In this document: positions 1-64,000 of the stretch, one piece after another
Layout of the letters: each line of letters opens with the position of its first letter
Position numbering within the stretch: position 1 is the first letter of the stretch
Origin: Bacteroidota bacterium
Lineage (GTDB): Bacteria; Bacteroidota; Bacteroidia; NS11-12g; UBA955
Direction of reading: 5' to 3'
DNA: 64,000 nt
NCBI GenBank assembly: GCA_947496065.1
Contig: CANMBF010000010.1
Span: 8,433-72,432 of the forward strand
Program-made: the position numbers and the translations under genes
The notes under the pieces: generated by a model
The model's input: the letters and a program-made list of their open reading frames with translations, nothing else
What the model was told of the DNA's origin: nothing
The model's database searches: none

Positions 1-1316
1 ATGAGGTGGAGTTTGATGAAAAGTACTTGTTTGAGTGGTTTGAGGATTGATGGCGGTTGCACTTTACACGACAAACAATCTCAATGCTTTTGAGGCTTGC
101 GGCCGTGGTTTTTTGTTTGCTGCATGCTTCGACTTTCTATGATGCTCCTCTGGAGCATTGATGCGCGGTGATGAGCCTATGGTACTAAGATATCGCTCCT
201 CTGGAGCGAAGAAGGTTTCGCTTCTACGGCACTATTTACAAACAATCTCTATGCTTTTGCAGCTTGCGATAATGGTTTTTTGTTAGCTAAAGGCTTCGAC
301 TTTCTATGATGCTCCTCTGGAGCATTGATTCGCGGGGTGCTGATCTTGTTACTAAGATATAGCTCCTACGGAGCTAGGTGTGCGAGGTGGTGAATTTGCA
401 GCACTTTCGGTGATGCTAAGATATCGCTCCTCTAGAGCGAATGAGGTTTATACAAATTGATTATTTGTAGTAATAAAGTTTGTGGCAGATGCTTAAGAAT
501 TCTCCGTAGGAGAATAATCTCAGTACCTATAGGGATACTAACAAGCATCTTCGCTCCGTAGGAGCAATACCATCCATACTTATGTCGCTAGCAAAAAGGC
601 TAGGCTGTGATGTAAGCATATCCACTTCTAAAGCAATGTTGGCTTTAGCGAGGCTTCGACTTTCTATGATGCTCCTCTGGAGCATTGATGCGCGGTGATG
701 AGCCTATGGTACTAAGATATCGCTCCTCTGGAGCGAAGAAGGTTTCGCTTCTACGGCACTATTTACAAACAATCTCTATGCTTTTGCAGCTTGCGATAAT
801 GGTTTTTTGTTAGCTAAAGGCTTCGACTATTTATGATGCTCCTCTGGAGCATTGATGCGCGGTGATGAGCCTATGGTAATAAGATATCGCTCCTCTGGAG
901 CGAAGAAGGTTTCGCTTCTGCGGCACTATTTACAAACAATCTCTATGCTTTTGCAGCTTGCGATAATGGTTTTTTGTTAGCTAAAGGCTTCGACTTTCTA
1001 TGATGCTCCTCTGGAGCATTGATTCGCGGGGTGCTGATCTTGTTACTAAGATATAGCTCCTACGGAGCTAGGTGTGCGAGGTGGTGAATTTGCAGCACTT
1101 TCGATGATACTAGGATATCGCTCCTATGGAGCGAATGAGGTTTCACCAATTGATTCTTTGTAGTAACCTAAGCTTGTGGCAGATGCTTTAGGATTCTCCG
1201 TAGGAGAATAATCTCAGTAACACTAGGGATACCCCCAAACCTCTTCGCTCCGTAGGAGCGATACCATCCATACTTATGTTGTTAGCAAAACGGGTAGGCT
1301 GTGATGCAAACAAAAA
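1..1316. repeat. Tandem/segmental array of 167-bp hairpin-rich units (family A), truncated by the window edge
   Basis: GCTTCGAC unit starts at 126, 293, 653, 820 and 987. Layout is A(126-292) B(293-618) linker A(653-819) A(820-986) B(987-1311). 1-125 is a diverged preceding unit. Confidence 0.9.
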
Positions 1317-1320
1317 CTAG

Positions 1321-2676
1321 TCAACCAAGTTGACTAATCGTGAACCACTCAGCGGTTTGGATGCTGCGCCGCAAACGCCACTCGTTCGGAAAGAGGTTGT
1401 TGATGCGATTGCCTGCTAGTTTGCCTAAGCCTAAATTGACACCTTCGAACTGAAGACACACATAACCCTTGTTTTTACTTTGGTGAGGGATGGCGTTTTT
1501 GCCAAGGTAGCTGACGGCTTCTTGCATCTCGAGCGATTTGATTTCAAAGGCCTCGGTATTGCATAACCACGAAAAGGGTAGGTGGTCGGATGGCAAAATC
1601 AACTTGTCGTTTTTCTCGCATACCCTGTTGCCTATGCTGTAAATGTTCAAATGGTTTTGAAGTTGCTCTACTAATTCGAACACCCTTTCATTAAGCGCTA
1701 CCACATGGTCGCGGAATAGTATAAAGTTGCTTTCCTCTTTTATGAAAGCTTGATAAGCACTCGCGTCTTTTATTCTTTTTAAAGAATTCGTTTTTTTAGC
1801 TTCTTCATCAGCTTTTGTAGTACTTGTTTTTTGCAAAAGTGAAATAAAAAAACCTTCTCCTTTTATTTGATGCGGATAACATTGGTGTTGGCCTACGGTT
1901 TGTCTATTGAAATTAAATGCTACCGGCTCAAAGCCTTGAGCACAAAGGTTTTTTACTTGCAGTTCGTTTTCATTGGGGTTGTAGGTGCAGGTACTATAAA
2001 TTATAAAACCACCTGGTTTTAAGCAATGGGTAATTTGATCTACAATGCGTTTTTGTCTGAGTGAACACATCTCAGCATTGGCAGTGCTCCATTCATTCAC
2101 CGCATTCTCATCTTTGCGAAACAAACCTTCACCACTGCAAGGTGCATCAACAATTATCACATCAAATAATTCACCACAGAGCTCAAAGTCTTTGCTATCG
2201 GAATTGGTAATGATAATATTAGGGAAGCCCCACTTCGTTATGTTTTCATTTAAAATGGGTACACGTGTACGTATGACTTCATTGCTCACCAATACATCGT
2301 TCTCGCTGAGGAGTGAGGCAATATGCGTGCTTTTTCCTCCTGGGGCTGCGCATAAATCTAGTAAACTAAGTTGACCATTATTTAGTTCCTTTATTTTCTT
2401 AAAGGCTTGCTCTAATGCCATGCTACTGGCCTCTTGTACATAGTAAGCGCCAGCATGCCACAAAGGGTCGGCCACAAACAAAGGGCGTTCTTTTAAATAA
2501 TACCCCTGCTCAGCCCATATTACTTTTTCGAGTGTAAGTTCTTTGTTTAGTTTAGTTGGATTCAGTCGAATAGAAACAGGTGTTGCAGCATTTAAACTGT
2601 CTTCAAACATGGAAAATTCAACTGCCCCAAGTTGAGCTTGCATGCGCTGTTTAAAGTCGGGTGGAAGTTGAATCAT
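1321..2676 (-). CDS. rRNA (cytosine-C5)-methyltransferase, RsmB/RsmF (NOL1/NOP2/Sun) family
   Basis: 451-aa ORF. It has the SAM-site motif DLCAAPGGKS and the catalytic-Cys motifs DAPCSGEG and YSTCT typical of this family. Confidence 0.85.
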   Translation of the reverse strand: MIQLPPDFKQRMQAQLGAVEFSMFEDSLNAATPVSIRLNPTKLNKELTLEKVIWAEQGYYLKERPLFVADPLWHAGAYYVQEASSMALEQAFKKIKELNNGQLSLLDLCAAPGGKSTHIASLLSENDVLVSNEVIRTRVPILNENITKWGFPNIIITNSDSKDFELCGELFDVIIVDAPCSGEGLFRKDENAVNEWSTANAEMCSLRQKRIVDQITHCLKPGGFIIYSTCTYNPNENELQVKNLCAQGFEPVAFNFNRQTVGQHQCYPHQIKGEGFFISLLQKTSTTKADEEAKKTNSLKRIKDASAYQAFIKEESNFILFRDHVVALNERVFELVEQLQNHLNIYSIGNRVCEKNDKLILPSDHLPFSWLCNTEAFEIKSLEMQEAVSYLGKNAIPHQSKNKGYVCLQFEGVNLGLGKLAGNRINNLFPNEWRLRRSIQTAEWFTISQLG

Positions 2677-2682
2677 TTTTTA

Positions 2683-3555
2683 TTAACGGGATAATGTAAT
2701 GCCTGCCATGATCATCACCATACCTAAAATTTGTACCAAGCCAATGCTTTCACCAAAGTAGATGCCCCATCCATAGGCTACCACAGGTATTAAATAGGTA
2801 ACTGATGAAGCAAACAAAGCGGATGATTTTTTGACCAAGCGATTAAAAACAATGAGAGAAAAAGACGAACCAAAAACACCCAGTACAAATACTGCCATTA
2901 AGGGCTTAATTGCCTCAGGTGCAATTGCAGCTGTATAGGTATGCTGACTCAATCCTATAAAAAAGGCGGGAATGGCCACCAAAGTTAATGGTACCATGCT
3001 ATTGGCGTATACTGTTAAGTGACTCAATTTCGATTTGATGACATTCACATTGATGCCATAAAGCAAAGCTGCCAATATTACTTTTAAGCAAGGTCTAACA
3101 TAGTCCATGTGAAACGAAAAGCCAATTGCATTAGGATTCTTAAAAATTAAAATAAGCGCTCCGCAAAGACCGATACCAATGCCAATGATATGTTTTATTT
3201 TGATATCTACTTTAAAGATAATGACACCAAAAATTAAAGTCGACATAGGAGTCAAAGCATTCAACGCACCGGATAAGGAGCTCGGAATTTCTTTAGCCGC
3301 TTGGGCAAATAAATAGGCAGGTATTAAGTTGCCAATGGTGCCCGATAATGCTAATAATAACCAATCGGATGTTTTGAGTTTTTTATAAATACCAACAAAG
3401 AAAAAAACAGCCACACTGCCTGCAAAAACAAGTCTTAATGAAGCCAATTGTAACGGTGTGAATCCGCCTATGCCAATTTTCATTAGAATGAAGGAACTCC
3501 CCCAAACAAAACCAAGAAATAAAATAATGAGGAGTGTTTTAAAGTCAATTTTCAC
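2683..3555 (-). CDS. EamA/DMT-family membrane transporter
   Basis: 290 aa, about 10 hydrophobic helices in a two-fold repeat arrangement typical of EamA permeases. Confidence 0.7.
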   Translation of the reverse strand: MKIDFKTLLIILFLGFVWGSSFILMKIGIGGFTPLQLASLRLVFAGSVAVFFFVGIYKKLKTSDWLLLALSGTIGNLIPAYLFAQAAKEIPSSLSGALNALTPMSTLIFGVIIFKVDIKIKHIIGIGIGLCGALILIFKNPNAIGFSFHMDYVRPCLKVILAALLYGINVNVIKSKLSHLTVYANSMVPLTLVAIPAFFIGLSQHTYTAAIAPEAIKPLMAVFVLGVFGSSFSLIVFNRLVKKSSALFASSVTYLIPVVAYGWGIYFGESIGLVQILGMVMIMAGITLSR

Positions 3556-3636
3556 GGAACGAAGGTAATACCAATTAATAACAATCTATCGCAATCAAAA
3601 GCTTAGTTGGTCACAATATAGTAATATTTTGACACC

Positions 3637-4845
3637 TTATTTTTCTTCAATATGTTTCAAAATAATTCTAAAAGTGGTGCGTTTATTAGGAATGCTTTCT
3701 TTTACATAAATATGGCCTTTGTGGTAGTTTTCGACTATGCGTTTAACCAGCGATAAGCCCAATCCCCAACCCCTTTGTTTGGTGGTGAAGCCGGGTTTGA
3801 ATACACGTTTAAACAATGCTTTTGGCATGCCTTTGCCAGTGTCCGAAATATCGATGACCACCACCTTGTTTCGTTGGCGAATGTGAAAACTGATGGTGCC
3901 TTTTCCATCCATGGCATCGATGGCATTTTTGCATAAATTTTCGATCACCCATTCGAACAATGGAATATTTAAAATAGCGGTGCAAGTTTCATTCGGTTCT
4001 TTGAAATCGTAAATCACAGTATCAGCACTTCTTATTTGCATATATTGAATAGCATTTTCTAATACTTGCGCAACATCATGTATTTTTAAAATGGGTCGTG
4101 AACCAATTTTGGAGAATCGATCGGTGATAACTTTTAAACGGTCCAAATCTTTTCGCATTTCGGTATAAGTTTCAGGATTGGCATGCGATGGATCCAATTC
4201 CATTAAATCTACCCAGGCCATTAACGAGCTCATTGGGGTGCCCAGTTGGTGAGCAGTTTCGCGTGCAAGGCCCACCCATACTTGGTTTTGCTCCGACTTG
4301 CGACTGTAACTAAAAGCAAAATAACTCACCACGATAAATAAACCCACAATGCCCAACTGATAAAAGGGATAACGCTTCAATTGTTTGAGGGTGGTTGAGT
4401 CATCGTAATAGACATATTGGTAATCGTTGTCAGCAATTTTTATTTTAATGGGTTCGTTTTTTGTTTTGATAGACTCATAATAGGCGTTCAGTGTCTTCTC
4501 GTTTTTACTCGCGCTACTATCTATATTGCGATGATTTAATATACCTGTGGCATCAGTTAAAATAACTGGAATGGTGGTATTCGACTCAATAATTTTGAGA
4601 TAAATATTCAACTCGTCAATTGAATCGGCTTTGTTAATCATTTCATAAGCCTCGGCCCACTGACTGATTTTTTTGCGTTCTTCGAGCGATAGTTTTTTGA
4701 CCATTGTATTGGTGTAATACAAGGAGAATAGGCCAATGGCAAGTGCCATTAAGAGCAGCGTAAACTTAAGGTATTGCTTTAAACTATAGTTATTAAATAG
4801 CGACATGAACATTTGATAAACATTCAAAAATAACGCAATAATCAT
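3637..4845 (-). CDS. Sensor histidine kinase
   Basis: H-box HQLGTPMSSL, and ATP-binding motifs DTGKGMP and GWGLGLS. The N-terminus has TM helices. The ORF-track start at 4956 overlaps the divergent gene, so ATG 4845 (or 4812) is preferred. Confidence 0.8.
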   Translation of the reverse strand: MIIALFLNVYQMFMSLFNNYSLKQYLKFTLLLMALAIGLFSLYYTNTMVKKLSLEERKKISQWAEAYEMINKADSIDELNIYLKIIESNTTIPVILTDATGILNHRNIDSSASKNEKTLNAYYESIKTKNEPIKIKIADNDYQYVYYDDSTTLKQLKRYPFYQLGIVGLFIVVSYFAFSYSRKSEQNQVWVGLARETAHQLGTPMSSLMAWVDLMELDPSHANPETYTEMRKDLDRLKVITDRFSKIGSRPILKIHDVAQVLENAIQYMQIRSADTVIYDFKEPNETCTAILNIPLFEWVIENLCKNAIDAMDGKGTISFHIRQRNKVVVIDISDTGKGMPKALFKRVFKPGFTTKQRGWGLGLSLVKRIVENYHKGHIYVKESIPNKRTTFRIILKHIEEK

Positions 4846-4869
4846 TAATTTTAGTATTTTCGCTTCGCA

Positions 4870-5613
4870 ATGAAAATTTCTTTCGAAGTTAATGGTGTTA
4901 ATTACGCCTTTCAAACCAATCAGTTTTTTGATATCTCGTTGGGAATCAAAAAACAAAACAATGTCAATTGTTACTATTTAGAGGATCCTGCTTTCTCCTA
5001 TTTTGAAAATGAATATTTTATAGGTTCACTCAAAAAGGGTGGTAGTGTGAATTGCGAAAAAATGAGTTTTTATGCCCATGCAAGCGGTACCCATACAGAA
5101 TGTGCTTTGCATGTATTACCAGCAGATTTTACCATGCTTGATGTACAAGTACCTGTTGTGCAATTGGCGAAAATAATTACAATTCAACCCAAAAAAGTAG
5201 GCGATGATTTTGTAATCGATGAAGCTGTTTTATCCGAAATTAAAAATGAGGAACAGGCCACTGCTTTGGTGGTAAGAACATTGCCTAATCAAGATGATAA
5301 ACTAACTTTTCAATATGCCGGCACCAACCCACCATTCTTTACTGTAGATGGTATTCGTAAAATTAAAGACCTAGGGTTTAAACATTTATTAACCGATTTG
5401 CCAAGCATCGATAAGGAACAAGATGATGGTTTGTTAGCGGCTCATAAGCAATGGTTTTTAACCAACCATGTGCCCGACATAGAACGCACCATTACTGAAT
5501 TTATTTATGTAGAAAAAAACATACCAGATGGTATGTTTGGTTTGGCCATTCGCTTGCCTAAAATCGAAACAGATGCAGTGCCTTCTTCTGTATTAATCTA
5601 TCCATGTCAATAA
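4870..5613 (+). CDS. Putative cyclase / arylformamidase-like protein
   Basis: HASGTHTECALH resembles the HxGTHxDxPxH metal motif of the putative cyclase family. Overlaps the next ORF by 10 nt. Confidence 0.5.
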   Translation: MKISFEVNGVNYAFQTNQFFDISLGIKKQNNVNCYYLEDPAFSYFENEYFIGSLKKGGSVNCEKMSFYAHASGTHTECALHVLPADFTMLDVQVPVVQLAKIITIQPKKVGDDFVIDEAVLSEIKNEEQATALVVRTLPNQDDKLTFQYAGTNPPFFTVDGIRKIKDLGFKHLLTDLPSIDKEQDDGLLAAHKQWFLTNHVPDIERTITEFIYVEKNIPDGMFGLAIRLPKIETDAVPSSVLIYPCQ

Positions 5614-6641
5614 AATTGCCAAGTTCGGAACAATTTTTATTCGCAGCCAATGTGCTGGCGAACCGTTTGTTTTTTAAACAAGGGTTCAATGCGGGAATAC
5701 AAACCATATTGGTTGTAAAGTGGGACGAGATAGGCGACATGGCCACTGCCACCAATGTATTTGAATTGCTAAGAACCAGTTATCCGCAAGCTAAAATTAC
5801 CGTTTTATGCAAACCTTTTGTAAAAAGTTTAATTGAACACGATGCACATATTGATGAAATCATAACAGCTATTGAAGCCTACAATAAATCGTATCAATTG
5901 GTAGTAGAACTGCGTGGTACTTGGTCGACCTTGTTTAAATCGTTTTTTAATAAAGCAAAATACCGCGTGGGGAGGGCCGAAGTAAGAGTGGCCAACCGTG
6001 GCAAGCAGTTGCACGAAATAGCCACCAACGCAGCAGTTGTTGCACCCATGGTTTTGTCATTAAATACTGCGATAAAACCGCGTTTGTACTTTAATGCCAA
6101 GGAAGCAAAAAATGTGAATGCTTTCATTGCAGAAAATCAAATAAACAAGTTTGCCATTTTGCATGTAGGCGCAAGACGGATTTTAAGACAATGGCCCTTG
6201 GAACGCTTTGCGCAAATTGCCAATTTTTTACACATACAATATCAACTCGAAATAATTTTTGCGGGTACCAACGCGGATGAACCACAGATTCGAATTGTCA
6301 AAGAATTGTTAAATTTTAAAAGTTTTTCATTTACCAATGGCTTCTCACTTTCTGAATTTTCTTGCTTGTGTAGCAAAGCCAATTTTTATGTTGGCAACGA
6401 AAGCGGACCCTTGCACATAGCGTCAGCATTCGATGTGCCCTTGCTGGGTTTATACGGCCCAGGTGTGCCCAATGTGTTCTATCCGATGGGTGAAAACAGC
6501 AAGGTTTTACACCATGTATTGGCCTGTAATCCATGCAATCAGTTGGATTGTGTTGAGCCTGAAAGTCCTTGTATTACAAGAATTCAAGTGCTTGATGCCG
6601 AGCTTGCCATTGCTGAATTGATGGAAAGAATAAATTTGTAA
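5604..6641 (+). CDS. Glycosyltransferase family 9 (heptosyltransferase-like)
   Basis: C-terminal GNESGPLHIASAFDVPLLGLYGP motif and N-terminal GD-containing Rossmann segment typical of GT9. Confidence 0.75.
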   Translation: MSIKLPSSEQFLFAANVLANRLFFKQGFNAGIQTILVVKWDEIGDMATATNVFELLRTSYPQAKITVLCKPFVKSLIEHDAHIDEIITAIEAYNKSYQLVVELRGTWSTLFKSFFNKAKYRVGRAEVRVANRGKQLHEIATNAAVVAPMVLSLNTAIKPRLYFNAKEAKNVNAFIAENQINKFAILHVGARRILRQWPLERFAQIANFLHIQYQLEIIFAGTNADEPQIRIVKELLNFKSFSFTNGFSLSEFSCLCSKANFYVGNESGPLHIASAFDVPLLGLYGPGVPNVFYPMGENSKVLHHVLACNPCNQLDCVEPESPCITRIQVLDAELAIAELMERINL

Positions 6642-6682
6642 TTTCACAATATTATTCTACATTCGTTATAAAATATTTTGAT

Positions 6683-9403
6683 ATGCTTAAAAATGCACTC
6701 TTTTTTATCTTGTTTCTTTTGTTTTCAAATGTAGCCTTCAGTCAATTGATAGGTACCACCCATAAAATTATTGATACCAAAAGCAAGATGAATTACAACC
6801 TACAAACTGGTGGTGTAAAACGCAGTGTTCAAAATCCGCAGCAATGCGATAACGATACCATTGAATATCCGCGTTACAAAGGTTCTGCCTACTTTGTTAT
6901 CACTGTGTCAAAAGGACGAAGTTTAGGTCAGTTGTATTCAACACCAAAGCCACTTACTTTAAGTGGATTTTCTTTTTATGCCTTTGTTTCGAGTCCACCC
7001 ACTAAGAAAAAAATGAACTTGATTTGCAATGTTTACAAAGCAGGTAAAGATAGTTTGCCAAAGGGTTCGCCTTTGAGAAGTGATACAATCACCATCGACT
7101 CCGTGTTTGCTGGTGGGGTGCTTGCAAAAATAGAAAAACATGCTTCGTTTACTCCGATTGTATTAGACAGTGCGTATATTTTAACAGTAGAAACAGATAG
7201 TGCAAGCTTGAATGCAGGTATTGTTACCAATAGTTATTCAGCTGGTGATGGCAAAAAAGAGAATTTAAATTGTGGCTCTATTAGCGGTCAATGGTACAAT
7301 GGTAAGAATTTGAATATTGGTGGTGTTTCATTCAATGCAGATATTTTATTACATCCACATGTGAGCTATAAATTTGCAACCGATTATGCAATCAAGACGC
7401 AATGTTATAATTTAATTGACACTGTAAAATTCATCAATGCCGCCAACAGCAGTATGTTGGGTAGCAGGATGTATAATCGCTATTTATTATACAATCTTGG
7501 ATACTACTGTAATTGGTGGAATGCAGGTAATAATTTTGGGTATACTTATTCTGTCGATCACAAAGTAAAATACAGCGTAAAACAAAATTACAAAGTACAA
7601 TTGATCTCTACAGTATATGGTTACCGAGGCATGGAATATGGCTGTCCGGATACAACGGGAAAATGGTTGTATTATAAACCTGATTTTCCTTCGGTAAGCG
7701 GTCCTTTGAATGCTTGTATTGGCGATGCCGTAACACATAAAGTATCGAATGCCGATACGGGTGCTGTTTATGAATGGTATAAGAAAGTGAACGATCCAAC
7801 CCCGTTTTACAAAGGTACCACCTTGGTAAGGACTGGCATTACTGCAACCGATACTGTTTATGTGAGAGGCAATAACCATGGTTGTGTAACCGGTCGTAGA
7901 GACGTTGTTTTAAATGTGAATGCATATCCAACGACTTTGAGCGCATTGAATGATTCAATCTGTTCTGGATCGAAAGCCAACCTCAAAGGGTTTACCAATA
8001 TTGGTACTATCGAGTGGTTTCAAACAGCGAATTCAGCGAGCATTTTATTTAAAGGGCCTGTTTATCAAACCCCTGTTTTAACACGCGATACGTTCTTCTT
8101 TATTCAATCCAATAATGTGGGCTGTATCAAAGGACCGCGTATTCAAGTTAGTGCATTGGTAGGGTCAAGCTTTGCACCAAGCGCTCCAACCCTTACAAAA
8201 GATACTACTATTTGCTTAGCCAGTACTTCAGTATTGCAATTGAATGCCAATGCAGGTTCTGGTCTCACCATTCGTTGGTTCAGTGCAGCATCGGGCGGCA
8301 GCAGTATTACGACTGGACCTGTGTTTTATTTTTCACCTACCAAAAGAGAAGTTAAATCCTTTTATGCCGATGCCTACAATGGTATTTGTGGTAGCAGCCG
8401 CGAGCCTGTTGAGGTAACTGTTGAAGACTATCCGCGGATTTCTAAAATAATAACAGATACCATCTGCAAAGGCGATTCATTGCGTTTAAGTGTTGTGCTT
8501 CCATTTGGTGAAGCCCATTGGTACGACGCAGCGAATGCAGGCAATTTGTTAATAGATGGTTTAAACTATAATGTGAAGGCTGCTGCAACCGCCAACTATT
8601 ATGTTGAAACCAAAAGCAGCATTTGCAAGAGCACCAGTCGCACCACGATTAAAGGTTTAGTAAATACGTATCCTACAGTTGTAAAACTTTGGGGCGATAG
8701 TATTTGTGCAAAGAACAAAGCAACCTTAAAAAGTAAATTGATAGGTCCTGGTACCATTCATTGGTACGAATACGATACATCTTCAGTTGAATTAGGAAAA
8801 GGTGCCACCTATCAAACAGGGGTTTTGAATGGGGGTAAATCTTTTTATGGACAGCCAGAATATGCAGGTTGTTATGGTCCTAAGCAATTGTTGGTGCCAT
8901 TGGTGAAACCTTCGCCATTTAGCGGATTTAATTACGATATACTCACCAACCAAAGTGTCAAAGTTTCTCCAATCAATGCAGGTGGTTGTTCGGTGTTATG
9001 GAATTTTGGTGATGGTATTAAAAGTACTAACGCTGCCGTTACCCACAAATACATCAATGCGGGCACTTATAAGTTGAAATTAATTTTAACCAGTTTGTTA
9101 AACGGCTGTAAAGATTCTACAGAATACACAGTTGTAGTAGCAGCCAGTGGTATAAAAATAGTGCAAACCTTGCCTGTCTTGAATGTGTATCCAAATCCTG
9201 CCCTACAATATTTGAACATGGCTTTGCCAAATAGTAATGGCTCTGTATTCGCCAATGTATACAGTTTAAGTGGTGTGTTGGTGACCTCACAAAATCTCAT
9301 GGTGGAAAATCAAAAGGCCCAGTTAGAGGTAGCACAATTACCTGCTGGTATTTATATTTTAAAAATCGACGGTTATAGAACGGTGTTGTTTACCAAGGAA
9401 TAG
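6683..9403 (+). CDS. Large secreted protein with repeated Ig-like/PKD modules and a T9SS type A C-terminal sorting domain
   Basis: Signal peptide. Repeated Cys-containing modules of about 80 aa. A PKD-like WNFGDG segment. The C-terminus LNVYPNPA...GIYILKI...  is typical of Por secretion tails. Confidence 0.7.
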   Translation: MLKNALFFILFLLFSNVAFSQLIGTTHKIIDTKSKMNYNLQTGGVKRSVQNPQQCDNDTIEYPRYKGSAYFVITVSKGRSLGQLYSTPKPLTLSGFSFYAFVSSPPTKKKMNLICNVYKAGKDSLPKGSPLRSDTITIDSVFAGGVLAKIEKHASFTPIVLDSAYILTVETDSASLNAGIVTNSYSAGDGKKENLNCGSISGQWYNGKNLNIGGVSFNADILLHPHVSYKFATDYAIKTQCYNLIDTVKFINAANSSMLGSRMYNRYLLYNLGYYCNWWNAGNNFGYTYSVDHKVKYSVKQNYKVQLISTVYGYRGMEYGCPDTTGKWLYYKPDFPSVSGPLNACIGDAVTHKVSNADTGAVYEWYKKVNDPTPFYKGTTLVRTGITATDTVYVRGNNHGCVTGRRDVVLNVNAYPTTLSALNDSICSGSKANLKGFTNIGTIEWFQTANSASILFKGPVYQTPVLTRDTFFFIQSNNVGCIKGPRIQVSALVGSSFAPSAPTLTKDTTICLASTSVLQLNANAGSGLTIRWFSAASGGSSITTGPVFYFSPTKREVKSFYADAYNGICGSSREPVEVTVEDYPRISKIITDTICKGDSLRLSVVLPFGEAHWYDAANAGNLLIDGLNYNVKAAATANYYVETKSSICKSTSRTTIKGLVNTYPTVVKLWGDSICAKNKATLKSKLIGPGTIHWYEYDTSSVELGKGATYQTGVLNGGKSFYGQPEYAGCYGPKQLLVPLVKPSPFSGFNYDILTNQSVKVSPINAGGCSVLWNFGDGIKSTNAAVTHKYINAGTYKLKLILTSLLNGCKDSTEYTVVVAASGIKIVQTLPVLNVYPNPALQYLNMALPNSNGSVFANVYSLSGVLVTSQNLMVENQKAQLEVAQLPAGIYILKIDGYRTVLFTKE

Positions 9404-9406
9404 AGC

Positions 9407-9964
9407 ATGCGTTACCATCTGGGGTTCTTGATTTTTTTTCTTTTTACAGCAAGTTCGGCACTTGCACAAGTAGAAGTTTTTAGAGGTGCAAGCAGCGATA
9501 CCGCTACCTATATTGCGCCTGAAGATACCATTACACGCGCCCCTTCTTTTGGGAACAATTCAGATGATTTTTACCGGTACATTGAGAACCATTACAACAC
9601 GCGCATCAATGGACAGTATTTAAGTTTCTATGCTGACAATGTGCGCTTCTCTTTTTATGTAGAGCGCAATGGAAAGTTAAGCGATTTTGAAATACTGAGC
9701 GCCTCGCATCAAATGTTGGCCAGCGAGGTAATTGACATTGTAAGCCGAATGCCTGAGTGGACCCCTGGTAAACAAGAAGGGAAAAAGAAACGCACTTTAA
9801 TGATTTACGATATCAATATTCAATTGGTAGAAGATATTCCCAATGTATTGGTGACCAAAAATGGTTTTCAATTGGAGTACAGCAATAAACACAAAAGTTT
9901 AAAATGGTTTTTACTTGGGGGTTCCGTTATTGCTATGCTAGCCTTGTGGATTAACTCACAATAG
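9407..9964 (+). CDS. Hypothetical secreted/membrane-anchored protein, possibly with a TonB-C-like domain
   Basis: Signal peptide and a C-terminal TM helix. The middle region loosely resembles TonB C-terminal domains. The start lies 4 nt after the upstream stop. Confidence 0.35.
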   Translation: MRYHLGFLIFFLFTASSALAQVEVFRGASSDTATYIAPEDTITRAPSFGNNSDDFYRYIENHYNTRINGQYLSFYADNVRFSFYVERNGKLSDFEILSASHQMLASEVIDIVSRMPEWTPGKQEGKKKRTLMIYDINIQLVEDIPNVLVTKNGFQLEYSNKHKSLKWFLLGGSVIAMLALWINSQ

Positions 9965-10696
9965 TTAGCCTTCTAGCTGGTCGTATTTCTCCAACAGTTT
10001 CACCATTACCGCAAAATCATCTGGATAGGGCGCAGTAATACTGATATCGCCCTTCGCCATACTGTTAAATTGAATATTATAGGCATGCAAGGCCACACGT
10101 TTCATCATGGCTTTTTTCTCTTCATCCTTGCCCAAATGCACTTTCTTTTTTACTTCATTCAAGTAGGGAATTTTACCGCCATATAATTCATCGCATACCA
10201 AAGGTAAATTTTGAGAAGCGGCATGCACCCTTATTTGGTGTAAGCGTCCTGTATGTGGCTTGCAACTGAGGATGGTAAAATGTTTATACTGTTTAAAAGT
10301 AGTAATAGTGGTCAACGATTCTTTGCCTTTTGCTTTCGATACTTGTGTGCGCCTTTTGCTATCGGTATACAAAGGTAAATCGATGTTTAAATGATCGAGA
10401 CTAACCGAGGCAGATACAATGGCGTGGTATTCTTTTTGAACCGTGCGCTTCTCGAATTGCATAGCAATGTGTCGATACGATTCGGCATTTTTTGAAATTA
10501 AAAGGACACCCGACGTTTCTCTATCGATGCGGTGACAGAGGCTATAGTTTTCGTTCTCGGCTTTCACCAATTGGATAATGGAATCTTGCTCGGAGTCGAA
10601 GCGCTCGTGGAGCGATGAGATATGGGCAGGCTTGTTGATGGCCAACACCGACTCGTCTTCGTAGATAATGATATCCTTTAATCTTAATTTTTTCAA
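9965..10696 (-). CDS. RluA-family pseudouridine synthase
   Basis: Catalytic HRIDRETSGVLL motif and the family's HQIRVH motif. Confidence 0.85.
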   Translation of the reverse strand: MKKLRLKDIIIYEDESVLAINKPAHISSLHERFDSEQDSIIQLVKAENENYSLCHRIDRETSGVLLISKNAESYRHIAMQFEKRTVQKEYHAIVSASVSLDHLNIDLPLYTDSKRRTQVSKAKGKESLTTITTFKQYKHFTILSCKPHTGRLHQIRVHAASQNLPLVCDELYGGKIPYLNEVKKKVHLGKDEEKKAMMKRVALHAYNIQFNSMAKGDISITAPYPDDFAVMVKLLEKYDQLEG

Positions 10697-10758
10697 TGGG
10701 CTTTTTGCATTAGGTTTTAAAAAGGGCTTGTTAAAACCTTTTAGTGAAAAGTTATGAA

Positions 10759-12012
10759 TTACATGCTCACAGCAGCAGTGTTCACCAAGTCGGTTAAACT
10801 CAACTCTAAGCCTTTAGCACTTAAGCCTGTGTTCTTAGGATTGAATTGGTGGATGCGCATCATGGCTTGTTTAATAATGGTTGACACATCTTTTAAAATG
10901 GCCAAATCATTCACTTCAGCACCGTGTTTCATTAAATATCCAAACACACGGGCCATACCACAATTCGCTACAAAATCAGGAATCACAGCGGTGTGCTCAT
11001 CCATATAAGTAGAGATCGGTCCCATGAAAATTTCTTTATCTGCAAATGGCACATTGGCACCACAGCTTATTACTTCAACACCTGCAGCAATCATGCGCTC
11101 AGCTTGGTTTTGTGTAATCAAACGGCTAGATGCACCAGGGATAAATATTTCCATTGGCAAATCCCAAATTTTAGCATTCACTTCTTCAAACGGCAGCATG
11201 TTAGGATGGTACAATTCATTGCCTTTTCTGTTTAAGAAAAGGTCTTTTATTTCTTCGTAAGTAAAACCTTTTTCGTTGATAAGGCCACCTTGTCTATCGA
11301 TGATACCTGTAATTAAAACACCGTTTTTAGAAAGGTAGAAAGCCGCAGCAGCAGCTACATTGCCCCAACCTTGAATTACAGCGTATTTACCACTCATATT
11401 GCCGCTCCATAATTCATAATAATGTCTTACAGCTTCGGCCACACCCCAGCCAGTAATCATATCGGCAATGGTGTAATTTTTTGCAACGCTAGGGGTAAAG
11501 CGTTCGTCTTCTATTGGCAATAGCACCCCTTTTTGTAGGCGACTAATGCTTTTTAATTTTTCTTCTGATGAATAGTGTAAATGTCCATTCACAATACCTT
11601 CTTGCGGGTGCAATAAACCATTGGCTGCGGTCATAGGAATTACTTCGTGAATCTCATCTACATTTAAGTCACCACCAGTACCATAATAAGAAGAAAGGAT
11701 AGGGTGAACGGCTTTGTACCAACGTTTCAAAACGCCTGCTTTGCGCGGGTCGTTAGGATCGAAATTAATACCAGACTTGGCACCACCAATTGGGGGACCG
11801 CAAACAGAGAATTTAATTTCCATGGTTTTGGCCAAACTTTCTACTTCGCGTTTATCTAAACCTTTGCGCATGCGAGTACCACCACCAGCAGCGCCATTGC
11901 GCAATGAGTTGATCACAATCCAGCCTTCTGCTTCAGTTTCGCTGTCTTTCCATTCGAAAACAATTTCAGGGCGTTTGTTTTCAAATTTATCTAATAATTT
12001 CTGCATGCTCAT
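10759..12012 (-). CDS. Glu/Leu/Phe/Val dehydrogenase (glutamate dehydrogenase-like)
   Basis: GGGTRMRKG and GGAKSGI motifs plus a Rossmann GWGNVA segment. ATG at 12012 (MSMQKLL) is preferred over the longer ORF-track start. Confidence 0.85.
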   Translation of the reverse strand: MSMQKLLDKFENKRPEIVFEWKDSETEAEGWIVINSLRNGAAGGGTRMRKGLDKREVESLAKTMEIKFSVCGPPIGGAKSGINFDPNDPRKAGVLKRWYKAVHPILSSYYGTGGDLNVDEIHEVIPMTAANGLLHPQEGIVNGHLHYSSEEKLKSISRLQKGVLLPIEDERFTPSVAKNYTIADMITGWGVAEAVRHYYELWSGNMSGKYAVIQGWGNVAAAAAFYLSKNGVLITGIIDRQGGLINEKGFTYEEIKDLFLNRKGNELYHPNMLPFEEVNAKIWDLPMEIFIPGASSRLITQNQAERMIAAGVEVISCGANVPFADKEIFMGPISTYMDEHTAVIPDFVANCGMARVFGYLMKHGAEVNDLAILKDVSTIIKQAMMRIHQFNPKNTGLSAKGLELSLTDLVNTAAVSM

Positions 12013-12029
12013 ATTCGTAAAAAGTGGTG

Positions 12030-12037
12030 CAAAGGTA
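12030..12037 (-). promoter_or_regulatory. Bacteroidota -7 box (TAnnTTTG) upstream of the glutamate dehydrogenase gene
   Basis: The plus strand reads CAAAGGTA, 18 nt from ATG 12012. Confidence 0.45.
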
Positions 12038-12149
12038 ACCTTATTTGGGAGAATTAGCAACCCAACTTGGGTGAGGGTTAGTGGGTTAATTGTTATTGCT
12101 TATTGGGGGAGTAGGGGCAGGGGTTATAGGCAGTTGGCGCTAGGCAATC

Positions 12150-12215
12150 GGCAATAGGAGAAAGTGTAATAGATAAATTATCTGCTAGGAAAGTTGGCAG
12201 TTGGTATTCTGAAAG
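12150..12215 (+). repeat. Copy of the ...GTGNAATAGATAAATTATCTGCTNGNAAAGTTGGCA flank element
   Basis: Homologous to 13625-13665 and 18195-18240. Confidence 0.7.
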
Positions 12216-12613
12216 TAATTAACCATCTCATCAGTTGCAAAAATCGCTAGCATTTTCAATAATTATACCAAATTTTATTATATTGAATTACAAGTACATA
12301 AACGTGCAGACCAAAAATAATATTTGATATGTAAATTAAGCATCTACATTTGAACTCGTGCAGCAAACAAGTTCTTTTAAAATTTCCATAACTTAAAAAA
12401 TAGAGATATTTCATTTGTTTGTTTTGTACAATTATCTTTAGCATTTTATGTGAATAAAGATTCATTCAAATTCATTTTTCTAAGTTAGTTTCTGTCTTTA
12501 ATTCAAAATTGAATTGACGACCATATAGTGCTGAATTAAGATTCACGTCTTGATAATTGAAGATTACCCTTTCCTGATTTTATTACTAACTTTTTAGTAA
12601 TGAATATTAAACT

Positions 12614-12621
12614 TAAATTTG
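12614..12621 (+). promoter_or_regulatory. -7 box TAAATTTG, 4 nt before ATG 12626
   Basis: Perfect TAnnTTTG. The A of the ATG is 5 nt after the box's G. Confidence 0.45.
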
Positions 12622-12625
12622 GAAT

Positions 12626-13321
12626 ATGAAAAATAGATATATTTTGATATTGTTTGGATCGATTTTAATAATATTTTGTAGCTGCGGATGCAAACCTAAA
12701 GATTGTCACAAAGATGGTACTTGCGCAGCGGATAATAGAGTCTTTCCACTAGGAGAAGCAAAAAAATATTTGTGCTTTAATAAAGGAAGTTATTGGATCT
12801 ATAAAAATACTAAAACTGGCGATTTAGACACACAAGTTTGTGAAGGCTATCTTCTGGATAATATCGTTGAAAAAGGCACTTTTAACCATACCAAACATAT
12901 AACCGTTCGATACGAGTATATGTCAAGAGCAATAAGTAGTTCTTTTAATGATTGTTATTATTATGATGTTACTGCTGGTTATAATCCAGATGCTTTGAGG
13001 CCATTAAAAACTATAATTGATAGAAATTCATCTTCAATTGGAGCCATTGAGGCCTTTTTTTATCCGTTTGTCACTAATGACAAAGAGGGCAATGGTAGTA
13101 ATATGACCACATGCATCGGGTTAGATAGCACCCTCACTGTCCAAGGCAAAACCTATTATAATGTTGCAAAGTTTGATGTAGATCGGGATGATGTCTGGTA
13201 TAATAATGCAAGTTATCCCAATGCAGTTTACTATTGGGCAAAGGATGTTGGATTAATAAAAAGGTGGAATAAAACTGAAAACTTTTCTTGGGAATTGATA
13301 GAATTTAAAATAGTAGAATAG
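12626..13321 (+). CDS. Hypothetical lipoprotein
   Basis: Signal peptide with a Cys-rich lipobox region (IIFCSCGC). AT-rich. No recognisable domain. Confidence 0.5.
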   Translation: MKNRYILILFGSILIIFCSCGCKPKDCHKDGTCAADNRVFPLGEAKKYLCFNKGSYWIYKNTKTGDLDTQVCEGYLLDNIVEKGTFNHTKHITVRYEYMSRAISSSFNDCYYYDVTAGYNPDALRPLKTIIDRNSSSIGAIEAFFYPFVTNDKEGNGSNMTTCIGLDSTLTVQGKTYYNVAKFDVDRDDVWYNNASYPNAVYYWAKDVGLIKRWNKTENFSWELIEFKIVE

Positions 13322-13322
13322 T

Positions 13323-13580
13323 ATGAAATCAAGTTCAATACAAATAGTAATATACATTCTGACTCTGGTATGTGTGAATTTAAATGCTCAGTCAACAACT
13401 GATTTAGAATTGCATAATCGCTATTGGACTTACCGTGAAAATTTTAGGAAGTATTTTAAAAGTATTGGTAAGGAGAATGGACAAAACATTGCATTTGTTG
13501 AAATTTCCCGCTCTATTTCTGCTGACAATATTAATTGACATCAAACAAGAAATAAGTGGAGCGGTGAAAGTATTGAGGTA
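13323..13580 (+). pseudogene. Fossil of a CHU_C-type secreted protein gene (N-terminal 71 codons fused out of frame to the last 14 codons)
   Basis: The 13323-13538 ORF encodes a signal peptide plus about 50 aa. 13537-13581 in another frame reads DIKQEISGAVKVLR-stop, matching the C-terminus DIKQEITGAVEVLR-stop of the 13794-18170 gene. The 3' flanks are also homologous. Confidence 0.5.
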
Positions 13581-13665
13581 ATGCAAGGCAATAGGAACTA
13601 GGGAATAGGCAATAGGGAATAGGGGAGAAGGTGTAATGGATAAATTATCTGCTGTATTTGTTTGC
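13537..13665 (+). repeat. Copy of the CHU_C gene 3' end plus the flank element
   Basis: Aligns with 18126-18232 through the last 14 codons, the stop, the AGGAACTAGG word repeats and the GATAAATTATCTGCTG tail. Confidence 0.8.
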
Positions 13666-13793
13666 TTTTTATGACTTCCAACACATACCTATGTTTTTTG
13701 AATAAATTGTAAATTAAAATAATCCAAAAGTAATCAGATTCATGAGTCTTCATATTTGAGTTGTTTTATTGATTTATTCCCTAAAATCGTATT

Positions 13794-16700
13794 GTGAACT
13801 TTGTAAAGGTTAGATATATACTACTTTCAATTATTCTACTTAGCATTAGTATTTGCAATGCCCAGAACTTTGAGTGGCAAAGGGCTTTTGGTGCTTATAC
13901 GAGAGACAATATGGAGACGAGAGGTTTGTGTGCTGAAGTCAATGGCGTATCTACTTTTCTTGTGAATACTGCTACTATGGTTGGAAAAAAAACATTTAAT
14001 CCCGACTCCATTCGTTTTGATAATTTGGTTTTTAAATTTCCTACAAGTTTAGATTATTATAATAAATGCTTTATCGTTCGTTTAGATAGTAATGGTCGAA
14101 CCCTTAATGCTAAAATGCTAGGAAATTTTTATGCCTATGATATGTGCAAAGACAAAGATGGTAATTATTATTTAACTGGCATTGCCAATGTTGATACAAT
14201 GGCCACAGTGGATAGTTTTAAATTACACGATTATCCCAGCATTTATTTCTATGCAAAATTTGATAAAAATTTCAATTTAAAATGGATGGTTCAGATTGAC
14301 CAGTCGGTGAATGATTATTGGCAATTGCAGCATCTTATGTTGTCCGAAGGGCATCTCTATTTTACAGGAGCAGCTTTGGGGAAATCGAAAATTGGGTCGA
14401 CTAATTATAATTTTGGGGCCAATTATAAAGTAGTTTTAGGTGAAGTTAACATGAACAATGGTGCGATAATTTGGAGTAATTATTTAAATATTAATTCAAG
14501 TTCTTATGGCTACACATTAATGAAGCTATTGCGCTTGAAAAATAAATTATACATCGCAGGTTTTGTTAGTAGCGGAAATTCAAATTCAAATGTTTTAATC
14601 AATACTGATTCACTTTTTGTGTCGGGTAGTTTTGTATTAGAAACTGATACTTTAGGGAATTATATAAAGTCTTTTACGATTGATAATTTTTATCAATCGA
14701 CAATCAATGCTATCGTTACGGATGGTAAACATTTATACATAGCGGGTAGTTTTAGAGATACCTTGCGATTCGGTAATAAGAAAATAATACCACAACTAAC
14801 AAAGGGCGATGGTAGTAATTCGAATACCAAAGAATTGTATATAGCATCCATTACTACTAACTTTAAAACAAGGTGGTTTTATCATCCTGAAATTTTGAAT
14901 AAAAGTAATTCCACCTATTTCGTTAATCAAATTACTAACTCTACATTCAGTGATGGTTTTCTTTATTTTGGAGGAACCGTGGGCTCAAAAATATTAATTG
15001 ACAGCAATACAATTTCACCTACTTACCAAAGCGATGTTTTTTTAATGAAATCTGATACACTGGCTAATATCCTTTGGGCAACTTCTGGGAAATCTACTTT
15101 TGGTGAAGTCGAAACCATGGATGCAATTGGCGGTAAATCAGTATTTGTCGGTGGTCGATTTACGCGCCAATTGGAATTAGGGAAATTTAAAGATACTGGT
15201 ATTGGTTTGTACAATAGTTTTGTAGCCAAAATAACTGATTTTGCCATTAAAAGAGGAAATGTTAAAGCTGGGCCCTATTGTGCTGGTGATAGTATTCGTA
15301 TTCCTTATAATCTAATTGGCAATTTTGATAGTGCTAATTTTTTTATAGCTCAACTAAGCAATGAGGATGGTAATTTTGACAAAGGCTACAAAGAATTGGG
15401 AAGACTAAAAGCCAATAAAGATGGAACAATTATTGGCGTGTTGCCAATGTTCAAGGTGGTTTCTTCAAACAAATACCGCATTCGCATTTTAAGTACAAAA
15501 CCAGCTGTTCAAAGTTATTATAGGACGGATACACTTCGGTTGTTGATTTATTCAAGAGATAATGCCTTTGCAGGAAATGATACAGTAATTTGCCGTGGGG
15601 ATACAATTGCAATATCAACGTACGGAGGTACGAAATGGAAATGGACACCAAATTATAATATGCTAGACAGTAATAGTCGTGTAGCTAAAGTTTGGCCAAG
15701 TATAACCGCGCGTTACCGAATTGTGATTGCCGATAGCTCGGGCTGTGGCGCACCTGATACTGCCTTTAAAACAATTGAGGTAAGGAAAAGCCCATTGGCA
15801 AAAATATTGAATATTGATACTGCATATTGTGTTGGTGCTTCTATTCCTCTAATTGCAAAATTTACCAATGGAGATAGTTTGAACTATAGTTGGAAATGGT
15901 ATTCAGTAGACCCCTTAGGAAATTACACAGAACTTAAAAGTGGTAGTTTAAAAAACGTTGATACCTTATTGTTTAAAATGCCAGCCATTGAAAAGGATTC
16001 TCAAAAAATTGTATTGTATTTAGAAGATGGCTGTTCAAATATAATTTCTGTTGCCAAGTATACAATAAAGATTAATAAACTAAAACCAAAGATTCAATTA
16101 ATAGCTTATGACACCGCTTTGTGTCCTGCAAGTACTTTAGCTATTACTTCGGAGTTTAAAACCATTGTTCCAAAATTGAACAGTTGGCAATGGTATGAAA
16201 CGAATTTTTCAGGCTTCTTTTTTCCAGGTGTTATCAGAAAAAATAAAACAGCAGATACCCTTTTATATACGGCACCGCTTAATATTCCTTTAAATAAAAA
16301 AATTAGAATCATTCTAAAAGACAATTGCTCTGAAAAATTTGATACAGCAATCCTTAAAATCAGAATGAGAGATACCCTAAGCCTGCAATTAAGTACCAAT
16401 GATACCACTTTGTGTTCCGGCAGTAGGCAATTGTTTAAAGCCAAAGCACAAGGCGGTTTGCCAAGCGCTTATCAATATCAATGGTTGGATGTAAAAAGCA
16501 ATAAAATACTTTCCAATATTGATTCACTGTATTTAAAAGCAGATAGTAGCAGACAAATAAGGGTTAGTGTTACCGATTATTGTATGCCCAATAATTCGTC
16601 AACCTTGTTGACTATTAAAATGAAGCCTGCTTTAGCAATTGACGCACAATTAAAGGATACCACACTTTGCTATGGACAAAACATAAAGTTAAAAGCCAAT

Positions 16701-18170
16701 GCCAAAGGCGGTGTGCCAGCCAATTATACCTATCAATGGAGCCTGAATAATACCGCCATTGCTAGTGACGATTCAGTCAATTTAAATACAAGTTCATTTG
16801 CTTCAAAAAGTGGAGGCACTACAAAGCTGCAATTAGTTGTTAGCGACCAATGCAGTCAACCCGATACTGCTTTAATGAATCTAAACATTCTGCCTGCTAT
16901 TACTACTAAAGTACTAAAAGTGGATAGTATTTGTTTTAATACCAATGTTCTATTTAAAATACAAAACACTGGAGGGAAACAACCTTATCAAATGGCTTGG
17001 TACAATCAAAGCTATGGATTGCTCACTAAGGCCGATAGTTTAATCATTCAGAATAATACACTCGCGCAAACAGGACTCAAACAATTCAAAGTAATAGTTA
17101 AAGATGCATGCTCTCAACCTGACACCACATTTATTACTACTTATTTAAGCACTCCTTTATCCTATCAATTAACAAGCTCCGATTCATGTCCTACTAACAC
17201 CGCAGTGTTAAATATGAATGCCAAAGGTGGGCGTGGAAACTATTTAGTAAAATGGTATGTCGATAATGTATATGCCGACACCAGTAATGCGACTAAGTTG
17301 GTTCAACCTAAAATGATAATGACGAAATACAAAGCGCTTATTTATGATGCTTGCAGTAAGACTCCCGACTCAGCAGAAATTCAATTAAGCTTAAAGCAAG
17401 TATTAAAGCTAACACTCAAAGGCAATTGCTTAGGCGATACAAGTATTGCCAAAGTGAGCAGCACTGTATTTAAGCCAGCTACTACTTATCAATGGTGGTT
17501 GAATGCAAGTTTGCAAAACAATCAAGACAGTGTAATTAAAATTACTTGGCCTGCGGTGGGCACTTATCAAGTAAAAGTAAGTACTGCCAATGGTACTTGC
17601 AAAGGCAGCGATTCTGATACAGTTGCAATAGTTAATAAACCCAAAGCCGACTTTACCTATCTAAAATTAACACCTACTTCAACAGGTTTTCCATTCCGTT
17701 TTATCGATCAGTCGCAACAAGCCACTACCTGGACCTGGTTTACCAACAATAGTAAATTCTCTCAAATTCAAAATCCCGATTATACCTATACCGATACTGG
17801 TTATTATAAAGTAAAATTGAGGGTGTCGAACAATCAAATTTGTTTCGATAGTTCTGAAAAAATAATCCCTGTATTTGCGCGCACCCAATTTTATTTTCCG
17901 AATGCCTTCAGTCCGAATGGCAATGGCATTAACGATGGCTTTGGATTAAGTACAACCCAGTATTACTTGGTAAAAAACTATCATCTAGAAATTTACAACC
18001 GCTGGGGCGAGCGCATCTTCCAAACCGACGATGTAAAAGAACACTGGCTAATTCCTTCACCACAAAACGAACGCCAACCACCACAAGGCGTCTACCTCTT
18101 CAAAGTCCTCATCACCGATATTTTCGATATCAAACAAGAAATTACCGGAGCAGTGGAAGTACTAAGGTAA
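13794..18170 (+). CDS. Giant secreted adhesin-like protein with a gliding-motility-associated C-terminal domain (CHU_C / T9SS type B)
   Basis: GTG start with a signal peptide. Many Cys-containing Ig-like repeats. One PKD-like module. C-terminal FYFPNAFSPNGNGINDGF...YNRWGERIF. Confidence 0.75.
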   Translation: MNFVKVRYILLSIILLSISICNAQNFEWQRAFGAYTRDNMETRGLCAEVNGVSTFLVNTATMVGKKTFNPDSIRFDNLVFKFPTSLDYYNKCFIVRLDSNGRTLNAKMLGNFYAYDMCKDKDGNYYLTGIANVDTMATVDSFKLHDYPSIYFYAKFDKNFNLKWMVQIDQSVNDYWQLQHLMLSEGHLYFTGAALGKSKIGSTNYNFGANYKVVLGEVNMNNGAIIWSNYLNINSSSYGYTLMKLLRLKNKLYIAGFVSSGNSNSNVLINTDSLFVSGSFVLETDTLGNYIKSFTIDNFYQSTINAIVTDGKHLYIAGSFRDTLRFGNKKIIPQLTKGDGSNSNTKELYIASITTNFKTRWFYHPEILNKSNSTYFVNQITNSTFSDGFLYFGGTVGSKILIDSNTISPTYQSDVFLMKSDTLANILWATSGKSTFGEVETMDAIGGKSVFVGGRFTRQLELGKFKDTGIGLYNSFVAKITDFAIKRGNVKAGPYCAGDSIRIPYNLIGNFDSANFFIAQLSNEDGNFDKGYKELGRLKANKDGTIIGVLPMFKVVSSNKYRIRILSTKPAVQSYYRTDTLRLLIYSRDNAFAGNDTVICRGDTIAISTYGGTKWKWTPNYNMLDSNSRVAKVWPSITARYRIVIADSSGCGAPDTAFKTIEVRKSPLAKILNIDTAYCVGASIPLIAKFTNGDSLNYSWKWYSVDPLGNYTELKSGSLKNVDTLLFKMPAIEKDSQKIVLYLEDGCSNIISVAKYTIKINKLKPKIQLIAYDTALCPASTLAITSEFKTIVPKLNSWQWYETNFSGFFFPGVIRKNKTADTLLYTAPLNIPLNKKIRIILKDNCSEKFDTAILKIRMRDTLSLQLSTNDTTLCSGSRQLFKAKAQGGLPSAYQYQWLDVKSNKILSNIDSLYLKADSSRQIRVSVTDYCMPNNSSTLLTIKMKPALAIDAQLKDTTLCYGQNIKLKANAKGGVPANYTYQWSLNNTAIASDDSVNLNTSSFASKSGGTTKLQLVVSDQCSQPDTALMNLNILPAITTKVLKVDSICFNTNVLFKIQNTGGKQPYQMAWYNQSYGLLTKADSLIIQNNTLAQTGLKQFKVIVKDACSQPDTTFITTYLSTPLSYQLTSSDSCPTNTAVLNMNAKGGRGNYLVKWYVDNVYADTSNATKLVQPKMIMTKYKALIYDACSKTPDSAEIQLSLKQVLKLTLKGNCLGDTSIAKVSSTVFKPATTYQWWLNASLQNNQDSVIKITWPAVGTYQVKVSTANGTCKGSDSDTVAIVNKPKADFTYLKLTPTSTGFPFRFIDQSQQATTWTWFTNNSKFSQIQNPDYTYTDTGYYKVKLRVSNNQICFDSSEKIIPVFARTQFYFPNAFSPNGNGINDGFGLSTTQYYLVKNYHLEIYNRWGERIFQTDDVKEHWLIPSPQNERQPPQGVYLFKVLITDIFDIKQEITGAVEVLR

Positions 18171-18300
18171 TGCAAGGCACTAGGAACTAGGAACTAGGGG
18201 AGGAGGTGCAATAGATAAATTATCTGCTGGAAAAGTTGGCACCCTTCGACTCCCGATAGCTATCGGGACAGGATGACTAAGCAGTTGGCAATGAAACCTC
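18126..18300 (+). repeat. CHU_C gene 3' end plus the flank element, a TCCCGAT hairpin and GTTGGCA words
   Basis: See 13537-13665. It contains TCCCGATAGCTATCGGGA at 18251-18268. Confidence 0.8.
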
Positions 18301-18331
18301 AGATGAATTATAATCCTAGATTTTAATCGCA

Positions 18332-18376
18332 GCCCTTTTTTTTACAAAGAAAAAAAAAAGCTTATGTGCTCTTTGA
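18332..18376 (-). repeat. Family D element (A/T palindrome TTTTTTAC-NNN-GTAAAAAA with an AAAGAGCA flank)
   Basis: Reverse complement of the 58669-58715 copy. Confidence 0.65.
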
Positions 18377-18598
18377 AAAGTGTATAATTTTTTTAAAGAA
18401 TCTTCGAATATTTCCTCAGTTGCATTTTTTAACCTGAACTAAAAAAAACTTCTGTTTCTTATTTTGATTTTATAATTGATTTTTAATGGCATCAAAGCTG
18501 CTACGCGGTGTGTTAAAAAAAGTTCTGAATGTAAGCACCCACCGTCAACATATGCACCCGCCTGACTGCTTACTGTTTCCTGCAGATTGCTTAATGCC

Positions 18599-18616
18599 TC
18601 CCGATAGCGATCGGGA
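18599..18616. repeat. TCCCGAT-family hairpin immediately 3' of the argS stop
   Basis: TCCCGATAGCGATCGGGA. It ends 3 nt before the argS stop codon (18620-18622). Confidence 0.7.
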
Positions 18617-18619
18617 TGC

Positions 18620-20386
18620 CTACATCCTCTCCGGACAATCAATCCCCATCAACCCTAAAGCCACCTTCAAGGTATCAGCTGTTTTCTTCGCCAATTGTAT
18701 TCTGAATTTTCTAATCTCTAACTCTGCCTCTTTCAAGAAACTTACATCGTTGTACACGCGGTTAAACGCTCTTGCTACATTCAATGCAAAAGTACCTATG
18801 GCAGCAGGATTATAATCTCTGGCCGCATCAAGTATGGTTTTTTCAAACAAACTCAATTGTTTAATCAATTCTAATTCGCTTTCTTTCGCTTCTGTAATGG
18901 TATAGGCATCGGTTAATTCATTAGCAGCAGCGGCTCGCATCATGCTGCGAATACGCGCATAAGTGTATTGCACAAAAGGACCGGTATCCCCTTGAAAATC
19001 GATAGACTCTTGTGGATTGAACAGCATGCGTTTTTGTGGGTCGACTTTTAGCATAAAGAATTTCAAAGCCCCCATGCCTAGAGTGTTATAGAGTGCAATT
19101 TTATCTGCTTCGGCGATGCCATCGGTCTTGCTCATCTCTTCGGTTTTGTCCTTAGCGGTTTGCACCATCTCGGCCATTAAATCGTCGGCATCTACTACAG
19201 TGCCTTCTCTGCTTTTCATTTTACCACTTGGTAAATCCACCATGCCATAACTTAAATGGTAGAGGCCATTGGCCCAAGTTTTTCCAAGTTTTTGCAAAAT
19301 TAAAAACAATACTTTGAAATGGTAGTCTTGTTCGTTACCTACCACATAAATGCTTTTATCGCAATTGAATTGTTCGTATTTCAATTGGGCGGTACCAATA
19401 TCTTGCGTAATGTATACCGAAGTGCCATCGGCTCTTAAAACAATTTTCTCATCTAAGCCATCGGCCGTTAAATCAATCCATACACTGCCATCGGGTTTTT
19501 TATAAAATACATTTTTCTCTAAGCCTTCGTTCACAAGGTCTTTGCCAAGGAGATAAGTATTGCTTTCATAATAAAATTGATCGAAGCTCACACCGAGTTG
19601 TTGGTATGTAATATCGAAACCTGCATACACCCAGGCGTTCATGGTTTTCCATAGCGCTATGGTGTCGGCATCGCCTGCTTCCCATTGGCGCAACATGTTT
19701 TGAGCGGCCAATATCAAAGGCGCTTCTTTCTCTGCCTTTTCTTTTGGCAAACCTTGGGCTTCTAGTTCTGCAATTTGTTGTTTGTAGTGTTTGTCGAATT
19801 CAACGTAGTATTTGCCAACTAAGTGGTCGCCTTTTATGCCAGCTGATTCGGGCGTTTCGCCATTGCCGAATAACTGCCAAGCCAACATGCTTTTGCAAAT
19901 GTGTATACCGCGGTCGTTAATTAAATTTACTTTTGTAACTTGGTAACCGCTATAAGCTAATATTTGAGAGACACTGTAACCCAAAAGGTTGTTGCGAATA
20001 TGTCCCAAGTGCAGGGGTTTGTTGGTGTTGGGCGATGCGTATTCCACCATTACCTTACCCATATTTTTATTTTGAATGCTGGTGCTGTAATTGGCCATTA
20101 CATTCAACCAATAGTCGGTCGATAATTCTAAATTTAAGAAGCCTTTTACCACATTGTAATTGACAATTTCAGGGATGCTATTTTTAATCAACTCGCCAAT
20201 TTCGGTAGCCGTTTGTTCAGGATTTTTTTTAGAAATTTTTAAAAAAGGGAACACCACAAAGGTAAAGTCGCCTCTAAAGTCGGGGTTGGTAGCTTCAAGT
20301 TTGATAGCGTCCATAGCCACTTCGGTGCCGTAACACGAGAGCAAGGCTTTTTGTAAACCCGATTTAATAAGCGATTCCATTTGCAT
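18620..20386 (-). CDS. argS: Arginine--tRNA ligase
   Basis: HIGH-region motif SPNTNKPLHLGHIRN, class I fold and the typical ...PERM C-terminus. ATG 20386 or 20380 is preferred. Confidence 0.95.
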   Translation of the reverse strand: MQMESLIKSGLQKALLSCYGTEVAMDAIKLEATNPDFRGDFTFVVFPFLKISKKNPEQTATEIGELIKNSIPEIVNYNVVKGFLNLELSTDYWLNVMANYSTSIQNKNMGKVMVEYASPNTNKPLHLGHIRNNLLGYSVSQILAYSGYQVTKVNLINDRGIHICKSMLAWQLFGNGETPESAGIKGDHLVGKYYVEFDKHYKQQIAELEAQGLPKEKAEKEAPLILAAQNMLRQWEAGDADTIALWKTMNAWVYAGFDITYQQLGVSFDQFYYESNTYLLGKDLVNEGLEKNVFYKKPDGSVWIDLTADGLDEKIVLRADGTSVYITQDIGTAQLKYEQFNCDKSIYVVGNEQDYHFKVLFLILQKLGKTWANGLYHLSYGMVDLPSGKMKSREGTVVDADDLMAEMVQTAKDKTEEMSKTDGIAEADKIALYNTLGMGALKFFMLKVDPQKRMLFNPQESIDFQGDTGPFVQYTYARIRSMMRAAAANELTDAYTITEAKESELELIKQLSLFEKTILDAARDYNPAAIGTFALNVARAFNRVYNDVSFLKEAELEIRKFRIQLAKKTADTLKVALGLMGIDCPERM

Positions 20387-20390
20387 GGCG

Positions 20391-20398
20391 CAAAGATA
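20391..20398 (-). promoter_or_regulatory. -7 box (TATCTTTG on the minus strand), 4 nt before argS ATG 20386
   Basis: The plus strand reads CAAAGATA. Same spacing as at 12626 and 42876. Confidence 0.45.
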
Positions 20399-20439
20399 TT
20401 TACTTCGCACGAAAAAATGCACAACGAATTTGCAGCCTT

Positions 20440-21216
20440 TTATGGCAACATATTCATCTGTGCTTTCAGAGAATCTTTCAAAGATTTGCTAAATATTTCG
20501 CGACCCATGCTAGGATTCTTGATTTTCATTTCTCTGAAATTGGTTTCATCTAAGTTGGTAAACGAATTGCTTTGATCGATGTCTAAGGCAGTTTTTACTA
20601 AGATGGTTTGGGTTTCTGGGTAATAAAAATAATCGAAGAACTGTTCGTTCTCGGGCGTTATTTGGGTAAAGTTTTTACCATCTAAATCGGAAACGTACAA
20701 CATAATGGCATCGGCCGAATTGTATTTTTTGTCCTTGTTAACATCGCGTTTCACGATTCTAAAAAAGATCATGGGGCGAGAAAATTCTTTGTGTATGGCA
20801 AAAGAGAGAATGTGCAAGGTGTCGGAAAAGAGGGGGCGCGACTGACCAGTACTCTTATCATAAAACAAAATATTGCGAATGTCGAAATCGTTTTCGCTGG
20901 TATTAATGTATTCATTGCTTGAGGAACGGTCGATTTTATCCTCGTACGAATTCTGTACAAAGGCAAGTGCGCCCTCTTTTACCGCGATAGTGGTAATTTT
21001 ATCGTGTCTATCTTCTGTAGGGGCTTCTTTAATGGCGGGATTGTAATTGGCGCCCACCGGGAAAATAATCAGGTTCGGAAAACCATAGTCAACTGGGTTG
21101 CCTATTACAAGCGACATATTTACTGGGGTTGCCGAGGTAGGTGGTGGAACTTTGGATTTGCGTTTACATGCGGTAAAAGCTGTTAAGGCCACTAAACTGA
21201 AGATGAAGTATTTCAT
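20440..21216 (-). CDS. Hypothetical lipoprotein
   Basis: MKYFIFSLVALTAFTAC lipobox. No recognisable domain. Confidence 0.5.
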   Translation of the reverse strand: MKYFIFSLVALTAFTACKRKSKVPPPTSATPVNMSLVIGNPVDYGFPNLIIFPVGANYNPAIKEAPTEDRHDKITTIAVKEGALAFVQNSYEDKIDRSSSNEYINTSENDFDIRNILFYDKSTGQSRPLFSDTLHILSFAIHKEFSRPMIFFRIVKRDVNKDKKYNSADAIMLYVSDLDGKNFTQITPENEQFFDYFYYPETQTILVKTALDIDQSNSFTNLDETNFREMKIKNPSMGREIFSKSLKDSLKAQMNMLP

Positions 21217-21222
21217 AAAAAT

Positions 21223-21230
21223 CAAATTTA
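21223..21230 (-). promoter_or_regulatory. -7 box upstream of the lipoprotein gene at 21216
   Basis: The plus strand reads CAAATTTA, 6 nt before the ATG. Confidence 0.4.
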
Positions 21231-21310
21231 TAAAGGCCAACCAAACCTCGTTATAAAAGTCGACTAAAGGTGATTTAACATTGTTAAATTATTTTTAAAA
21301 CTTTATTTTG

Positions 21311-21318
21311 TACTTTTG
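21311..21318 (+). promoter_or_regulatory. -7 box TACTTTTG upstream of the HipA-like/DUF3037 pair
   Basis: Perfect TAnnTTTG, 45 nt before ATG 21364. Confidence 0.45.
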
Positions 21319-21363
21319 CCAACAGCTGATAGGCCTTTGGTTTAATCAGTAAATTAATTTCCT

Positions 21364-22161
21364 ATGACTGCCAAAATTCCTCAACTCCGAACCGTGAATG
21401 TAACGCGTTACATTGCGCCTCTGCGCGAGGGAGGGTCGTTGCCAGCCTTGGCCGAAGCCGATGATGATTTTAAATACGTGTTAAAATTCAGAGGGTCGGG
21501 TCATGGTTCAAAGGCTTTAATTGCTGAATTGATAGGAGGCGAGTTGGCCCGTGTATTGGGTTTGCGCATCCCTGAGTTGGTGTTCGCCAATTTAGACGAA
21601 GCATTCGGTCAGGCCGAAGGCGATGAAGAAATACAAGATTTATTGAAGGCCAGTCAAGGTTTGAATTTGGCCTTGCATTTTTTAAGTGGTGCCATTACTT
21701 ACGATCCAGTAGTAATGACCATAGATGAAGACCAAGCCTCGGCGATTGTATGGCTCGATGCTTTTATTTTGAATGTCGATCGCACATTTAAAAACACCAA
21801 TATGCTGATATGGCAAAAGCAATTGTGGCTCATCGACCATGGGGCCAGTTTGTATTTTCACCATTCGTGGACCGATTGGGAAACACATGCCAAGAGCACA
21901 TTTAAATTGGTAAAAGACCATGTGTTATTGCCACAAGCCAAAACCATTGATGCCATCAATGCAAAGTACAAAGCCCTGTTAACAGACGATGTTTTAAAGG
22001 GCATCGTTGCATTAATCCCCGAAGCATGGTTGCATTGGGAAGGCAGTGATGAAACACCAGAGGATATACGAAACACTTATGCGAATTTTTTAATCATGCG
22101 ATTAAAGCATTCCGATTTATTCACAAAAGAAGCACAGCATGCAAGCCAAACACATCTATGA
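21364..22161 (+). CDS. HipA-like (PI3/4-kinase-fold) Ser/Thr kinase, short form
   Basis: Catalytic-loop-like NVDRTFKNTN, Mg-binding-like LIDHGAS, and an N-terminal glycine-rich KFRGSGHGSKA segment. 265 aa, so it lacks the long HipA N-terminal domains. Confidence 0.65.
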   Translation: MTAKIPQLRTVNVTRYIAPLREGGSLPALAEADDDFKYVLKFRGSGHGSKALIAELIGGELARVLGLRIPELVFANLDEAFGQAEGDEEIQDLLKASQGLNLALHFLSGAITYDPVVMTIDEDQASAIVWLDAFILNVDRTFKNTNMLIWQKQLWLIDHGASLYFHHSWTDWETHAKSTFKLVKDHVLLPQAKTIDAINAKYKALLTDDVLKGIVALIPEAWLHWEGSDETPEDIRNTYANFLIMRLKHSDLFTKEAQHASQTHL

Positions 22162-22522
22162 ATATGCGGTAATCCGCGTGTTGCCTGCGGTTGAGCGCGA
22201 GGAGTTCTTGAACATAGGACTGATATTGTTTTGCAAAAAAGCGAAATTTATTAAGGTGAATTTTGCTTTGAATGAAAATAAATTGAAAGTGTTTGCTCCG
22301 AAATTGGAGTTGGAGCAATTGCAAAAAAATCTAGAATCATTAGAAAAAATTGCGAATGGTGCCAAGGATGGAGGACCGATTGCATTATTGGATATTCCTT
22401 CGCGTTTTCGATGGTTAACTGCGGTGCGTAGTTCTTGCATACAGGTGTCACGCCCGCATCCGGGTTTGTGCGAAGACTTAGAAAAAACCGCTCAGCGTTT
22501 ATTCGAAGAAATGGTTTTGTAA
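22139..22522 (+). CDS. DUF3037-like protein
   Basis: The N-terminus YEYAVIRVLPAVEREEFLNIGLILFC matches my recollection of the DUF3037 signature. Overlaps the kinase gene by 23 nt. Confidence 0.55.
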   Translation: MQAKHIYEYAVIRVLPAVEREEFLNIGLILFCKKAKFIKVNFALNENKLKVFAPKLELEQLQKNLESLEKIANGAKDGGPIALLDIPSRFRWLTAVRSSCIQVSRPHPGLCEDLEKTAQRLFEEMVL

Positions 22523-22536
22523 CGATTTTCTTCTTT

Positions 22537-23062
22537 GCCACAGATTCACAGATTAAATTTGAATACATTAATACCACAGATTAAATTTTAATGCTTAATA
22601 TTTTACTCAAGTGCTTCTTGTCCCGTAGGGACAAAACATCTGTAAAGTACAACCTACCCAATGTTCAATATCCCGTAGGGATTATACTTATAACTAAGTT
22701 TTAACAAAAAGCGATAATAAGTTATCGGTCAGTCAACGAATACCACAAATGAAATCTAACGCTTAATCTTTCACAAAGCTTCCTCTTGTCCCGTAAAGAC
22801 AAAACATCTGTAAAGTGTCACCTATCCAAAGCTTCAATATCCAGTAGGGATTATACTTATAACTAAGTTTTAACAAAAAGCGATAATAAGTTATCGGTCA
22901 GTCAACGAATACCACAGATTAAATTTAACGCTTAAGTTTTCACAAAGCTTCCTCTTGTCCCGTAGGGACAAAACATCTGTAAAGTGTCACCTACTCACTG
23001 CCTCAATATCCCCTAGGGATTATACTTTTGACTAAGTATCACTAGTAAGCGTTAAAGCATGA
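22537..23062 (+). repeat. Family B element: head motif GCCACAGATTCACAGAT plus three tandem 169-bp units
   Basis: ACCACA(G/A)A unit starts at 22573, 22742 and 22911. Each unit carries TGTCCC-GTA-GGGACA and ATCCC-GTA-GGGAT hairpins 50 bp apart, plus CGATAA-TAAG-TTATCG. Confidence 0.9.
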
Positions 23063-23593
23063 AAAAGACTTAGAAAAAACAAACTACTAATAAAGTACAT
23101 AAGATCTCAGATGGATTTTACTTTTGTGTGTAACAGAGTAATGGTGCCTATGCTTTTTTCTTTTTTAAAAAAGTACTGAATAGTAAGCTTGTAATTGCAA
23201 GTATTAAAACAGGAGGGAAGATTATGAAAATTTCAATACTGTAAACAAGTCCTTTGAAGAGATATTTTATTCCTTTAATCAAGCAAGCAAGTTGCATTGC
23301 GTATGTCAACACATGGTTAAGTTTATAATAAATTTTATTGGTCTGCTCAATAGGGTTACTCTTCTTATTTTACCAATGAAAATTTTACTTCTCGAAAGCT
23401 ATCAGGATGGGCCCAATGGTTTGGTTGTATGTTGTAAATAATTTGTTGCGATGGAGCTTTGCCTTGCAAAGCTGACTCTCTTACTTTTTTGTTTGGACAA
23501 AAAAGTAACAAAAAAACCACCACGCATAGAAAATTTCAATCGGTCTTCTCGCGCTGGCTCGCCCTTCATCCCTGACCGAAAGAAATTTTTACG

Positions 23594-23611
23594 TCCCGAT
23601 TATTATCGGGA
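23594..23611. repeat. TCCCGAT-family hairpin
   Basis: TCCCGATTATTATCGGGA, inside an ORF-free palindrome cluster. Confidence 0.7.
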
Positions 23612-23943
23612 TGGACCCAGCCCGCACGTCTAGCGTTCAACTAATTTTGTGCGTTAGTGTAAGTTATTGGTTTTAGTCAATGATCTTTTTCCTTCGCTGA
23701 CTAAAATTAATTGATGTGTAATATAATCTTTACATCGGCATATTAATGAAGCCATATGATTAAAAAACATACCATTTGGTATTTATAAGAGAAACTAATG
23801 CAAGTTGTATAGAAACAAGAGGTAGATGAATTAGATACGACTTAATCGAAAAGGCTGTTGTCGTTAATAGGAATTGGTTTTTTGTGCAATATCTTAAAAG
23901 TTAATCTGTGTATCTGTGGCGTATTAACTAAACAAAGGGCCAC

Positions 23944-23969
23944 AAAAAAAACGCCCGAATAATCGGGCG
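23944..23969 (-). terminator. Rho-independent terminator downstream of the lipoprotein gene
   Basis: 7-bp GC stem CGCCCGA-ATAA-TCGGGCG followed on the minus strand by T8. Confidence 0.75.
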
Positions 23970-24109
23970 CTTCTTAATTTTATATGAAAAGAATACTACT
24001 TCTTTAAATTAGGTATGCTTGAAAGGTTTTTTGATAAAAAAGCTTTTTAGCATGCTTTATACCGAACCGTTTGCTATGCGACTTGTCGATTAGCAATCTG
24101 GTTTAGGTA

Positions 24110-25588
24110 TTAGTAAGCCAACTGTTGAGAGTTGAAATTAGCCCAAACATCTGACCAATCGTCTGAACCAAAAGCACCTTTGAAACTTGTAGTGTTGTTG
24201 AACCAAGTAGATAATTTAGCATCTGTAAATTTAGCACCACTTTGGGTTGCACCAGAGAACAAAGCCAAATTAGGGTTTTGAGGGTAAGTACCACCAGTAA
24301 CACCAGAAACTGTATTAAAGCCCATGATTAAAGTTGGCTCGATACCAGCATCAGCAAATGTTTTAGAGTAAACCAAAGTACCAGAAGTTGCTTGTGGATT
24401 GTTTAAAGTAAATACTGTGTTAGATTTAGTTGTTTTCCAGTAAGTAGCTACGTTAGCATCTGCTGCAGCACCATTGAAGAAAGAACGTTGTGATTTTCCT
24501 TTAACACCTGGGCAAACCAAGATATTATTATCTAATACAGCAGCACCACTATTGTAGTTAGCGATAGTGCCATCTAAATTTAAACCAATTGGGTAACCTA
24601 CTATTACAGAATTGAATAAAGATAATTCAGTATTTCTTCTTAGGTGTAAAGCGTGTAAGTAGTTACCGCTGAAAGAAGCTTTAGCTGAATCGTAAACTGG
24701 ACCTAATAAAGTTACGTTAGAGAATACAGCAGAAGTTTTAGGGGTTGAAGTTGAACCAGAAGCATCGTTATCAGATTCGAAACCGTTTGAACCAGATTGG
24801 TCAGCGTTGAAAGGGTCACGCATACCGATAGCGTATTGCACTTTACCACTGAAACCGAAGTCGGTATCGAAATCATCATCCCAACCACCGAAAGCGATTA
24901 AGTGTGCACAATTAACAGTACCACCGAACCACTCGTAAGAATCGTCACCACCGTAAGATATTTGAACGTAGTCGATAGTTGTACCATTACCAACTGCACC
25001 CATGGTTAAACCATTGGTTTCGTTGTTTGGAGTAATAGCGATACCAGCATATTCAATACGTACATATTTTAAAATACCACTGTTGTCATTGTCGTTAGCA
25101 GTGCTTTGGAAAGTACCATAAATAACTGCAGGTGTAATACCTTCGATAGATGGTGAGTTTTGGTTAATGTTAGCTTTACCCAACATAATAACACCACCCC
25201 AATCACCTTGCTCTCTAGCACCTCTGTCTTGGTTACTAGTAAAGATAATTGGACTAGAAGCAGTACCATCAGCAATGATTTTTCCACCTGGCTTAACTAC
25301 TAAAGTACCTTTAGAGCTTTTTTGACCAAATAATTTAGTACCTGCAGGGATGGTTAAAACTGAACCGCTTTCTATGAATACTTGACCAACTATTAAATAC
25401 TTTTTGGTAGCATCTAAAGATTGCGTTGGCAAAGAACCAATTAATTCTGTGTAGATAGCTGGCGGCTGAACTAAGATGGTATCACGAATGGTGATGTATT
25501 CTTTTTCAATCTTAGTCTTGGTGCAAGAAGAGAATGTGAATGCAGCAACTGATGCAATAATTCCCATTGTTAAAAATTTAAATTTCAT
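24110..25588 (-). CDS. Conserved hypothetical lipoprotein downstream of the TonB-dependent receptor (non-SusD)
   Basis: Lipobox FSSCTK. Motifs GDWGGVIMLG, YEWFGGT and FESDND. Codon usage looks strongly biased. Confidence 0.65.
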   Translation of the reverse strand: MKFKFLTMGIIASVAAFTFSSCTKTKIEKEYITIRDTILVQPPAIYTELIGSLPTQSLDATKKYLIVGQVFIESGSVLTIPAGTKLFGQKSSKGTLVVKPGGKIIADGTASSPIIFTSNQDRGAREQGDWGGVIMLGKANINQNSPSIEGITPAVIYGTFQSTANDNDNSGILKYVRIEYAGIAITPNNETNGLTMGAVGNGTTIDYVQISYGGDDSYEWFGGTVNCAHLIAFGGWDDDFDTDFGFSGKVQYAIGMRDPFNADQSGSNGFESDNDASGSTSTPKTSAVFSNVTLLGPVYDSAKASFSGNYLHALHLRRNTELSLFNSVIVGYPIGLNLDGTIANYNSGAAVLDNNILVCPGVKGKSQRSFFNGAAADANVATYWKTTKSNTVFTLNNPQATSGTLVYSKTFADAGIEPTLIMGFNTVSGVTGGTYPQNPNLALFSGATQSGAKFTDAKLSTWFNNTTSFKGAFGSDDWSDVWANFNSQQLAY

Positions 25589-25714
25589 ACTATTTTTTTG
25601 TTAGATTTAATAATGCAAAGATTATCGCGCAGTGTTACGGTTATATTAATTCGCTTTTAAATAATGTTTATTGTTTATTGTTTAATGTTACTTCAGCATT
25701 AATCTATTTTACAT

Positions 25715-25746
25715 AAAAAAAGCCGCTTACTTAATGGTAAGCGGCT
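25715..25746 (-). terminator. Rho-independent terminator between the TonB-dependent receptor and lipoprotein genes
   Basis: 10-bp stem AGCCGCTTAC-ttaatg-GTAAGCGGCT followed on the minus strand by T7. Confidence 0.75.
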
Positions 25747-25770
25747 TTTGATTGGTGTGTGATTCAAAGT

Positions 25771-28599
25771 CTATTTAATTTTATAGGAGAAACTAAAGCT
25801 TAACATTTGTCCTCTTCTAAAACTTAATAATTCATGGTCCGTTCTATCGGTGTGATATTGTATTTTTCCATCGCCATTGGTGTCTTGCCACAAACGGTGT
25901 TTAAAGTTTAAAATGTCACTTACACCAAATTTAAAATTAAGACGTTTGTTAATTTCTTTGCCAAAGGTTAAGTCGATGGCTTGACGGGGCATTTCATATA
26001 CTGTTGGAAATATAGTATTACCAACATAGGCAATGCGTTTGCCAAAAATGTTATATGATAAATTCGCAGTTAATCCTTTTTTCTCGTTGTTGTAAAATAA
26101 GGCTGCGTTCACAATGTAGGGCGATTGACCTTGTAAGGCTCTGGTGCGCGCTTGACTTAAGGTAGAATCGTCACCTAAATTAACTTGGCTATAGATTAAA
26201 GAGGCATTCATAACAACCGATAAGTTCTTTAAGAATTTATTTTGCGTCACATTGTCTAATGATTTTCTAAGTTCAATTTCTAAACCATAATTGGTGGCTT
26301 GCTTTGCATTTTTTAAAGTGTATTGTTGACTTAATCCAATGGGTTGAACATAGTTTTCAATTGGATTGGTAAAGTTTTTATAGAATACACCAAAACTCAC
26401 CGTCTCGTCTGAAGATGGATAAATTTCATAACGCAAATCAAAATTGTCGATGACTGCAGATTTTAAATTTGGATTACCTACAATGTTTACATCGTAAATG
26501 AAGTCGTAATAAACGAATGGTGCTAGTTCTCTAAACTCAGGACGGTTAATGGTTTTGCTATAAGCCAAACGGATTAAGCTTTTATCGTTTAGGTAATACG
26601 ACATATTAATAGAAGGTAAAATGTTTAAACTATCTAAGGTTACATTCACGGCGGCTGACTGGGTAGCACTTTTTAAATTTTGAGCAAATTGTTCGGCCCT
26701 TACACCCAATGATACACTGAAACGGTTCATAGGGATGGTAGCACCAATATAACCTGCTTTTAATTGATTGGTAGCTGTGTATTTATCGTTAGGATTGGTG
26801 CCTTCCGCTGGACGCCATCCAGATTTGGTGTTAATGTTTTCTGATTTAAAAATTTGATCGATGGGTTGTTGCAAGAAAGCATCTTTTACAATGCCACTGC
26901 CTTGATAAACATAGCCAAACCAACGGGCTGCAAATTCTCTCGATTTTTCTTCGGCATAAGCACCCGCTCTAATGATAATATTTTTAGAAGTATCGAAAGG
27001 GTTTTTTAAATTCTTTTCATAATTAATAGTTCCAGAAACTGTGTGCTCATTCAAATCCGAATAGAAACGGGCGGCATCAAATAAACTTGAACTTGGAGGA
27101 TCTATCATGGTATAAGGATCATTAGAGCCTTCTGTTCTATAGGTTCTAAATCTTCTGTAGTCAGGTTCGTTTCTTTTAACAAAGCTGTACCCACCAGTCC
27201 ATGTCAATTTATCGCCCATGGTATTCAATTTATGAATGCCTTCTAGTTGACCAGAATAAATGCTTCTGCTGGTGTAGTGGAAACCATAGTTTTTAAATTC
27301 AGTGTTCGGTCTTTCTGTTGGATTCACCCCTGTACGAATGGTGGTTTCGTTCTCGCCAATCTGGTTGTACATATTCTTAAAGCTAAGGGTATTGTTTTTA
27401 TTCAAGGTCACCAACCAATTGCTCAAGGCACTTATTTTGGATTCTATCGAATAGTTCTCATCAGAGTAATTAAACATCTGACGCACGTAGTCAATTTGAT
27501 CGTTTTGGTAACGGTATCGATTAATATTAGAATATTGGTAGTTGGTAGAATAGCTCACATTGTTAACGGTAAACAAACTCATTTTTTTTCCCAACTTGAA
27601 ATTTTTTCCAAAACTTATGCCCGCGCCAAAATCCATCGGCGCGACTGTTGAATTGACTTGGTAGTTGTTTTTTAAGTTGCGACCATATTGCATGGCACTT
27701 TGATTAGATAGGCCAGCCAAGGTGCTCGGAAAGCTTGAAGGTAAAGCGCGACCACCATTGTCGTAACCAAACAAATCGGAGCTACTGCTGATGTTATTGT
27801 TTTGATGCGAAAGGAAAGTGGTATTTAAACGAACTCCAAAGCCCATGTTCACAGTTAAAAAATCTTTTTCTACATTGCTCTTGGTATACAATTTAATTAC
27901 GCCACCAGCAAAGTCGCCAGCCAATTCGGCCGCACCTGATTTGTAAATTAAAATTTTATCCAACATGCTAGAAGGTACTAGATCGAATGAGAAGGCACGT
28001 TTATCGACCTCGGTGCTAGGTGCATTGATATTGTTTATTTGAACACTGTTGTAACGCTGACTTAAGCCGCGCAACATAATGAAACGGTTTTCCATTAAAG
28101 TAACACCTGGTATTCTTGCAGCTGCTTTGGCTGCATCGGTGGCTTGTGTTTTGTTTAACTCTTCAGAAGAAACTGCAGAAACAACTGCTTCTGCTTTTTT
28201 CACTTCCTGAATCACTGCTTTTTCGGTATTTGTTTTTCTCTTTGCGACAATTTTACCTGTGCCAATTTTTTTAACGAAAATGGTCATGCTTGTTTGGTTG
28301 ATAGTTGTTGTAGCATTTTCTGTTACTACTACATTCATTACTTCAACAGTGTTGTAGCCTGTATGGCTAAGGCTGAGTGTATAGGCGCCAACAGCTACAT
28401 TGGTAATTGTAAATACACCATTTTTATCTGTTGCACTGCCTTGGTTGGTGCCTTTGATAGAAACGTTTACACCACTAAATAAAATGTTTTTTGTTGAATC
28501 GAACACGGTGCCACTAATGGTGCCTGTCTGAGCAACTAGTTGCATAGACATTAGAGAGAAGAAACAAAAGAATACAACTGTTTTAAGATGGTAAATCAT
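25771..28599 (-). CDS. TonB-dependent receptor with an N-terminal CarboxypepD_reg-like domain
   Basis: Signal peptide, GTISGTV...GV carboxypeptidase-regulatory fold, a plug region and a C-terminal beta-barrel ending in an aromatic-rich strand. ATG 28599 is preferred over the TTG at 28614. Confidence 0.85.
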   Translation of the reverse strand: MIYHLKTVVFFCFFSLMSMQLVAQTGTISGTVFDSTKNILFSGVNVSIKGTNQGSATDKNGVFTITNVAVGAYTLSLSHTGYNTVEVMNVVVTENATTTINQTSMTIFVKKIGTGKIVAKRKTNTEKAVIQEVKKAEAVVSAVSSEELNKTQATDAAKAAARIPGVTLMENRFIMLRGLSQRYNSVQINNINAPSTEVDKRAFSFDLVPSSMLDKILIYKSGAAELAGDFAGGVIKLYTKSNVEKDFLTVNMGFGVRLNTTFLSHQNNNISSSSDLFGYDNGGRALPSSFPSTLAGLSNQSAMQYGRNLKNNYQVNSTVAPMDFGAGISFGKNFKLGKKMSLFTVNNVSYSTNYQYSNINRYRYQNDQIDYVRQMFNYSDENYSIESKISALSNWLVTLNKNNTLSFKNMYNQIGENETTIRTGVNPTERPNTEFKNYGFHYTSRSIYSGQLEGIHKLNTMGDKLTWTGGYSFVKRNEPDYRRFRTYRTEGSNDPYTMIDPPSSSLFDAARFYSDLNEHTVSGTINYEKNLKNPFDTSKNIIIRAGAYAEEKSREFAARWFGYVYQGSGIVKDAFLQQPIDQIFKSENINTKSGWRPAEGTNPNDKYTATNQLKAGYIGATIPMNRFSVSLGVRAEQFAQNLKSATQSAAVNVTLDSLNILPSINMSYYLNDKSLIRLAYSKTINRPEFRELAPFVYYDFIYDVNIVGNPNLKSAVIDNFDLRYEIYPSSDETVSFGVFYKNFTNPIENYVQPIGLSQQYTLKNAKQATNYGLEIELRKSLDNVTQNKFLKNLSVVMNASLIYSQVNLGDDSTLSQARTRALQGQSPYIVNAALFYNNEKKGLTANLSYNIFGKRIAYVGNTIFPTVYEMPRQAIDLTFGKEINKRLNFKFGVSDILNFKHRLWQDTNGDGKIQYHTDRTDHELLSFRRGQMLSFSFSYKIK

Positions 28600-28829
28600 G
28601 GGCACAAAGGTCAAATAGTTGTGTTAATTTTATCTTAATTTTAAATGATAATTAGGTTATTTTGTATGGTTGCAAGTTAAATTAAAGTCACGACATGCCT
28701 ATTGCATTGTTGTTTTTAAAATGGCAGTGTAAATGGGATATGAACCTATTGGTGGGGAATTATTAAAAATTAACAATAAGATAATATTGGAATGATACAA
28801 CGCTAATCTTAAGGCTGCAATTTTGTAAC

Positions 28830-29132
28830 ATCAAAAAGATAATAGCCATACTCCTTTTAATATTCGCAGCGCAAGTCTCTACAAACGCTGTAAATACCGA
28901 CAGGTTGTGTTTAATTACAGTGACTGATAGTAATAACGAAAAATTATCTGGTGCTGCCATTGAGATTTCTGGTACTACTAAGGTATACTATACCAACATC
29001 AATGGTACTTGTTATATTCCTAAATCAGTGTTAAGCAATGCAGAATTGTTAACTATCAATTGTATCTCTTACAAAAGCATTCAGCTTTCTGCTGAAAACA
29101 TCCACTCGAAAATTATTTTAAAAAGTCGCTAG
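28830..29132 (+). CDS. Small secreted CarboxypepD_reg-like domain protein, start codon uncertain
   Basis: The frame is open from 28785. It encodes (I)KKIIAILLLIFAAQVSTNA, which looks like a signal peptide, upstream of the first canonical start (TTG 28905). There is no in-frame ATG/GTG/TTG before that. Confidence 0.4.
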   Translation: MKKIIAILLLIFAAQVSTNAVNTDRLCLITVTDSNNEKLSGAAIEISGTTKVYYTNINGTCYIPKSVLSNAELLTINCISYKSIQLSAENIHSKIILKSR

Positions 29133-29160
29133 TTTTCTTGGCGGTTCGCTTTTTTTTTCT

Positions 29161-29168
29161 TAGCTTTG
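29161..29168 (+). promoter_or_regulatory. -7 box TAGCTTTG upstream of the YwqK-like gene
   Basis: Perfect match, 21 nt before ATG 29190. Confidence 0.4.
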
Positions 29169-29189
29169 TTAAGTAATTGTTAAGTTACT

Positions 29190-29662
29190 ATGAAAAAATT
29201 ATTAATTATTTTAGCAATCGCTTCTCTATCAGCAGGTTATGCTGGTGCTCAAAGCAACGATATCTCCATGGATGCGCTGCTGGTAAATTTATTACCGCAA
29301 CAGGAGATTACTTTAATGGCAATTTGGAAACCTTTTACATGGGTGGCCAAATTGAAAGCATTTACGAATGCAATGATGGTGTAAAAGATGGTAAGATTAC
29401 CGTGTTTTACGCAAACGGTGTTACGAAGGAGGTTGGTTCGTTTAACAATGGTGTTAAAACGGGCGAATGGATCGAGTACAGTGCCGATGGTAAAATTACT
29501 TCAGTAGCGTTTTACAAAAACAATATTAAACATGGTACTTGGAAAGTGTGGGATGCCAAAGGTGTTTTGCGTTCTGAAATGCATTACCACAATGGTAAAA
29601 GAGCTGGTACTTGGAAATCGTATGACGAAAATGGTAAAGTAACCGAAAGCGTTACTTACTAA
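29190..29662 (+). pseudogene. YwqK/MORN-variant repeat protein, frameshifted
   Basis: The signal peptide MKKLLIILAIASLSAGYAGAQ is in frame 29190. The repeat body GKFITATGDYFNG...GKRAGTWKSYDENGK is in frame 29177. The frames switch around 29250-29290. Confidence 0.55.
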
Positions 29663-29681
29663 ACCCAATCAAAATTATTTT

Positions 29682-29713
29682 AAAAAAAGACTTCAGCAAT
29701 GAGGTCTTTTTTT
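29682..29713 (+). terminator. Rho-independent terminator after the YwqK-like gene
   Basis: Stem AGACTTCA-gcaa-TGAGGTCT (one G-U pair) followed by T7. Confidence 0.7.
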
Positions 29714-30021
29714 ATGCCATCACTTTTTTAATAAACAATGCAATGTGTCGTTTTATTGAATGCTTCATTTATGAAGGGCTTATGAACTTTAGTTTTAGGA
29801 TGGTAGGGAATACTTAATTTAAAGATAGGGTTAGTGGTGTCATATCTATATTGGTAGCCATAAGATAAGCAATAACCACTTTTCCTTTCAAATATATGAT
29901 TACTGTTTTATTACAATGTTAAGTTTTATAGATAAGACTCACTTCTATCTAATAATTTCTTTTTCTATCCATCTGCCCAAACTTTTCTTCTACTTTATTT
30001 CTATCTTCGCCCAACAATCAG

Positions 30022-30465
30022 ATGGGAGAATTTATACAGGTATTTTTAATGGTTTTGCTCGCAGCAGTTAAGTTTTTATTCGCTGCACTTCCATTGTTGG
30101 CCAGCTCGCAACGGGCTTGGTATTGGGATATGCTCATTGTGGCCGGTGGTGGCGGCATTGGTGTTTTAGTATTTACCTATTTAGGGGCCATTATTTCTAA
30201 TTATTTATCGCGTTACCATTTTTTTAAATTCAAATTCGGGAAGCTCAAAAAATTATTACACATCAAAAATAAGTATGGCTTAATTGGACTCGCATTTTTA
30301 AGTCCTATTTTAATCAGTATTCCAGTGGGGTGTATTATATCTTCATCATTCGAACACGATAAGGGAAAAATTATTCGCTTTCAATTATTGGCAGTTCTGT
30401 TTTGGAGCGTATTATTGTTCGGACTAAAAGGAATGTTTCACATCGACATTAGCAAAAAAATATAA
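30022..30465 (+). CDS. Small integral membrane protein
   Basis: 147 aa with 4 hydrophobic helices. The stop abuts the rsmI start. Confidence 0.5.
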   Translation: MGEFIQVFLMVLLAAVKFLFAALPLLASSQRAWYWDMLIVAGGGGIGVLVFTYLGAIISNYLSRYHFFKFKFGKLKKLLHIKNKYGLIGLAFLSPILISIPVGCIISSSFEHDKGKIIRFQLLAVLFWSVLLFGLKGMFHIDISKKI

Positions 30466-31161
30466 ATGGCAGATCAGGGAATTTTGTATTTGGTGCCTAC
30501 ACCTGTTGGGAATCTTAAGGACATTACCTTGAGAGCACTTGAGATTTTGAAAGATTGCGATATTGTATTGGCAGAAGATACTCGCAACACCGGCATGCTC
30601 TTAAAGCATTACGAAATTAGTAAGCCCATGCAAAGTTACCATGCCCACAATGAGCATGAGAAATACAAGGATGTATTGAACCAAATTAATGCAGGCAAAA
30701 TAATGGCCTTGGTTACCGATGCGGGTACGCCCGGCATCAGCGATCCAGGTTATTTAATTGTGCGCGAATGTTATAAAAACAATATTAAGGTAGAGTGTTT
30801 GCCAGGTGCAACCGCCTTTGTGCCAGCGCTTGTAAAAAGTGGTTTGCCTTGCGACCGATTTGTATTCGAAGGTTTTTTACCTGTTAAAAAAGGACGGAAA
30901 ACTAGGTTCGAATTTTTGCAAAACGAAACCCGCACCATGGTGTTTTACGAAAGTCCGTATAAGTTGCCCGCCTTGTTAAAAGATAGCTTAACATACTTCG
31001 GGGCCGACCGTCAAATATCGGTCTCGCGCGAGATTAGTAAACTATTTGAAGAGACTGTGAATGGGACTATTGCAGAAGTGATTCAACACTTCGAAAAGAA
31101 AGCACCCAAAGGCGAATTTGTAGTTGTAATGGAAGGAAAAAAAGATGCTAAATCAGAGTAA
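30466..31161 (+). CDS. rsmI: 16S rRNA (cytidine1402-2'-O)-methyltransferase
   Basis: LYLVPTPVGNLKDITLRALEIL...AEDTR N-terminus and tetrapyrrole-methylase-fold motifs typical of RsmI. Confidence 0.9.
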   Translation: MADQGILYLVPTPVGNLKDITLRALEILKDCDIVLAEDTRNTGMLLKHYEISKPMQSYHAHNEHEKYKDVLNQINAGKIMALVTDAGTPGISDPGYLIVRECYKNNIKVECLPGATAFVPALVKSGLPCDRFVFEGFLPVKKGRKTRFEFLQNETRTMVFYESPYKLPALLKDSLTYFGADRQISVSREISKLFEETVNGTIAEVIQHFEKKAPKGEFVVVMEGKKDAKSE

Positions 31162-32731
31162 ATTTATATTGGCCTTAACAAGTGGTGCGCTGCTGTATTT
31201 AGGCTGGCCACCCTTGCCCTTGGTGTTTTTATTGTTCATTGGCATGGTGCCAATGCTTATCATTCACAACCAAATAAAATTCGAAAAAAATGCCCATGTA
31301 AAATTATTGGGCTGGGCTTATTTTAGCATGTTGATCTTTAATACCGCCACCACATGGTGGGTTTGGAATGCCAGTACTAGTGGCTGTATCATGATGCTGG
31401 TGTTAAACAGTTTGATCATGGCTCTGCCATTTTTATTGTTCTCTATTACGCATCTCAATTTACCGAAAACTGGCTATAGCTCTTTGGTGTTTTATTACAT
31501 CGCCATGGAGTATATGCATTTTAATTGGCCTGCCAGTTGGCCTTGGCTTACTTTAGGCAAAGGCTTAGCGGGTTATCCTGCCTTGATTCAATGGTACGAA
31601 TACACAGGCGAAATGGGTGGCACTTTGCTTATCTTGGTAATGAATGTTTGGATTGCAAAATTGGTAGTCAAAGGAAGAAAAAAGGTAGCGTATTTAAAAC
31701 CCATCTTGACACTTATTATCATTTCAATTGTGTCTATTGGTCTTGGTAATTTGGCGCAGATTAAATTATCTTATTATAAAAAAAATATACCATGTGTGGT
31801 TTCTCAACCCAACATCGATCCTTACACCGAAAAATTTGAAGATGGCGAAAAGTACATTACTGCCGAACAACAACTGCAATTCGGCATTGATTTGGCCCTG
31901 CCATTGCTTGATTCAACTACCCAATTGTTAGTGTTCCCAGAAACTGCAATTACAGGTTGGAACCACGAAAGCCGATTGAATGAAATGAGCTTATTGCAAC
32001 CGCTCAGGGCTTTAACGGATAGCACTGGCTTAACCATTCTCTCCGGTGCCGAAACCTTGAATGTGTATGAAGATGAAAAAAGACCAAGCATCACTGCGCG
32101 CTACGATAGTTTTTCGGCTGCGTGGTGGGACAGTTATAATACCGCTTTATTGATTCAAAATAATCGCATTGATAGTATTTATCACAAATCGAAATTGGTA
32201 CCCGGTGTAGAAAAAATGCCTTTCGAATTTTTAGAAAAACTAAGCATAAATTTAGGTGGCACTTCGGGTAGTTTAGGGGTAAGCGATAGGCCGATTAATT
32301 TTATTGTCAACAAAGATTTAAAGATAGCACCCTTGATTTGTTATGAATCTATTTTTGGGGATTACGCTTGTGAGTTTGTGCGCGATGGGGCCAATGCCTT
32401 AGCGTTAATTACCAACGATGGTTGGTGGGGCAATTCACCAGGTTACAAACAGCACTTGTTGTTTGGCGCTGTGCGTTGTATAGAAATGCGCAAGGACATG
32501 GTACGCAGTGCCAATACAGGCATCTCTGCAAAAATAAATGCCATGGGTGTTATTAGCAATGCAACGCAATACCGCGAGCGCACCGCTTTTAAATGCACCA
32601 TTTCGCCAAACGAAATTCAAACTTTTTATGTGCAACATGGCAATTTGGTTGGTCCCTTTGGAACAATCATAGCAGTCTTGTTTTTACTAATGACCCTTTA
32701 CATCAAATGGTTTTTTAGAATCAAAAACTAA
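31145..32731 (+). CDS. lnt: Apolipoprotein N-acyltransferase
   Basis: N-terminal multi-TM domain plus a CN-hydrolase domain with the ICYESIFG catalytic Cys motif. Confidence 0.85.
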   Translation: MLNQSKFILALTSGALLYLGWPPLPLVFLLFIGMVPMLIIHNQIKFEKNAHVKLLGWAYFSMLIFNTATTWWVWNASTSGCIMMLVLNSLIMALPFLLFSITHLNLPKTGYSSLVFYYIAMEYMHFNWPASWPWLTLGKGLAGYPALIQWYEYTGEMGGTLLILVMNVWIAKLVVKGRKKVAYLKPILTLIIISIVSIGLGNLAQIKLSYYKKNIPCVVSQPNIDPYTEKFEDGEKYITAEQQLQFGIDLALPLLDSTTQLLVFPETAITGWNHESRLNEMSLLQPLRALTDSTGLTILSGAETLNVYEDEKRPSITARYDSFSAAWWDSYNTALLIQNNRIDSIYHKSKLVPGVEKMPFEFLEKLSINLGGTSGSLGVSDRPINFIVNKDLKIAPLICYESIFGDYACEFVRDGANALALITNDGWWGNSPGYKQHLLFGAVRCIEMRKDMVRSANTGISAKINAMGVISNATQYRERTAFKCTISPNEIQTFYVQHGNLVGPFGTIIAVLFLLMTLYIKWFFRIKN

Positions 32732-32851
32732 GCACAATATTTCATTGACTTTTGTAAGATTCTTCTGAGTGAATCTACTCAAGAGTGCCGATTTTGTTGA
32801 TAATTCAGCATTATTTTTTGGTTAATTAATTTTTTTGAAATGATAAAAACC

Positions 32852-32859
32852 TACTTTTG
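32852..32859 (+). promoter_or_regulatory. -7 box TACTTTTG upstream of the OmpA-like gene
   Basis: Perfect match, 44 nt before ATG 32904. Confidence 0.4.
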
Positions 32860-32942
32860 CACCACTCACAATAAAACCGATTAAACAGTAGTTATCTAAC
32901 ATTATGCTAAAAGAAAAAAACACTTGTCATCCCAATTTTAAA

Positions 32943-34727
32943 ATGACAGGTTTAAATCCATCAACGTTCTTGAAATTATCATTCACTTTATTTTTTGCTC
33001 TGTTATTGTTCACAGCAAAAGCACAAACATCTGTCAAATTCAGTGTTTATTTCGATGTCAACCAATCTAAAATTAAAATCAAAGATTATTTGGTGCTAGA
33101 TTCTGTTGTCAATATTTTAAAAAGCAAAACCAATATCAAACGCATTCAAATTAATGGATATGCCGATACTACAGGTGGTGCCGAAGCCAACTTAGAATTG
33201 TCTAACAGCCGTACCGATACCGTGGCTGGTTATATTTTAAGTAAGAACTTAATGGTGTATAAAAGTCGCGTAGCCACTGCGAGTTTAGGTGAAAAAGTAT
33301 CGGGCAAAGAAACCGACTTAGAGCAAATGCGTAGAGTAGACATTGTCATTATGATGGCCCGTGCCGATCGCGATACCATTGTTCGCGCTGGTTGTGTTAC
33401 GGCCATGATACCTGCCAACACATTCGAAGGATTTAACAACGACGAATTAATATTCAAATTAGAATACATTAGCAATGCAACCGATGTAAAAAAATACAAC
33501 TTAACATTTAAAGATGCCGATGGCAATCAATTGTTGAGCAATGGCATTGTAAAAGTAACAGCCATGTACAAAAGCAAACCGGTAAAAGCCATTAAGCCTA
33601 TTACTGTGAATATTCCGAAAGTAAACAACGAAGCTGGCTATTCTGCCTACCTTGGTGTTGAAGATAAAACCAAAAACATTACTTGGAAATTAACCGACAA
33701 GAAGGTTATTAACCTAGGTGTTAAACAAGCGCCCAATGGCGATGCTTGCGATTTACAATCTTTCAATATCAAAGATGTGAACCGTTTTTACAATGCCGCT
33801 AAAGTGCGACCAGCCTGCTATTGCGCTGCCGATCCATTTGGTGGTTTGCAAACACCTAACAAGTCAAATGCCATGGCCAAATTCGGTCCTGCAGGTAATA
33901 TTGTTTTAGTAAATGAAAGCAGCTTTAAAAAAGTAGCGGCCGATAAAGCCTATGTGCAAGTGGTAGATGATAAGAGCAAAGAAGAGTATATGGATTTTTG
34001 CAACAGTTTCTTATACCCAGGCATTAGCGATATTCCACAAATACCAAAATTCGAAAGAGAAGTGGTAAAATTCATCGACTTAAATGTCTCTCAAAAAAAT
34101 GATTCAGCTGATATCATCATGTCGAAAAAAGACATGGTTTTAATCATGTTGCCTAAAAGTCAATTGCCTGCACACAAAGGCAAAAGATATGCGGTATTGC
34201 CAGCAGATACTAAAAAAGATAATTTCTTTAACTGGACCAAGAAGATTGTATTTGCCGATTCTTGTCGTGGTTTAGCCAATTGCGATTATGTCATTTTTGA
34301 AGTGCCTTTCACTGGCTTTTACACTGTATTGGAATTAACCCCAGTAGCGGGCAAAGGCAATGCAGCAGCAGATGATGATGGTGAGAAAGCAGCACCATCG
34401 AAAAATGTGAAAATAAAATGCAAAAAATTCAATGGCGTAAATGTTATCTATGGACAAAAAGATGATGGTGTTACCGCTTCAGCCAAGTTCTTAAAGAACA
34501 AAGGCAAGAACACTATTTTAGAACCTAGCATTCCTAAAAAAGAAAAGAAAAACTACAAGCAACATGTTTTCTTGTCGTATGTTATAAAAGATGGCAAACG
34601 ATATGCATGGATAGGCAAAGGCAGTCAGTTAAAAACCGGTTTCTTAAGTGGCAATTGGAAAACCCCAACCTTGGTATACGTACCCGATGAAGAGTGGGAA
34701 GCCTTCGTAAGAAAAGCCTGCGAATAA
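32943..34727 (+). CDS. OmpA-like domain protein with a large uncharacterised C-terminal region
   Basis: Signal peptide. OmpA-like segment YFDVNQSKI...INGYADTTGGAEANLELSNSRT. About 450 aa follow with no recognisable domain. The alternative ATG at 32904 is not excluded. Confidence 0.65.
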   Translation: MTGLNPSTFLKLSFTLFFALLLFTAKAQTSVKFSVYFDVNQSKIKIKDYLVLDSVVNILKSKTNIKRIQINGYADTTGGAEANLELSNSRTDTVAGYILSKNLMVYKSRVATASLGEKVSGKETDLEQMRRVDIVIMMARADRDTIVRAGCVTAMIPANTFEGFNNDELIFKLEYISNATDVKKYNLTFKDADGNQLLSNGIVKVTAMYKSKPVKAIKPITVNIPKVNNEAGYSAYLGVEDKTKNITWKLTDKKVINLGVKQAPNGDACDLQSFNIKDVNRFYNAAKVRPACYCAADPFGGLQTPNKSNAMAKFGPAGNIVLVNESSFKKVAADKAYVQVVDDKSKEEYMDFCNSFLYPGISDIPQIPKFEREVVKFIDLNVSQKNDSADIIMSKKDMVLIMLPKSQLPAHKGKRYAVLPADTKKDNFFNWTKKIVFADSCRGLANCDYVIFEVPFTGFYTVLELTPVAGKGNAAADDDGEKAAPSKNVKIKCKKFNGVNVIYGQKDDGVTASAKFLKNKGKNTILEPSIPKKEKKNYKQHVFLSYVIKDGKRYAWIGKGSQLKTGFLSGNWKTPTLVYVPDEEWEAFVRKACE

Positions 34728-34739
34728 ATCTCGTATTTT

Positions 34740-34775
34740 AAAAAAAACCTGCAAGAAAACTTGCAGGTTTTTTTT
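34740..34775 (+). terminator. Rho-independent terminator after the OmpA-like gene
   Basis: 9-bp stem ACCTGCAAG-aaaa-CTTGCAGGT followed by T8, with an A8 run upstream. Confidence 0.8.
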
Positions 34776-34777
34776 GA

Positions 34778-35054
34778 TTAGTTATTAGTTAATCGTTATT
34801 AAGGGGTATACCACCCAATAACCTAATAACCTAATAACCCACTAGTATAAAAAAACATACCAAGTAGTATGCATTTTCAATAATAAGCCAAAGCTTTCAG
34901 ACCCCGAAGGGGTCATATCTCTATAATATAGATAAAGCCAGATTGCTCTCGACCCCGAAGGGGTCGAATATAAGTTATTGGTTAATTGTTAATAGTTATT
35001 AAGGGAATACCAAGCCCCCTATTAACCCAATAACCTAATAACTCAATAACCCCA
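34778..35054. repeat. Composite palindromic element: two AT-rich TAACC/GGTTA-word arms flanking two GACCCC-GAA-GGGGTC hairpins
   Basis: Arms at 34778-34840 and 34973-35054 are direct repeats, and each is internally an imperfect palindrome. Hairpins at 34900-34914 and 34950-34966 are 51 bp apart. Confidence 0.8.
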
Positions 35055-35117
35055 AGTCACTGTCTTCAAATTTGCGCACCTTTGTAGAACTTGTTTTTAG
35101 CATATTAAAAAATAATG

Positions 35118-35125
35118 TAGGTTTG
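35118..35125 (+). promoter_or_regulatory. -7 box TAGGTTTG upstream of the DUF5686-like gene
   Basis: Perfect match, 9 nt before ATG 35135. Confidence 0.45.
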
Positions 35126-35134
35126 TATTTCACG

Positions 35135-37645
35135 ATGCCAAAACTATTTTTATTCACTTTACTTTTTGTTTCAACTGCTGCACTTGGTCAAACCACCGTT
35201 GTAAAAGGCAAGGTCACTGATTTTATTACAGGTGAGCCATTGACAGGGGTTAATATTTCGATCGACTCAACCGGTGATGGCGGCTCTACAAATTTTGATG
35301 GTCGCTATTCTGTTAAAACCAACAAAGCAGGCGATACCGTTTCTTTTACCTATGTGGGTTATGGGGTTTTAAAATTTAAAATCAATGCAGGCGAAGTGAA
35401 TGTGTTGGATGTAAAATTAAAACCTGCCACCAGAGCCTTTAAAGGCGTTACCGTGTCGAGTAAAGTGAATCGCAGCATACGCATTATTCAAAAAGCACAA
35501 GATGCCAAAGAGAAAAATAACATCGAAAAATTGAACTCTTATGAATGCGAAAATTTTACCAAGATTCAAATTGCCATTAATAATTTATCGGAGCAAAATA
35601 AAAAGTTCAATGTGGTAAAAAAAGTAGAAGGTGCTTTCGATACCATTCGCTCTTTGAGTGATGATTCCACCAAAAAAGTATTGCCTATATTTCTATCTGA
35701 AAATTTGAGTGAGTTTTATTACAATAAAAATCCGAACCGCAGTAAGGAGGTGATATTGGCCTCGCGTGTGAAAGGGGTAGGGGTTGAGGATGGTTCGTTT
35801 TTGTCGCAACTCTTGGGGTCGACTTTTCAACAATACAATTTCAACGATAATATTTTACCCATCCTTCAAAAGAATTTTATCTCGCCCATTAGCAAGTCAT
35901 CGCTCTTATATTACAACTACAAATTAGTGGGTTCGGAGTATCCCTATGGTAGCAATCACAAATTATTTCAAATTGAGGTAACGCCTAAGAATCCATTAGA
36001 CCTCGTTTTTACTGGTTATATTTGGATTGAAGACAGCACCTTCGCTTTGCGCAGATTAACGTTAAGCATCACCAATAAAGCGAATTTAAATTTCGTAGAA
36101 AAATTAAAGATTACACAAGAGTATGAGCCTACCGATGCAGGGGCCTATATACCGGTGAAGAACCGTGTATTAATAGACATTGCAGAACTTTCAAAAAACT
36201 CGCCCGGCATGGTGGCTGTGTTCTCGAGTTCTTCTGAAAAAATTGTCACCAACAAAGAACGCAGTGCTAAATTTTTTGATTATCCCATCAAACTGAATGA
36301 AGATGCAACTGTCAAGTCGGATGCCTATTGGGATACCTCGCGCCACGAAGATTTAACGGTAGATGAGAAACGCGCATTGGCAAAAATTGATACGGTCACC
36401 AATATAAAAATTGTAAAAAATTATGTTGAACTCATCAATATTATTTTCAATGGTTATAAGAAAATTGGCAAGTTGGATTTTGGTCCCTATGCATTGATTT
36501 ATGGTTATAATGCAATCGAAGGGAGCAAGATTCGTGTGGGTGCAAGAACCAATTTTTCGTTTAGCAAAAAAATGACCCTAAGTGGATATATGGCCTATGG
36601 TATGCAAGATTTAGTAGGGCAACAATGGAAATACAAAGGGCAATTTGAATCGGTTTTGAATCGCAAACATTGGACCACTGCGGGGGCTTCTTATAAAAAA
36701 GATGTAGAACAAATAGGCGTTTCGGATGATTATTATGGCGCCAGTAATTTATATACGGCTGTTTCTGTTTTTGGTGCCAGTCAGCTGAACCGCACCAAAG
36801 AAGCCAAGCTGTGGGCCACCAGCGAATTCATTAGAGGGTGGAATGCCAAGATTGTTTTTTTACACAAAGAGTTTCAATTCGAGCAAGTCAAAAAATTTAA
36901 TTTTGTGTATGGCGAAAATTTATCGGATACCTCCATTAAGTCGAGCAACTTTACCAATGCAGCCATTACCCTGGGCTTGCGTTGGGCTCCCAAAGAATAT
37001 TATTTACAAAACGACAACGAACGTGTGCGACAAACCAGGCCAGGTGCCTTGGCCCTGTCGTTAAATTATACCCGCGGAATCAAAGGTTTGTTTGGTTCGC
37101 GGTTCGATTATAATCGATTGACTGCAACAGTCGAAAAAGGCTTAAGCTTTGGCTACTGGGGACGCACCGATTTTACTTTATCGGGCACCAAAATATTCGA
37201 GCGTTTGCCTTATCCGTTGTTAGAGGTTCACCGCGGTAACCAATCGTTTTTTTATAGCACCACTTCTTATAATTTGATGAACTTTTTTGAATTTGTAACC
37301 GATCAAAGTTTATTTTTTAAAATGGAGCACCATTTCAATGGGGCTTTGTTAAACAGAATTCCTTTGATGAAAAAATTAAAATGGAGAGAGTTTGTAGAAG
37401 GTCGTGCAGTTATGGGTAGCATTAGCAAAGCCAATACCTCTTTCTATCCACAGTATGATAATCGAAGTGTTCCTGTAAGTGCGATAGATAATCAAATAAA
37501 CAGAGAACCTTATGCTGAAGTGGCCTATGGTATAGAAAATATTTTTAAAATTTTGCAAGTAGCGGCTGTTCATCGCTTAACACACTTAAATAATCCTGGA
37601 GCACGCAGGTTCGGTATCAAATTTGGATTCAGTGTTTCATTTTAA
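35135..37645 (+). CDS. CarboxypepD_reg-like plus DUF5686-like outer-membrane protein
   Basis: Signal peptide, TVVKGKVTD...GVNISI carboxypeptidase-regulatory fold, and a long beta-rich C-terminal region ending FGFSVSF. Confidence 0.55.
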   Translation: MPKLFLFTLLFVSTAALGQTTVVKGKVTDFITGEPLTGVNISIDSTGDGGSTNFDGRYSVKTNKAGDTVSFTYVGYGVLKFKINAGEVNVLDVKLKPATRAFKGVTVSSKVNRSIRIIQKAQDAKEKNNIEKLNSYECENFTKIQIAINNLSEQNKKFNVVKKVEGAFDTIRSLSDDSTKKVLPIFLSENLSEFYYNKNPNRSKEVILASRVKGVGVEDGSFLSQLLGSTFQQYNFNDNILPILQKNFISPISKSSLLYYNYKLVGSEYPYGSNHKLFQIEVTPKNPLDLVFTGYIWIEDSTFALRRLTLSITNKANLNFVEKLKITQEYEPTDAGAYIPVKNRVLIDIAELSKNSPGMVAVFSSSSEKIVTNKERSAKFFDYPIKLNEDATVKSDAYWDTSRHEDLTVDEKRALAKIDTVTNIKIVKNYVELINIIFNGYKKIGKLDFGPYALIYGYNAIEGSKIRVGARTNFSFSKKMTLSGYMAYGMQDLVGQQWKYKGQFESVLNRKHWTTAGASYKKDVEQIGVSDDYYGASNLYTAVSVFGASQLNRTKEAKLWATSEFIRGWNAKIVFLHKEFQFEQVKKFNFVYGENLSDTSIKSSNFTNAAITLGLRWAPKEYYLQNDNERVRQTRPGALALSLNYTRGIKGLFGSRFDYNRLTATVEKGLSFGYWGRTDFTLSGTKIFERLPYPLLEVHRGNQSFFYSTTSYNLMNFFEFVTDQSLFFKMEHHFNGALLNRIPLMKKLKWREFVEGRAVMGSISKANTSFYPQYDNRSVPVSAIDNQINREPYAEVAYGIENIFKILQVAAVHRLTHLNNPGARRFGIKFGFSVSF

Positions 37646-37652
37646 AACCCCT

Positions 37653-38408
37653 ATGAAAGTATTAATTGTCATTCCTTCGCGCTATGGTTCCACCCGATTC
37701 GAGGGCAAACCCTTGATTGACATTCACGGTAAATCGCTGGTGCAACGCACCTATTTACAAGCCATGAAAGCCAAATTAGATGCGAAAGTTGTAGTGGCTA
37801 CCGATGATGATAAAATATATGCCCATGTAAAAACCTTTGGGGAGTGTACCATGACCTCAGCGCATCACATTAGCGGCACCGACCGTTGTTTCGAGGTGGC
37901 AGATGTGTTACAATACGATTTCGATGTGCTCATTAATTTGCAAGGCGATGAGCCTTTTATATTGCCCGAGCAGATAGAAGCTTTGGCAGCAGCGTTCGAA
38001 GATTCAACAGTAGATATTGCCACTTTAAAAAAGGCCATTAAAAGCAGCGATGATTTATTCAATGCCAACATGGTGAAAGTGATTAGTGGAGCAGACGATA
38101 CCGCCATTTATTTTTCGAGGCAAGCCATCCCCCATGTAAGAGGTGTAGAACAAACTGAATGGGTGAACCATTTTGCCTATTTCCGCCATGTGGGTATGTA
38201 TGCGTTTAAGCGCTCTGCCATTGCGCAACTGCAACAGTTAAAGCCCAGTGCTTTGGAGTTGTCAGAAAGTTTAGAGCAATTGCGTTGGTTGGAGAACGGC
38301 TTTAAAATAAAAGTTTTAAAAACTGATTTTGTGAGTCCAGCCATTGACACGCCTGCCGATTTGGTAGCTGTTGAAAATTTCTTGAAAAGCTATCCCGAGT
38401 TGATTTAA
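37653..38408 (+). CDS. kdsB: 3-deoxy-manno-octulosonate cytidylyltransferase
   Basis: The N-terminus IPSRYGSTRFEGKPL and the LQGDEP motif. Confidence 0.9.
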   Translation: MKVLIVIPSRYGSTRFEGKPLIDIHGKSLVQRTYLQAMKAKLDAKVVVATDDDKIYAHVKTFGECTMTSAHHISGTDRCFEVADVLQYDFDVLINLQGDEPFILPEQIEALAAAFEDSTVDIATLKKAIKSSDDLFNANMVKVISGADDTAIYFSRQAIPHVRGVEQTEWVNHFAYFRHVGMYAFKRSAIAQLQQLKPSALELSESLEQLRWLENGFKIKVLKTDFVSPAIDTPADLVAVENFLKSYPELI

Positions 38409-38520
38409 TTAAAAGTCGTACCTTCGCTACCCGATTAGTTGGTTCATCTGTGAGCTGAATTTTATAGTTTTTTCAAACTTTAGGAATTAGGGTCGGCAGC
38501 TAAATAATCATTCAAAATAG

Positions 38521-40134
<1,614 letters not shown>

Positions 40135-40495
40135 TTGGCAATTGGCAGTTTGCAGTTGGCAAAAGGGGAAGTGCTACTACCGATGGTTTGTAGTATGTCG
40201 GAGGTTGTGCTTTTGTGATGGTTTTTGAAGGCATTAGCAAGAAGAGAATATTGTACTTGGTTGCCCACCGAAAAATTGCAATTTATGGTTTTAATTTCAA
40301 TAGAAGATTTAACCACCTTTCTAAAAACGAAGCCCTCTAAAAAAACATACCAATCGGTCGGTTTCTTACATTTTATGATTTTTGTATTTTAAAATTTAAA
40401 AATTTTCTCCTGCTTACAGTCCACACTATAACGAAGCTACTAAGCACCAAACAACAACAAACTATTTGGAAGCAACAAACCCTGCTGCCTCAGGC

Positions 40496-40963
40496 CTACA
40501 GTTCCCCAAAGAGTTCAACAAGCTTCTTATGTCTGTAATCAAACACTTGTTTTAATTTGTTTTTTACAACCAAGGTGTTCATTAGCTGACCTAAAGGACC
40601 GAAAGGAATTTTGTAATGAACGATATCGTCCATTTGTATACCGCCTTCTATGGTTTTGATATGGTGCTGGTGGTGCCAAAGGCTGTAAGGACCGAAGCGC
40701 TGCTCATCGATAAAATATTTAAGATTTTCTACATGTGTTATTTCGGTGACCCATTCCATTTTGATGCCGGCCAAAGGTTTTACATTGTAAGTAATAATTT
40801 GCCCCGCATACATTTTGTCATCGGGCTTTACACCATTGGTGATTTCAAAACCCATATCGTCTGGGGTAATGGTTTCGAGGTTATAGGGCGATGATATAAA
40901 GTCCCAAGCGGCTTGTAAAGAGATGGGTAAATTTTGTGTCGTTTTTATTTGGTAGATGGCCAT
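40496..40963 (-). CDS. SRPBCC-superfamily protein
   Basis: About 155 aa with a START/Bet v1-like pattern. ATG 40963 is preferred over GTG 41002. Confidence 0.5.
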   Translation of the reverse strand: MAIYQIKTTQNLPISLQAAWDFISSPYNLETITPDDMGFEITNGVKPDDKMYAGQIITYNVKPLAGIKMEWVTEITHVENLKYFIDEQRFGPYSLWHHQHHIKTIEGGIQMDDIVHYKIPFGPLGQLMNTLVVKNKLKQVFDYRHKKLVELFGEL

Positions 40964-41077
40964 GCTTGTAATGACAAATGAAAGGGCAGTTTTGTTTAGC
41001 ACATTGCATAAAAATAAGTGAATTCAAAATTTGTAATAACTGTAACTTGATACTAAATTTGATATCGATTATTAAAG

Positions 41078-41605
41078 ATGTCAGCGAGACTTAAAAATTT
41101 TGACTATTCTTCTCCTGGGGATTATTTCATCACTATCATTACGAAAAACAGAGTGCATTATTTTGGCCAAATTAAAGCTCCACCAATTGAAAATACAGAA
41201 ATTAATGAGTCGAAAATGTTGTTAAATGCTATTGGGTTAAGGGCGCACCAATGTTTACAAGAATTAAATCATCATTTTAGCAATGCCATAATTGATGAAT
41301 TTATTGTAATGCCTGACCATGTCCATTTTATTTTGAGTATAAAAAAACCAAACACATTAGATGCAATTATTCAAAAGGAATTTAAATCCAATCGATTTTC
41401 AAGACCAGTTGCAGGCTCAGTGTCTGTTATTGTTCAACAATTCAAGGCCGAAGTGAAACGGTGGTGTGGTAAAAATGGGTTTGAAGCGTTTCAATGGCAA
41501 CCAAGGTTTTACGACCGATTGATAAGAGATTATCGAGAATTTGCCAATGTAAAGAAGTATATCCAAGAGAATCCCAAAAAATGGGGTAAAAAAAAATCCA
41601 AATAA
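41078..41605 (+). CDS. IS200/IS605-type HUH/Y1 transposase homolog, RAYT-like
   Basis: HUH motif PDHVHFIL (H81-V-H83), catalytic-Tyr region WQPRFYDRLIRD (Y145), and a C-terminal YIQENPKKW. There is no partner tnpB. Confidence 0.75.
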   Translation: MSARLKNFDYSSPGDYFITIITKNRVHYFGQIKAPPIENTEINESKMLLNAIGLRAHQCLQELNHHFSNAIIDEFIVMPDHVHFILSIKKPNTLDAIIQKEFKSNRFSRPVAGSVSVIVQQFKAEVKRWCGKNGFEAFQWQPRFYDRLIRDYREFANVKKYIQENPKKWGKKKSK

Positions 41606-41611
41606 ACCGCC

Positions 41612-41741
41612 TGTCACACCAACATACGTGTTACATCATCACACTTGCTACACCATCATGCCCATTACACGATCATCTCTGTTACACCATCAAACGTGTT
41701 AAACGAGCAAACCTGTTACACCAGCATATATGATGGTGTAC
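41612..41741 (+). repeat. Seven exactly phased 17-bp direct repeats (consensus TGTTACACCATCA + 4 nt) plus a terminal inverted copy
   Basis: Unit starts at 41612, 41629, 41646, 41663, 41680, 41697 and 41714. The inverted TGATGGTGTAC at 41731-41741 pairs with unit 7. Confidence 0.9.
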
Positions 41742-42094
41742 TATCGCGCCAATCCCAAATACTCTCTCACTTTTCCCGGCAAACTATTCCTTACCAAATC
41801 ATAGCTATGATCGATCAATTCCATCACGAATGATTCTTTCAACCCATCGAGTGTCACCGTGTTCCAATGGGTTTTGTTCATGTGGTAACCATGTTTTATT
41901 TGTTCGTATTCTTCTCTTAATAATACAGCGCGCTCGGGGTCGCATTTGAGATTAATGCTTACAAAGTTATCGATGCTGCAGAGGGCGAATAATTTACCAC
42001 CTACTTTCATTACGAGGGTATCGGGACCGAAGGGGAGGTCCTCGGAAGTGCCGGGTTTGCTGAGGCAGTAGTTTCTGTAGTGTTCGATGTCCAT
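41741..42094 (-). CDS. MmcQ/YjbR-family DNA-binding protein
   Basis: MDIEHYRNYCLSKPG...PFGPDTLVMKVGGKLFA...HMNKTHWNTV is typical of the family. The ORF-track N-terminal extension is rejected. Confidence 0.75.
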   Translation of the reverse strand: MDIEHYRNYCLSKPGTSEDLPFGPDTLVMKVGGKLFALCSIDNFVSINLKCDPERAVLLREEYEQIKHGYHMNKTHWNTVTLDGLKESFVMELIDHSYDLVRNSLPGKVREYLGLAR

Positions 42095-42111
42095 GGGGAG
42101 GATTACTTTTA

Positions 42112-42119
42112 CAAACATA
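42112..42119 (-). promoter_or_regulatory. -7 box upstream of the yjbR-like gene, duplicated at 42464-42471
   Basis: The plus strand reads CAAACATA, 17 nt before ATG 42094. An identical box lies in the second copy of the tandem duplication. Confidence 0.45.
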
Positions 42120-42334
42120 GAAAGAAAACCATTAAACACAAAGCGAAGCTTCATTGATGCCATATTAAAAAAAATAAAAAAATCAATATAAGACACACAA
42201 TTTTTTTTGAGCAGTGTTTTGCGGATTGAAATTTGATTAAGGGTTTTTTAAATAGTTTTAGAATGAATGATGCTTTTTAAAAGTTCATACCGCGAAGCAG
42301 CATTGATGCCTTAAAAAAAACAATAAACAAATCA

Positions 42335-42377
42335 ATATAAGGGCTTTTTTACTGTGTAAAAAATGGGCTTGCGAATT
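42335..42377 (+). repeat. Family D element
   Basis: ATATAAGGGCTTTTTTACTGTGTAAAAAATGGGCTTGCGAA. Confidence 0.7.
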
Positions 42378-42629
42378 ACTTAGTTGTATTTAATTCCTAT
42401 TGAGAGGTTTGCTGAGGCAGTAGTTTCTGTAGTGTTCGATGTCCATGGGGAGGTTTACTCTTACAAACATAGAAAGAAAACCATTAAACACAAAGCGAAG
42501 CTTCATTGATGCCATATTAAAAAAAATAAAAAAATCAATATAAGAAGCATAAGTTTTTTTTTGAGGACTTTGGGTTTCAAATAACAGTTATAGGTTGAAT
42601 CAAGTGTGATAGATATAACTAAACTTTCA

Positions 42630-42678
42630 AAAGAGCATATAAGGGCTTTTTTACTTTGTAAAAAAGTTGGCTTGCGAA
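42630..42678 (+). repeat. Family D element
   Basis: AAAGAGCATATAAGGGCTTTTTTACTTTGTAAAAAAGTTGGCTTGCGAA. Confidence 0.7.
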
Positions 42679-42705
42679 AATGCGTGATTTTTTTTCCAAA
42701 TTGTC

Positions 42706-42745
42706 ACACTGAGCTTGTCCGATAGCTATCGGACGAAGTGCGACT
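42706..42745. repeat. GTCACACTGAGC...TCCGATAGCTATCGGA...CGAAG element
   Basis: Same skeleton, in reverse complement, as 18243-18285 and 48853-48890. Confidence 0.7.
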
Positions 42746-42863
42746 AGCAACTATGTGTACCTGCTATGAAGTTGCATTGGTCTCATTAAAAAATTCATAA
42801 AGCACCATTTTTCTTTGTTAAATTTCTGTTCAATACTTTAAATTATTTGTCTTCGTAAAGGGT

Positions 42864-42871
42864 TAAATTTG
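42864..42871 (+). promoter_or_regulatory. -7 box TAAATTTG, 4 nt before purD ATG 42876
   Basis: Perfect match. The A of the ATG is 5 nt after the box's G. Confidence 0.45.
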
Positions 42872-42875
42872 CGCC

Positions 42876-44165
42876 ATGAATATTTTGATTCTTGGCAGTG
42901 GTGGACGTGAGCATGTGTTCGCTAAAAAGATAAGTGAAAGTACCCTTTGCGATCAACTCTTTATTGCACCAGGCAATGCGGGTACTGCGCTTTGTGGCGA
43001 AAATTTGAACTTTGCTGTAACCGATTTTCAAATTATTAAGACGGTGTGTTTGGATAAAAAAATTGATTTGATTTTACCCGGTGGAGAAGATTCATTGGTA
43101 GCTGGTATAACAGATTTTATAAAAGCAGATGCACAATTGAATCATATACTGGTGGCTGGTCCTTCTAAGGCTGGTGCCATGATAGAAGGCAGTAAAGATT
43201 TCTCTAAAATATTCATGCAGAAGTACAATGTGCCAACTGCCGCTTATCAAACATTTAACAATGCCAGTATAGCCGAAGGGCAAAGTTTTTTGAGTACACT
43301 TAAGCCTCCTTTTGTATTAAAGGCCGATGGTTTAGCTGCCGGTAAAGGTGTTTTGATTATTGATGATTTAAAAGAAGCCCAAGAGAGTTTAGCAGAAATG
43401 CTGAATGGTAAATTTGGTAAGGCTAGCGATAAAGTTGTAGTAGAAGAATTTTTAGATGGCATTGAAATGAGTTGCTTTGTTTTAAGCGATGGTACCAACT
43501 ACGTGATATTGCCAGAGGCCAAAGATTATAAAAGAATTGGCGAAGGTGATAAGGGGTTGAATACAGGTGGTATGGGCGCTGTGTCGCCAGTGCCTTTTGC
43601 CAATGCAGAGTTTTTAAATAAAGTAGAAACCCAAGTGATAATTCCAACAGTGAATGGATTGAAGTCCGAAGGTATCGATTACCATGGATTTATTTTTATT
43701 GGTCTAATGAAGGTAGGCAGCGAGCCTTTCGTCATAGAATACAATTGCCGCATGGGCGATCCTGAAACCGAAGTGGTGTTGCATCGCGTAGAAAACGATT
43801 TGGTAGAATTGTTAAAAGCCACCTGTACGGGCGACCTAAAAAATATAAAAATGCAAATCAATGCGGCCACTGCAACAACAGTATTCTTAGTATCTGGTGG
43901 TTATCCCGAATCCTTCGAAAAGGGTTACGAGATAGCGCATATTGATGCGGTGAATGATACAACTGTATACCATGCAGGTACCAAAAATGAAGGTGGTAAA
44001 ATTCTGACCAATGGCGGTCGTGTGATAGCCCTTACTTCAACAGGTAGTAACATGAAAGAGGCCATTGCCAAATCGATGCAAGCAGCCGATTTGATTCAAT
44101 ACACCAATAAATATTACAGAAAAGACATTGCACAAGATTTAATACAATACCATGAACACATTTAA
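42876..44165 (+). CDS. purD: Phosphoribosylamine--glycine ligase
   Basis: MNILILGSGGREH N-terminus, ATP-grasp fold, and the EYNCRMGDPE motif. Confidence 0.95.
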   Translation: MNILILGSGGREHVFAKKISESTLCDQLFIAPGNAGTALCGENLNFAVTDFQIIKTVCLDKKIDLILPGGEDSLVAGITDFIKADAQLNHILVAGPSKAGAMIEGSKDFSKIFMQKYNVPTAAYQTFNNASIAEGQSFLSTLKPPFVLKADGLAAGKGVLIIDDLKEAQESLAEMLNGKFGKASDKVVVEEFLDGIEMSCFVLSDGTNYVILPEAKDYKRIGEGDKGLNTGGMGAVSPVPFANAEFLNKVETQVIIPTVNGLKSEGIDYHGFIFIGLMKVGSEPFVIEYNCRMGDPETEVVLHRVENDLVELLKATCTGDLKNIKMQINAATATTVFLVSGGYPESFEKGYEIAHIDAVNDTTVYHAGTKNEGGKILTNGGRVIALTSTGSNMKEAIAKSMQAADLIQYTNKYYRKDIAQDLIQYHEHI

Positions 44166-44748
44166 TCATAAAATTCGCAGAAAACATTTAGCCAATCGCT
44201 TATTAAATTATTTTTTTAAAGGCCTGCTGATCAGCATTCCTTTGGCTGCAACTTATTTCATGATTGCATGGTTGTTTCAGGCCGTTGATAATATTATAGG
44301 CAAAGACCACCTGCCAGGTATAGGCATTCTAATTATTGTGTCCTTTATTTTGGTGGTAGGTTGGATAGGCTCGAGTTATTTAGTGCAACCTTTTATCAAT
44401 TGGTTTGACGATTGGATGGAGAAAACACCAGGCGTTAAATTTTTATACTCTTCTGTCAAAGATATCATGGAAGCTTTTGTAGGTGAAAAGAAAAAGTTTT
44501 CAGAACCAGTTGTGGTTGAGGTTGGTGGAGAAGGCATTTATAAAATAGGTTTCATTACCAGAAAAGACATGGCGAAAATTGGTATGCCCGATTATTGTGG
44601 GGTGTATTTTCCAAAGTCTTATGGATTCGTGGGTGATTTGTTGTTGGTGCGCTTAGACAAAGTAAAACCCATACAAGCCAATTCAACCGAAGTGTTTAAG
44701 ATGATTGTTTCTGGTGGCGTAACTGGGATCGGAGACCAAGTCGACTGA
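44152..44748 (+). CDS. DUF502-like membrane protein
   Basis: Two N-terminal TM helices followed by a soluble domain. Overlaps purD by 14 nt. Confidence 0.55.
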   Translation: MNTFNHKIRRKHLANRLLNYFFKGLLISIPLAATYFMIAWLFQAVDNIIGKDHLPGIGILIIVSFILVVGWIGSSYLVQPFINWFDDWMEKTPGVKFLYSSVKDIMEAFVGEKKKFSEPVVVEVGGEGIYKIGFITRKDMAKIGMPDYCGVYFPKSYGFVGDLLLVRLDKVKPIQANSTEVFKMIVSGGVTGIGDQVD

Positions 44749-45406
44749 ACCATTGGTATAAGCCTATGCAAAGGCTGAGCATGGTAAGGTTGTAAATAAA
44801 ATCTTCGACAGGAATGCTGCCAATTCTTAAATCTATTTGCTGTGTAACATCATAATATACCACTGGCTTGGCGGTAAGTAATCCATTAACAATTAGCATG
44901 GGAATAATAGAAACAGTGAAGGCAAAATAAAACCAACTCATGTAGCGTTTGCGAAAAACCACCAAATGGGTGCCCATAATAAATGATAAAATAATACAGG
45001 TAATGGCAGTGTATAATTTATCGTTATACCAATACAGCAAAGTAATAGAAATGCCAAAAAAGAATAGGGTAAACCAATGGTGCAAATCTTCGAACAATTC
45101 GCTGTGCTTTACATAAGCCTTAATGACTTCAAAAATAAAGATAGATGCATACGGTACCGTAAAAAAGAACAAGACTTCTTCTGCCGGTAAATGGCCCATA
45201 TAATAGCCCATTAAGTACTTAGCGTTGAAGTCCCAAATATGCATTTGAGTAAACCATTCATCCCATATTAAAAAGAAGGTGGCAGTAACTGCAATGGCAG
45301 GAAATAAATATTTCCATCGTTTGTAAAAAGCTACTTTTTTATCGAATGAAAGCAGCAAGGGAAAAAGAAGGGTGAGTATGTTAATCCAGAGATAAAGGCT
45401 ATTCAT
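44696..45406 (-). CDS. Lycopene cyclase domain protein (fused CrtYc/d-type)
   Basis: Polytopic membrane protein with two PxE(E/D) motifs (LPAEEV, IPVEDF). The ATG at 45406 overlaps the sigma-factor stop by 8 nt. Confidence 0.6.
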   Translation of the reverse strand: MNSLYLWINILTLLFPLLLSFDKKVAFYKRWKYLFPAIAVTATFFLIWDEWFTQMHIWDFNAKYLMGYYMGHLPAEEVLFFFTVPYASIFIFEVIKAYVKHSELFEDLHHWFTLFFFGISITLLYWYNDKLYTAITCIILSFIMGTHLVVFRKRYMSWFYFAFTVSIIPMLIVNGLLTAKPVVYYDVTQQIDLRIGSIPVEDFIYNLTMLSLCIGLYQWFSRLGLRSQLRHQKQSS

Positions 45407-45950
45407 TGATTGTCTTGTTAAAACCATATTCTTCGCCATAAACATGAAGTTTTTTGCGCAGAATTCTTCGTGCTACGAAGATACGGGTTTTCACAGTTCC
45501 GATTGGTATGTTGAGCTCTTCGGCTATTTCGTGGTACTTAAAACCCTCAACATTTAACATGAAAGTTACTTTTAACTCAGTAGGCAAATCTGTAATTGCT
45601 TTTTCCAAATCTTTTCTAATGAATTTTAATTCCGCTTGGTTCTCTGTTCTGTGGGATGGAATATCAAGAAAGAAGGTATTGTCAGTAGCGTCAAGAAATG
45701 TATTGCGTTTCACCATTCTGCGGTAGTTGTTGATGAAGCTATTTTTGAGGATAGTAAACAACCAACCTCTGAAATTGGTGCCTTCAGAAAATTTTCCTTG
45801 GTATCGCAAGGCTTTCAAAATGGTTTCTTGCACAAGATCATCCGCATCGTCAGAATTTTTGGTCAGTTGCATGGCCAAACCTTTCATAGCAGACATTTCT
45901 TTTTGCAACATGAAGTCGAAAGAAACGGGAAGTAATTGTGCTGAGTTCAT
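45399..45950 (-). CDS. ECF-type RNA polymerase sigma-70 factor
   Basis: Region 2 DDLVQETILKA...FRGWLFTILKN and a region 4 HTH YHEIAEELNIPIGTVKTR. Confidence 0.8.
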   Translation of the reverse strand: MNSAQLLPVSFDFMLQKEMSAMKGLAMQLTKNSDDADDLVQETILKALRYQGKFSEGTNFRGWLFTILKNSFINNYRRMVKRNTFLDATDNTFFLDIPSHRTENQAELKFIRKDLEKAITDLPTELKVTFMLNVEGFKYHEIAEELNIPIGTVKTRIFVARRILRKKLHVYGEEYGFNKTINE

Positions 45951-46374
45951 TTTGTCTTTTTAACAGGTACAAAGTTGAACTTTAAAAATTAAATTTACAC
46001 TATATTTTGTTTAATATTTTATTTTTTTTAATTAAACAAAAAGCTTAGTTATTAACAGTTAGGTGTTTATGTGTAAAATTATCGCTGATATAGGCCTATA
46101 GAAGGAGACTATATGCCGCTAAGTGCTTAGTTATCATTAACGGTAAATCAACAAATTGCTAAAATTACTTAAACAAATTATTTTTTGCAACTACTTGATA
46201 TCGCCTCATTTTAATGTTATTATATTGATTATCAATAGAAAGTATTATTTTTATTGTTTAATAAATATTAAACAAATTGCAAAAACATTAAGTGACTCAT
46301 TAGTATACTCTTGTAAATTATTAGTTCTTTTGCATAAACAATTAGATTCATCCAATAGTTACTTACTAAAGACA

Positions 46375-46782
46375 ATGAAAGTTTCAGTTATTAGAAAAGC
46401 GCATTTTAATGCGGCTCACCGCTTGCACAATCCTGCTTGGAGCGAAGAAAAAAACCAGGAAGTATTTGGGGTTTGCAACAATCCACATTACCATGGTCAC
46501 AATTACAACTTAGAGGTAAAGGTAACTGGCGAAATTGATCCTGAAACAGGTTATGTTATCGACACTAAAAAACTATCCGCGCTCATTCGCTCAGAAATTG
46601 AAGACAAATTCGATCACAGAAATTTAAATTTAGATACGCTTGAATTTAAAGACCTAAATCCTACGGCCGAGCATATCGCCATTGTAATATGGGAAAAATT
46701 AAGAGCCAAAATTGACGGTCGATTTGAATTGGGAATCCGCCTTTTCGAAACTGAAAGAAACTACGTAGAATATAATGGATAA
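46375..46782 (+). CDS. 6-pyruvoyl-tetrahydropterin synthase / QueD-family enzyme
   Basis: CNNPHYHGHNY zinc/catalytic motif and AHRLH. Start at ATG 46375 (MKVSVIRKAHF). Confidence 0.8.
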   Translation: MKVSVIRKAHFNAAHRLHNPAWSEEKNQEVFGVCNNPHYHGHNYNLEVKVTGEIDPETGYVIDTKKLSALIRSEIEDKFDHRNLNLDTLEFKDLNPTAEHIAIVIWEKLRAKIDGRFELGIRLFETERNYVEYNG

Positions 46783-47431
46783 CATACAACATACCGACGA
46801 CCATGATCACGAAATGTTTAACATCGATACACCCATGCGTGCCGATGCCTTTAAACTGAGTGATGATGAAAAGATAGATATAATTCAAAGCCATTTCAAT
46901 GCCATCATGGAGACCTTGGGTCTCGACATGACCGACGATAGTTTAAGCGGCACGCCGCGCAGGGTGGCTAAAATGTATGTGAAAGAAATGTTTTGGGGTT
47001 TAAACCCAACCAACAAACCTGAAGCCTCACACTTTAAAAATAAGTTTAAGTATTCAGAGATGTTGATCGAAAAGGATATAAATTTTTATACCAATTGCGA
47101 ACACCATTTTGTGCCTTTTTTCGGTAAAGCCCATGTTGCTTATATTCCCAATGGTAAAGTAATAGGCTTATCGAAACTTAACCGCATCGTAGAATATTTC
47201 GCAAAACGCCCGCAAGTGCAAGAACGCATGACCATGCAAATTGTAAATGAGTTAAAAAACATCTTAAAAACAGAAAATGTTGCGGTGATAATCAATGCCA
47301 AACATTTGTGTGTGGCCAGTCGCGGTATCAAAGACGATAGCAGCCATACCACAACTGCAGAGTATTGTGGTAAGTTTGAGGAAGAGTCAACACGTCAGGA
47401 ATTGCACCGTTTATTGGCGATTACAGCCTAG
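46775..47431 (+). CDS. folE: GTP cyclohydrolase I
   Basis: CEHHFVPFFGKAHVAYIP and QVQERMT motifs. Overlaps the upstream gene by 8 nt. Confidence 0.92.
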   Translation: MDNIQHTDDHDHEMFNIDTPMRADAFKLSDDEKIDIIQSHFNAIMETLGLDMTDDSLSGTPRRVAKMYVKEMFWGLNPTNKPEASHFKNKFKYSEMLIEKDINFYTNCEHHFVPFFGKAHVAYIPNGKVIGLSKLNRIVEYFAKRPQVQERMTMQIVNELKNILKTENVAVIINAKHLCVASRGIKDDSSHTTTAEYCGKFEEESTRQELHRLLAITA

Positions 47432-47434
47432 ATT

Positions 47435-47470
47435 CGTTGTAAGTTCATCATATATGATGAACTTACAACG
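47435..47470. terminator. Perfect 36-bp palindrome between convergent folE and the ACC-deaminase-family gene, possibly a bidirectional terminator
   Basis: CGTTGTAAGTTCATCAT-AT-ATGATGAACTTACAACG. It starts 4 nt after the folE stop and ends 10 nt before the opposite gene's stop. No U-tracts. Confidence 0.45.
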
Positions 47471-47480
47471 GTTACGAAAA

Positions 47481-48338
47481 TCAAACGTTCATCAATCCAC
47501 CCGTGTGCACTAACAAAATTTTATCTATTGGTTTGAAATAATTTTGTTGAATTAAATCGGCAACAGCCATCATCATTTTGCCAGTGTAGACTGCTTCAAT
47601 GGGCACGCCCGTTTCTTTTTTGAAATGTTCAATAAATTTTTTTAAATCATCATCCGATTTGGCATACTTGCCGCGGTGGTAATCGTGAAACACATGCCAA
47701 TAATTAGTGTCGTGTTTTTCTAATCGGCGATCGAGTTCGAAATTATTTTTAAGCGAGCTGATGCCTAGTATTTTTGTGTTTAATGTTTTTTTAATCACTC
47801 CTTGCACCAATCCTTCCATGGTGGTGCCGGTGCCTAAAGGGAGTATGATATAATCGTATTCCGTTTTTAGTTCATCTAATATCTCTGCACAGCCTTTTAA
47901 TGCCAAAGGGTGGTTACCGCCCTCGTCTAAAAAAAAGGCTTTGGAGTCGTGGCCAAAATATTGATTAAACAAGGCGCGTTTATCTTTGTAAGCAGTGCGC
48001 TCAACATGGTGTAAGGTCATGCCATAGTCAATGGCCAATTGCTCGTAATGGTTAGTTTTTCTCACTTCATCACCTCGAATAAAGGCCATCGTTTGGATAT
48101 TAAATGCCTTGCCAGCAAACGCAGTTGCAATCACATGGTTGCTATAGGCGCCACCAAAAGTAACAATGGTCTCTAATTGATTGGTTTTGATAAATTCTAT
48201 GGCATATTTAAGTTTTCTCCATTTATTGCCGCATACAATGGGGTGAATTAAATCGTCGCGTAGAATATCAATGTGCGGCACTTTATCAAAAGCACTGTAA
48301 TTTAAAGCTTCTACTTTGCTATCTAAAAATTCGCCCAT
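47481..48338 (-). CDS. PLP-dependent ACC deaminase / D-cysteine desulfhydrase family protein
   Basis: GNKWRKLKY lysine motif and a Trp-synthase-beta-like fold pattern. Confidence 0.7.
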   Translation of the reverse strand: MGEFLDSKVEALNYSAFDKVPHIDILRDDLIHPIVCGNKWRKLKYAIEFIKTNQLETIVTFGGAYSNHVIATAFAGKAFNIQTMAFIRGDEVRKTNHYEQLAIDYGMTLHHVERTAYKDKRALFNQYFGHDSKAFFLDEGGNHPLALKGCAEILDELKTEYDYIILPLGTGTTMEGLVQGVIKKTLNTKILGISSLKNNFELDRRLEKHDTNYWHVFHDYHRGKYAKSDDDLKKFIEHFKKETGVPIEAVYTGKMMMAVADLIQQNYFKPIDKILLVHTGGLMNV

Positions 48339-48396
48339 GTGAGGTTGCAAATCAAATACAATTCGATGAAAGATTTTTTAGAATTAAAAAAATGAA

Positions 48397-48404
48397 TAAT
48401 TTTG
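48397..48404 (+). promoter_or_regulatory. -7 box TAATTTTG upstream of the DUF4286-like gene
   Basis: Perfect match, 20 nt before ATG 48425. Confidence 0.4.
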
Positions 48405-48424
48405 TCTCATAATTTAAAAAAGCC

Positions 48425-48730
48425 ATGATTATTTATAACGTTACCTGCAATATACCTGAAGAGATAGAAACTGAATGGGTGCATTGGATGAAGCACACGC
48501 ATATTCCAGAAGTTATTTCAACCGAAAAATTTACGGGGTTTAAAATGCTTAAATTATTAACCGTTGTAGACGATAACGAAGGTGTGAATTACGCCATTCA
48601 ATATTATTGCAATACGGTAGAAGATTTTAATGAATATGTAGATAAACACGCCTTGGCATTAAAGGCTAAGACCTACGAAAAATATGGCGACAAAGTGCTA
48701 GCTTTTCGCACACTGTTAGAAGAAGTATAA
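48425..48730 (+). CDS. DUF4286-like small protein
   Basis: 101 aa. The N-terminus MIIYNVTCNIPEEIETEWVHWM fits my recollection of DUF4286. Confidence 0.45.
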   Translation: MIIYNVTCNIPEEIETEWVHWMKHTHIPEVISTEKFTGFKMLKLLTVVDDNEGVNYAIQYYCNTVEDFNEYVDKHALALKAKTYEKYGDKVLAFRTLLEEV

Positions 48731-48744
48731 GTTAAAAACAATCA

Positions 48745-49075
48745 TCTAACCACAGTCAGACTGAGCCTGTCGAAGTCCCAGTACTTCCAAGATTAACGCC
48801 CAAGGATTATTGTTTAAGCCAACCATTCAGGCTTCGTAACTCTTCGACCATACGTTCGACTCCCGATAGAAATCGGGACAGTATGACGAAGTGTTAGGCT
48901 AACGAAAAAACATAACCTACATCAGTCAGACTGAGCCTGTCGAAGCAATAGTACTTCTAGGAATAATATCTTAGGATTTGAATAATCACAATCGATCTGT
49001 GAACTAATCACAGTTTTAATCTGTCCCAATAGAAATAGGGACTGTGGCTTAATTATGGCACAATCCAAACTTGGT
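48745..49075. repeat. Family C: two units of about 170 bp carrying GTCAGACTGAGCCTGTCGAAG and a TCCCGAT hairpin
   Basis: The 21-mer starts at 48755 and 48925. TCCCGATAGAAATCGGGA lies at 48861-48878. Confidence 0.8.
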
Positions 49076-49094
49076 TTGCCCGAGGTTAATTAGA

Positions 49095-49317
49095 TTTTAT
49101 GAGACAGGCTAAAAGTATAATCCCTAAGGGATATATAAGCAGGGGTTAGTTTTTACTTACAGTTATTAAATCCCTACGGGATAAGGATACAATTGTTGAT
49201 TTTTGAGTTGCATAAATTAAATCCCTACTTAATGGTGTAGGCTAAAAGTTAATTTTTAGTAGTAAAATTAAATCTGAGAATTTAATGTATTCAATTCTCT
49301 TCTGTGAATCTGTGGCT
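49095..49317 (-). repeat. Family B element, inverted orientation, ending with the head motif next to the Usp gene stop
   Basis: GCTAAAAGTATAATCCCTAAGGGAT...ATCCCTACGGGAT...CTGTGAATCTGTGGC. This is the reverse complement of the 22.5-kb units. Confidence 0.85.
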
Positions 49318-49334
49318 TTGAACCCGAAGGTTAA

Positions 49335-50141
49335 TTAAGCGACGTTTGCCGAAAGTTTAGTTGAGCGCGAGTGCATAGAGAACACTGGAATAGGCGAGGT
49401 GCTTACCAATTGTTGTGCATAGGTGCCCATGAAGAAACTATTAGAGCTTTCCATTTCGGTCATAATTGAAATGATATCGCAATGGTGCATGCCTGCAAAT
49501 TTGATACAGTCTTCTGCAATATTATTACCATAGCTTTCATCAAAACTGGTTTTAATGCCTTCTTCTTTCAAAAGGTTTTCAACCTGTGCGGCATATTTTG
49601 CTAGTTTAATGCGCGCATCTTCCGATTTAAATTTACTTACACAGAAAATCAAAACTTCGGCTTCAAAGCCTTTGGCGATTTTTGCTACCCAATTTACTTT
49701 CTGCCTGGTTTCCTCACTATCGTCGATAGGCAACAGTATCTTATGGAATCCTGTAAAACTACTGTTCTCATTCTGTAAAGTAATCACAGGACAATGTGAA
49801 GTGCTTACGACCTTAAACGCATTGCTACCCACCCAAAATTGTTGAAAGCCCGTTACCCCATAAGCACCAATCACAATTAAATCAATGCTTAATTCTTTTT
49901 CTAATTTAATAATTTCTTTCTGAACAACACCTTCGCAGTCGTAATATACAAACGTCATATTCTCCTCATCGCAAATGGTTTTAACGGTCTCTAATACCTC
50001 GGAGGTCGATTTTTCATTCTCTATGTGTGCCACATGTAATTTGGCATTGTATACTTTGCAGAAAGCAATGGCAGTTTTTAATGCACCTCGGGCCGAAGGC
50101 GAGATTACAAAAGGCACTAGAATGTTGTTGAGCGTTGACAT
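49335..50141 (-). CDS. Universal stress protein (tandem Usp domains)
   Basis: Two Usp-like halves, each ending in a G-x2-G-x9-G(S/T)-like segment (VIGAYGVTG...VGSNAFKV). ATG 50141 is preferred. Confidence 0.7.
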   Translation of the reverse strand: MSTLNNILVPFVISPSARGALKTAIAFCKVYNAKLHVAHIENEKSTSEVLETVKTICDEENMTFVYYDCEGVVQKEIIKLEKELSIDLIVIGAYGVTGFQQFWVGSNAFKVVSTSHCPVITLQNENSSFTGFHKILLPIDDSEETRQKVNWVAKIAKGFEAEVLIFCVSKFKSEDARIKLAKYAAQVENLLKEEGIKTSFDESYGNNIAEDCIKFAGMHHCDIISIMTEMESSNSFFMGTYAQQLVSTSPIPVFSMHSRSTKLSANVA

Positions 50142-50224
50142 GGTGTTATGAATTATTTTATAAAAACAAATTACGTAAAAAATATTTGATAAAACCAAAA
50201 TTAGTTCTAAGTTGTTATAAATTA

Positions 50225-50461
50225 ATGATTAATAAATGGATTACAGAAAATAATAGTTTACGCAAAACCTTTTTATTTAAGGATTTTTTGAGTGCAGTGG
50301 CATGGATGCAAAAGGCGGCTCCACAAATTGAAGCGCTTAATCACCATCCTGAATGGACCAATGTATATAACCAAGTGCATGTAAAACTATGCACCCATGA
50401 TGCCCAAAATACAATTACTGAGAAAGATAGGGCATTAGCCGATTTATTGGATAGCATTTGA
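50225..50461 (+). CDS. Pterin-4a-carbinolamine dehydratase
   Basis: LNHHPEW...V.V.L.THD motif. Start at MINKW (50225). Confidence 0.8.
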   Translation: MINKWITENNSLRKTFLFKDFLSAVAWMQKAAPQIEALNHHPEWTNVYNQVHVKLCTHDAQNTITEKDRALADLLDSI

Positions 50462-50472
50462 TAGAAAATCTT

Positions 50473-50480
50473 TAAGTTTG
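50473..50480 (+). promoter_or_regulatory. -7 box TAAGTTTG upstream of hemW
   Basis: Perfect match, 6 nt before ATG 50487. Confidence 0.4.
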
Positions 50481-50486
50481 AAACTT

Positions 50487-51602
50487 ATGTCCGGCATCTA
50501 TATTCACATCCCTTTTTGTAGACAAGCGTGTATTTACTGTAATTTTTATTTTAAAACAGGAACAACGCAAGTCGATGCCTTGGTTGAAGCCATTTGTAAG
50601 GAAATTGAATTGCGGAAAAGCGAATGTACTGAGCCTGTTGAAACCATCTATTTTGGTGGCGGAACACCTTCATTTGTGCCGGCCGAGGCCATTGATAAAA
50701 TTATTAAAACCATTTACCAACATTACCTGGTAGAAAAAATAACGGAACTAACTTTAGAAGCCAATCCAGATGATATTAATGAGACTCAATTATTAGCGTG
50801 GAAGGCTGCAGGTGTTAAGCGATTAAGTATAGGCGTTCAAAGTTTTTACGACAACGATTTAAAATGGATGAACCGAGCGCACAATGCCCATGAGGCAGAA
50901 ACTTCGATTCAATTGGCCATTGCAAATGATTTTGAAGTGAGCATTGATTTAATCTTTGGTTTGCCCGAAAGCAAAGAAGAACAATGGCGTTTTAATTTGA
51001 TAAAGGCCAATGCTCTAGGGGTGCATCACTTATCGTGTTACGGTTTAACTTTGGAAGAAAACACAGCTTGGAAAAAATTAATTGACAAAGGTAAATATGC
51101 CCCAGCCAACGAACAGCTTTCGGCCCATCATTTCGAATGGACCATGGAGTTTTTAAGTCGCTATGGCTGGCAACACTACGAAATTAGCAATTACTGTCAA
51201 CCGGGGTATATGGCCAAACACAACACATCGTATTGGCAACAAAAACGGTATTTGGGATTTGGTCCTTCTGCCCATTCATTCAACGGCAGCGAACGCCAAT
51301 GGAATGTGTCCGACAACGCAGCTTATACCCAAGCAATCAAACAAGGACACTTACCTGCCGAAAAAGAAGTGCTTACAGAAGAAAATAAAATCAATGAGTA
51401 CATTATGACCGGTATGCGCACGCAATGGGGCATCAATCTAAATACCTTGTCAGAAATGGGCGGTCGCAATGCTGCATTTAACGAGCAGTTAGAAAAGCAT
51501 TTGAATAATAAAATGGTGGAGCAAAATGATCAGGTGATTCGCTTAACCAATAAAGGCAAAGTATATGCAGATGCAATAGCTGCGGATTTTTTTGTGAGTT
51601 AG
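50487..51602 (+). CDS. hemW: Radical SAM heme chaperone HemW / oxygen-independent coproporphyrinogen oxidase-like protein
   Basis: IHIPFCRQACIYCNF CxxxCxxC radical SAM motif and the GGGTPS motif. Confidence 0.85.
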   Translation: MSGIYIHIPFCRQACIYCNFYFKTGTTQVDALVEAICKEIELRKSECTEPVETIYFGGGTPSFVPAEAIDKIIKTIYQHYLVEKITELTLEANPDDINETQLLAWKAAGVKRLSIGVQSFYDNDLKWMNRAHNAHEAETSIQLAIANDFEVSIDLIFGLPESKEEQWRFNLIKANALGVHHLSCYGLTLEENTAWKKLIDKGKYAPANEQLSAHHFEWTMEFLSRYGWQHYEISNYCQPGYMAKHNTSYWQQKRYLGFGPSAHSFNGSERQWNVSDNAAYTQAIKQGHLPAEKEVLTEENKINEYIMTGMRTQWGINLNTLSEMGGRNAAFNEQLEKHLNNKMVEQNDQVIRLTNKGKVYADAIAADFFVS

Positions 51603-51609
51603 AAGTATA

Positions 51610-51665
51610 GCCACAGATTCACAGATTGAAATTAGCACCAATAGATTTCACAAATTTTAATACTT
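51610..51665 (+). repeat. Family B head fragment, starting 7 nt after the hemW stop
   Basis: GCCACAGATTCACAGATTGAAATT... is homologous to 22537-22600. Confidence 0.8.
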
Positions 51666-51734
51666 AAATTTGTTAAGAAAGATGTTTGTCTTTATTTTTT
51701 TTTGACTTGAAGCCAATTAGTTTTTTATCACACA

Positions 51735-51945
51735 AGCTAAAAGTATAATCCCTACGGGATATTGAGGCAGTGGTTAGTTTTTACTTACAGATATTATATC
51801 CCTACGGGATAAAGCGACACATTAGTTATTATTAGGTTTACATCTATTAAATCCCTAACGGATAATGTATGCAATAAGGTACTTTTATACATTAAATACA
51901 ATCTGAGAAATGATTGTATTCAATACTCTTCTGTGAATCTGTGGC
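51735..51945 (-). repeat. Family B element, inverted orientation (copy 1 of 2 upstream of 52264)
   Basis: It begins GCTAAAAGTATAATCCCTACGGGATA and ends CTGTGAATCTGTGGC. Confidence 0.85.
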
Positions 51946-52009
51946 TAATAAAGACTCAATCCTGTTTTGTTCAGATATTTATCGGCCCTTGGGTTTGTTA
52001 GTATTTAAC

Positions 52010-52220
52010 GTAGGCTAAAAGTATAATCCCTACGGGATATTAAGGCAGTGGTTAGTTTTTACTTACAGATATTAAATCCCTACGGGATATAGAAGCAGGG
52101 GTTAGTTTTTACTTACAGATATTAAATCCCTACGGTATAATATATACCATTAGTTTATTTTCAGCATTAAAATTCAATCTGAGAAATAATGTATTCAATT
52201 CTCTTCTGTGAATCTGTGGC
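52010..52220 (-). repeat. Family B element, inverted orientation (copy 2), with three 50-bp sub-repeats
   Basis: TCCCTACGG hairpin cores at 52027, 52077 and 52127. It ends CTGTGAATCTGTGGC, 43 nt from the amidase stop. Confidence 0.85.
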
Positions 52221-52263
52221 TTTTTAAGAATAAGCGCAGCAACACTGCATGCACACGAAAAAA

Positions 52264-53043
52264 CTACCCTTTGTTATTGGCTTTTTGGTATTTTTTTACC
52301 GCGTTGAAAATGGCTTTCGCAATCACGGCTTGACCGCTGTCTTTGCCCAAGGTTTTGCGGTCTTCGGCATTGGTTAAGAAACCTGTTTCTACCAATACAC
52401 CTGGCATGGCGGTTTTCCATAATACCAAGAAACCCGCTTGTTTAACACCTCTGCTCTTAAGTTTTGTATTGGTTTTAAATTCAGTTTCTACATGACTAGC
52501 AAACTTAGCACTTTGCGAAATGTAAGCATTTTGCATCAAGGTTAAAATAATATGACCTGCAGGTGAGTTAGGATCGAAACCCGAATAGGCTTCATTGGTT
52601 TTATAATCTTTTTCTAAAAGGATCACATTGTTTTCGCGTTTTGAAACCGCGAGATTACCTTCCGATTTATGTAAACCCATTAAATAAGTCTCCGTTCCGG
52701 CGGCTTCATGGTTGTCGTTTGCGTTGCAGTGTATACTTATAAAAAGGTCGGCATTGTTTTTGTTTGCAATGTTACCACGTTCACTTAATTCAATGAATTT
52801 ATCTGATTTTCGCGTATATATTACTTTAACATCCTTTAGGCTGTCCTCTATCATTTTGCCTAATTTTAAAGCAATAGAAAGGGTCACATGTTTTTCATTA
52901 CTACCACCGCCATTGCAACCAGGGTCGTTGCCACCATGGCCTGCATCAATCACCACGATGTTAAATAAATTGTCAGCGTGGTTGAATGAGGATCCGCCCA
53001 ATAAAACAACGGTTAATGTAAAAACTAATAATTTCTTGTTCAT
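52264..53043 (-). CDS. N-acetylmuramoyl-L-alanine amidase (Amidase_3)
   Basis: Signal peptide. VVIDAGHGGNDPG and SIHCNA zinc-site motifs. Confidence 0.85.
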   Translation of the reverse strand: MNKKLLVFTLTVVLLGGSSFNHADNLFNIVVIDAGHGGNDPGCNGGGSNEKHVTLSIALKLGKMIEDSLKDVKVIYTRKSDKFIELSERGNIANKNNADLFISIHCNANDNHEAAGTETYLMGLHKSEGNLAVSKRENNVILLEKDYKTNEAYSGFDPNSPAGHIILTLMQNAYISQSAKFASHVETEFKTNTKLKSRGVKQAGFLVLWKTAMPGVLVETGFLTNAEDRKTLGKDSGQAVIAKAIFNAVKKYQKANNKG

Positions 53044-53069
53044 AATTCAGTTGGCTCGTTTTTTTGCTT

Positions 53070-53077
53070 TAGTTTTG
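53070..53077 (+). promoter_or_regulatory. -7 box TAGTTTTG upstream of the LptD-like gene
   Basis: Perfect match in the divergent region between the amidase and LptD-like genes. Confidence 0.4.
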
Positions 53078-53149
53078 TGCAAAATTCGGCATTTGTTTCT
53101 TTTAAGTACTTTTAATAAAACTAAAAATCTCCCTCGTTTATTGTGGATA

Positions 53150-55771
53150 ATGCTACTTGCGTGCGGGTTTTTGTACATTAATAATGCAAAGGCGCAGGAT
53201 ACTGCATTCAAAACAACTGCCAAAGTTCAAAACACCCAAGAGGCTATAGCGCCTCCATTAAAAAACGATACGTTTAGAATTGCCAAAGATGCCATCGATG
53301 CCATTATCGACTATACGGCAGATGATTCAATTGTGATTGATAATAAAACCAGAAGGGCTTATTTATACGGCAATGCCAATGTTGTATACGATGGCATGAA
53401 TTTGAAAGCAGCGCTCATTATTGTAGATTTTAATCAACGCGAGTTGTATGCAAGGGGTGTGGTTGATAGTTTGGGACATTACCAAGGTCGCCCTAATTTT
53501 AACGATGGCGATCGCGAAACCGATGCCGATACGATGCTGTATAATTTCGATACCAAGCGCGGCAGAACTTATGGTATTGCCATGAAGGAAGGTGAGGGAT
53601 ATATTCTTTGTAACAAAGTATTGCGCGACAACGATAGAAGTATTTATAGCGATTTAGGTAAATACACGACTTGTAATTTACCACATCCTCACTTTTATTT
53701 AGAAGCGCATAATTTAAAAATTATTCCTGATAAAAAAATCATTTTCGGACCCTCGAATTTAAAAATTGAAGATGTGCCAACACCATTGTTTTTGCCTTTT
53801 GGTATGTTTCCGACGAAAAAAGGTCAGAAGTCGGGACTCATACCCTTTGAGTATGGTTTAAGCGGTCGCTATGGGGCTTATTTAAGAAATGTGGGTTGGT
53901 ATTTTGGCATCAGCGACCATTTCGATCAAACCATTAATGGCGATATTTATTTTAGAGGTAGTTGGCGCCTTGCTTCTAATACTAGATATGCAAGTCGCTA
54001 TCGCTATGCAGGTTCTATTGGTTTGGAGTATTCTAAATTTTTGAATGGCGAACGCGAAGACCCCAATTTCAAAACCAACAATACCAAATCATTTAGTATC
54101 AAGTGGACGCATACCCAAGATCCCAAAGCGCGCCCGGGGACTTCATTCACTGCCAATGTGAATGTTCAGAAAAACAATGCAGCACAGTTGAATTCTTTGG
54201 ATCCAACACAAATTGTAAGCAATCAATTCAATTCATCCATTGCCTATTCAAAATCTTTAATGAAGAACAAAGCCAATTTTTCTTCCAATATCACACATTC
54301 ACAAAATACACAAACGCATGCATTTTCGATGTCTTTGCCGACAGTTAATTTTAGTTTGCAAAGGGTGACACCATTCTCGAAGCCCAATAAATTTGGAAAG
54401 TACAAATGGTACAAAGATTTGGGGGTGAGTTATCAAGTGGTAGCCGAGAATAGAATCGACACCAAGGATAGTATTTTCTTTTCAGGCAGCCCAATGGCTG
54501 AAATAGCACCTGGTTTTGTATCGATGTTTGCCAAATTGCCACAAATTAATTTAAGAGCAGCCGATCAGTTTAAGCAGGGCATTGTGCATACGCTTCCAAT
54601 TACATTAGGATCTTATAAATTAATTAAAAATCATTTTTCTTTAACACCAACAGTGGCCTATTCTGAATATTGGTATTTTAAAACCATTACGAAATCATAC
54701 GACTCTGCACGCAATAAAATTGATACAACCTATCACAATGGGTTTAGCAGATCGAGCGATTATAGTGCGGCCATTAATTTAGGAACACAGGTATTTGGAA
54801 CCTTCCAATTCGGTAGGGGTAAAGTAAGTGCCGTTCGCCATACCATTACGCCCAATTTTGGTTTTAGTTACAGACCCGATTTTAGTGATGAAAAATATGG
54901 AATTTACAAAAATGTAAGAACCGATTCTGCTAATACTGAAAGTAGGTATCAAAAATATTCGATCTACGAACAAGGGATTAAGGGCGGTCCAAGTGGCGGT
55001 CCTAGCGGTTTAATGAACTTTTCCATAGGCAATAATTTACAAGCCAAAGTTTTGAAACGCACCGATACAAGTGCCAAATACGAGAATGTGACTTGGATAG
55101 AGAATTTTAGTTTAGCAGGTAATTATAACTTTTTAAAAGATTCTTTTCAATTGTCGAACATCAACGCTTCGGGCTTTACCACTTTGTTTAAACAAGTTAG
55201 AATTAATGGCAATGCCAACTTGAATCCCTATACCAAAAGCTGGAACCGCCCTATTAACAAATTGGAGTGGCAGAACAGTCGAAGAATCGGTACATGGACC
55301 AATGCCAGTGTGCAAGTATCTACAAGGTTCGATGCAGCCATGTTTAAGCGTAAGAAAAAGGATACCACAGGCTTGGTTAAATCGGAACAAGATGCATTAG
55401 AACTAAAAGACATGAAACGCGATCCTTATGGCTATGTGAGTTTCGATATTCCTTGGAGTTTTAATGTTAACTATGCAATGAATTATTCGCGTTTAAATTA
55501 CAGAACCCAATACCTGCATAATTTTAGTTTTGGTGGCGACTTTAGTTTAACCCCAAAATGGAAAATTGGCTGCAACAGTGGATATGATTTCTTAAATAAG
55601 AAAATAGCGTATACCCAATTTAGTGTGAGCAGGAGTTTACATTGTTGGGCGTTGAGCTTTAATTGGATTCCCGATGGTATTCGCAAAAGTTTTACCTTCT
55701 CATTGCATGCTAACAGCAGTATGTTGCAAGATTTAAAGGTGAATAAACGGAGATATTGGTTCGATAATTAA
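53150..55771 (+). CDS. LptD/OstA-like outer-membrane LPS assembly protein
   Basis: OstA-like N-terminal segment (RAYLYGNANVVYDGMNLKA) followed by a long beta-barrel-like region. The start is uncertain: ATG 53150, TTG 53141 or TTG 53093. The ORF-track start at 52712 overlaps the amidase gene and is rejected. Confidence 0.65.
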   Translation: MLLACGFLYINNAKAQDTAFKTTAKVQNTQEAIAPPLKNDTFRIAKDAIDAIIDYTADDSIVIDNKTRRAYLYGNANVVYDGMNLKAALIIVDFNQRELYARGVVDSLGHYQGRPNFNDGDRETDADTMLYNFDTKRGRTYGIAMKEGEGYILCNKVLRDNDRSIYSDLGKYTTCNLPHPHFYLEAHNLKIIPDKKIIFGPSNLKIEDVPTPLFLPFGMFPTKKGQKSGLIPFEYGLSGRYGAYLRNVGWYFGISDHFDQTINGDIYFRGSWRLASNTRYASRYRYAGSIGLEYSKFLNGEREDPNFKTNNTKSFSIKWTHTQDPKARPGTSFTANVNVQKNNAAQLNSLDPTQIVSNQFNSSIAYSKSLMKNKANFSSNITHSQNTQTHAFSMSLPTVNFSLQRVTPFSKPNKFGKYKWYKDLGVSYQVVAENRIDTKDSIFFSGSPMAEIAPGFVSMFAKLPQINLRAADQFKQGIVHTLPITLGSYKLIKNHFSLTPTVAYSEYWYFKTITKSYDSARNKIDTTYHNGFSRSSDYSAAINLGTQVFGTFQFGRGKVSAVRHTITPNFGFSYRPDFSDEKYGIYKNVRTDSANTESRYQKYSIYEQGIKGGPSGGPSGLMNFSIGNNLQAKVLKRTDTSAKYENVTWIENFSLAGNYNFLKDSFQLSNINASGFTTLFKQVRINGNANLNPYTKSWNRPINKLEWQNSRRIGTWTNASVQVSTRFDAAMFKRKKKDTTGLVKSEQDALELKDMKRDPYGYVSFDIPWSFNVNYAMNYSRLNYRTQYLHNFSFGGDFSLTPKWKIGCNSGYDFLNKKIAYTQFSVSRSLHCWALSFNWIPDGIRKSFTFSLHANSSMLQDLKVNKRRYWFDN

Positions 55772-56002
55772 GTGGAGCTTTATAAAAAATAGCGACGACT
55801 AAAGACGGTTGCGTGTTTTTAAATCAGGCTAATTGAATAGCACTGTCCTTTATTTACTTTTTTATCGATTTTATCAACAATTAAATGAATTGTAAGTTCA
55901 TGAAGGTGTCTTATTTCGCACGGGTTGCCTTTACATTACTTTTTTGTATTTTTTTAGTTAATTAATGTTAATAAACATTCTTACTTATTGCGAAAAAATG
56001 AG

Positions 56003-56010
56003 TATTTTTG
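56003..56010 (+). promoter_or_regulatory. -7 box TATTTTTG upstream of glmM
   Basis: Perfect match, 19 nt before ATG 56030. Confidence 0.45.
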
Positions 56011-56029
56011 CACTCTTTTTTTCCAAACT

Positions 56030-57418
56030 ATGACACTAATTAAATCAATATCAGGCTTTAGAGGAACAATTGGTGGTAAACCAAGTGATAACCTAACCCC
56101 TGTAGATATCGTAAAGTTCTCATCGGCCTATGGCGAGTGGGTATTATCTATGCAAAAAGGCAAATTGATTGTGATCGGACGCGATGCCAGAATTTCTGGT
56201 AAGATTGTTTCTGATATTGTGTCTTCTACCTTAATGGCCATGGGGCTCGATGTCTTAGATTTGGGTTTATCTACCACACCGACAGTAGAAATGGCTGTGA
56301 TGATGGAAAAAGCAGCGGGCGGTATTATTTTTACAGCAAGTCATAATCCAAAACAATGGAATGCCCTGAAATTATTAAATCACAAAGGTGAATTTATTTC
56401 AGCAAAAGAAGCTGAGAAGGTTTTAGAATTAGCAGAAGCCAATGATTTCTCATATGCTGAAGTTAACACACTTGGTTCTTTAAGTACCGATAACGATTAC
56501 ATTAAAAAGCATATCGATGAAATATTGAAATTACCTTTGGTAGATGTAGCGGCTATTGCAGAGAAAAAATATAAAATTGTAGTTGATGCGGTTAACTCTA
56601 CAGGCGGTATTGCGGTACCTATGTTATTAAGAGCCTTAGGTGTCGAAAGTATTGTTGAATTGAATTGCGAGCCTACAGGTAACTTCGCTCATAATCCTGA
56701 GCCATTGCCCGAACATTTATCACAATTGTCTTCGAACGTTAAAAGCGAGCGCGCTAACCTAGGAATCTGTGTTGATCCAGATGTAGATCGCTTAGCAATG
56801 GTATGCGAAGATGGCGAAATGTTTGGCGAAGAATATACCTTGGTAGCAGTGGCCGATTATATTTTAAAGAATACTAAAAAAGGCAATACTGTTTCTAATT
56901 TATCTTCTACCAAAGCCTTAAAAGACATTACCGAAAAACATGGTGGTAAATACAGTGCCAGTGCAGTAGGTGAGGTGAATGTGGTAGAAAAAATGAAAGA
57001 AACCAAAGCCATTATAGGCGGCGAAGGCAACGGAGGTATCATTTATCCTGAATTGCATTACGGCAGAGATGCCATGGTTGGAATTGCTTTGTTTCTAACT
57101 GCTTTAGCTAAATCTGGCAAAGGTTGCAGTGCCATGCGCGCTAGTTTTCCTAATTATATCATCTCTAAAAACAAGGTGGAATTAACACCTGATATCGATG
57201 CCGATGATGTATTGGAAAAAATAAAAGAGAAGTACAAAAAGTTCGATATTAATACGGTTGATGGTGTGCGTATAGATTTTGATGAGGACTGGGTGCATTT
57301 GAGAAAATCAAATACAGAACCTATCATTCGCATATATGCAGAAAGCAAATCTGATACCACTGCAAGAAACTTAACAATGAAAATTATTAAAGACATTGGT
57401 GAGATTGCTAAAGGTTAA
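56030..57418 (+). CDS. glmM: Phosphoglucosamine mutase (alpha-D-phosphohexomutase family)
   Basis: Active-site TASHNP, metal loop DPDVDR, and GGEGNGG. Confidence 0.8.
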   Translation: MTLIKSISGFRGTIGGKPSDNLTPVDIVKFSSAYGEWVLSMQKGKLIVIGRDARISGKIVSDIVSSTLMAMGLDVLDLGLSTTPTVEMAVMMEKAAGGIIFTASHNPKQWNALKLLNHKGEFISAKEAEKVLELAEANDFSYAEVNTLGSLSTDNDYIKKHIDEILKLPLVDVAAIAEKKYKIVVDAVNSTGGIAVPMLLRALGVESIVELNCEPTGNFAHNPEPLPEHLSQLSSNVKSERANLGICVDPDVDRLAMVCEDGEMFGEEYTLVAVADYILKNTKKGNTVSNLSSTKALKDITEKHGGKYSASAVGEVNVVEKMKETKAIIGGEGNGGIIYPELHYGRDAMVGIALFLTALAKSGKGCSAMRASFPNYIISKNKVELTPDIDADDVLEKIKEKYKKFDINTVDGVRIDFDEDWVHLRKSNTEPIIRIYAESKSDTTARNLTMKIIKDIGEIAKG

Positions 57419-57450
57419 TGCGAACAATATAAAAACAATAAGAAAAAATT

Positions 57451-58551
57451 ATGTCGTTACAGTGTGGAATTGTTGGATTACCAAATGTTGGAAAATCTAC
57501 TTTATTTAATTGCCTTAGCAATGCAAAGGCACAAGCAGCCAACTTTCCATTCTGCACCATCGAACCGAATGTAGGTGTGATCACAGTGCCCGATGAGCGA
57601 TTGCAAAAGCTTACCGAAATTGCAAAACCACAAAACATAGTGCCTTCCACTGTCGAAATTGTTGACATCGCTGGTTTAGGAAAAGGCGCGAGCAAAGGCG
57701 AAGGTTTAGGCAATCAGTTTCTTGGCAATATAAAAAGTACCAATGCTATTATACACGTATTGCGTTGTTTTGATAACGACAATATTATTCACGTAGATGG
57801 TTCAGTAAATCCAATTCGAGATAAAGAAATTATCGATACTGAATTGCAGTTAAAAGATTTGGAAGCCGTTGAAGCGCGCTTAGCAAAAGTGCAAAAGCAA
57901 GCCAAGGCAGGCGACAAAGAAGCTGCAAAAGTGATGGATGCTTGCGAAAAATACAAATCCCATCTTGAAAAAGGCTTGAACGCAAGAACCATGGAAGGTT
58001 TAACAGAAGAACAATTAGAACTGACAGCAGATTTAAATTTACTAACAGCAAAGCCAGTACTTTATGTATGTAATGTTGATGAAGCAGGTTTGAAGGTCGA
58101 TAATCAATGGGTAAAAGATATCAGAACCATGGCTGCATCGGAAGGTGCCGAAGTGCTTGTCATTAGCGCTGCTGCCGAAGCCGATATAGCCGAGTTAGAA
58201 GATCCTGAAGAACGCGCTGTTTTCTTAGAAGACTTAGGTTTGCAAGAAAGTGGTGTCGCTAAATTAATCAAAGCAGCTTACCGCATATTAAATTACATCA
58301 CCTACTTTACTGTGGGCGAAAAAGAGGTGCGTGCTTGGACCATTACCGATGGTATGAAAGCACCACAAGCGGCGGCCGTTATTCACTCTGATTTTGAAAA
58401 AGGATTCATTCGTGCCGAGGTGATAAAATACAACGATTACCTTCAATACAAAACCGAGGTTGCCATTAAAGAAGCAGGTAAATTGGGTGTCGAAGGCAAA
58501 GAGTATGTCGTGAAAGATGGCGACTGCATGCACTTCCGTTTCAACGTGTAG
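57451..58551 (+). CDS. ychF: Redox-regulated ATPase YchF
   Basis: GIVGLPNVGKSTLFN P-loop and a C-terminal TGS-like domain ending MHFRFNV. Confidence 0.95.
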   Translation: MSLQCGIVGLPNVGKSTLFNCLSNAKAQAANFPFCTIEPNVGVITVPDERLQKLTEIAKPQNIVPSTVEIVDIAGLGKGASKGEGLGNQFLGNIKSTNAIIHVLRCFDNDNIIHVDGSVNPIRDKEIIDTELQLKDLEAVEARLAKVQKQAKAGDKEAAKVMDACEKYKSHLEKGLNARTMEGLTEEQLELTADLNLLTAKPVLYVCNVDEAGLKVDNQWVKDIRTMAASEGAEVLVISAAAEADIAELEDPEERAVFLEDLGLQESGVAKLIKAAYRILNYITYFTVGEKEVRAWTITDGMKAPQAAAVIHSDFEKGFIRAEVIKYNDYLQYKTEVAIKEAGKLGVEGKEYVVKDGDCMHFRFNV

Positions 58552-58668
58552 TTAATAACCTACCATCGTTTTTTTTAACACATAAGTTAGATAAGTTTCT
58601 ATTTTAAATTTGTATTCTTTAGATGGTTTTGGGCAAGGATAAACTTTTTTCATTTCTTTTAAATTTTT

Positions 58669-58715
58669 AAAGAGCACCTAAGTGTTTTTTTACTGTGTAA
58701 AAAAAGGCTTGCGAA
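58669..58715 (+). repeat. Family D element
   Basis: AAAGAGCACCTAAGTGTTTTTTTACTGTGTAAAAAAAGGCTTGCGAA. Confidence 0.7.
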
Positions 58716-59022
58716 ATAAATTTGAAGTTAAATTGAAGGTGTAATTCGATTTTACGCTATTTTTACAAAAGCATCTGATTTGATAAATAAATTATGATTC
58801 AGTTCTATAGAAGGTTGAATAATTAGGGTGTCATGGCAATTTAATGAAGGCCCCTCATTGTTCTCTCAAGAAAATGAATCTGTTAAAGGCCACTGCGTTA
58901 TGTTTTATATACTTTTGTGAAGCCCGTCGCGCTAATTAAAAACACCAAAGCAATCAAATAAATTTTAATAGACATTGGCTCGTGAATTGGTTAAATAAAA
59001 GCGCTCAAAAATCGAACCGCAT

Positions 59023-62000
59023 TTAACGCAATACTGTTACTAAGTTTTTGTAATGGTATATTGCACCCTTGTAATCATGTACTTTATAGACCACAGTGTA
59101 GACACCATCGGGCACAAATTCATTTTGGTATTTGCCATCCCATGGCTTGCTGTCTTCGGTTTTATAAATTAATTCACCCCAACGGTTAAACACATTCATT
59201 TCGTATTTGGCAATACCTATACCATCAGGCTTTAAGGTTTCATTCAACTCATTGTCGTTAGGCGTAAAGGCATTTGGTAAATAGAAAGTGAGTGTAAAGC
59301 GCACCGCAATGTCTTTGAAACTAGAATCAATACAACCAAAGCGATTGGTGGCCCAATGTTTTACTCTGAATACACCACTATCAGGATAATTGTATTTGAA
59401 CAATGGCGCTGAACGGTATTTGCCATCGCCCATAAAATATAAAATAGAATCGGCACCAATACTTGAATCTCTAAATTGTATCACAGGATTGGTAATTAAA
59501 ACTTCACTTGGATTGGTTCTAAATATTGAAGTTGGAACCGGATAAACTTTTGCATAACCGACAGTATCGTAAACACAATTATAACTGGTGGTAATTTCTA
59601 AACTCACTTTATAAAAACCTGCTTGGTTATACAAATGCAATGGGTTGGCAATTGATTCTGTTCGGTTATCACCCATGTCCCAATTGTAATTGGTAATGGT
59701 GGCATTTGGCACGCTGCATAAATCAGTGAATTGTGTAGGAATGCCGGCGCACAAACTATCGCTTTGAAATTGCACTATAACAGGAGGGTAGCTATTAATG
59801 AGTTGGGCAGTTGAATCTTTGCAGCCGAAATCACTAATGCCAATTAATTTGACATTGTAGCCACCTGCATTTGGAAATATATGTTTGATATTTGTTTGGT
59901 TTGCAAAAGTGCCATCATCGAAATACCAAAGGAGCGAATCGATCGTACCTGTTAAGATGCTATTGCTACTTGTAAAATCAAACTGATTGTCGCGGCATTG
60001 GTTGGTATTACCAATAGTCATGACAGGTAAAGGATAAATGGTTTGTGAGCCAAAGGTATCATACGAGCAACCTTCGGTGCTGCGAATTTTTAATAAAATA
60101 CTATAGGTTCCAGGAGCTGCAAATACCAATTGTGGGTTCTGTATTGTTGAAGAATCATTTGCCCCTAAGTTCCATTTCCAAGTTGCTACTTTTGTGTTTT
60201 TTCCATTGCTTAAATCTTTAAAATACGAAGTATCGCCAAGGCAATTATTGCTTTGTGTGAAATTAACTAAAATGCGAGGATGCACCATGGCATAGGTGGT
60301 AGTTGAATCAATACAACCTTTGTCAGAAACAGCTTTGTATTGTACAAAGAATGTGTCGCCTAAAGAAAACTGATGCGCGAAATTGGCATTGGTCGAAGTG
60401 GTGCCATCACTCAAACGCCATAATCTATTTGCAATACTGCCTTTTATTATCGTTGTTTTTTCCGTGAATGTATTAGTGAAACCTTCGCATACAGTATCGG
60501 TTAAAATGATGGGCTTAGGCAAGGGGTTAACTGTAGTTGTTTTTGCAATGCTATCCTTGCAACCAAAGGCAGTATTAGCCTTCAACGTTATATTGTACGT
60601 TTTAGGAATGTTATATTTAATTTTAGGATGCAGGCTATCGGAAATGACTGCATTGCCAAATGTCCAATCATAATTGACAATCGAATCGTTTGTAATACTA
60701 CTTGTGTTTTTAAAGAAGGTACTATCACCATCGCACACATCGTTGACAGTAAAGTCGACTTTTGGTACGTTGTTAACGATAATACTTTTTGTAATGGTAT
60801 CCGTACAGTTAAAACTGCTGTTGATTTGTAACTTAACCTGCCAAGTATCAGCTAAGGTGTATTTGTGTATGACATCCTTAGAATTACTTGTTTTTGAATC
60901 ACCAAACTGCCAACTAAAATTAGTGAGCATGCCCGAAGCAATCGTAGAGGTATTCACAAATTTAGCACTGTCGTACAAACAAATATTTTTCAGTGTGAAA
61001 TTGGCCTTAGGAATTGGTTTTACAGTTACTGTTTTGATGAGGGTATCCTTACATTTAAATGGACTTTCAGACACCAATTTAATGGTGGTAGAAAGTGTTG
61101 CAGGTACTAGTACAAACCACGATTTGGTGTTCAAGGTATCGGTAGTGCCTTTGGTCCAACGGTTGAACTTAATAGAGTCTTGCGCTATAAAGCTTGAGTC
61201 TTTCAACCAAACCGTGTCGCCAAAACATACTGATTGGTATGTAATATTAGATTTAGGATAAGGCTTTGCAGTAATCAATAAGGAGTCGGCTGCTTTGCAA
61301 CCAAATGAATCGACAATATTAAACTTATACCTTGTAGTAATTGGTGTAATACTTTGCGTAGTTGATTTGGTACTATCTGCTACTTGTGTTTTTGGATACC
61401 AGCGTGAGGTAATAATACCGGTGCCATTGCTGGCCACTGCTTTTAAAGTTACCTTTTGACCTCTACAAACTATGGTATCTTTTTGTATGAGTTTAATTTT
61501 AGGTAATTGATAAATGGTTGCAAACACGGTATCGCGACTAGAACAGGTAAGGCGTTTGGTAGTTAAAATAAAACGCTTGGTAACTTTAGAACTTCCAATA
61601 TTTTCAAAAATAATACTAGGCTGCGCCAAGGTGTCGCTATTCAAGTCGATGCTTGGCAACCAAGCATATGAAAACCCATTGACTTTTTTGATACCTAATC
61701 CATTAGGAGATTTGCTGCAAAATGAAATATCATTACCTGCATTTTGTAAAACAGGAATTGGTAAACGGTACTGATTAAAACTACATGAACAAGAGGAACT
61801 ATCAATTACCATAAACAAGGCGCATGAATAACCCGCTTTAATGGTAATTGAACTGCTAATACTGATGGTATTGCCTTTCTTTAATGCAGAATTAATGGTG
61901 TATGTTTTAACTAAGAAATCACTTGGGTCAACCGTTCCAGAATTATTTTTATCGTAATAGAATGCCAACTTGGTTGCTTTCGCAGCAATAATATTTTCAC

Positions 62001-64000
62001 CAGTGTTTTTTAATGTATAAGAAATGTTTAGGGTTTCTGAGTCGGCACTCATGCTCTGTAAACTGGTTTTTAAATTCGAAATACTGAGTTCCCCTTTCAC
62101 TACTGGTATGCGTAATAATAAGTTGCCTGTTACCACATTGATTTTACATTTAGAGTTGTCGGCCACGCAAGTTACTTCTTGTTTAACAGCTGCCTGGCTA
62201 TAAAAATCTGAGGTACCACAACTCACAATTCGGTTATTGCTGCTATAACCCATTTCGAATTCCATACTATCACCTGGGGCTATGCCGCTGTTTAAGCTAA
62301 ATTCAACCTCGGTTGCACCATTGATGTCGCGTGTTTTTGTTAATGCATTATTTGGTGAATTACGAATACCAATAAACATGGTTGAGTCATACTTCATGCC
62401 TGCTAATAAGATGGCTTGGTACTTGTCTTCTATGCCGGTTTTACTTGGTCCTAAATTAATAATTTTTACCCTTACTTTGCTGCTTTTTTCACAAGGGAAA
62501 ATGGTATCGGCGTTTACTTTTAATAAACTAAAATAGGGTTTAGTAACACCTTTGATATTAAGTGGATTGCTGATGGCTGGGAATACTAAAACTTTATCAC
62601 CACATTTAATATTGGCAGCGGCACCTGCTCTGATATAATTACCAGAGGAGTAATCGCAATCTGTTTTAACGTTGAATCTAATTTGAATCTTATTTCGCGT
62701 TGTATCTGTAATGCCTTTAAAACCTTGTGCTAAGCTGCTCACCAGCGTCGATAAATCCCATTCATAAGTTGTGCCGCTTACTAATTTTGGTGAAGGCAAA
62801 GCAGCCCACGATCCTTTCGATGGATGTTTTACATAGCTTTTGCCTGAGACCACTTGCATACCTACCGGTAAAGTTAATTGTGCTTTGGTATTATAGGCAT
62901 TGGTAGCGCCAATGTTTTCTAGTAGATAATAATAAGGTGACTGTGCACATAAATCGGCAGTTGTTAGAGAATCTGAAATACTAACTTGGAATTGTGTATT
63001 TTGAGGTTCAAGAAATAAAACTGTTTTTTCAGGGGTACAGGCATATGAATTAAAATCTTTTGGATAGTCGATGCAATTCCATCCGGAGAACAAAATAACA
63101 CTGTCCCTTTTGCACGAATTGAAAATGGCCTTCACCTTAAATTTTCTTGAAACACCATAGGGTACAATTCCTGCCTTATAAATGTCATTCACCTTCTTTA
63201 AAGCTGTGTCTTTGACAGCATCGCGAATATCTACAATTTTTATAGAGCCTGAATTGTCTGGCGAAAACCAGCAATTAACGGACGAGAAACTTGAGGATGA
63301 ATTGGTGTAATTAATTTCCCATTCGGCTGTATCTTTTGATGCATAGTTAACGGGAATCGATGGTTTAACCGAATAGATCGGTTTATTGTATATAATTCCA
63401 TCGTCGCCATAGTAATTTGGCGAACGTGCAGAATTAATTGTGTCAAAGCCACTTCCTAAAGTGCCCTTTTTTTCGAAAATAAAATCGTAACTAATGTATT
63501 GGTAGACGGCAGGCGGTAACTCGCAACTAGGAATTATATTGGCGTAAAAATAGCCTTGAAAAGCATCATCACTTAAACCGAATTTTCCTTTTGCAGAATC
63601 CTTATAATACTTAGATGTTTCAAAACTGTATTTTCCATTTTTATACACCCACTTAACCGAGTCTTTTGTTTCTAAAACATAGCTATTCGAACCATTTGTT
63701 CGGTATTGCCCGAGCCACATTTTATCCAATTTAAACCCGTCAGGTAAAAACATGATAATTTCTTTTAATCTTCCGAAATTTCGGTATTCATAAGGAAAGT
63801 AATTATTGCCCGCATAAGCAGAATTGGAGCCAATGCCTAAATAAAAACTTTGAGAAATACTGAGGGGTGCGCAACTATTCACGGAATAATAATCCGGCCC
63901 ATAATTTAAAAATTGATAACCCGTTAAAATTAATTGACCAGAGAAGGTATCACACTGGAATTTATTTTTGGCGGTGGCAGGATTGCGAATATCGCTGGTG
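59023..64000 (-). CDS. Giant PKD-repeat adhesin-like protein with a gliding-motility-associated C-terminal domain; 5' end outside the window
   Basis: C-terminal FYLPNAFTPNDN...FNRWGELIYKT. At least 8 PKD-like modules (W.FGD motifs). The reading frame has no stop between 63883 and 64000, so the GTG at 63882 is not the true start. Confidence 0.75.
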   Translation of the reverse strand, partial: TSDIRNPATAKNKFQCDTFSGQLILTGYQFLNYGPDYYSVNSCAPLSISQSFYLGIGSNSAYAGNNYFPYEYRNFGRLKEIIMFLPDGFKLDKMWLGQYRTNGSNSYVLETKDSVKWVYKNGKYSFETSKYYKDSAKGKFGLSDDAFQGYFYANIIPSCELPPAVYQYISYDFIFEKKGTLGSGFDTINSARSPNYYGDDGIIYNKPIYSVKPSIPVNYASKDTAEWEINYTNSSSSFSSVNCWFSPDNSGSIKIVDIRDAVKDTALKKVNDIYKAGIVPYGVSRKFKVKAIFNSCKRDSVILFSGWNCIDYPKDFNSYACTPEKTVLFLEPQNTQFQVSISDSLTTADLCAQSPYYYLLENIGATNAYNTKAQLTLPVGMQVVSGKSYVKHPSKGSWAALPSPKLVSGTTYEWDLSTLVSSLAQGFKGITDTTRNKIQIRFNVKTDCDYSSGNYIRAGAAANIKCGDKVLVFPAISNPLNIKGVTKPYFSLLKVNADTIFPCEKSSKVRVKIINLGPSKTGIEDKYQAILLAGMKYDSTMFIGIRNSPNNALTKTRDINGATEVEFSLNSGIAPGDSMEFEMGYSSNNRIVSCGTSDFYSQAAVKQEVTCVADNSKCKINVVTGNLLLRIPVVKGELSISNLKTSLQSMSADSETLNISYTLKNTGENIIAAKATKLAFYYDKNNSGTVDPSDFLVKTYTINSALKKGNTISISSSITIKAGYSCALFMVIDSSSCSCSFNQYRLPIPVLQNAGNDISFCSKSPNGLGIKKVNGFSYAWLPSIDLNSDTLAQPSIIFENIGSSKVTKRFILTTKRLTCSSRDTVFATIYQLPKIKLIQKDTIVCRGQKVTLKAVASNGTGIITSRWYPKTQVADSTKSTTQSITPITTRYKFNIVDSFGCKAADSLLITAKPYPKSNITYQSVCFGDTVWLKDSSFIAQDSIKFNRWTKGTTDTLNTKSWFVLVPATLSTTIKLVSESPFKCKDTLIKTVTVKPIPKANFTLKNICLYDSAKFVNTSTIASGMLTNFSWQFGDSKTSNSKDVIHKYTLADTWQVKLQINSSFNCTDTITKSIIVNNVPKVDFTVNDVCDGDSTFFKNTSSITNDSIVNYDWTFGNAVISDSLHPKIKYNIPKTYNITLKANTAFGCKDSIAKTTTVNPLPKPIILTDTVCEGFTNTFTEKTTIIKGSIANRLWRLSDGTTSTNANFAHQFSLGDTFFVQYKAVSDKGCIDSTTTYAMVHPRILVNFTQSNNCLGDTSYFKDLSNGKNTKVATWKWNLGANDSSTIQNPQLVFAAPGTYSILLKIRSTEGCSYDTFGSQTIYPLPVMTIGNTNQCRDNQFDFTSSNSILTGTIDSLLWYFDDGTFANQTNIKHIFPNAGGYNVKLIGISDFGCKDSTAQLINSYPPVIVQFQSDSLCAGIPTQFTDLCSVPNATITNYNWDMGDNRTESIANPLHLYNQAGFYKVSLEITTSYNCVYDTVGYAKVYPVPTSIFRTNPSEVLITNPVIQFRDSSIGADSILYFMGDGKYRSAPLFKYNYPDSGVFRVKHWATNRFGCIDSSFKDIAVRFTLTFYLPNAFTPNDNELNETLKPDGIGIAKYEMNVFNRWGELIYKTEDSKPWDGKYQNEFVPDGVYTVVYKVHDYKGAIYHYKNLVTVLR

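Follow-up and report, generated by a model that had tools for sequence, protein, structure and literature searches.

The hairpin array at the left end of the window (the whole 64-kb stretch of Bacteroidota DNA analyzed here) is probably a cluster of the BIME/REPtron kind, whose two-hairpin dimers are the cognate DNA of an adjacent IS200-like transposase of TnpA_Y1 subclass 1.2. The classic example of a domesticated transposase coexisting with its own nonautonomous repeat family is the REP/RAYT pair, so far linked to class 2 Y1 enzymes, GTAG-footed palindromes, and mostly Proteobacteria. Subclass 1.2, which is IS200-like, comprises more than 6,700 clusters, a very large family that has been reported to be free of REPs; in these data it appears to possess a cognate repeat of simple, highly conserved architecture. 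A broader proposal, on which we are evenly poised, is that subclass 1.2 Y1 HUH nucleases and their ~80-bp mini-elements (ACAT-hairpin ... CTATAAACAT-hairpin-GAA) constitute an unrecognized REPtron-type system common to Bacteroidota, Poribacteria, Acidobacteriota, and Ignavibacteriota that is evolutionarily transitional between IS200 insertion sequences and REP/RAYT, has a DNA recognition module unusually conserved across phyla, and gives rise to hypervariable tandem arrays, this one included. Such a system would likely bridge the gap between insertion sequences and REPtrons, could lie behind many of the intergenic hairpin arrays and assembly breaks seen in genomes of Bacteroidota and sponge symbionts, and would offer a compact, testable protein–DNA pair for how HUH enzymes read hairpins.

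The region had been described as devoid of ORFs, a description overturned by the finding that its first 50 bases are the 3′ end of a Y1_Tnp gene crossing the left edge. Because the gene runs off that edge, it was invisible to the ORF list of the window, and the earlier note missed the very gene that is key to interpreting the array. The complete gene is carried by a related contig (L001) that shares 99.94% identity with the window across 11,859 nt, and its protein product, a PF01797 member, matches window positions 3–47 at 100% in tblastn. The 154-residue protein bears the motifs DHIH, WQ, and YIDKQEAHH (Y---Q--HH), of which H55 and H57 (HUH), W95-Q96, and Y115..Q119..H122-H123 are invariant among 25 homologues. 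It scores 65.5 against the NCBIfam IS200 model NF033573 (cut-off 55) and 26.7 bits, below the cut-off of 80, against the NCBI RAYT model NF047646, which represents class 2 TnpA-REP. Its profile matches the ISDra2 and IS608 TnpA proteins (E 1e-11 and 5e-9, respectively), and yields no match to the PDB TnpA-REP at E ≤ 1. Judged from sequence, its motifs and length of ~150 residues fit the signature of TnpA_Y1 subclass 1.2 (PMC6006769). The failure of the protein to reach the RAYT cut-off, together with the lack of the classical REP GTAG foot on the hairpins, counts against the REPtron-like reading. To the left of the window, L001 carries the remainder of the transposase gene, followed by a DUF4920 gene and the terminator of the latter; this flank holds no hairpin repeats. 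On the right, the array is bounded by an RNA methyltransferase gene that faces the transposase gene in convergent orientation (Table 1). A tRNA/tmRNA search found none, and a look-up of a HemN-like protein returned nothing on record.

Table 1. Features of the array, its flanking genes, and related dimers elsewhere in the window (R1, covariance model of the dimer; TRF, tandem repeat search)
Feature	Position	Strand	Details
3′ end (last 15 codons and TGA) of 154-aa IS200-like TnpA_Y1 gene	1..50	+, frame 3	Remainder left of window
75-nt tail x after transposase stop codon	51..125	+	Copy forms second half of every A unit
A unit 1, 167 bp	126..292	+	Two-hairpin dimer 136-213 and x-like tail; TRF; R1 42.8 bits, E 2.3e-9
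B unit 1	293..652	+	Plus-strand dimer 303-380 (R1 E 1.3e-8); partial/solo hairpin unit 418-475 (8.6e-3); minus-strand inverted dimer 495-573 (2.4e-5); 34-nt linker; DNA fold z = -4.9
A unit 2	653..819	+	Identical to A unit 1; dimer 663-740; unit alignment, R1
A unit 3	820..986	+	Few substitutions; dimer 830-907; missing from contig L001; unit alignment, R1
B unit 2	987..1320	+	Plus-strand dimer 997-1074 (R1 E 1.3e-8); partial unit 1112-1151 (9e-4); minus-strand inverted dimer 1189-1267 (1.6e-6)
Terminator-like hairpin and T-run of the methyltransferase gene	1315..1339	-	Terminator scan
RsmF/RsmB-type RNA methyltransferase gene	1321..2676	-	Pfam PF01189, PF17125, PF13636
Family B dimers (GTCCC/ATCCC stems), 169-bp-period array after DUF3037 gene	22614..23028	-	R1 22614-22690 E 7e-7, 22951-23028 E 2e-5; TRF
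Family C dimer (GACCCC-GAA stems)	34895..34972	-	Best R1 match in window, 47.4 bits, E 1.5e-10
Family B dimer	49112..49188	+	R1 E 3.7e-3; hairpins in hairpin scan
Family B dimers, including a 50-bp-period run	51740..52139	+	R1 51740-51816 E 8e-6, 52018-52094 E 2e-6; TRF 52025-52139

Between these two genes, the architecture outlined in the earlier note largely holds. Tandem repeats of period 167 span 71–374 and 651–1068, and the unit start GCTTCGAC, present in seven copies in the window against 0.61 expected, falls exactly at each of the five positions given for it (126, 293, 653, 820, and 987). Alignment of the units bears out the reported A-B, 34-nt linker, A-A-B arrangement; the first and second A units are identical in sequence, the two B units closely resemble one another, and the second A-B block repeats the first at a measured offset of 693–694 bp, as against the 694 bp quoted. 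The leftmost segment is the exception. Rather than an older diverged unit from which the array would continue leftwards, bases 1–125 comprise the gene end and the tail x, which aligns locally to the second half of the A unit with a score of 85, compared to 18.3 ± 3.6 for shuffles. The CC-NNN-GG hairpins quoted earlier are all present, among 15 perfect ones in 1–1320 (perfectly paired stem of at least 5 bp, 3-nt loop, CC/GG core), and their reported spacing of 51–52 bp is matched by a measured 51 bp inside pairs. The motif TATNGCTCCTNYGGAGC occurs 14 times with up to two mismatches, against 0.07 expected, every time within 140–1263, and the hairpins are preceded by CTATGAT or CTAAGATAT. Altogether, five dimers oriented like the gene, two dimers in the reverse orientation, and two partial units span 136–1267, the dimers sitting inside 167-bp (A) and ~340-bp (B) blocks. 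The final repeat ends at 1312, close to the methyltransferase stop codon at 1321–1323, in agreement with the ~10 nt stated before. The array consists of short, extragenic palindromes in both orientations, interspersed with other sequence.

The anatomy of the element emerges from 80 metagenomic loci carrying homologues of the transposase (some of them near-duplicates; 11 of these fed the models). In the usual layout, inverted two-hairpin dimers stand on both sides of the gene. Each dimer is about 78–80 bp long and consists of an inner hairpin, H1, and an outer hairpin, H2, located 51 bp onward, with the consensus ACAT..GCTCC-loop-GGAGC and, after a gap of ~25 nt, CTATAAACAT..GCTCC-loop-GGAGCGAA. 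A CTAT..AT box stands before H2 and GAA behind it; the 5′ flanks across loci read ACATNNC and CTATAAACATNTC. Across the 80 loci, at distances of up to 300 nt from the gene, CC-loop-GG hairpins reach a density of 7.95 per kb, compared to 0.44 per kb in distant non-ORF DNA and 0.18 per kb in distant ORFs, an 18-fold enrichment beside this gene family; at least one such hairpin lies within 600 nt of the gene in 67 of the 80. The loops are mostly GTA upstream and mostly TAC downstream of the gene, and the flanks are therefore inverted relative to each other. Consistent with this, when an HMM was used to locate dimers no more than 60 nt from the gene, a minus-strand dimer stood upstream in 36 of 75 loci and a plus-strand one downstream in 44 of 79, and 27 of 74 loci had both. 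The window's own locus departs from this layout: on L001, none lie upstream of the gene, and the first downstream dimer begins 86 nt past the stop codon. This lack of canonical gene-proximal dimers weighs against the REPtron-like reading of the array.

Palindrome sequence covaries with its gene, forming cognate families. In 42 of 54 cases the stems flanking a gene match each other, whereas permutation gives 29 ± 2.3, and among stems other than GCTCC there are 14 two-sided agreements versus 3.3 ± 1.6; in one locus (L099), neighboring paralogues bear different stems. The stems themselves covary internally. Their outer pairs vary solely through double substitutions in an alignment of the 3-nt-loop subset preselected for perfect stems (A3; MAFFT misaligned the 3′ arms when 3- and 4-nt loops were mixed). 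Anchored on the boxes alone, a perfect hairpin follows 71% of 235 boxes compared to 2.8% in shuffles, with at least 15 distinct stems. The compensatory changes whose absence the earlier note had named as refuting are thus present in both analyses. The selection of the covariation set for perfect stems and the near-duplicate loci in the sample count against the main reading.

Dispersed copies, another feature whose absence was to indicate a neutral local satellite, are found both within the window and in distant phyla. A covariance model, R1, built from 23 foreign flanks and containing zero window sequence, recognizes all five plus-strand dimers of the array (E 2e-9 to 1e-8) and both inverted ones. 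It also picks out dimers of families B and C at five further intergenic locations in the window (Table 1). A genome scan with the window's H2 motif alone returned more than 119 loci, which among the matches listed are mostly from Poribacteria, plus Acidobacteriota and Ignavibacteriota. These loci share the same dimer architecture in dispersed form, most clearly in Poribacteria, where conservation among 99 copies begins at about -57 and ends at +22, defining sharp element edges. Homologous genes (44–57% identity) lie within seven of the 8-kb loci, several of them less than 100 nt from a hairpin. Family A hairpins, of the GCTCC type, are absent from the rest of the window and from a further 8.4 kb of L001; this leaves the dispersal of family A conjectural and counts against the main reading. 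A common homologous tail for the 167-bp family A and 169-bp family B units was rejected, its alignment score of 23 being no better than 20 ± 4.

The array varies in length among syntenic alleles, from ~290 bp (L122) and 445 bp (L202) to 1103 bp (L001) and 1270 bp in the window, with junctions that fall within hairpins or at the hairpin foot; unit number in the 22.6-kb family B array likewise differs between strains. The one-unit gap between the window and L001 could also reflect a collapsed short-read assembly. In all three relatives the DUF4920–transposase–methyltransferase synteny is kept (88–100% protein identity), consistent with vertical inheritance. Since each 167-bp unit copies the 3′ tail of the gene, block-level changes resemble duplication or hairpin slippage rather than element insertion. 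The presence of the nonelement x tail in each unit, for which ordinary tandem duplication would suffice as the means of growth, is a further point against the REPtron-like reading.

By analogy to the IS608 and ISDra2 TnpA proteins and E. coli TnpA-REP, the enzyme would bind the small hairpins in single-stranded DNA and would cut and rejoin at sites set by the conserved flanking boxes, thereby seeding copies near its own gene and elsewhere; dimer-bearing blocks would then be amplified or lost as tandem units. The analysis itself establishes how the array is built, that gene and element go together across loci and phyla, that the stems covary, and that array length is polymorphic. Mobilization of the dimers by the transposase, like binding, cleavage, and any benefit to the host, is what we infer rather than observe.

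A different account of the same parts holds that the gene belongs to an active IS200-type insertion sequence with gene-less PATE/MITE-like derivatives, not to a domesticated REPtron, the dimer being a minimal element (H1 its left end and H2 its right end on one strand) and the array a pile-up of insertions beside the source. The protein is indeed nearest to genuine IS200/IS605 transposases, both hairpins of a dimer repeat in direct orientation on the same strand, like IS200/IS605 ends, the dispersed copies have sharp edges, and L099 and L101 show two gene copies near each other. Yet in homologous loci the gene is bracketed by inverted dimers instead of one left and one right end in direct orientation, its synteny is preserved at the protein identities given above, and the 167-bp units contain flanking DNA that insertion does not copy; moreover, subclass 1.2 is reported to be low-copy, with intragenomic copies just 36% identical (PMC6006769). 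We regard this account as unlikely, although it is the foremost of the alternatives. It is less probable still that the hairpins act at the RNA level, as 3′-UTR stabilizers, terminators, or small RNAs between convergent genes, with the transposase incidental. E. coli REPs stabilize mRNA in just such a convergent setting, and compensatory stem changes suit RNA as well as single-stranded DNA. Against this stand the use of both orientations, the units that also lie upstream of transposase genes, and the 18-fold enrichment beside one gene family, which a role in RNA leaves unexplained. Rfam 15 returned nothing at the gathering score for the window and 15 related loci, and chance-level matches only at E ≤ 5 for 1–1400. 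The suggestion of a structured-RNA array accordingly finds no support: the A unit taken whole does not fold better than its shuffles (z = -1.0), and only the small hairpins matter. Nor do the hairpins carry U-tracts. Intrinsic terminators were rejected, with two terminator-like sites, no commoner than in shuffles (1.1 expected); one is a repeat hairpin with the tail TATCTTATTA, which is no true T-run, and the other, the methyltransferase hairpin, is the sole real candidate.

Least probable is a neutral local tandem satellite (VNTR), grown by slippage without a specific protein partner. The exact 167-bp period, the strain differences in unit number here and at 22.6 kb, and the ordinary flanking DNA within units are all in its favor, but a model from other organisms recognizes the units, the motif is dispersed in distant phyla beside homologous genes, and the stems covary. 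The foreign dispersal, the R1 matches, and the gene-proximal hairpin enrichment already largely refute it, and contradict the purely local satellite offered as an option in the earlier note. The alternative offered there that fares best is the BIME-like REP cluster, supported by palindromes in both orientations, the adjoining Y1 HUH gene, and the flanks of foreign homologues. A CRISPR array was also rejected, as the "spacers" between hairpins are themselves repeated (A1 = A2, B1 ~ B2).

Among known systems, the cluster resembles the E. coli "REPtron" formed by REP/BIME palindromes and TnpA-REP (RayT/YafM), which shares extragenic palindromes that occur singly, paired both ways, and in mosaic clusters, clusters at gene 3′ ends, and a Y1 HUH gene, reportedly low-copy in subclass 1.2 and in many homologous loci bracketed by its own inverted palindromes (Ton-Hoang 2012, PMC3333891; Messing 2012, PMC3479197). 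Unlike in E. coli, there is no GT[AG]G foot here, the 5′ flank being ACAT or CTATAAACAT; stems are just 5–7 bp with loops of 3–4 nt; the repeats are built from a fixed two-hairpin dimer of ~50-bp spacing; the protein is of class 1.2 (Y---Q--HH) rather than class 2 (Y---NP); and the DNA motif shows conservation between phyla, in contrast to the species-specific classical REPs. Pseudomonas REPIN-RAYT systems similarly have paired hairpins as the repeated entity, a cognate family for each gene, and vertical inheritance with conserved synteny, with which the synteny here is consistent (Bertels and Rainey 2011, PMC3116915). In a REPIN, however, two inverted REPs make up a single long hairpin, as opposed to two direct hairpins here, and the transposase is of another class. 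IS200/IS605 elements (IS608, ISDra2) and their gene-less PATE-type derivatives have the closest proteins, act on single-stranded DNA, in which they recognize small subterminal hairpins of one strand, and include short elements bounded by two direct hairpins. In contrast to these, the gene here lies outside any element with direct left and right ends, in homologous loci it is often flanked by two complete inverted dimers, and its copy number is reported to be low.

Full-text literature searches found no earlier description of the motif strings or of subclass 1.2 with REPs. In the survey by Quentin et al. (2018, PMC6006769), subclass 1.2 is entered as "REP: no," low in copy and without IS behavior; its REP table has no 1.2 entry and no CTATAAACA box, and the class 3 sequences listed are unlike those of the window. 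The automatic search in that survey accepted only stems of 7–20 nt with a GTAG or GTGG foot, and would miss these hairpins. The same survey does describe "atypical secondary structures" for subclass 2.6 and class 3, where, much as here, weak hairpins of a non-GTAG type accompany Y1 genes.

The repeats at the start of the window are real and far above chance. With up to two mismatches allowed, 14 occurrences of TATNGCTCCTNYGGAGC were counted where 0.07 would be expected, and all 14 fall within the array. TRF recovers the 167-bp periodicity described in the earlier note, GCTTCGAC stands at all five of the unit starts it had listed (table), and the second A-B block copies the first at a shift of 693-694 bp (694 bp had been claimed), A1 being identical to A2. 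The GC-stem hairpins it had reported are likewise present, with 15 perfect examples in 1-1320 (stem of at least 5 bp, 3-nt loop, CC/GG beside the loop). Each 167-bp A unit consists of a dimer, an element of about 78 bp with an inner and an outer hairpin 51 bp apart, and of a copy of the tail (75 nt) found after the transposase stop codon. The B units have, in addition, a third hairpin and an inverted dimer; as single-stranded DNA they fold well (z = -4.9). Canonical gene-proximal dimers are absent at the window locus, and no member of the GCTCC stem family was seen outside the array in the ~72 kb examined. Two further claims of the same note do not stand. The region is not free of ORFs, as bases 1-50 of the + strand read ...EVEFDEKYLFEWFED-stop, the end of a Y1_Tnp gene. 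Nor does the array continue leftward: on L001, an ENA metagenome scaffold retrieved by identity of the methyltransferase protein and 99.94% identical to the window across 11,859 nt, nothing but a DUF4920 gene with its terminator lies upstream of the transposase gene, and no hairpin repeats were seen there. From the gene layout of L001, the array therefore fills the gap between the convergent Y1 transposase and RsmF-type methyltransferase genes.

Repeat and gene features of the window
Feature	Position	Strand	Remarks
3' end of 154-aa gene, PF01797 (Y1_Tnp)	1-50	+	whole gene annotated on L001
Period-167 arrays (TRF)	71-374; 651-1068		
Unit starts, GCTTCGAC	126; 293; 653; 820; 987		
Dimers, model R1	136-213; 303-380; 663-740; 830-907; 997-1074	+	E 2e-9 to 1e-8
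Dimers, model R1	495-573; 1189-1267	-	
Partial matches, model R1	418-475; 1112-1151		
Terminator-like hairpin of the methyltransferase gene	1315-1339		
RsmF-type methyltransferase gene	right of array		convergent with Y1 transposase gene
Dimers elsewhere, model R1	22614-23028; 34895-34972; 49112-49188; 51740-51816; 52018-52094		stems ATCCC/GTCCC and GACCCC
Family-B array after DUF3037 gene	22570-23037	-	169-bp period; related dimers, GTCCC/ATCCC stems
CCACAGATTCACAGATT or reverse complement ...TCTGTGAATCTGTGGC	22539-22600; about 49290-49318; 51612-51627; about 51925-51947; about 52205-52228		direct-repeat motif
~1 kb without ORF of at least 120 aa	23040-24110		GC-richer patch near 23520-23640 with hairpin CGTCCCGATTATTATCGGGATG
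Best-scoring dimer of the window between 7-8-bp tandem repeats	34777-35052		GACCCC-GAA stems; repeats ATTAGTT, ACCTAATA, TAACCCAA
17-bp tandem repeat CCTGTTACACCATCATA	41610-41728		7 copies, 69% match (TRF)
Another intergenic repeat type	48750-49060		two TCAGACTGAGCCTGTCGAAG copies; larger-loop hairpins GTCCCGATAGAAATCGGGAC, GTCCCAATAGAAATAGGGAC

The transposase scores above the cut-off of the NCBI IS200/IS605 model (65.5 bits, cut-off 55) and below that of the RAYT model (26.7 bits, cut-off 80). A profile of 25 homologues, in which H55, H57, W95, Q96, Y115, Q119, H122 and H123 are invariant, matches ISDra2 TnpA (E 1e-11), IS608 TnpA (E 5e-9) and archaeal IS200 transposases, and leaves E. coli TnpA-REP unmatched at E <= 1. 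The DHIH, WQ and Y---Q--HH motifs and the length of ~150 aa agree with the signature that Quentin et al. (2018, PMC6006769) published for TnpA_Y1 subclass 1.2. This subclass is described as low-copy, lacking IS200-type ends, occurring in Cyanobacteria and Bacteroidetes, and 'REP: no'; the paper defining it reports no associated repeats, and its manual REP table holds no 1.2 entry and nothing similar in sequence (PMC6006769). Hairpins of the window type would escape the automatic search of that study, because it needed a GTAG/GTGG foot and a 7-20 nt stem. Within the searchable literature, a full-text search returned no description of the motifs or of subclass 1.2 repeats. The family is large (>6,700 clusters at E <= 1e-5), with many members on ~1-kb contigs, and contigs bearing the 94% and 88% identical homologues stop 10-40 nt past the stop codon, which would fit an array that breaks assemblies.

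Three independent tests agree that the hairpin array is tied to the transposase gene. From gene to DNA, across 80 metagenomic loci with homologues of 51-91% identity, perfect CC-loop-GG hairpins reach 7.95 per kb up to 300 nt from the gene, versus 0.44 per kb of non-ORF DNA and 0.18 per kb of ORFs beyond 1 kb, and at least one lies within 600 nt in 67 of the 80 loci. In the typical locus, hairpins with GTA loops sit upstream at -17 to -35 and -70 to -82, and hairpins with TAC loops downstream at +14 to +26 and +62 to +77 (all approximate). Both flanks read, outward, [A/C]ACATNNC-GCTCC-loop-GGAGCT, ~25 nt, (T)CTATAAACATNTC-GCTCC-loop-GGAGCGAA; thus inverted two-hairpin dimers bracket the gene. 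An HMM of the dimer, built on sequence only, places a correctly oriented copy within 60 nt upstream in 36/75 loci, downstream in 44/79 and on both sides in 27/74, and matches 219 times within 600 nt of the gene versus 23 times beyond. In the reverse direction, from DNA to gene, the window's outer-hairpin motif alone was scanned against one genome per species and gave more than 119 stretches (a lower bound), with the same dimer in context; the matches listed are mostly from Candidatus Poribacteria, and also from Pyrinomonadaceae, Blastocatellia, Ignavibacteriaceae and one Bacteroidetes MAG. Seven of these 8-kb stretches encode transposase homologues (44-57% identity), several less than 100 nt from the hairpin, and in one Candidatus Poribacteria locus 116-bp tandem arrays of the dimers flank the gene on both sides (L014, 5900-8000). 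Finally, the covariance model R1, trained on 23 foreign flanks and zero window sequence, finds dimers in the array and, with other stems, elsewhere in the window (table). Three Candidatus Poribacteria chromosomes (L014, L099, L101) share the window's dimers, one of them (L101) with a 4,056-bp duplication spanning the gene and its dimers. Three metagenome loci (L128, L130, L133) hold 25-bp-period single-hairpin arrays, ATTAACATTTC-GCCCC-TAC-GGGGC-T, which suggests that the monomer with its ACAT box is also amplified alone.

Stem pairing is conserved, and the stems are matched to the gene. Covariation is seen in the 3-nt-loop alignment: the two loop-proximal C-G pairs are invariant, the three outer pairs change solely by double substitutions (T-A to C-G, G-C to A-T), and the score is 0.32 against 0.16 in shuffles, for sequences that were chosen for perfect stems. 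In a test free of selection on pairing, the 80 loci hold 235 CTAYARAYA boxes, and 71% of them have a perfect hairpin within the next 24 nt, versus 2.8% when shuffled; 15 or more different stems occur. Between the two flanks of one gene the stems agree in 42 of 54 cases versus 29 +/- 2.3 permuted, and in 14 versus 3.3 +/- 1.6 for stems other than GCTCC. Neighbouring paralogues on L099, two genes 4.3 kb apart, carry different cognate stems (GCCCC, CGCTCC). Such a difference is the cognate-family pattern known from REP/RAYT systems.

The 99 distinct Poribacteria copies are conserved from about -57 to +22 around the outer hairpin motif, with unrelated flanks beyond, which marks a unit of ~80 bp with sharp edges, as would be expected of a mobile mini-element. 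Among syntenic relatives the arrays are very different and the genes almost unchanged: the array measures ~290 bp in L122 (protein 91% identical, methyltransferase DNA 96%), 445 bp in L202 (88% identical) and 1103 bp in L001, which is without one A unit, compared with 1270 bp in the window. Collapse in short-read assembly could produce single-unit differences and cannot explain the larger ones. L122 has one hybrid hairpin, whose 5' arm corresponds to that of the first hairpin in the window and whose 3' arm to that of the window's last + hairpin, and a duplication junction in L202 lies exactly at the foot of a hairpin; breakpoints therefore fall at hairpins. Near-identical contigs differ as well in the family-B array that follows the DUF3037 gene (100 nt longer in L205, equal in L207, 338 nt or 2 units shorter in L208), and several contigs end within it.

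The array is best read as a BIME/REPtron-like cluster whose two-hairpin mini-elements are cognate to the subclass 1.2 Y1 HUH enzyme encoded next to it; of the options the earlier note had offered, the BIME-like cluster is thus favored, with dimers tied to Y1 HUH genes in other loci. By analogy with IS608/ISDra2 TnpA and E. coli TnpA-REP, whose biochemistry is established (PMC3333891, PMC3479197), the enzyme would bind single-stranded DNA at the hairpins. It may cut and rejoin at sites fixed by the conserved flanking boxes, seeding copies near its own gene and elsewhere. Since the units include flanking DNA, whole blocks probably expand by ordinary duplication or by slippage at hairpins. Classical REP/RAYT systems have a GTAG foot and their protein is of class 2, and the window's system has neither feature. 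These points, like the missing gene-proximal dimers and the confinement of GCTCC to the array within the ~72 kb, count against the reading; the system is therefore better described as REPtron-like in its way of working than as a classical REP/RAYT member.

One alternative is an active IS200-type element with gene-less derivatives: a dimer's two hairpins repeat directly on the same strand, as do the left and right ends of IS200/IS605 elements. It is improbable, given the inverted flanks, the synteny conserved between relatives and the low copy number that has been reported. A primary role at the RNA level, akin to the structured-RNA option of the earlier note, fits the data poorly and is less probable still. 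The note's satellite option, a neutral repeat, fits poorly too and is the least probable of these.

Other repeats occur in the window (table). The ~1-kb stretch following the family-B array gave no Rfam match at the gathering threshold. The best-scoring dimer of the window lies between short tandem repeats, and a 17-bp tandem repeat and a further intergenic repeat type are also present. The CCACAGATTCACAGATT motif recurs at the outer edge of family-B dimer clusters, beside gene ends, and may be the boundary mark of a larger composite repeat.

Follow-up and report, generated by a model that had tools for sequence, protein, structure and literature searches.

A short-partner HipA_2 kinase and DUF3037 gene pair from a Bacteroidota genome as a predicted distant, chromosomally inherited relative of the HipAD anti-phage system

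Gene pairs encoding a HipA_2 kinase and a DUF3037 protein have only just been validated as anti-phage systems, and all of the experiments were done on mobile-element versions with a long partner. In the operon of Retron-Sda1, the HipA-like kinase and the DUF3037 protein constitute a stand-alone defense unit; deletion of the kinase abolished defense, and deletion of the DUF3037 protein was toxic (PMC12548924). HipAD, also designated DS-6, is found in E. coli prophages, for example, in phage PhiR5_1 (HipA, annotated as a toxin, 249 amino acids [aa]; HipD, annotated as an antitoxin, 275 aa; PV340545.1). A catalytic mutant of the DS-6/HipAD kinase lost defense, and the A-B complex was predicted with AF3 at an ipTM of 0.76 to 0.79 (PMC13092281). 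Homologs protect against Bas51 and other phages (PMC12548924, PMC13092281). Many DUF3037 neighborhoods are labeled PDC-M66 by PADLOC, and of the two clades associated with reverse transcriptases (RT), one is in Bacteroidota (PMC12548924). PDC-M66 is a bioinformatic candidate class in which short and long forms are not separated.

The pair described here lies within a 64,000-nucleotide (nt) stretch of a Bacteroidota bacterium genome, referred to below as the window. From the ORF list and Pfam, a short-class HipA_2 kinase gene (265 aa; PF20613) was assigned to positions 21364 to 22161 of the plus strand and a single-domain DUF3037 partner gene (127 aa; PF11236) to positions 22139 to 22522 of the same strand, with a 23-nt overlap at 22139 to 22161 read from both ORFs. 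An initial annotation of the window had reported these ORFs and their overlap, and both were present exactly as described. The motifs that it quoted were also found, namely NVDRTFKNTN at kinase residues 137 to 146, LIDHGAS at residues 156 to 162, and YEYAVIRVLPAVEREEFLNIGLILFC at partner residues 7 to 32, and both of its family assignments were supported by Pfam. Its statement that the pairing had no published function is superseded, the homologous pairing being PADLOC PDC-M66, with validated anti-phage activity; its guess of a two-gene toxin-antitoxin (TA) or defense-like module fits the published homologs (PMC12548924, PMC13092281).

The initial annotation had also placed the kinase first and proposed counting co-occurrence and adjacency across genomes. 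In the window and in 80/80 genome loci, DUF3037 adjoined the kinase immediately on its 3' side, nearly always overlapping it, with a spacing of −19 to +2 nt between tblastn alignments (overlap or abutment). Both genes were present in all 80 loci, each with a full-length or nearly full-length match. The same pairing was observed in Parabacteroides, Chondrinema, Streptomyces, Nonomuraea, and Micromonospora, with a 4-nt overlap in Micromonospora, Streptomyces, and phage PhiR5_1. This adjacency is far beyond chance. No third gene was conserved across lineages when the Flavobacterium, Parabacteroides, Chondrinema, Streptomyces, and Micromonospora neighborhoods were compared, and the two-gene unit is therefore autonomous. 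The gene overlap implies that translation of the two genes would be coupled, and small, adjacent, codirectional genes with a 23-nt overlap are as expected for a generic type II TA system.

The only Pfam family detected in the kinase was HipA_2 (E value of 2.4e−19; 70 bits, with a cutoff of 27; model positions 5 to 235 of 240). The HipA of phage PhiR5_1 reached 258 bits against the same model; the window kinase is therefore a divergent member of HipA_2. Matches were also obtained to phrog_3162 (E value of 1.2e−31) and to PhiR5_1 HipA itself (E value of 7e−16). The expected active-site elements were located from alignments. A Gly-rich loop, R21-E-G-G-S25-L-P27, is encoded at 21424 to 21444 (plus strand); all seven residues were invariant in the short class, and Ser or Thr was retained at position 25 in both the short and long classes. 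By analogy with HipA and HipT, this is probably the ATP-binding loop, and S25 may be a site of autophosphorylation. The putative ATP-anchoring lysine, K41 in YV(L/V)KF (21484 to 21486, plus strand), was invariant among 42 short-class kinases and in a 5-sequence cross-class alignment. Within the catalytic loop N137-V-D139-R140-T-F-K-N144-T-N146 (21772 to 21801, plus strand), N137, D139, R140, N144, and N146 were invariant from Flavobacterium to Streptomyces and in phage PhiR5_1, Clostridium, and Shinella. The I157-D158-H159 motif (21832 to 21840, plus strand), the metal-binding DFG equivalent, was invariant in all alignments. As judged from these alignments, the catalytic set K41, D139, R140, N144, N146, D158, and H159 is intact, and the enzyme is predicted to be catalytically competent.

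The AF2 model of the kinase (pLDDT of 89.7, pTM of 0.90) gave as its top PDB fold match the Helicobacter pylori kinase CtkA (PDB 3AKK; Foldseek probability of 1.00, TM of 0.55), with PI4KIIalpha (TM of 0.51), ADCK3, and Fam20C among the further matches. CtkA and the window kinase are alike as compact, stand-alone bacterial Ser/Thr kinases, but identity over the structural alignment was 10 to 12%, and nothing was found by sequence profile; CtkA is, by its PDB title, a secreted proinflammatory effector and is not paired with DUF3037. The initial description of the kinase as HipA-like was supported by Pfam name, motifs, and fold but not by profile, E. coli HipA being undetectable (hhalign probability of 2.7%). 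HipA structures were also absent from PDB matches of the kinase profile at E values of up to 10 and from the top 50 fold matches. With the canonical hipBA of E. coli K-12 the pair shares a two-gene organization and a Ser/Thr kinase type of the protein-kinase-like superfamily, with the catalytic D...N and the metal-binding D. It differs in the size of the kinase (265 versus 440 aa), in having the kinase first, in having no HipB, and in giving no match to the Pfam HipA_C or HipA N-terminal domains.

The partner matched Pfam DUF3037 across the entire model (E value of 1.2e−44; positions 1 to 118 of 118). The models built on longer proteins were covered only in their first half, at positions 3 to 129 of 279 for phrog_5137 and 3 to 128 of 281 for PADLOC PDC-M66B. 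Similarly, hhalign aligned the partner to HipD residues 4 to 128 with a probability of 97.6%, and the N-terminal motif YxxxRxxPxxExEEFxNxG was common to both proteins. On this sequence evidence, the 127-aa protein corresponds, in the short class, to the N-terminal domain of HipD and is a putative kinase-binding regulator. HipD's C-terminal ∼150 residues are missing from it. Long partners (HipD, Shinella, C. botulinum) measured 266 to 281 aa, and the partners in all of the validated systems are long, at 266 to 288 aa. The short-partner class thus has an architecture unlike every experimentally validated example, a point that the initial annotation had overlooked. The C-terminal halves of the HipD, Shinella, and C. 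botulinum partners matched no Pfam family, even at E values of up to 1, and in a fourth long partner, P0335, scanned whole, DUF3037 was the one Pfam family found. Searches of the 127-aa partner by Pfam, PDB fold, and PDB profile revealed no DNA-binding family or fold, although a new fold could still bind DNA. In addition, the short-class partners had an invariant polar motif of their own (R89, W92, S98, Q102, and H107), which HipD largely lacks.

DUF3037 is a confidently modeled fold (AF2 pLDDT of 96.3) with no solved relative: the best PDB fold match of the model had an E value of 0.45 and a TM of 0.30, the PDB sequences gave nothing relevant to the profile, and no enzyme fold was recognizable by either route. 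The possibility that DUF3037 is a HipS-like, split-off N-subdomain of HipA was rejected, there being no PDB fold match even though HipS and HipA structures have been deposited, and the DUF3037 profile did not match HipA, N terminus included (probability of 0.2%). The concept of HipBST, in which a kinase without the HipA N-terminal subdomain is neutralized by a small protein encoded next to it (10.1101/2021.04.14.439929), is shared by the window pair. Unlike HipBST, the window pair has the reverse gene order, no HipB, and a kinase of a different Pfam family.

HipAD resembles the window pair in its two Pfam families, in a kinase gene that comes first and overlaps the partner gene, in kinase catalytic motifs that are identical, in DUF3037 homology along the HipD N-terminal region, and in the lack of a HipB-like partner. 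However, identity to the window proteins was just 29% for the kinase and 23% (BLASTP) for the partner. The extra C-terminal region of HipD is DUF1829 according to DefensePredictor and is predicted to contact DNA; the window partner is without it. HipAD lies between cI and kil, in a lambdoid moron slot, and was present on 47 viral contigs, whereas the window class was found on none and, unlike phage-borne HipAD, is vertically inherited under strong constraint. By sequence comparison, the window pair is therefore best placed as a distant relative of HipAD in a separate short class. Both PDC-M66 profiles were matched by the pair (A, E value of 5.8e−25; B, E value of 1.4e−13). Retron-Sda1, compared by description, likewise has a stand-alone kinase and DUF3037 protein, with genetics that fit a toxin (the kinase) and a neutralizer (DUF3037). 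Its operon also includes an XRE-type helix-turn-helix (HTH) gene upstream and, alongside, a retron RT and noncoding RNA; toward the C terminus, the DUF3037 protein of Sda1 resembles a retron DNA-binding protein. The window pair lacks all of these.

Upstream of the pair, a Bacteroidota-type −7 promoter box, TACTTTTG (consensus, TAnnTTTG), was located at 21311 to 21318 on the plus strand, 45 nt 5' of the kinase start codon, where it had been noted initially. Over the window as a whole, the motif showed no enrichment (98 occurrences versus 97.9 expected), and with a count at the level of chance the box alone was rejected as evidence. It was accepted after a test of positional conservation, in which TAnnTTTG was present 30 to 80 nt 5' of the kinase ATG in 37/68 related loci, compared with 4% in shuffled upstream sequence over the same 30 to 80 nt; a further 25 matches in these 68 loci lay 10 to 29 nt 5' of the kinase. 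The box may well have promoter activity. The reported lack of a HipB-like HTH gene was confirmed, the small ORFs nearby having no Pfam match. The 123-nt upstream gap contained no ORF of ≥20 aa, and the sole upstream gene was a divergent 266-aa lipoprotein-like ORF, also with no Pfam match.

The surroundings of the pair were those of ordinary chromosomal genes. Its neighbors in the window included ArgRS, T9SS cargo proteins, a TonB-dependent receptor, and Lnt, its composition was native to the locality, and no defense genes or integrases were found within ∼15 kb. The only PADLOC match nearby was a generic OmpA/MotB domain. A defense island or mobile element was rejected on the basis of these housekeeping flanks, the lack of an integrase, the single PADLOC match, and the native composition. 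Across Flavobacterium the pair was syntenic with gcvT and nnrD, and in 53 Flavobacterium loci an NAD(P)HX dehydratase gene lay directly upstream on the same strand. A functional tie to this enzyme was considered and judged to be genus-level synteny, the neighbor being different in every other lineage. The dN/dS ratio of the kinase was 0.067 and that of the partner was 0.075, compared with 0.055 for GcvT, and the pairwise divergence of the pair tracked that of its housekeeping neighbors (rho of 0.63 to 0.82). The pair was distributed over at least 455 species genomes, plus many Actinomycetota. Single-protein scans and a kinase-profile scan of 2.9 million viral contigs recovered no short-class match. 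Among 72,556 plasmids, nine carried the pair, all of them large replicons, with 8/9 typed as nonmobilizable. The pair is thus inherited vertically in Bacteroidota and Actinomycetota under housekeeping-level constraint, and the earlier suggestion that it lies in accessory DNA did not hold. Chromosomal TA systems show a heterogeneous distribution and frequent pseudogenization (PMC13617665). The patchy, mobile, and decaying pattern of generic type II TA systems was not seen here, with divergence following the neighbors, dN/dS near 0.07, and 80/80 pairs having both genes at full or nearly full length. The pair is unlike typical TA or defense modules because its dN/dS is near that of GcvT, it is syntenic, it is found on no viral contigs and few plasmids, and it has no defense neighbors.

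The explanation preferred here, which we consider to have about an even chance of being correct, is that the two genes form a kinase/regulator module, a short and chromosomally fixed variant of HipAD (DS-6, PDC-M66), in which the kinase is curbed by its cotranslated partner. It is preferred because of the family membership, the homology to PhiR5_1, the published genetics, the invariant catalytic set, the kinase-fold model, the obligate pairing, the lack of a third gene conserved across lineages, and the conserved promoter box. Transcription from the promoter just 5' would yield one transcript, and from it a compact, catalytically competent protein-kinase-like enzyme. Through the 23-nt overlap, the 127-aa DUF3037 protein would be made in step with the kinase from the same transcript and, by analogy with the published systems, would bind the kinase and hold it inactive, probably through the N-terminal motif that it has in common with HipD. 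Loss, titration, or displacement of the partner, as might occur under stress, blocked translation, or phage infection, would release free kinase, which would then phosphorylate an essential cellular target and halt growth; any anti-phage role would likewise be by analogy. Since the partner has no C-terminal domain of the proposed DNA-binding type, transcriptional autoregulation is probably absent. The probable lack of this classic TA trait, in a partner with no detected DNA-binding domain, counts against the module reading, as does the short class's own invariant polar motif, which may point to an additional function or another one altogether.

Much of the evolutionary evidence would suit a different role, namely that of a constitutive Ser/Thr kinase of the cell that controls some core process, with DUF3037 devoted to it as a substrate, an activator, or a specificity subunit in a partner-switch-like arrangement. 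We regard this as possible but somewhat doubtful. The phage HipAD would then be a derived, weaponized offshoot that gained a DNA-binding domain, a corollary that is held just as tentatively. Housekeeping rates in both genes, vertical and syntenic inheritance, the broad distribution, the lack of viral contigs and defense neighbors, the native composition, and a partner with no detected DNA-binding domain are all in its favor, and the invariant Ser98, Thr94, His107, and Trp92 of the short class might provide a phospho-acceptor or functional site. However, the family's sole experimental data are of kinase-dependent defense and of toxicity upon loss of DUF3037, the N-terminal DUF3037 motif common to HipD suggests the same kinase-binding role, and no conserved functional neighbor points to a pathway. 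Moreover, strong conservation is compatible with a TA system, a HipBST system being described as conserved across Legionella species (PMC10653801). It is a minority view, if a serious one, that the short pair is not an immune or addiction module but a housekeeping Ser/Thr kinase of ancient origin, conserved across Bacteroidota and Actinomycetota, together with a dedicated regulatory or substrate subunit whose fold is new to the PDB; HipAD would then have been derived from this cellular pair by mobile-element capture and fusion of a DNA-binding domain to the partner.

An unlikely variant is that the pair is an anti-phage abortive-infection system resident in the core genome, in which the short DUF3037 would sense a conserved phage cue and free the kinase, and in which the strong constraint would reflect a conserved interface with the trigger or target. 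This overlaps with the module reading and differs from it only in taking defense as the selected function. The matches to the PADLOC PDC-M66 models and the protection that homologs give against Bas51 and other phages are consistent with it. Defense genes are normally patchy in distribution, horizontally transferred, and fast-evolving, and none of this was seen here. Chromosomal TA systems are often pseudogenized (PMC13617665), in contrast to the 80/80 pairs with both genes; on the other side, many defense systems lie outside defense islands, as stressed in the DefensePredictor report (PMC13092281). Least probable of all, and very improbable, is a lipid or metabolite kinase with DUF3037 as an accessory enzyme or carrier of the same pathway, for although PI4KIIalpha, a lipid kinase, is among the fold matches together with the atypical kinase ADCK3 and Fam20C, the profile shows no detectable link to E. 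coli HipA, and metabolic neighbors are found (NAD(P)HX dehydratase in Flavobacterium, an alpha-hydroxy-acid oxidase in Chondrinema, and PPTase, PKS, and ccrA in Streptomyces), these neighbors change with every lineage, the top fold match is a protein Ser/Thr kinase, the homologous HipAD kinase is toxin-like, and DUF3037 has no recognizable enzyme fold.

The window pair is one representative of a far larger short-partner class, which evolves like a core gene and never occurs on viral contigs. If it still operates as a kinase-toxin switch, it would be a rare instance in which entire genera have a module of the defense or TA type fixed in their core genome, and the DUF3037 domain alone would suffice for control of the kinase. 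Otherwise, it would be an unstudied, widely conserved bacterial Ser/Thr-kinase signaling pair and the cellular ancestor of a phage defense system; a housekeeping origin, if true, would be a documented instance of an anti-phage TA system that evolved from a core signaling module.

Directly downstream of the pair, positions 22523 to 24109 (1,587 nt) were ORF-poor and filled with repeats. An Rfam E-value scan of these repeats for structured RNA gave nothing near any gathering score. The region comprised three tandem units of 169 nt, with a 33-nt inverted repeat at both sides, and the repeats belonged to a dispersed family that was also found elsewhere in the window.

The pair consists of a 265-aa kinase ORF (21364-22161, + strand), assigned by Pfam to HipA_2 (PF20613, E 2.4e-19), and a 127-aa partner ORF (22139-22522, + strand), which matched DUF3037 over the whole model length (PF11236, E 1.2e-44) and overlaps the kinase ORF by 23 nt. 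Both ORFs and the motifs quoted for them in the initial annotation were found in the window sequence, and its family assignments were upheld. The reported lack of a HipB-like gene was also borne out, since no ORF in the 123-nt gap 5' of the kinase reaches 20 aa and none of the small ORFs around the pair matched any family. Upstream lie a divergent 266-aa lipoprotein-like ORF (20440-21240, - strand; unmatched in Pfam at E ≤1e-5) and then the arginyl-tRNA synthetase gene.

The pairing itself is already known. Both models of the PADLOC candidate system PDC-M66 matched the window pair (A, E 5.8e-25; B, E 1.4e-13). In the Retron-Sda1 operon, a DUF3037 protein accompanies a HipA-like kinase, and the two act as a stand-alone defense against phage Bas51; deletion of the kinase abolished defense, and deletion of DUF3037 caused toxicity (PMC12548924). 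According to supplement S3 of that paper, the Sda1 operon opens with an XRE-type HTH gene directly 5' of the kinase, the deletion of which left defense unaffected (PMC12548924); the window lacks a gene of this type. DefensePredictor validated DS-6, for which it adopted the name HipAD (Brenes and Laub 2025) and in which a catalytic mutation of the kinase abolished defense and AF3 predicted an A-B complex and contact of B with DNA (PMC13092281). With both systems published, the earlier statement that this pairing had no published function is out of date, and the claim of novelty falls with it. The toxin-antitoxin or defense-like analogy was sound, in that the published homologues defend and loss of DUF3037 is toxic.

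The locus is a short-partner, non-mobile, core-like variant of this recently established kind. In the HipAD of phage PhiR5_1, located between cI and kil, HipA has 249 aa and its DUF3037-type partner HipD 275 aa. This HipA shares 29% identity with the window kinase, and the window partner aligns to HipD residues 7-125 only (23% identity), a homology upheld by profile comparison (probability 97.6%). It likewise spans only the N-terminal half of PDC-M66B (3-128 of 281) and phrog_5137 (3-129 of 279). Short-class loci, with kinases 41-98% identical to that of the window and partners of 126-131 aa, lie among ordinary chromosomal genes, as in Parabacteroides (argH-gltA interval), Chondrinema, Streptomyces, Nonomuraea, and Micromonospora. 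In the long class, kinase identity is 22-29%, partners have 266-281 aa, and the context is that of mobile elements or defense; examples are phage PhiR5_1, a C. botulinum prophage-plasmid (beside a phage tail gene and MazF), and Shinella (beside a restriction-type helicase-like ORF). All validated systems of the family belong to the long class. The split among the sampled loci is clean, and the window pair is a separate architectural and evolutionary class from HipAD. Truncation artefact was ruled out as a source of the short partner, because the short stand-alone form predominates among the nearest 150 of 1259 DUF3037 clusters (50% identity), down to 33% identity. A 288-aa DUF3037 protein, P0335 (L138:4217-5867, metagenome contig Ga0494732_0005340), may be an intermediate between the classes; its N-terminal domain is 33% identical to the window partner, its gene overlaps by 20 nt that of a preceding HipA_2 kinase, and DUF3037 was the only domain Pfam recognised in it.

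The catalytic residues of the kinase are intact: no variation was seen at K41, D139, R140, N144, N146, or I157-D158-H159 in a range that runs from Flavobacterium to Streptomyces, phage PhiR5_1, Clostridium, and Shinella, and the Gly-rich loop REGGSLP is invariant within the short class. Its AF2 model (pLDDT 89.7, pTM 0.90) shows a compact protein-kinase-like fold, with H. pylori CtkA (TM 0.55), PI4KIIalpha, and Fam20C as the best PDB matches. In profile searches the family had no match among solved structures (E ≤10) and matched E. coli HipA with an hhalign probability of only 2.7%; "HipA-like" therefore denotes the Pfam name and a likeness of fold and motif only, and membership of the HipA family cannot be demonstrated. 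The very confident DUF3037 model (pLDDT 96.3, pTM 0.88) shows an alpha/beta domain that matched nothing in the PDB significantly (best E 0.45, TM ≤0.30), and a profile search of PDB sequences returned nothing relevant. DUF3037 is thus a fold without a solved relative, and the hypothesis that it is a HipS-like piece of HipA was rejected on the same grounds. In the short class, Y9, R13, P16, R20, E22, N25, R89, W92, S98, Q102, and H107 are (nearly) invariant polar residues. The N-terminal motif, common to the short class and HipD, is a natural candidate for the kinase-binding surface, whereas the C-terminal motif ERFxWLTAxRSxxIQxSxxHxG is largely restricted to the short class. Many HipA_2 kinases carry the legacy database name "aminotransferase class I and II" and several JGI DUF3037 proteins are labelled "predicted patatin/cPLA2 family phospholipase"; both names seem to be annotation errors that have been propagated.

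In its behavior, the short class resembles a core gene. The kinase patterns matched at least 455 species-representative genomes, and pairing was obligate: DUF3037 lay directly 3' of the kinase, nearly always overlapping it, in 80/80 loci retrieved. In Flavobacterium the locus is syntenic, in the order YebC, GcvT, NAD(P)HX dehydratase, kinase, DUF3037; in 53 loci the dehydratase is co-directional with the kinase and directly 5' of it. Across 34 species the kinase averaged 85.7% pairwise identity and DUF3037 77.6%; the reference genes gave 72.8% (dehydratase), 91.0% (GcvT), and 93.3% (YebC). Kinase divergence tracked that of its neighbors (Spearman 0.63-0.82) no less closely than the neighboring housekeeping genes tracked each other (0.50-0.61), a vertical signal. 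Over 107 unsaturated Flavobacterium pairs, dN/dS was 0.067 for the kinase, 0.075 for DUF3037, 0.055 for GcvT, 0.10 for the dehydratase, and 0.019 for YebC; within the window's lineage, comparison with sister genomes L001 and L002 gave 0.03-0.05 for both genes. Scans of 2.9 million viral contigs with the window proteins and with a profile of short-class kinases turned up no relative, where phage HipD, the positive control run in the same manner, gave 47 matches; PhiR5_1 was the sole match in the phage GenBank collection. Only 9 of 72,556 plasmids carried a relative, all large replicons, 8/9 typed as non-mobilizable. The earlier reading as accessory DNA was wrong, given this core-like evolution, a GC and GC3 matching argS and other cytoplasmic genes in the window, and the absence of defense genes, integrases, and transposases from the surrounding ~15 kb. 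Chromosomal toxin-antitoxin systems are reported to be patchy and decaying in distribution (PMC13617665), the reverse of what is seen here; Hip systems conserved genus-wide do exist, however (PMC10653801).

Homology, architecture, catalytic integrity, obligate pairing, and mode of evolution were shown in this analysis; binding, inhibition, trigger, target, and any role against phage are inferred. For the short pair, the most likely reading, at about even odds, is that one transcript with coupled translation yields both proteins, that DUF3037 would bind the active kinase and hold it back, and that the kinase, once freed by some trigger, would phosphorylate an essential target and arrest growth. 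This would be the logic of HipAD in a chromosomally fixed form, minus the DNA-binding module of the partner. That genes evolving at such core-like rates form a housekeeping signalling pair, with DUF3037 as substrate or activator, is possible but less probable. Selection of the same module specifically for abortive infection, the putative phage role, despite its place in the core genome, is unlikely, and a small-molecule kinase pathway is slightly less likely still. That a phage-borne defense system has a cellular counterpart so widely conserved and slow to evolve is an unexpected and easily tested contrast.

The -7 box claimed for the pair, TACTTTTG (21311-21318), is present and fits the Bacteroidota -7 consensus. 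TAnnTTTG is not enriched in the window (98 against 97.9 expected), so its mere presence is uninformative; its position, however, is conserved, lying 30-80 nt 5' of the kinase ATG in 37/68 related loci against 4% for the same interval of shuffled sequence. A further 25 matches in this set lie 10-29 nt upstream. In L003-L027 and other Flavobacterium loci, a conserved leader, a possible operator or 5'-UTR element, lies between promoter box and start codon (~45 nt 5' of the ATG). It comprises TTTGTAAGTTTG, ~6 nt, and AAGCAAAATAGCTTTATCCAATTCGATT, the last containing a short AAGC..GCTT palindrome. At this place the window sequence differs and has a CTGAT..ATCAG palindrome.

The repeat-filled, ORF-poor stretch described after the pair was confirmed as 1587 nt (22523-24109). 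It contains three tandem 169-nt units (22570-23060), each with two short CCCGTAGGG-type hairpins, is itself bracketed by 33-nt inverted repeat arms (22537-22569 and 23888-23920; 85% complementary), occupies the same position in L001 and L002 (83-86% identity), and had no Rfam match; its appearance is that of a satellite or MITE-like element. Within 22523-23969, no intrinsic terminator directly follows the DUF3037 stop codon and the first strong + strand hairpin with a T-run is at 23952-23969, beyond the repeats, so transcripts of the pair may extend into them. Beyond this region, a 492-aa protein with a lipoprotein-like N-terminus (24110-25588, - strand; unmatched in Pfam at E ≤1e-5; dN/dS 0.17) is kept beside a TonB-dependent receptor in L001 (92% identity), in the manner of a SusD-like or surface-lipoprotein partner from an uncatalogued family. 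Elsewhere in the window, at ~49113-49316, 51610-51765, and 51930-52220, there are further copies of the 33-nt terminal motif (GCCACAGATTCACAGATTAAATTT...) and of part of the 169-nt unit, a sign that this genome has a family of dispersed intergenic repeats.

Follow-up and report, generated by a model that had tools for sequence, protein, structure and literature searches.

A tandem array behind a DUF3037 gene as a probable local duplication of a mosaic repeat with REP-like hairpin doublets, and its candidate Y1/HUH transposase in Bacteroidota

The tandem array that directly follows a DUF3037 gene at 22.5-23.1 kb is, as far as sequence comparison can tell, probably a local duplication of a mosaic repeat. 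The mosaic would have two parts. Part (a) would be one arm of a palindromic repeat, T, with the sequence GCCACAGATTCACAGAT. Part (b) would be a REP-like, head-to-tail doublet of the hairpin TCCC-GTA-GGGA with a 3' box, ATATCTGTAA, at a spacing of ~51 nt, and this doublet would be the cognate DNA of RAYT-B, a Y1/HUH transposase encoded on another contig of the same genome. Positions without a contig name refer to the window, that is, the whole stretch of 64,000 nucleotides that was analysed (contig C10, 8433-72432, of genome G000, a 2.9-Mb draft of 36.5% G+C in 79 contigs).

Tandem Repeats Finder, run on the window, reported a period of 169 bp with 2.8 copies, 87% matches and a score of 729 at 22570-23037. 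Three units of 169 bp had been described in the first-pass annotation. Their starts (22573, 22742 and 22911) and their period stand, but the third unit is only ~152 bp long. The array and the two genes in front of it are laid out as follows.

21364-22161: HipA_2-like kinase gene (PF20613 at 2.4e-19), overlapping the downstream DUF3037 gene
22139-22522, + strand: DUF3037 gene (Pfam PF11236 at 1.2e-44), TAA stop at 22520-22522
22537-22553, + strand: head motif or T arm, GCCACAGATTCACAGAT, made of two tandem CACAGATT octamers; a third octamer lies at 22575-22582
22573-22741, + strand: unit 1, hairpin doublet intact, junction palindrome at 22712-22727
22742-22910, + strand: unit 2, stems broken in both hairpins, junction palindrome at 22881-22896, 90% identical to unit 1
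22911-23062, + strand: unit 3, truncated, first hairpin intact (22956-22970)

The head motif begins at 22537, 14 nt past the TAA stop of the DUF3037 gene, just where it had been placed before. The core of the hairpins in the units is TCCC-GTA-GGGA, and they form a head-to-tail doublet with a spacing of 50-51 bp. Unit 1 carries TGTCCCGTAGGGACA at 22619-22633 with the 3' box ACATCTGTAA and, 50 bp from it, ATCCCGTAGGGAT at 22670-22682, which is followed by TATAC. Hairpins paired exactly 50 bp apart had been reported for every unit. This holds for unit 1, but in unit 3 the second hairpin, ATCCCCTAGGGAT at 23008-23020, lies 51 bp from the first and has its loop changed to CTA. The middle copy is decaying, as had been supposed, with both of its hairpins (TGTCCCGTAAAGACA at 22787-22801 and ATCCAGTAGGGAT at 22839-22851) disrupted in their stems (CCCGTAAAGAC and CCAGTAGGG). 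When the units were compared pairwise, including those of the corresponding array in the related genome G010, they were 84-92% alike, and 84-90% for the array itself.

A further palindrome, CGATAATAAGTTATCG, had been assigned to each unit. It is present in units 1 and 2 only; neither unit 3 nor any other copy of the hairpin family has it. It sits where the unit tail departs from the single-copy sequence of genome G021 and runs back into the unit start, and therefore, on this comparison, it is the duplication junction and no feature of the family. The tail of unit 3 matches the single copy of G021 and the last unit of G010.

The array belongs to a dispersed hairpin family (family B), in agreement with the earlier proposal. 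In a genome-wide search the exact 11-mer TCCCGTAGGGA was found 33 times in G000, against ~0.2 expected per strand, and the 33 exact hairpins form 12 clusters. Inside these clusters the hairpins stand head to tail in trains of 2-7 units, mostly 50-52 bp apart. Internal hairpins of a train are followed by the box A(T/A)ATCTGTAA and then by ~25 variable nucleotides; the terminal hairpin of each train is followed by TATAC. An intergenic position of the hairpins was seen at the loci of the window and of contig C2. A co-oriented T arm lies ~80-130 nt upstream in 8 of the 12 clusters, and BLAST and nhmmer matches in G000 extend over the head plus the doublet, so the composite is itself a dispersed unit. 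Copies in reverse orientation had been announced at 49.1 kb and 51.7-52.2 kb, and the search located them at 49106-49316, 51734-51945 and 52012-52220.

49106-49316, - strand: family-B composite, T arm and then decayed and intact hairpins; 18 nt past the stop of a Usp gene
51610-51945, no strand assigned: 336-bp composite, T arms at 51610-51625 (+) and 51930-51945 (-) with a hairpin train inside; it begins 7 nt past the stop of a HemN-like gene, and its reverse-orientation family-B part is 51734-51945
52012-52220, - strand: family-B composite, train of three hairpins with a 50-bp period; 43 nt past the stop of an amidase gene

A whole-genome search with Pfam Y1_Tnp (PF01797) gave four matches in G000. 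One of them, RAYT-B, lies on contig C2 between family-B hairpins.

C2:125453 and 125503, + strand: hairpins on the 3' side of RAYT-B
C2:125572-126033, - strand: RAYT-B, a 153-aa Y1/HUH transposase gene (PF01797 at 5.4e-28)
C2:126047 and 126097, - strand: hairpins on the 5' side, 14 nt from the start codon, with seven more hairpins beyond

The doublets on both sides are oriented toward the gene, i.e. they are inverted relative to each other. The motifs PDHLHIF (HUH) and AYIENQEEHH (Tyr) of RAYT-B align with catalytic residues of ISDra2 TnpA (PDB 2XM3, E = 3.7e-8). RAYT-B scored 74.4 bits against NCBIfam NF033573 (IS200; cut-off 55), which makes it an IS200/IS605 transposase by NCBIfam naming, and 25.6 bits, below the cut-off of 80, against NF047646 (E. 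coli-type RayT). Its tyrosine motif has the Y---Q--HH pattern that marks TnpA-Y1 subclass 1.2. This subclass was defined by Y---Q--HH, a short length and a conserved C-terminal tail, and comprises IS200-like proteins that lack IS features and for which no REP-like partner was reported (Quentin, Siguier, Chandler & Fichant 2018, PMC6006769).

G000 has three RAYT-B-type paralogues, 41-55% identical, and a second copy of RAYT-B above 55% identity was not found in this genome. The paralogue at C10:8019-8483 (55% identical) ends just before the window and has a different hairpin array, family A, directly after it. The family A hairpin is GCTCC-TCTG-GAGC, and the array occupies window positions 71-1144. 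The third paralogue, on contig C65, is interrupted by an in-frame stop, and the hairpins that come after it are different again. RAYT-B-type transposases were seen in two plasmid records, both of Bacteroidota megaplasmids, and were not found in phage records; this near-absence from plasmids and absence from phage suit a chromosomal, domesticated lifestyle. By analogy with REP/RAYT and IS200/IS605, RAYT-B would be expected to bind the hairpins of single-stranded DNA, with cleavage and rejoining close by, so that copies would be seeded and maintained in intergenic DNA. Such action of the transposase on the hairpins, like any effect on the neighbouring genes, is something that we infer.

The pairing of hairpin and transposase recurs in related genomes. 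Orthologues of RAYT-B are present in G021 (96%) and G043 (88%), and the same hairpins flank both, following the inverted rule fully in G021 and partially in G043. Genome G008 (98% complete) is without a RAYT-B orthologue and has one exact hairpin only, and its copies at the DUF3037 locus have decayed stems (TCTCTTAGGGA, TCCCAAAGGGA). This pattern, a single case, fits stem decay after loss of the enzyme. Thirty exact hairpins in G010 and 14 in G041 were accompanied by no detected RAYT-B orthologue, in assemblies that are 83% and 72% complete, respectively.

One genome per species was scanned for TCCCGTAGGGA-N36-43-TCCCGTAGGGA, and at least 120 stretches, each up to 8 kb, were obtained. Among the matches listed, the doublet-bearing Bacteroidota were Larkinella, Emticicia, Flavobacterium, Fluviicola, Chitinophaga, Saprospiraceae, Cyclobacteriaceae and MAGs of Bacteroidales and Prevotellaceae; beyond Bacteroidota the matches listed included MAGs of Candidatus Poribacteria, Planctomycetaceae, Anaerolineae and Ignavibacteria. 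The spacing peaked at 51 across 178 doublets among the matches listed, and the box 3' of the hairpin was ATAT-N3-GTAG/ATAG across the doublets listed (ATATCTGTAA in this genus). A homologue of 48-76% identity was held by 13 of the 120 stretches listed, all 13 from Bacteroidota, in most cases directly beside the doublet, and the doublets pointed toward the gene in 10 of these 13 loci. All full-length homologue ORFs that were recovered have Y---Q--HH, and most are exactly 153 aa long. In an Anaerolineales MAG the hairpins stand 21 nt from the start of a 55% homologue. Poribacteria have 51-52% homologues and doublets that are not adjacent, and one of these MAGs has a three-hairpin train ~470 nt downstream of a 51% homologue. 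A Planctomycetaceae MAG has a 34% homologue with one-mismatch hairpins on both sides.

Other subclass-1.2 genes have hairpin families of their own, often ~51-52 bp apart and similar in layout. Examples are ATCCTC-GTA-GAGGAT, CCACGAGC-TTTA-GCTCGTGG, and GCCCC-ATA-GGGGC doublets 52 bp apart. At ~19 loci besides the one on C2, a subclass-1.2 gene has at its flanks hairpin doublets of which further copies exist in the same genome. We lean toward the view that subclass 1.2 has a cognate repeat, a doublet of tiny hairpins with a 3' box at ~51 nt, whose TCCC-GTA-GGGA variant is conserved base for base beside 50-76% identical proteins in Bacteroidota and Anaerolineales MAGs. These would then form a new, cross-phylum class of REPtrons, and the fixed spacing would reflect a dimer seated on both hairpins. 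If so, the Y1 proteins of subclass 1.2 would gain their missing DNA substrate, with one pairing common to several phyla, and a defined oligonucleotide (hairpin plus box, doubled at 51 nt) would be available. For annotation, such repeats would account for many contig breaks in Bacteroidota MAGs and for many of their intergenic stretches that are rich in repeats and have no ORF. The REP/RAYT arrangement as such is known; new here is a transposase subclass without published cognate repeats. The 169-bp array alone is of little consequence, being an old local duplication of one element.

The T arm is a palindrome arm that is separate from the hairpin doublet. For the 16-mer of the head, 6 occurrences were counted in the window where 0.03 would be expected, and G000 has 34 T-arm copies at no more than 2 mismatches, often as inverted pairs. 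All 28 arms at no more than 1 mismatch lie between genes; coding sequence makes up ~88% of the genome. Inverted pairs enclose 68-490 bp of unrelated interior in G000 and in distant Bacteroidota, often 100-490 bp in G000, and 1384 bp lie between the arms at 22537(+) and 23920(-). T arms of relatives occur also as same-orientation tandem arrays of ~52 bp. A 15-mer T match was present in 51 of 301 sampled genomes of the phylum, compared with 10 of 301 for a reversed control. Its distribution is patchy, with up to 50 copies in distant families, where T is a simple long-stem palindrome between genes with A/T runs at its flanks; the 15-mer is identical across families. A position directly after a gene end had been suggested from the window. 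It is right for the element of the array, which starts 14 nt past the DUF3037 gene, but for T arms in general it is a tendency and not a rule: ~10 of 28 lie within 30 nt of a gene 3' end, and about half face away from the nearest gene end.

In ~15 copies of T elements, no direct repeat that could be a target-site duplication was found at the flanks. The flanks of five G000 T elements were located in G010, G021, G008, G041 and G043, and no clean pair of filled and empty sites was recovered from them; in alignments of four candidate sites, divergence of the intergenic DNA had gone too far to leave clean junctions. Two partners for T were tried and rejected. The first was another Y1 gene, with T as its cognate repeat, and the motif is absent from 18 of 18 Y1 loci of T-rich genomes. 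The second was a gene with a GxxExxY nuclease fold that lies between T arms in G008, and its three homologues in G000 have no T nearby. Among the T pairs of G000 and G008 no autonomous element was seen between the arms, the sole gene being that of the GxxExxY protein. The T arm may be a determinant of where the composite is placed.

Downstream of the array the window continues with the following features, up to the gene that converges on it.

23148-23312, - strand: small ORF of ~49-54 aa (...MQLACLIKGIKYLFKGLVYSIEIFIIFPPVLILAITSLLFSTFLKKKKA), with a hydrophobic C-terminal helix that leads into a KKKK tail; it reads toward the array
23500-23640, no strand assigned: another repeat module (CCACGCATAGAAAATTTC ... 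hairpin TCCCGATTATTATCGGGA at 23594-23611), duplicated in G010 and inverted in G021
23905-23920, - strand: T arm in inverted orientation, 1 mismatch; its distance from the first arm is 1384 bp
23952-23969, no strand assigned: GC-rich hairpin CGCCCGAATAATCGGGCG, terminator-like for the converging 492-aa gene (24110-25588, - strand) and outside the element

The amino-acid sequence of the small ORF is kept in four species despite diverged DNA, and a Pfam match to it was not found. The interval from the array to the far T arm thus contains this opposite-strand ORF together with members of further small repeat families. The segment of 1384 bp from T to T was considered as an insertion sequence and rejected, for it has no transposase ORF and contains only the conserved ORF of ~50 aa and small repeats.

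The same element follows the same gene pair in five species, so the locus is orthologous and there was no recent move at it. In G043 the copy is compact, ~170 bp, and consists of a T arm, the doublet, an inverted T arm and then the terminator of the neighbour, with both loops GCA; the two arms that correspond to those 1384 bp apart in the window thus enclose only ~170 bp there. Hypervariable copy number with no positional pattern had been named beforehand as the mark of a plain minisatellite. Copy number at the locus does vary among the sister species (one in G043 and in G021, two in G010, three in G000 and five in G008), but there is a clear positional and architectural pattern. The two units of G010 have the same junction palindrome as those of G000, and the five units of G008 are 206 bp long, in a different register that includes the T arm. 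Units 1 and 2 of G000 are 92% and 91% identical to unit 1 of G010, and unit 3 of G000 is 89% identical to unit 2 of G010. From these resemblances the first duplication took place before the G000/G010 split, and the array is an old one in decay, not an active one. An internal segment of 169 bp (third octamer, doublet and tail) would have been duplicated in tandem before that split. Later there would have been a second duplication in G000 or one loss in G010, probably by unequal recombination or replication slippage, and the middle copy would have lost both stems afterwards. The array is thus an old, ordinary tandem duplication inside a mosaic repeat, and probably no structured RNA.

Like conventional non-autonomous MITEs, the element could be bounded by terminal inverted repeats, here the T arms at 22537 (+) and 23920 (-), and moved in trans by a DDE transposase, with the hairpins as passengers. 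The inverted pairs of 16-17-bp arms around unrelated interiors of 68-490 bp, in G000 and in distant Bacteroidota alike, have this form, and so do the compact T-doublet-T elements of G043 (~170 bp) and of C51:13572-13786; the identity of the 15-mer across families and its excess over the reversed control (51 against 10 of 301 genomes) also agree with it. We nevertheless regard a MITE of this kind as unlikely, since the ~15 copies are without a target-site duplication, a gene-sized, T-bounded element with a transposase was not found, T also forms same-orientation arrays of ~52 bp, and hairpin doublets stand without T beside the Y1 gene and in other phyla. The start of the array 14 nt past a stop codon, co-oriented with the gene, would suit a cis-acting RNA of the HipA_2/DUF3037 operon; this could be an sRNA, a module that terminates transcription or stabilises the mRNA, or a long structured 3' UTR, a long 3' UTR having been raised in the first-pass annotation. 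The ~10 of 28 T arms close to a gene 3' end, the A/T runs that flank T palindromes elsewhere, as in bidirectional terminators, and the terminator-like score of the hairpin at 23008-23020 point the same way. However, the window gave no Rfam match at gathering score, and at permissive E-values only chance-level matches for the region. Only local hairpins fold, the whole region having z = -0.8 as RNA, and the folding of a unit as single-stranded DNA gave z = -2.2. Decay of the stems is seen in unit 2 and across the entire G008 array, whereas the gene itself is kept. Of the T arms, roughly every second one points away from the gene end closest to it, the genes on either side of the array have unrelated functions, and the conserved small ORF runs toward the array from the opposite flank. 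An RNA function is in our opinion quite unlikely as the explanation of the element, and the hairpins may have a secondary, exapted role as terminators.

A plain minisatellite or segmental tandem duplication without any link to an enzyme, in which hairpins recur by copying only, would account for the species differences in copy number, for the other register in G008, and for units that are old and diverging. It leaves the 12 dispersed loci unexplained, as well as an identical 11-nt hairpin at ~51-nt spacing in several phyla and its position beside a conserved gene, and we hold it very improbable. Local copying does explain the array and as such is part of the mosaic-repeat explanation, but for the unit it is contradicted. 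Several points speak against the mosaic repeat with its hairpin doublet as cognate DNA of RAYT-B: the hairpin copy number, at 12 loci, is low for a REP family; G010 and G041 have many exact hairpins and no detected orthologue; the GT[AG]G foot of REPs is missing; a clean pair of filled and empty sites, as proof of mobility, was not recovered; and the element at this locus made no recent move.

REP/RAYT is the main example of a domesticated transposase that maintains tiny DNA replicators in bacterial genomes, and it is known mainly from Proteobacteria and Cyanobacteria. Like the REP/BIME-RAYT systems (TnpA-REP), such as the E. coli REPtron and the Pseudomonas REPINs, the arrangement on C2 has a low-copy Y1/HUH gene between inverted hairpin copies. 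The family-B hairpin is likewise dispersed in intergenic DNA, singly, in head-to-tail dimers or in clusters that include other motifs, and each paralogue has its own hairpin family (family A at C10, family B at C2 and others at C65). RAYT-B differs in belonging to subclass 1.2, closest to IS200 TnpA, whereas RAYTs belong to class 2. Family B lacks the canonical GT[AG]G at the 5' foot of its hairpin; GTAG here spans the loop and the first stem base and a GTAA/GTAG/ATAG box lies ~10-12 nt 3' of the hairpin. Further differences are the stems of 5-7 bp with 3-nt loops, the doublet with ~51-nt spacing and a 3' box, and the presence at only about a dozen loci per genome.

With subclass 1.2 as published (PMC6006769), RAYT-B shares Y---Q--HH, a short core, the C-terminal F..EY...L.KF.I.YDE.Y.F, low copy number and occurrence in Bacteroidetes. 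In contrast to that description, the genes here are accompanied by recurring hairpin doublets, and members occur also in MAGs of Poribacteria, Anaerolineales and Planctomycetaceae. IS200/IS605 elements and the gene-less PATEs are similar in transposase fold and catalytic residues (best PDB match ISDra2 TnpA), in subterminal hairpins, and in lacking both target duplication and terminal inverted repeats that belong to the element. Unlike them, RAYT-B is not present in multiple near-identical copies, and its flanking hairpins are inverted instead of co-oriented. TnpA-Y1 subclass 2.6, or RAYT group 5, of Bacteroidetes is another protein subclass. The T arms resemble the 16-17-bp terminal inverted repeats of the Correia (Neisseria), ERIC/IRU and RUP elements, which also have short non-coding interiors and lie between genes, often behind them. 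T differs from these in having no target duplication or known autonomous partner, in its same-orientation arrays, and in an arm that is identical in distant families of one phylum.

A search of the literature for the motif string gave no relevant match and one unrelated paper only. A CRISPR array was considered and rejected, as the 'spacers' are conserved between copies and the neighbours are housekeeping genes. The start-to-start distances of successive doublets in other family-B arrays are ~120, 206, 303 and 370 bp. A shared cause for the periods of family A (167 bp) and family B (169 bp) was dropped too, as the other family-B arrays differ, and the similarity is probably a coincidence. The array is placed between two converging genes. 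The CCACGCATAGAAAATTTC module downstream of it has 7 copies in G000, and a hairpin of the form TCCCGAT-N4-ATCGGGA occurs at ~36 loci of this genome.

The T arm, which heads the array and forms one arm of a separate palindrome, consists of two CACAGATT octamers. Families far apart within the phylum share the identical sequence. A single genome can carry up to 50-68 copies, which take the form of long-stem palindromes, singletons or tandem arrays with a period of ~52 bp. The T arm was also present on nine viral contigs. No target duplication was seen at its copies. In one stretch of the related species G008, a protein gene lies between T arms. No T arm was found near the three homologues of this gene in the source genome, G000.

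Window 22537, 23905, 49301, 51610, 51930 and 52205: T arm, GCCACAGATTCACAGAT; also in many other genomes
L040 (G008:C41:7200-8400): gene of a 128-aa GxxExxY protein between T arms (TIGR04256, 1.3e-36)

G000 also contains a third abundant hairpin family, TCCCGAT-N4-ATCGGGA, with mostly AGCT loops and ~36 loci genome-wide. One copy in the related species G021 is located within the right T arm (ATCTGT-[hairpin]-CTGTGGC), and a hairpin is also joined to GCCACAG at two further positions, window 49053 and C33:10837. G000 has seven copies of a further module of ~150 bp, four of them in an array on contig C7. At the site orthologous to the window copy, the module is present in duplicate in G010 and in inverted orientation in G021.

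Window 18251, 18599, 23594 and 48861 (C10:26683, 27031, 32026 and 57293): examples of TCCCGAT-N4-ATCGGGA hairpins
Window 23500-23640; C7:35504-36384; C5:76040; C47:17369: ~150-bp module, CCACGCATAGAAAATTTC...

Downstream of the DUF3037 gene of G043 (L015), both hairpins of the doublet have the loop GCA instead of GTA (TGTCCCGCAGGGACA, ATCCCGCAGGGAT); other G043 doublets retain GTA. Because both partners carry the same loop change, conversion between the two or joint selection is suggested. Candidatus Poribacteria MAGs (L116, L103 and L096) have long regular trains of the TCCC-GTA-GGGA hairpin (AG-TCCCGTAGGGA-CGATATGTTTATAG), and also adjacent inverted doublet pairs ~40 nt apart, a REPIN-like arrangement made of doublets.

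Two further Y1 genes were found in G000.

C65:7173-7620: third Y1 paralogue, with an in-frame TAA
Window 41078-41605: 175-aa ORF, weakly matching the E. coli-type REP-associated tyrosine transposase model

The third paralogue is likely a pseudogene, given its in-frame stop; the hairpins CAACCAC-TTCG-TGGTTG and ATCCC-TCTG-GGAT lie downstream of it. The 175-aa ORF, which scores 53.9 bits on the model (below the cut-off) and precedes a 17-bp tandem repeat at 41610-41728, is a second, different Y1 gene class within the same window.

Facing the array is a small ORF whose amino-acid sequence is conserved across G000, G010, G021 and G008.

Window 23148-23312, minus strand: small ORF
Window 23213-23245, plus strand: mini-ORF with a Shine-Dalgarno-like sequence, AGGAGGGAAGATT-ATGAAAATTTCAATACTGTAA

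The product of the small ORF (...LACLIKGIKYLFKGLVYSIEIFIIFPPVLILAITSLLFSTFLKKKKA) has a hydrophobic helix at the C-terminus and a lysine tail, and a Pfam search of it gave no match. A promoter-like site is located at 23395-23367. The ORF probably encodes a real, unannotated small membrane protein. The antisense mini-ORF, of six codons (MKIS[IM]L), is retained in three of the four species and is probably a by-product of the small ORF's conservation.

What the first reader, a model, noticed from the sequence alone, without database searches (positions are those of the whole stretch)
34900..34966. Sequence-unrelated repeat families share the same geometry: hairpins 50-51 bp apart and tandem units of 167-170 bp
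Hairpin-to-hairpin spacing was measured from stem starts. In family A the values are 51 bp (144 to 195), 51 bp (311 to 362) and 52 bp (501 to 553). In family B they are 50 bp (22621 to 22671) and 50 bp each for 52027, 52077 and 52127. For the GACCCC pair it is 51 bp (34900 to 34951). Tandem unit lengths are 167 bp (family A), 169 bp (family B) and 170 bp (family C). The yjbR-region duplication is 352 bp, about twice 176. The stem sequences differ between families (GCTCC, TCCC, GACCCC), but all use a CC-NNN-GG centre with 3-nt loops. A conserved geometry with divergent sequence suggests a shared generating mechanism or a shared structural constraint. Possibilities include a replicative or transpositional step of fixed size, binding of a protein at regular spacing, or a folded RNA module of about 50 nt.
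Basis: seen in the sequence. Interest (0 to 1): 0.6.

Follow-up and report, generated by a model that had tools for sequence, protein, structure and literature searches.

The report
REP-like hairpin pairs, fixed 51-bp spacing
The 50-52 bp hairpin spacing is real and is conserved across Bacteroidota, because the three "unrelated" families are diverged versions of one two-hairpin DNA repeat that accompanies a small IS200-like (Y1/HUH) transposase gene; the matching 167-170 bp unit lengths are coincidence.

Summary
Genome-wide, 239 perfect CC-NNN-GG hairpins give 36 neighbour pairs at 50-53 bp, against 0.46 expected. Mirror-image GG-NNN-CC hairpins give none.

The families are not sequence-unrelated. 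All share one module: a C:G-closed mini-hairpin with a GNA loop, a short "tail", a GTAA/GTAG tag 16 nt from the loop centre, a spacer of about 20 nt, and a second hairpin.

The same module, as inverted pairs, brackets an IS200-like Y1 (HUH) transposase gene. It does so at one copy in this genome and in most of 80 homologous loci from other Bacteroidota. Across 34 species the spacer sequence is as random as a shuffle, yet the hairpin distance stays 51.7 +/- 2.5 bp. This points to a constraint on length.

Loops follow the rule for stable single-stranded DNA mini-hairpins (C-GNA-G, C-GNNA-G). That favours a DNA substrate over an RNA.

The 167-170 bp agreement does not generalise. Hairpin arrays here have periods of 50-169 bp, and arrays in other species cluster only at 45-57 bp.

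Best reading: a REP/RAYT-like system built on Y1 subclass 1.2. The literature lists that subclass as having no repeats.

The parts
1..50 (+). 3' end of an IS200-like Y1 (HUH) transposase gene, including its stop codon at 48-50. The gene is genome contig C10:8006-8482 and starts 426 nt before the window.
   Evidence: Pfam Y1_Tnp match of 87.7 bits. ORF translation. NCBIfam IS200/IS605 model at 65.5 bits, above its cut-off of 55.
71..1270 (.). Family A cluster, with stems GCTCC and TCTCC. It holds seven two-hairpin modules, with hairpin centres at 150/201, 317/368, 677/728, 844/895 and 1011/1062 (box on the - strand) and at 507/559 and 1201/1253 (box on the + strand). There is one extra hairpin at 1126. 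The period is 167 bp in part of the cluster.
22614..23027 (+). Family B array of three 169-bp units. Each unit has a GTCCC-GTA hairpin, the AACATCTGTAAAG box and an ATCCC-GTA hairpin. Centres are 22626/22676 and 22963/23014. The middle unit, at about 22795/22845, has decayed stems.
34900..34966 (+). The GACCCC-GAA-GGGGTC pair named in the finding, with centres 34907 and 34958, 51 bp apart. The first hairpin is followed by ATATCTCTATAAT, a shifted and degenerate version of the box. The second is followed by ATAT. It is a divergent member of the same module family.
   Evidence: Single-strand DNA fold: -15.7 kcal/mol, z = -4.1, with two independent hairpins.
49120..49232 (-). Family B doublet with ATCCC stems, centres 49126/49176. 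A decayed third unit lies near 49226.
51748..51862 (-). Family B doublet with centres 51754/51804. A decayed third hairpin (TCCCTAACGGA) lies 53 bp further on.
52026..52139 (-). Train of three 50-bp units with centres 52032, 52082 and 52132. The third stem is decayed (GGT in place of GGG).

Best explanation
The hairpins belong to one superfamily of extragenic two-hairpin DNA modules about 80 nt long. The module is a REP-like repeat whose partner enzyme is an IS200-like Y1 (HUH) single-strand DNA transposase of subclass 1.2, recognised by its Y---Q--HH motif.

Anatomy shown here. Hairpin 1 has a 5-8 bp stem that always closes with CC/GG, and a GTA, GAA or GCA loop. A tetranucleotide 'tail' lies at +10 to +13 from the loop centre. 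A GTA[A/G] tag starts exactly at +16. A non-conserved, A-rich spacer of about 20 nt follows. Hairpin 2 has the same or a sister stem and the same tail. Families A, B and the GACCCC pair are sub-families that differ mainly by compensated stem changes.

The module occurs in two settings. As inverted pairs it brackets the Y1 gene, with typical hairpin centres at -70 and -19 before the start and +18 and +70 after the stop. It also occurs as gene-less doublets and short trains between other genes.

Inferred, not shown. On single-stranded DNA the strand that reads C-GNA-G folds into two stable mini-hairpins. These are bound by the Y1 enzyme, probably as a dimer with one hairpin per subunit, as for IS608 and ISDra2 TnpA. 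The enzyme would cut near the tail/GTAG junction, at about +14/+15, where the similarity between the two hairpin contexts ends. On this view the 51 +/- 2 bp distance is kept by selection on enzyme-substrate geometry, or on the size of the excised unit, and not on spacer sequence.

The 167-170 bp units are local tandem duplications of a doublet plus about 90 nt of unrelated flank. Their similar lengths are coincidence.
For: (1) Spacing. There are 36 pairs at 50-53 bp against 0.46 expected.

(2) Homology of the families. Alignment of 38 pairs shows the same layout and linker box for the ATCCC/GTCCC, GCTCC/TCTCC and GACCCC stems. The ACCCC copies carry the same AATATCTGTAAC box.

(3) Enzyme link. 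The genome has four Y1_Tnp genes. The C2 copy is flanked by inverted ATCCC doublets, and the C10 copy is followed by the family A cluster. These proteins carry DH[LI]H, WQEG and Y---Q--HH motifs. They pass the NCBIfam IS200 model and match ISDra2 TnpA, PDB 2xm3, at E = 4e-8.

(4) Phylum-wide conservation. Among 80 homologous loci, 67 have CC-NNN-GG hairpins within 3 kb. Sixty-nine neighbour spacings fall at 48-53 bp, with the mode at 51, and the layout around the gene is mirrored.

(5) Length constraint. With one doublet per locus in 34 species, the spacing is 51.7 +/- 2.5 bp, while spacer identity is 0.483 against 0.474 for shuffled spacers.

(6) Fixed tag and tail. GTA[AG] starts at +16 in 97 of 109 hairpins from other species and in 26 of 49 here. 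In the 58 terminal doublets from other species, the +10 base is identical at both hairpins in every case although it differs between species. Across the rest of the tail identity falls from 0.67-0.71 at +11 and +12 to 0.59 at +13, 0.45 at +14 and 0.22 at +15.

(7) DNA-type loops. Upstream of the gene the loops are GTA (31), ATA (10) and GTTA (16). Downstream they are the reverse complements. This fits the C-GNA-G and C-GNNA-G mini-hairpin rule (PMC13037366, PMC3201870).

(8) CC closure, tested without circularity. It dominates among all perfect hairpins in the 110 nt upstream of the gene.

(9) Extragenic location. Of 106 repeat-type hairpins, 98 lie outside ORFs of >=120 aa, although such ORFs cover 87.6% of the genome.

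(10) The doublet is the commonest multi-hairpin form.

(11) Loci with the same stem have more similar proteins, 0.661 against 0.605 identity, permutation p < 0.0005.

(12) Genome association. Of 23 Bacteroidota genomes with at least 2 exact doublets, 18 have the gene, against 93 of 201 overall. The odds ratio is 4.9, p = 0.0015.
Against: No activity, binding or cleavage has been shown for any subclass 1.2 protein.

The association is not strict. Five of the 23 doublet-bearing genomes lack a detectable homologue. Three of these carry doublets with a GTAG-type box or a near variant of it (G053, G182 and, less clearly, G109). Many genomes with the gene have no exact-match doublets.

In this genome only the C2 copy has the canonical bracket. 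The C10 copy has no upstream doublet. The C65 copy has an in-frame stop and one lone hairpin. The ACCCC/GACCCC family has no gene of its own.

Family A mostly uses TCT/AGA loops, which do not fit the GNA rule.

The tag is 3' of the hairpin and reads GTAA here. In canonical REPs, GTAG lies immediately 5' of the palindrome (PMC8266576).

The link between stem and protein identity could be shared ancestry alone.

The cause of the length constraint is inferred, not tested.
Confidence: 0.7

Rival explanations
1. The module is a structured RNA. On this view it is a folded RNA unit of about 50-80 nt, such as a small RNA, a processing or stability element, or a terminator-like element, and the spacing reflects RNA architecture.
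For: The two hairpins fold independently and better than shuffled controls. Other REPs are known to affect mRNA stability (PMC8266576, introduction).
Against: No Rfam family matches the window at gathering score, two repeat regions in permissive mode, or 20 related loci. The stems are only 5-7 bp and are not followed by a U-run. The copies on the two sides of the Y1 gene are mirror images, so a transcript through the gene would carry opposite senses. The common 4-nt loop GTTA is not an RNA GNRA loop but fits the DNA GNNA mini-hairpin. Both orientations occur within one cluster.
Confidence: 0.08
2. The hairpins are double-stranded DNA binding sites. A host protein, such as a nucleoid protein, gyrase or IHF as at E. 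coli BIMEs, would bind at regular spacing, and the 51 bp would be set by helical phasing.
For: The palindromic sites recur at a fixed distance. E. coli BIMEs bind IHF and gyrase and show regular spacing (PMC2817692 abstract; PMC8266576 introduction). A distance of 51 bp is close to five helical turns.
Against: The mode of 51 bp corresponds to 4.9 turns, and the observed range of 48-53 bp spans half a turn. Loop identity (GNA or GNNA) and its strand polarity are conserved, although loops should matter little for binding of a palindrome in duplex DNA. The tag and tail are asymmetric. The tight bracket around a single-strand DNA enzyme gene is not explained.
Confidence: 0.07
3. There is no functional constraint. 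On this view the spacing is inherited from one ancestral doublet and has simply not drifted, and the agreement in both spacing and unit length is historical accident.
For: Within this genome, copies of one sub-family share spacer sequence, so their equal lengths follow from recent common descent. For the 167-170 bp units this reading is correct.
Against: Between species the spacers are no more alike than shuffled sequence, so many substitutions have accumulated. Even so, the length stays at 51.7 +/- 2.5 bp in 34 species, and 16 of 33 arrays next to the gene have periods of 45-57 bp. All other inter-hairpin distances are broadly scattered.
Confidence: 0.1

Closest known systems
REPtron: REP/BIME sequences with TnpA-REP (RAYT) of E. 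coli, Stenotrophomonas and Marinomonas (PMC3333891, PMC8266576, PMC2817692)
   Same: Both involve short extragenic palindromes in many copies. Both have a low-copy, diverged Y1/HUH gene bracketed by inverted copies of its own repeat. Several repeat sub-families, each near its own gene copy, can share one genome. Both have a GTAG-type tag at a fixed position and clusters with regular spacing.
   Different: The enzyme here is class 1, subclass 1.2 (Y---Q--HH), not class 2 (Y---NP). It scores only 26 bits on the NCBIfam REP_Tyr_transpos model, whose cut-off is 80. The tag lies 3' of the hairpin at +16, not directly 5' of it. The hairpin is a 5-8 bp mini-hairpin with a triloop. The basic unit is a direct (head-to-tail) pair, which is rare among published REP dimers (PMC3733652).
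REPINs of Pseudomonas (PMC3116915, PMC3337134)
   Same: Both have a doublet as the predominant unit, a sharply peaked distance between the two members, and a cognate single-copy transposase.
   Different: A REPIN is two inverted REPs that fold into one long hairpin. Here the two hairpins are in direct orientation and fold separately.
IS200/IS605 insertion sequences and their gene-less derivatives (IS608, ISDra2; PATEs)
   Same: These are the closest enzymes by sequence (NCBIfam IS200 model passed; ISDra2 and IS608 TnpA are the best PDB matches). In both, two hairpins on the same strand define an element, and a short guide-like tetranucleotide lies next to the hairpin.
   Different: The gene copies here are 40-54% identical, not near-identical. 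The gene is bracketed by inverted, not direct, hairpin sets, so it cannot be lifted out on one strand. The guide-like tail is 3', not 5', of the hairpin.
TnpA-Y1 subclass 1.2 (Quentin, Siguier, Chandler and Fichant 2018, PMC6006769)
   Same: The proteins share the motif signature (DH[IV]H, WQ, Y---Q--HH), the length of about 150 aa, the low copy number and the Bacteroidetes distribution.
   Different: That paper lists the subclass as having no REP and as generally lacking IS200-type terminal structures. Here, and in 67 of 80 related loci, hairpin modules lie within 3 kb of the gene, and in many loci they bracket it directly.
DNA mini-hairpins d(GCGNAGC) and d(GCGNNAGC) (PMC13037366, PMC3201870)
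   Same: Both have a C:G closing pair with 5'-C and a G-N-A or G-N-N-A loop. This is the rule the repeat loops follow on one strand.
   Different: Those are synthetic oligonucleotides or a few natural examples, such as sites at phage origins. They have not been described as a dispersed bacterial repeat family.

Membership tests
REP / REPtron (RAYT-associated repeats) | Short palindromic repeats, many copies, extragenic | tested here: met
   There are 106 repeat-type hairpins, and 98 lie outside ORFs of >=120 aa. There are 33-36 doublets.
REP / REPtron (RAYT-associated repeats) | Y1 gene flanked by inverted copies of the repeat | tested here: met
   The C2 copy is flanked this way, and the layout is mirrored in most of 80 related loci.
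REP / REPtron (RAYT-associated repeats) | Conserved GTAG tetranucleotide immediately 5' of the palindrome | tested here: not met
   GTA[AG] lies 3' of the hairpin, starting at +16 from the loop centre. In this genome it reads GTAA.
REP / REPtron (RAYT-associated repeats) | Class 2 TnpA-REP enzyme (Y---NP motif; NCBIfam NF047646) | tested here: not met
   The scores are 25.6 and 26.7 bits against a cut-off of 80. The motif is Y---Q--HH.
REPIN | Two REPs in inverted orientation that fold into one long hairpin | tested here: not met
   Both loops of a pair read GTA on the same strand. The folds show two separate hairpins.
IS200/IS605 insertion sequence | Y1 HUH transposase with HUH motif, catalytic Tyr and Gln | tested here: met
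   D54, H55, H57, Y115 and Q119 are invariant. NF033573 scores are 74.4 and 65.5 bits against a cut-off of 55.
IS200/IS605 insertion sequence | Several near-identical copies of the whole element in a genome | tested here: not met
   The three copies are 54% and 40% identical, and one has an in-frame stop.
IS200/IS605 insertion sequence | Left-end and right-end hairpins on the same strand around the gene | tested here: not met
   The hairpin sets on the two sides of the gene are reverse complements of each other.
TnpA-Y1 subclass 1.2 | DH[IV]H, WQ and Y---Q--HH motifs, about 150 aa, Bacteroidetes or Cyanobacteria | tested here: met
   The proteins carry DHLH or DHIH, WQEG, and YIENQEEHH, YIDKQEAHH or YLKNQEAHH. 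The signature is taken from PMC6006769.
TnpA-Y1 subclass 1.2 | No associated REP-like repeats (as published) | tested here: not met
   Of 80 loci, 67 carry hairpin modules and 41 carry doublets.
Any Rfam RNA family | Covariance-model match at gathering score | tested here: not met
   There was no match over any doublet. The one Flavo-1 hit in L010 is a different sequence about 155 nt from the gene.
DNA mini-hairpin C-GNA-G / C-GNNA-G | 5'-C...G-3' closing pair with a GNA or GNNA loop | tested here: met
   This holds for GTA, GAA, GCA, GGA and GTTA loops on the box-bearing strand. It does not hold for the AGA loops of family A or for ATA loops. Stability itself was not measured.

The most novel reading that the evidence does not exclude
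The 51-nt period may itself be the mobile unit. Each hairpin plus its tail would be a nick site for the Y1 enzyme. Two such sites in direct orientation would then delimit a segment of about 51 nt (GTAG tag, spacer, next hairpin, tail). This segment could be excised as a single-stranded circle and re-inserted next to any solo site.

That would explain several observations together. Similarity between the two hairpin contexts stops at +14/+15. Trains have a uniform 50-57 bp period. The doublet is the commonest multi-hairpin form. The spacer is constrained in length but not in sequence.

It would be the smallest HUH-mobilised element known. It would also show that REP-type domestication arose a second time, from the IS200 branch (subclass 1.2), across Bacteroidota.
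Probability: 0.2. Interest if true: 0.75.

Novelty: new variant of a known kind. Interest (0 to 1): 0.55.

Why it matters
REP/RAYT systems are the main example of a domesticated transposase kept together with its own non-autonomous repeats, and they have been studied almost only in Proteobacteria.

Here a different enzyme branch shows the same partnership across Bacteroidota. The only systematic survey I found lists this branch, Y1 subclass 1.2, as having no repeats and no IS ends.

The substrate is unusually simple and well defined: two C-GNA-G mini-hairpins a fixed 51 nt apart, with a tag at +16. This gives a directly testable in-vitro system for asking how a Y1/HUH enzyme reads hairpin distance.

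It also explains a common class of unannotated intergenic repeats and assembly breaks in Bacteroidota genomes. In this genome, 18 of 106 repeat hairpins lie within 1 kb of a contig end.

Tried and rejected
(1) Rfam. There were no matches at gathering score on the window. In permissive mode there were only terminator-like sub-threshold hits at 34741-34776 and nothing on the doublets. Across 20 related loci the only hits were RNase P, a tRNA and one Flavo-1 copy that does not overlap a doublet.

(2) Transcription evidence.

(3) Homology of the roughly 90-nt linkers of the 167-bp and 169-bp units. Alignment shows similarity only in the roughly 80-nt doublet part. The equal lengths are therefore not due to shared linker sequence.

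(4) A search for a 167-170 bp peak elsewhere. There is none in this genome and none next to the gene in 80 loci.

(5) A search for an empty site to define insertion ends. The nearest relatives are only 64-78% identical at the flanking genes. In G007 the orthologous spacer is about 180 bp and lacks both the doublet and the long AT-rich hairpins. The divergence is too great to map exact boundaries.

(6) CRISPR-like reading, with a conserved repeat and variable spacers. Rejected, because spacers within a train are near-copies of each other, with 83-96% matches over whole units.

(7) REPIN-like long hairpin. Rejected, because the two hairpins are in direct orientation and fold separately.

(8) Helical phasing. 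The 48-53 bp range spans half a turn, so this is uninformative.

(9) The second Y1-type gene in the window (41078-41605). It has no CC-NNN-GG hairpins nearby and belongs to a different subclass.

(10) Literature searches for the motif strings, and for REPtron together with Bacteroidota class names, found no description of these repeats.
Full report
**1. What is in the sequence**

The window is contig C10:8433-72432 of a 2.91-Mb, 36.5% G+C draft genome in 79 contigs.
- Family A has GCTCC or TCTCC stems, with centres at 150/201, 317/368, 507/559 and further pairs.
- Family B has GTCCC or ATCCC stems, with centres at 22626/22676, 22963/23014, 49126/49176, 51754/51804 and 52032/52082/52132.
- The GACCCC-GAA-GGGGTC pair has centres at 34907/34958.
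- All spacings are 50-52 bp.
- Tandem Repeats Finder confirms periods of 167 bp (family A), 169 bp (family B) and 50 bp (52025-52139).

**2. Is the spacing more than chance?**

- There are 239 perfect CC-NNN-GG hairpins with a stem of at least 5 bp and a 3-nt loop.
- Pair distances peak at 51 (14 pairs), 52 (10), 50 (9) and 53 (3). Almost nothing falls at 0-49 or 60-99 bp.
- The 117 mirror-image GG-NNN-CC hairpins give one pair within 400 bp. Hairpins with other centres give a flat distribution.
- Placing all 239 hairpins at random in the 362 kb that lie outside long ORFs gives a mean of 0.46 neighbour pairs at 50-53 bp, and at most 5 in 1000 trials. The observed number is 36.

The roughly 51-bp spacing is therefore real.

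**3. The families are not unrelated**

I listed all 38 close pairs and aligned them in one orientation. They show a single architecture, whatever the stem:
- hairpin 1, of the form xxCC-GTA-GGxx;
- the box (A)ATATCT(G)TAAC;
- about 20 variable nucleotides;
- hairpin 2, of the form xxCC-GTA-GGxx;
- then TATAC or ATACCAT.

The TCT-loop copies of family A are the same module on the other strand. The GACCCC pair at the finding's coordinates has a shifted, degenerate box (GGGGTC-ATATCTCTATAAT). Other ACCCC copies in the genome carry the canonical AATATCTGTAAC box. These are sub-families of one module that differ mainly by compensated stem changes.

**4. The partner gene**

A Pfam Y1_Tnp search of the genome finds four genes.
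- C2:125572-126099 is bracketed by ATCCC doublets in inverted orientation.
- C10:8006-8482 ends at window position 50 and is followed by the family A cluster.
- C65:7160-7561 has an in-frame stop and one lone hairpin.
- The gene at window 41078-41605 is a more distant, RAYT-like gene with no such hairpins.

The first three proteins are 54% and 40% identical to each other. They keep D54, H55, H57, Y115, Q119, H122 and H123. The first two pass the NCBIfam IS200/IS605 model at 74 and 65 bits; the third, at 52.6 bits, is just under its cut-off of 55. The first two score only about 26 bits on the REP-associated transposase model, whose cut-off is 80. The C2 copy, the one searched, has its best solved relatives in ISDra2 and IS608 TnpA.

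Their motifs are DH[LI]H, WQEG and Y---Q--HH. These are the signature of TnpA-Y1 subclass 1.2 in Quentin et al. 2018 (PMC6006769). [quoted passage not shown]

**5. The geometry is conserved across the phylum**

I fetched 80 loci encoding homologues that are 56-76% identical to the C2 protein. Nearly all come from other Bacteroidota species.
- Sixty-seven loci have CC-NNN-GG hairpins within 3 kb.
- Neighbour spacings are 48 (7), 49 (11), 50 (15), 51 (24), 52 (7) and 53 (5). All longer distances are scattered.
- The typical layout is hairpins at about -70 and -19 before the start codon, with GTA loops, and at about +18 and +70 after the stop, with TAC loops. This is a mirror image around the gene.
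- Stems differ by species: GTCCC, GTTCC, ATCCC, GCTCC, GCCCC, ACTCC, TCCCC and others.

The CC/GG closure is not an artefact of my search. Among all perfect hairpins in the 110 nt upstream of the gene, CC-closed ones dominate, with 53 having 3-nt loops and 28 having 4-nt loops.

In 201 Bacteroidota genomes, the exact pattern CCGTAGG-N40-48-CCGTAGG occurs in 53. Of the 23 genomes with at least 2 hits, 18 have the gene, against 93 of 201 overall. The odds ratio is 4.9 and p = 0.0015. The link is significant but not strict.

**6. Fine anatomy and what it suggests**

Positions are counted from the loop centre.
- GTA[A/G] starts exactly at +16 in 97 of 109 hairpins from other species and in 26 of 49 here. 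The phylum consensus is AATATcGGTAGAA. In this genome the tag reads GTAA.
- In the 58 terminal doublets from other species, the +10 base is the same at both hairpins in every case, although the tail differs between species (ATAT, TGGT, CTGT, TCAT). Identity between the two hairpin contexts then declines from 0.67-0.71 at +11 and +12 to 0.59 at +13, 0.45 at +14 and 0.22 at +15. This places a functional boundary just before the tag.
- With one doublet per locus in 34 species, the spacers are no more alike than shuffled spacers (identity 0.483 against 0.474). The hairpin distance is nevertheless 51.7 +/- 2.5 bp. This is the strongest evidence that length is constrained and sequence is not.
- The doublet is the commonest multi-hairpin form. 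This genome has 33 doublets, one triplet and one train of five. The 80 loci have 105 doublets, 13 triplets and trains of up to nine.
- Loci that share a stem have more similar proteins, 0.661 against 0.605 identity, permutation p < 0.0005. This is compatible with co-inheritance or co-evolution.

**7. DNA or RNA?**

Upstream of the gene, on the coding strand, the loops are GTA (31), ATA (10), GGA, GAA and the tetraloop GTTA (16). Downstream they are the reverse complements: TAC (34), TAT (10) and TAAC (15).

A C:G closing pair with a GNA or GNNA loop is the rule for unusually stable single-stranded DNA mini-hairpins (PMC13037366). Stability depends on the closing pair having C on the 5' side (PMC3201870). 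GUUA is not an RNA GNRA tetraloop.

Three further points favour single-stranded DNA recognised by the Y1/HUH enzyme over an RNA: the mirror symmetry around the gene, the absence of any Rfam match and the presence of both orientations within one cluster.

Folding shows two independent hairpins and no REPIN-like long hairpin. The hairpins are extragenic: 98 of 106 lie outside long ORFs, which cover 87.6% of the genome.

**8. The 167-170 bp units**

This part of the finding does not hold up.
- Genome-wide there are 39 tandem arrays with periods of 40-340 bp. Those that carry these hairpins have periods of 50, 52, 123, 126, 128, 154, 156, 167, 167 and 169 bp.
- The roughly 90 nt outside the doublet are not homologous between the 167-bp and 169-bp units.
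- 'Family C' (170 bp) is a two-copy, 79%-identical repeat without these hairpins.
- The 352-bp duplication is unrelated to the hairpins.
- Next to the gene in other species, 16 of 33 arrays have periods of 45-57 bp. The rest are scattered (72, 80, 83, 96, 112 and so on up to 223) with no peak near 168.

The units are local tandem duplications of a doublet plus whatever flanked it.

**9. Explanation and its limits**

Shown here:
- one homologous two-hairpin module;
- its fixed geometry;
- its extragenic spread;
- its bracket around subclass 1.2 Y1 genes across a phylum.

Inferred:
- the enzyme binds the two mini-hairpins on single-stranded DNA, probably as a dimer like IS608 and ISDra2 TnpA;
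- it cuts near +14/+15;
- the 51-nt distance is imposed by enzyme-substrate geometry or by the size of the unit that is moved.

Weak points:
- no biochemistry exists for this subclass;
- only one of three gene copies here has the canonical bracket;
- the ACCCC/GACCCC sub-family has no gene of its own;
- family A uses non-GNA loops;
- three genomes in the phylum sample that carry doublets with a GTAG-type box, or a near variant of it, lack a detectable gene.

**10. Comparison with what is known**

The system works like a REPtron, that is, REP/BIME sequences plus TnpA-REP (PMC3333891, PMC8266576). It fails three membership tests for that family:
- the enzyme is class 1 rather than class 2;
- the GTAG-type tag is 3' of the hairpin at +16 rather than directly 5';
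- the unit is a direct pair, not an inverted pair. Head-to-tail dimers are rare among published REPs (PMC3733652).

It is not a REPIN, because there is no long hairpin. It is not an IS200/IS605 element, because the gene copies are diverged and the ends are inverted.

I found no published description of these repeats. Earlier follow-up notes in this scan reached the same enzyme-repeat pairing, both for other stretches of this genome and for other Bacteroidota genomes. I treated those notes as leads and re-derived the pairing here.

This report adds several points:
- the quantitative geometry test;
- the +16 tag;
- the tail identity between the two hairpins;
- the random-spacer, fixed-length result;
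- the DNA mini-hairpin loop rule;
- the rejection of the 167-170 bp claim.

**Verdict**

Interest is moderate. The spacing claim is right and leads to a testable enzyme-substrate question. The 'unrelated families' and 'shared unit length' claims are wrong.

Noticed in passing
window 34777-34850 and 34970-35056: Two copies, 200 bp apart, of a long AT-rich imperfect hairpin (TTATTAG / CTAATAAC words) flank the GACCCC pair. The same hairpin is a multi-copy repeat in the genus (one relative, G010, has 24 hits with this query). It also sits next to ACCCC-TTC-GGGGT hairpins on contigs C64 and C66, so 'mini-hairpin plus long hairpin' is itself a recurring composite. The orthologous spacer in relative G007 lacks all of it.
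   Followed up: partly
genome contigs C2:162263, C2:162511 and C36:19086-19666: This is a variant architecture of the ACCCC sub-family. The mini-hairpin and AATATCT tail are followed by GTAA and then directly by a long palindrome (for example CCGGCACAAT-GTA-ATTGTGCCGG). The layout resembles a canonical REP (tag plus palindrome) preceded by a mini-hairpin. On C36 it forms 4.5 tandem units of 128 bp. The second hairpin is about 35 nt away, not 51, so the 51-bp rule is not universal.
   Followed up: partly
genome contig C65:7160-7618: The third subclass 1.2 Y1 gene copy has an in-frame TAA stop and lacks flanking doublets. It is probably a decaying pseudogene.
   Followed up: partly
window 41078-41605: This is a separate RAYT-like Y1 gene (NCBIfam REP_Tyr_transpos 53.9 bits, below the cut-off of 80). 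It is followed by a 17-bp x 7 tandem array at 41610-41728. There are no CC-NNN-GG hairpins nearby, so it is not the partner of the repeats studied here.
   Followed up: partly
L010 3609-3668 (Flavobacterium sp. J49): A Flavo-1 RNA motif (RF01705, 58.6 bits, gathering score 42) lies about 155 nt downstream of the Y1 gene. Its sequence is unrelated to the hairpin doublets.
   Followed up: no
whole genome (contig ends): Eighteen of 106 repeat-type hairpins lie within 1 kb of a contig end, against 5.4% expected. The repeats therefore break the assembly, and their true number is under-counted.
   Followed up: no
G197:C1 117674-117834, 160226-160385 and 4819684-4819843: In a complete 6-Mb Bacteroidota genome, doublets occur as convergent inverted pairs about 100 bp apart with no gene between them. 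They look like gene-less brackets.
   Followed up: no
window 34741-34776: A perfect 18-bp-stem hairpin flanked by A-runs and T-runs lies directly after the ORF ending at 34727. It looks like a bidirectional intrinsic terminator. It accounts for all the weak Rfam hits in this spacer.
   Followed up: no
window 22537-22560, 49297-49317, 51930-51950 and 52205-52225: The motif CTGTGAATCTGTGGC, or its reverse complement, marks one end of the larger family B mosaic elements. It is a separate repeat component joined to the hairpin trains.
   Followed up: no
G187:C1, ten sites (for example 2433324-2434877): A different repeat begins CCGTAGGGGCGGGAAACCCGCCC. It matched the doublet pattern in a genome without the Y1 homologue and has no GTAG box, so it is probably an unrelated element.
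   Followed up: no
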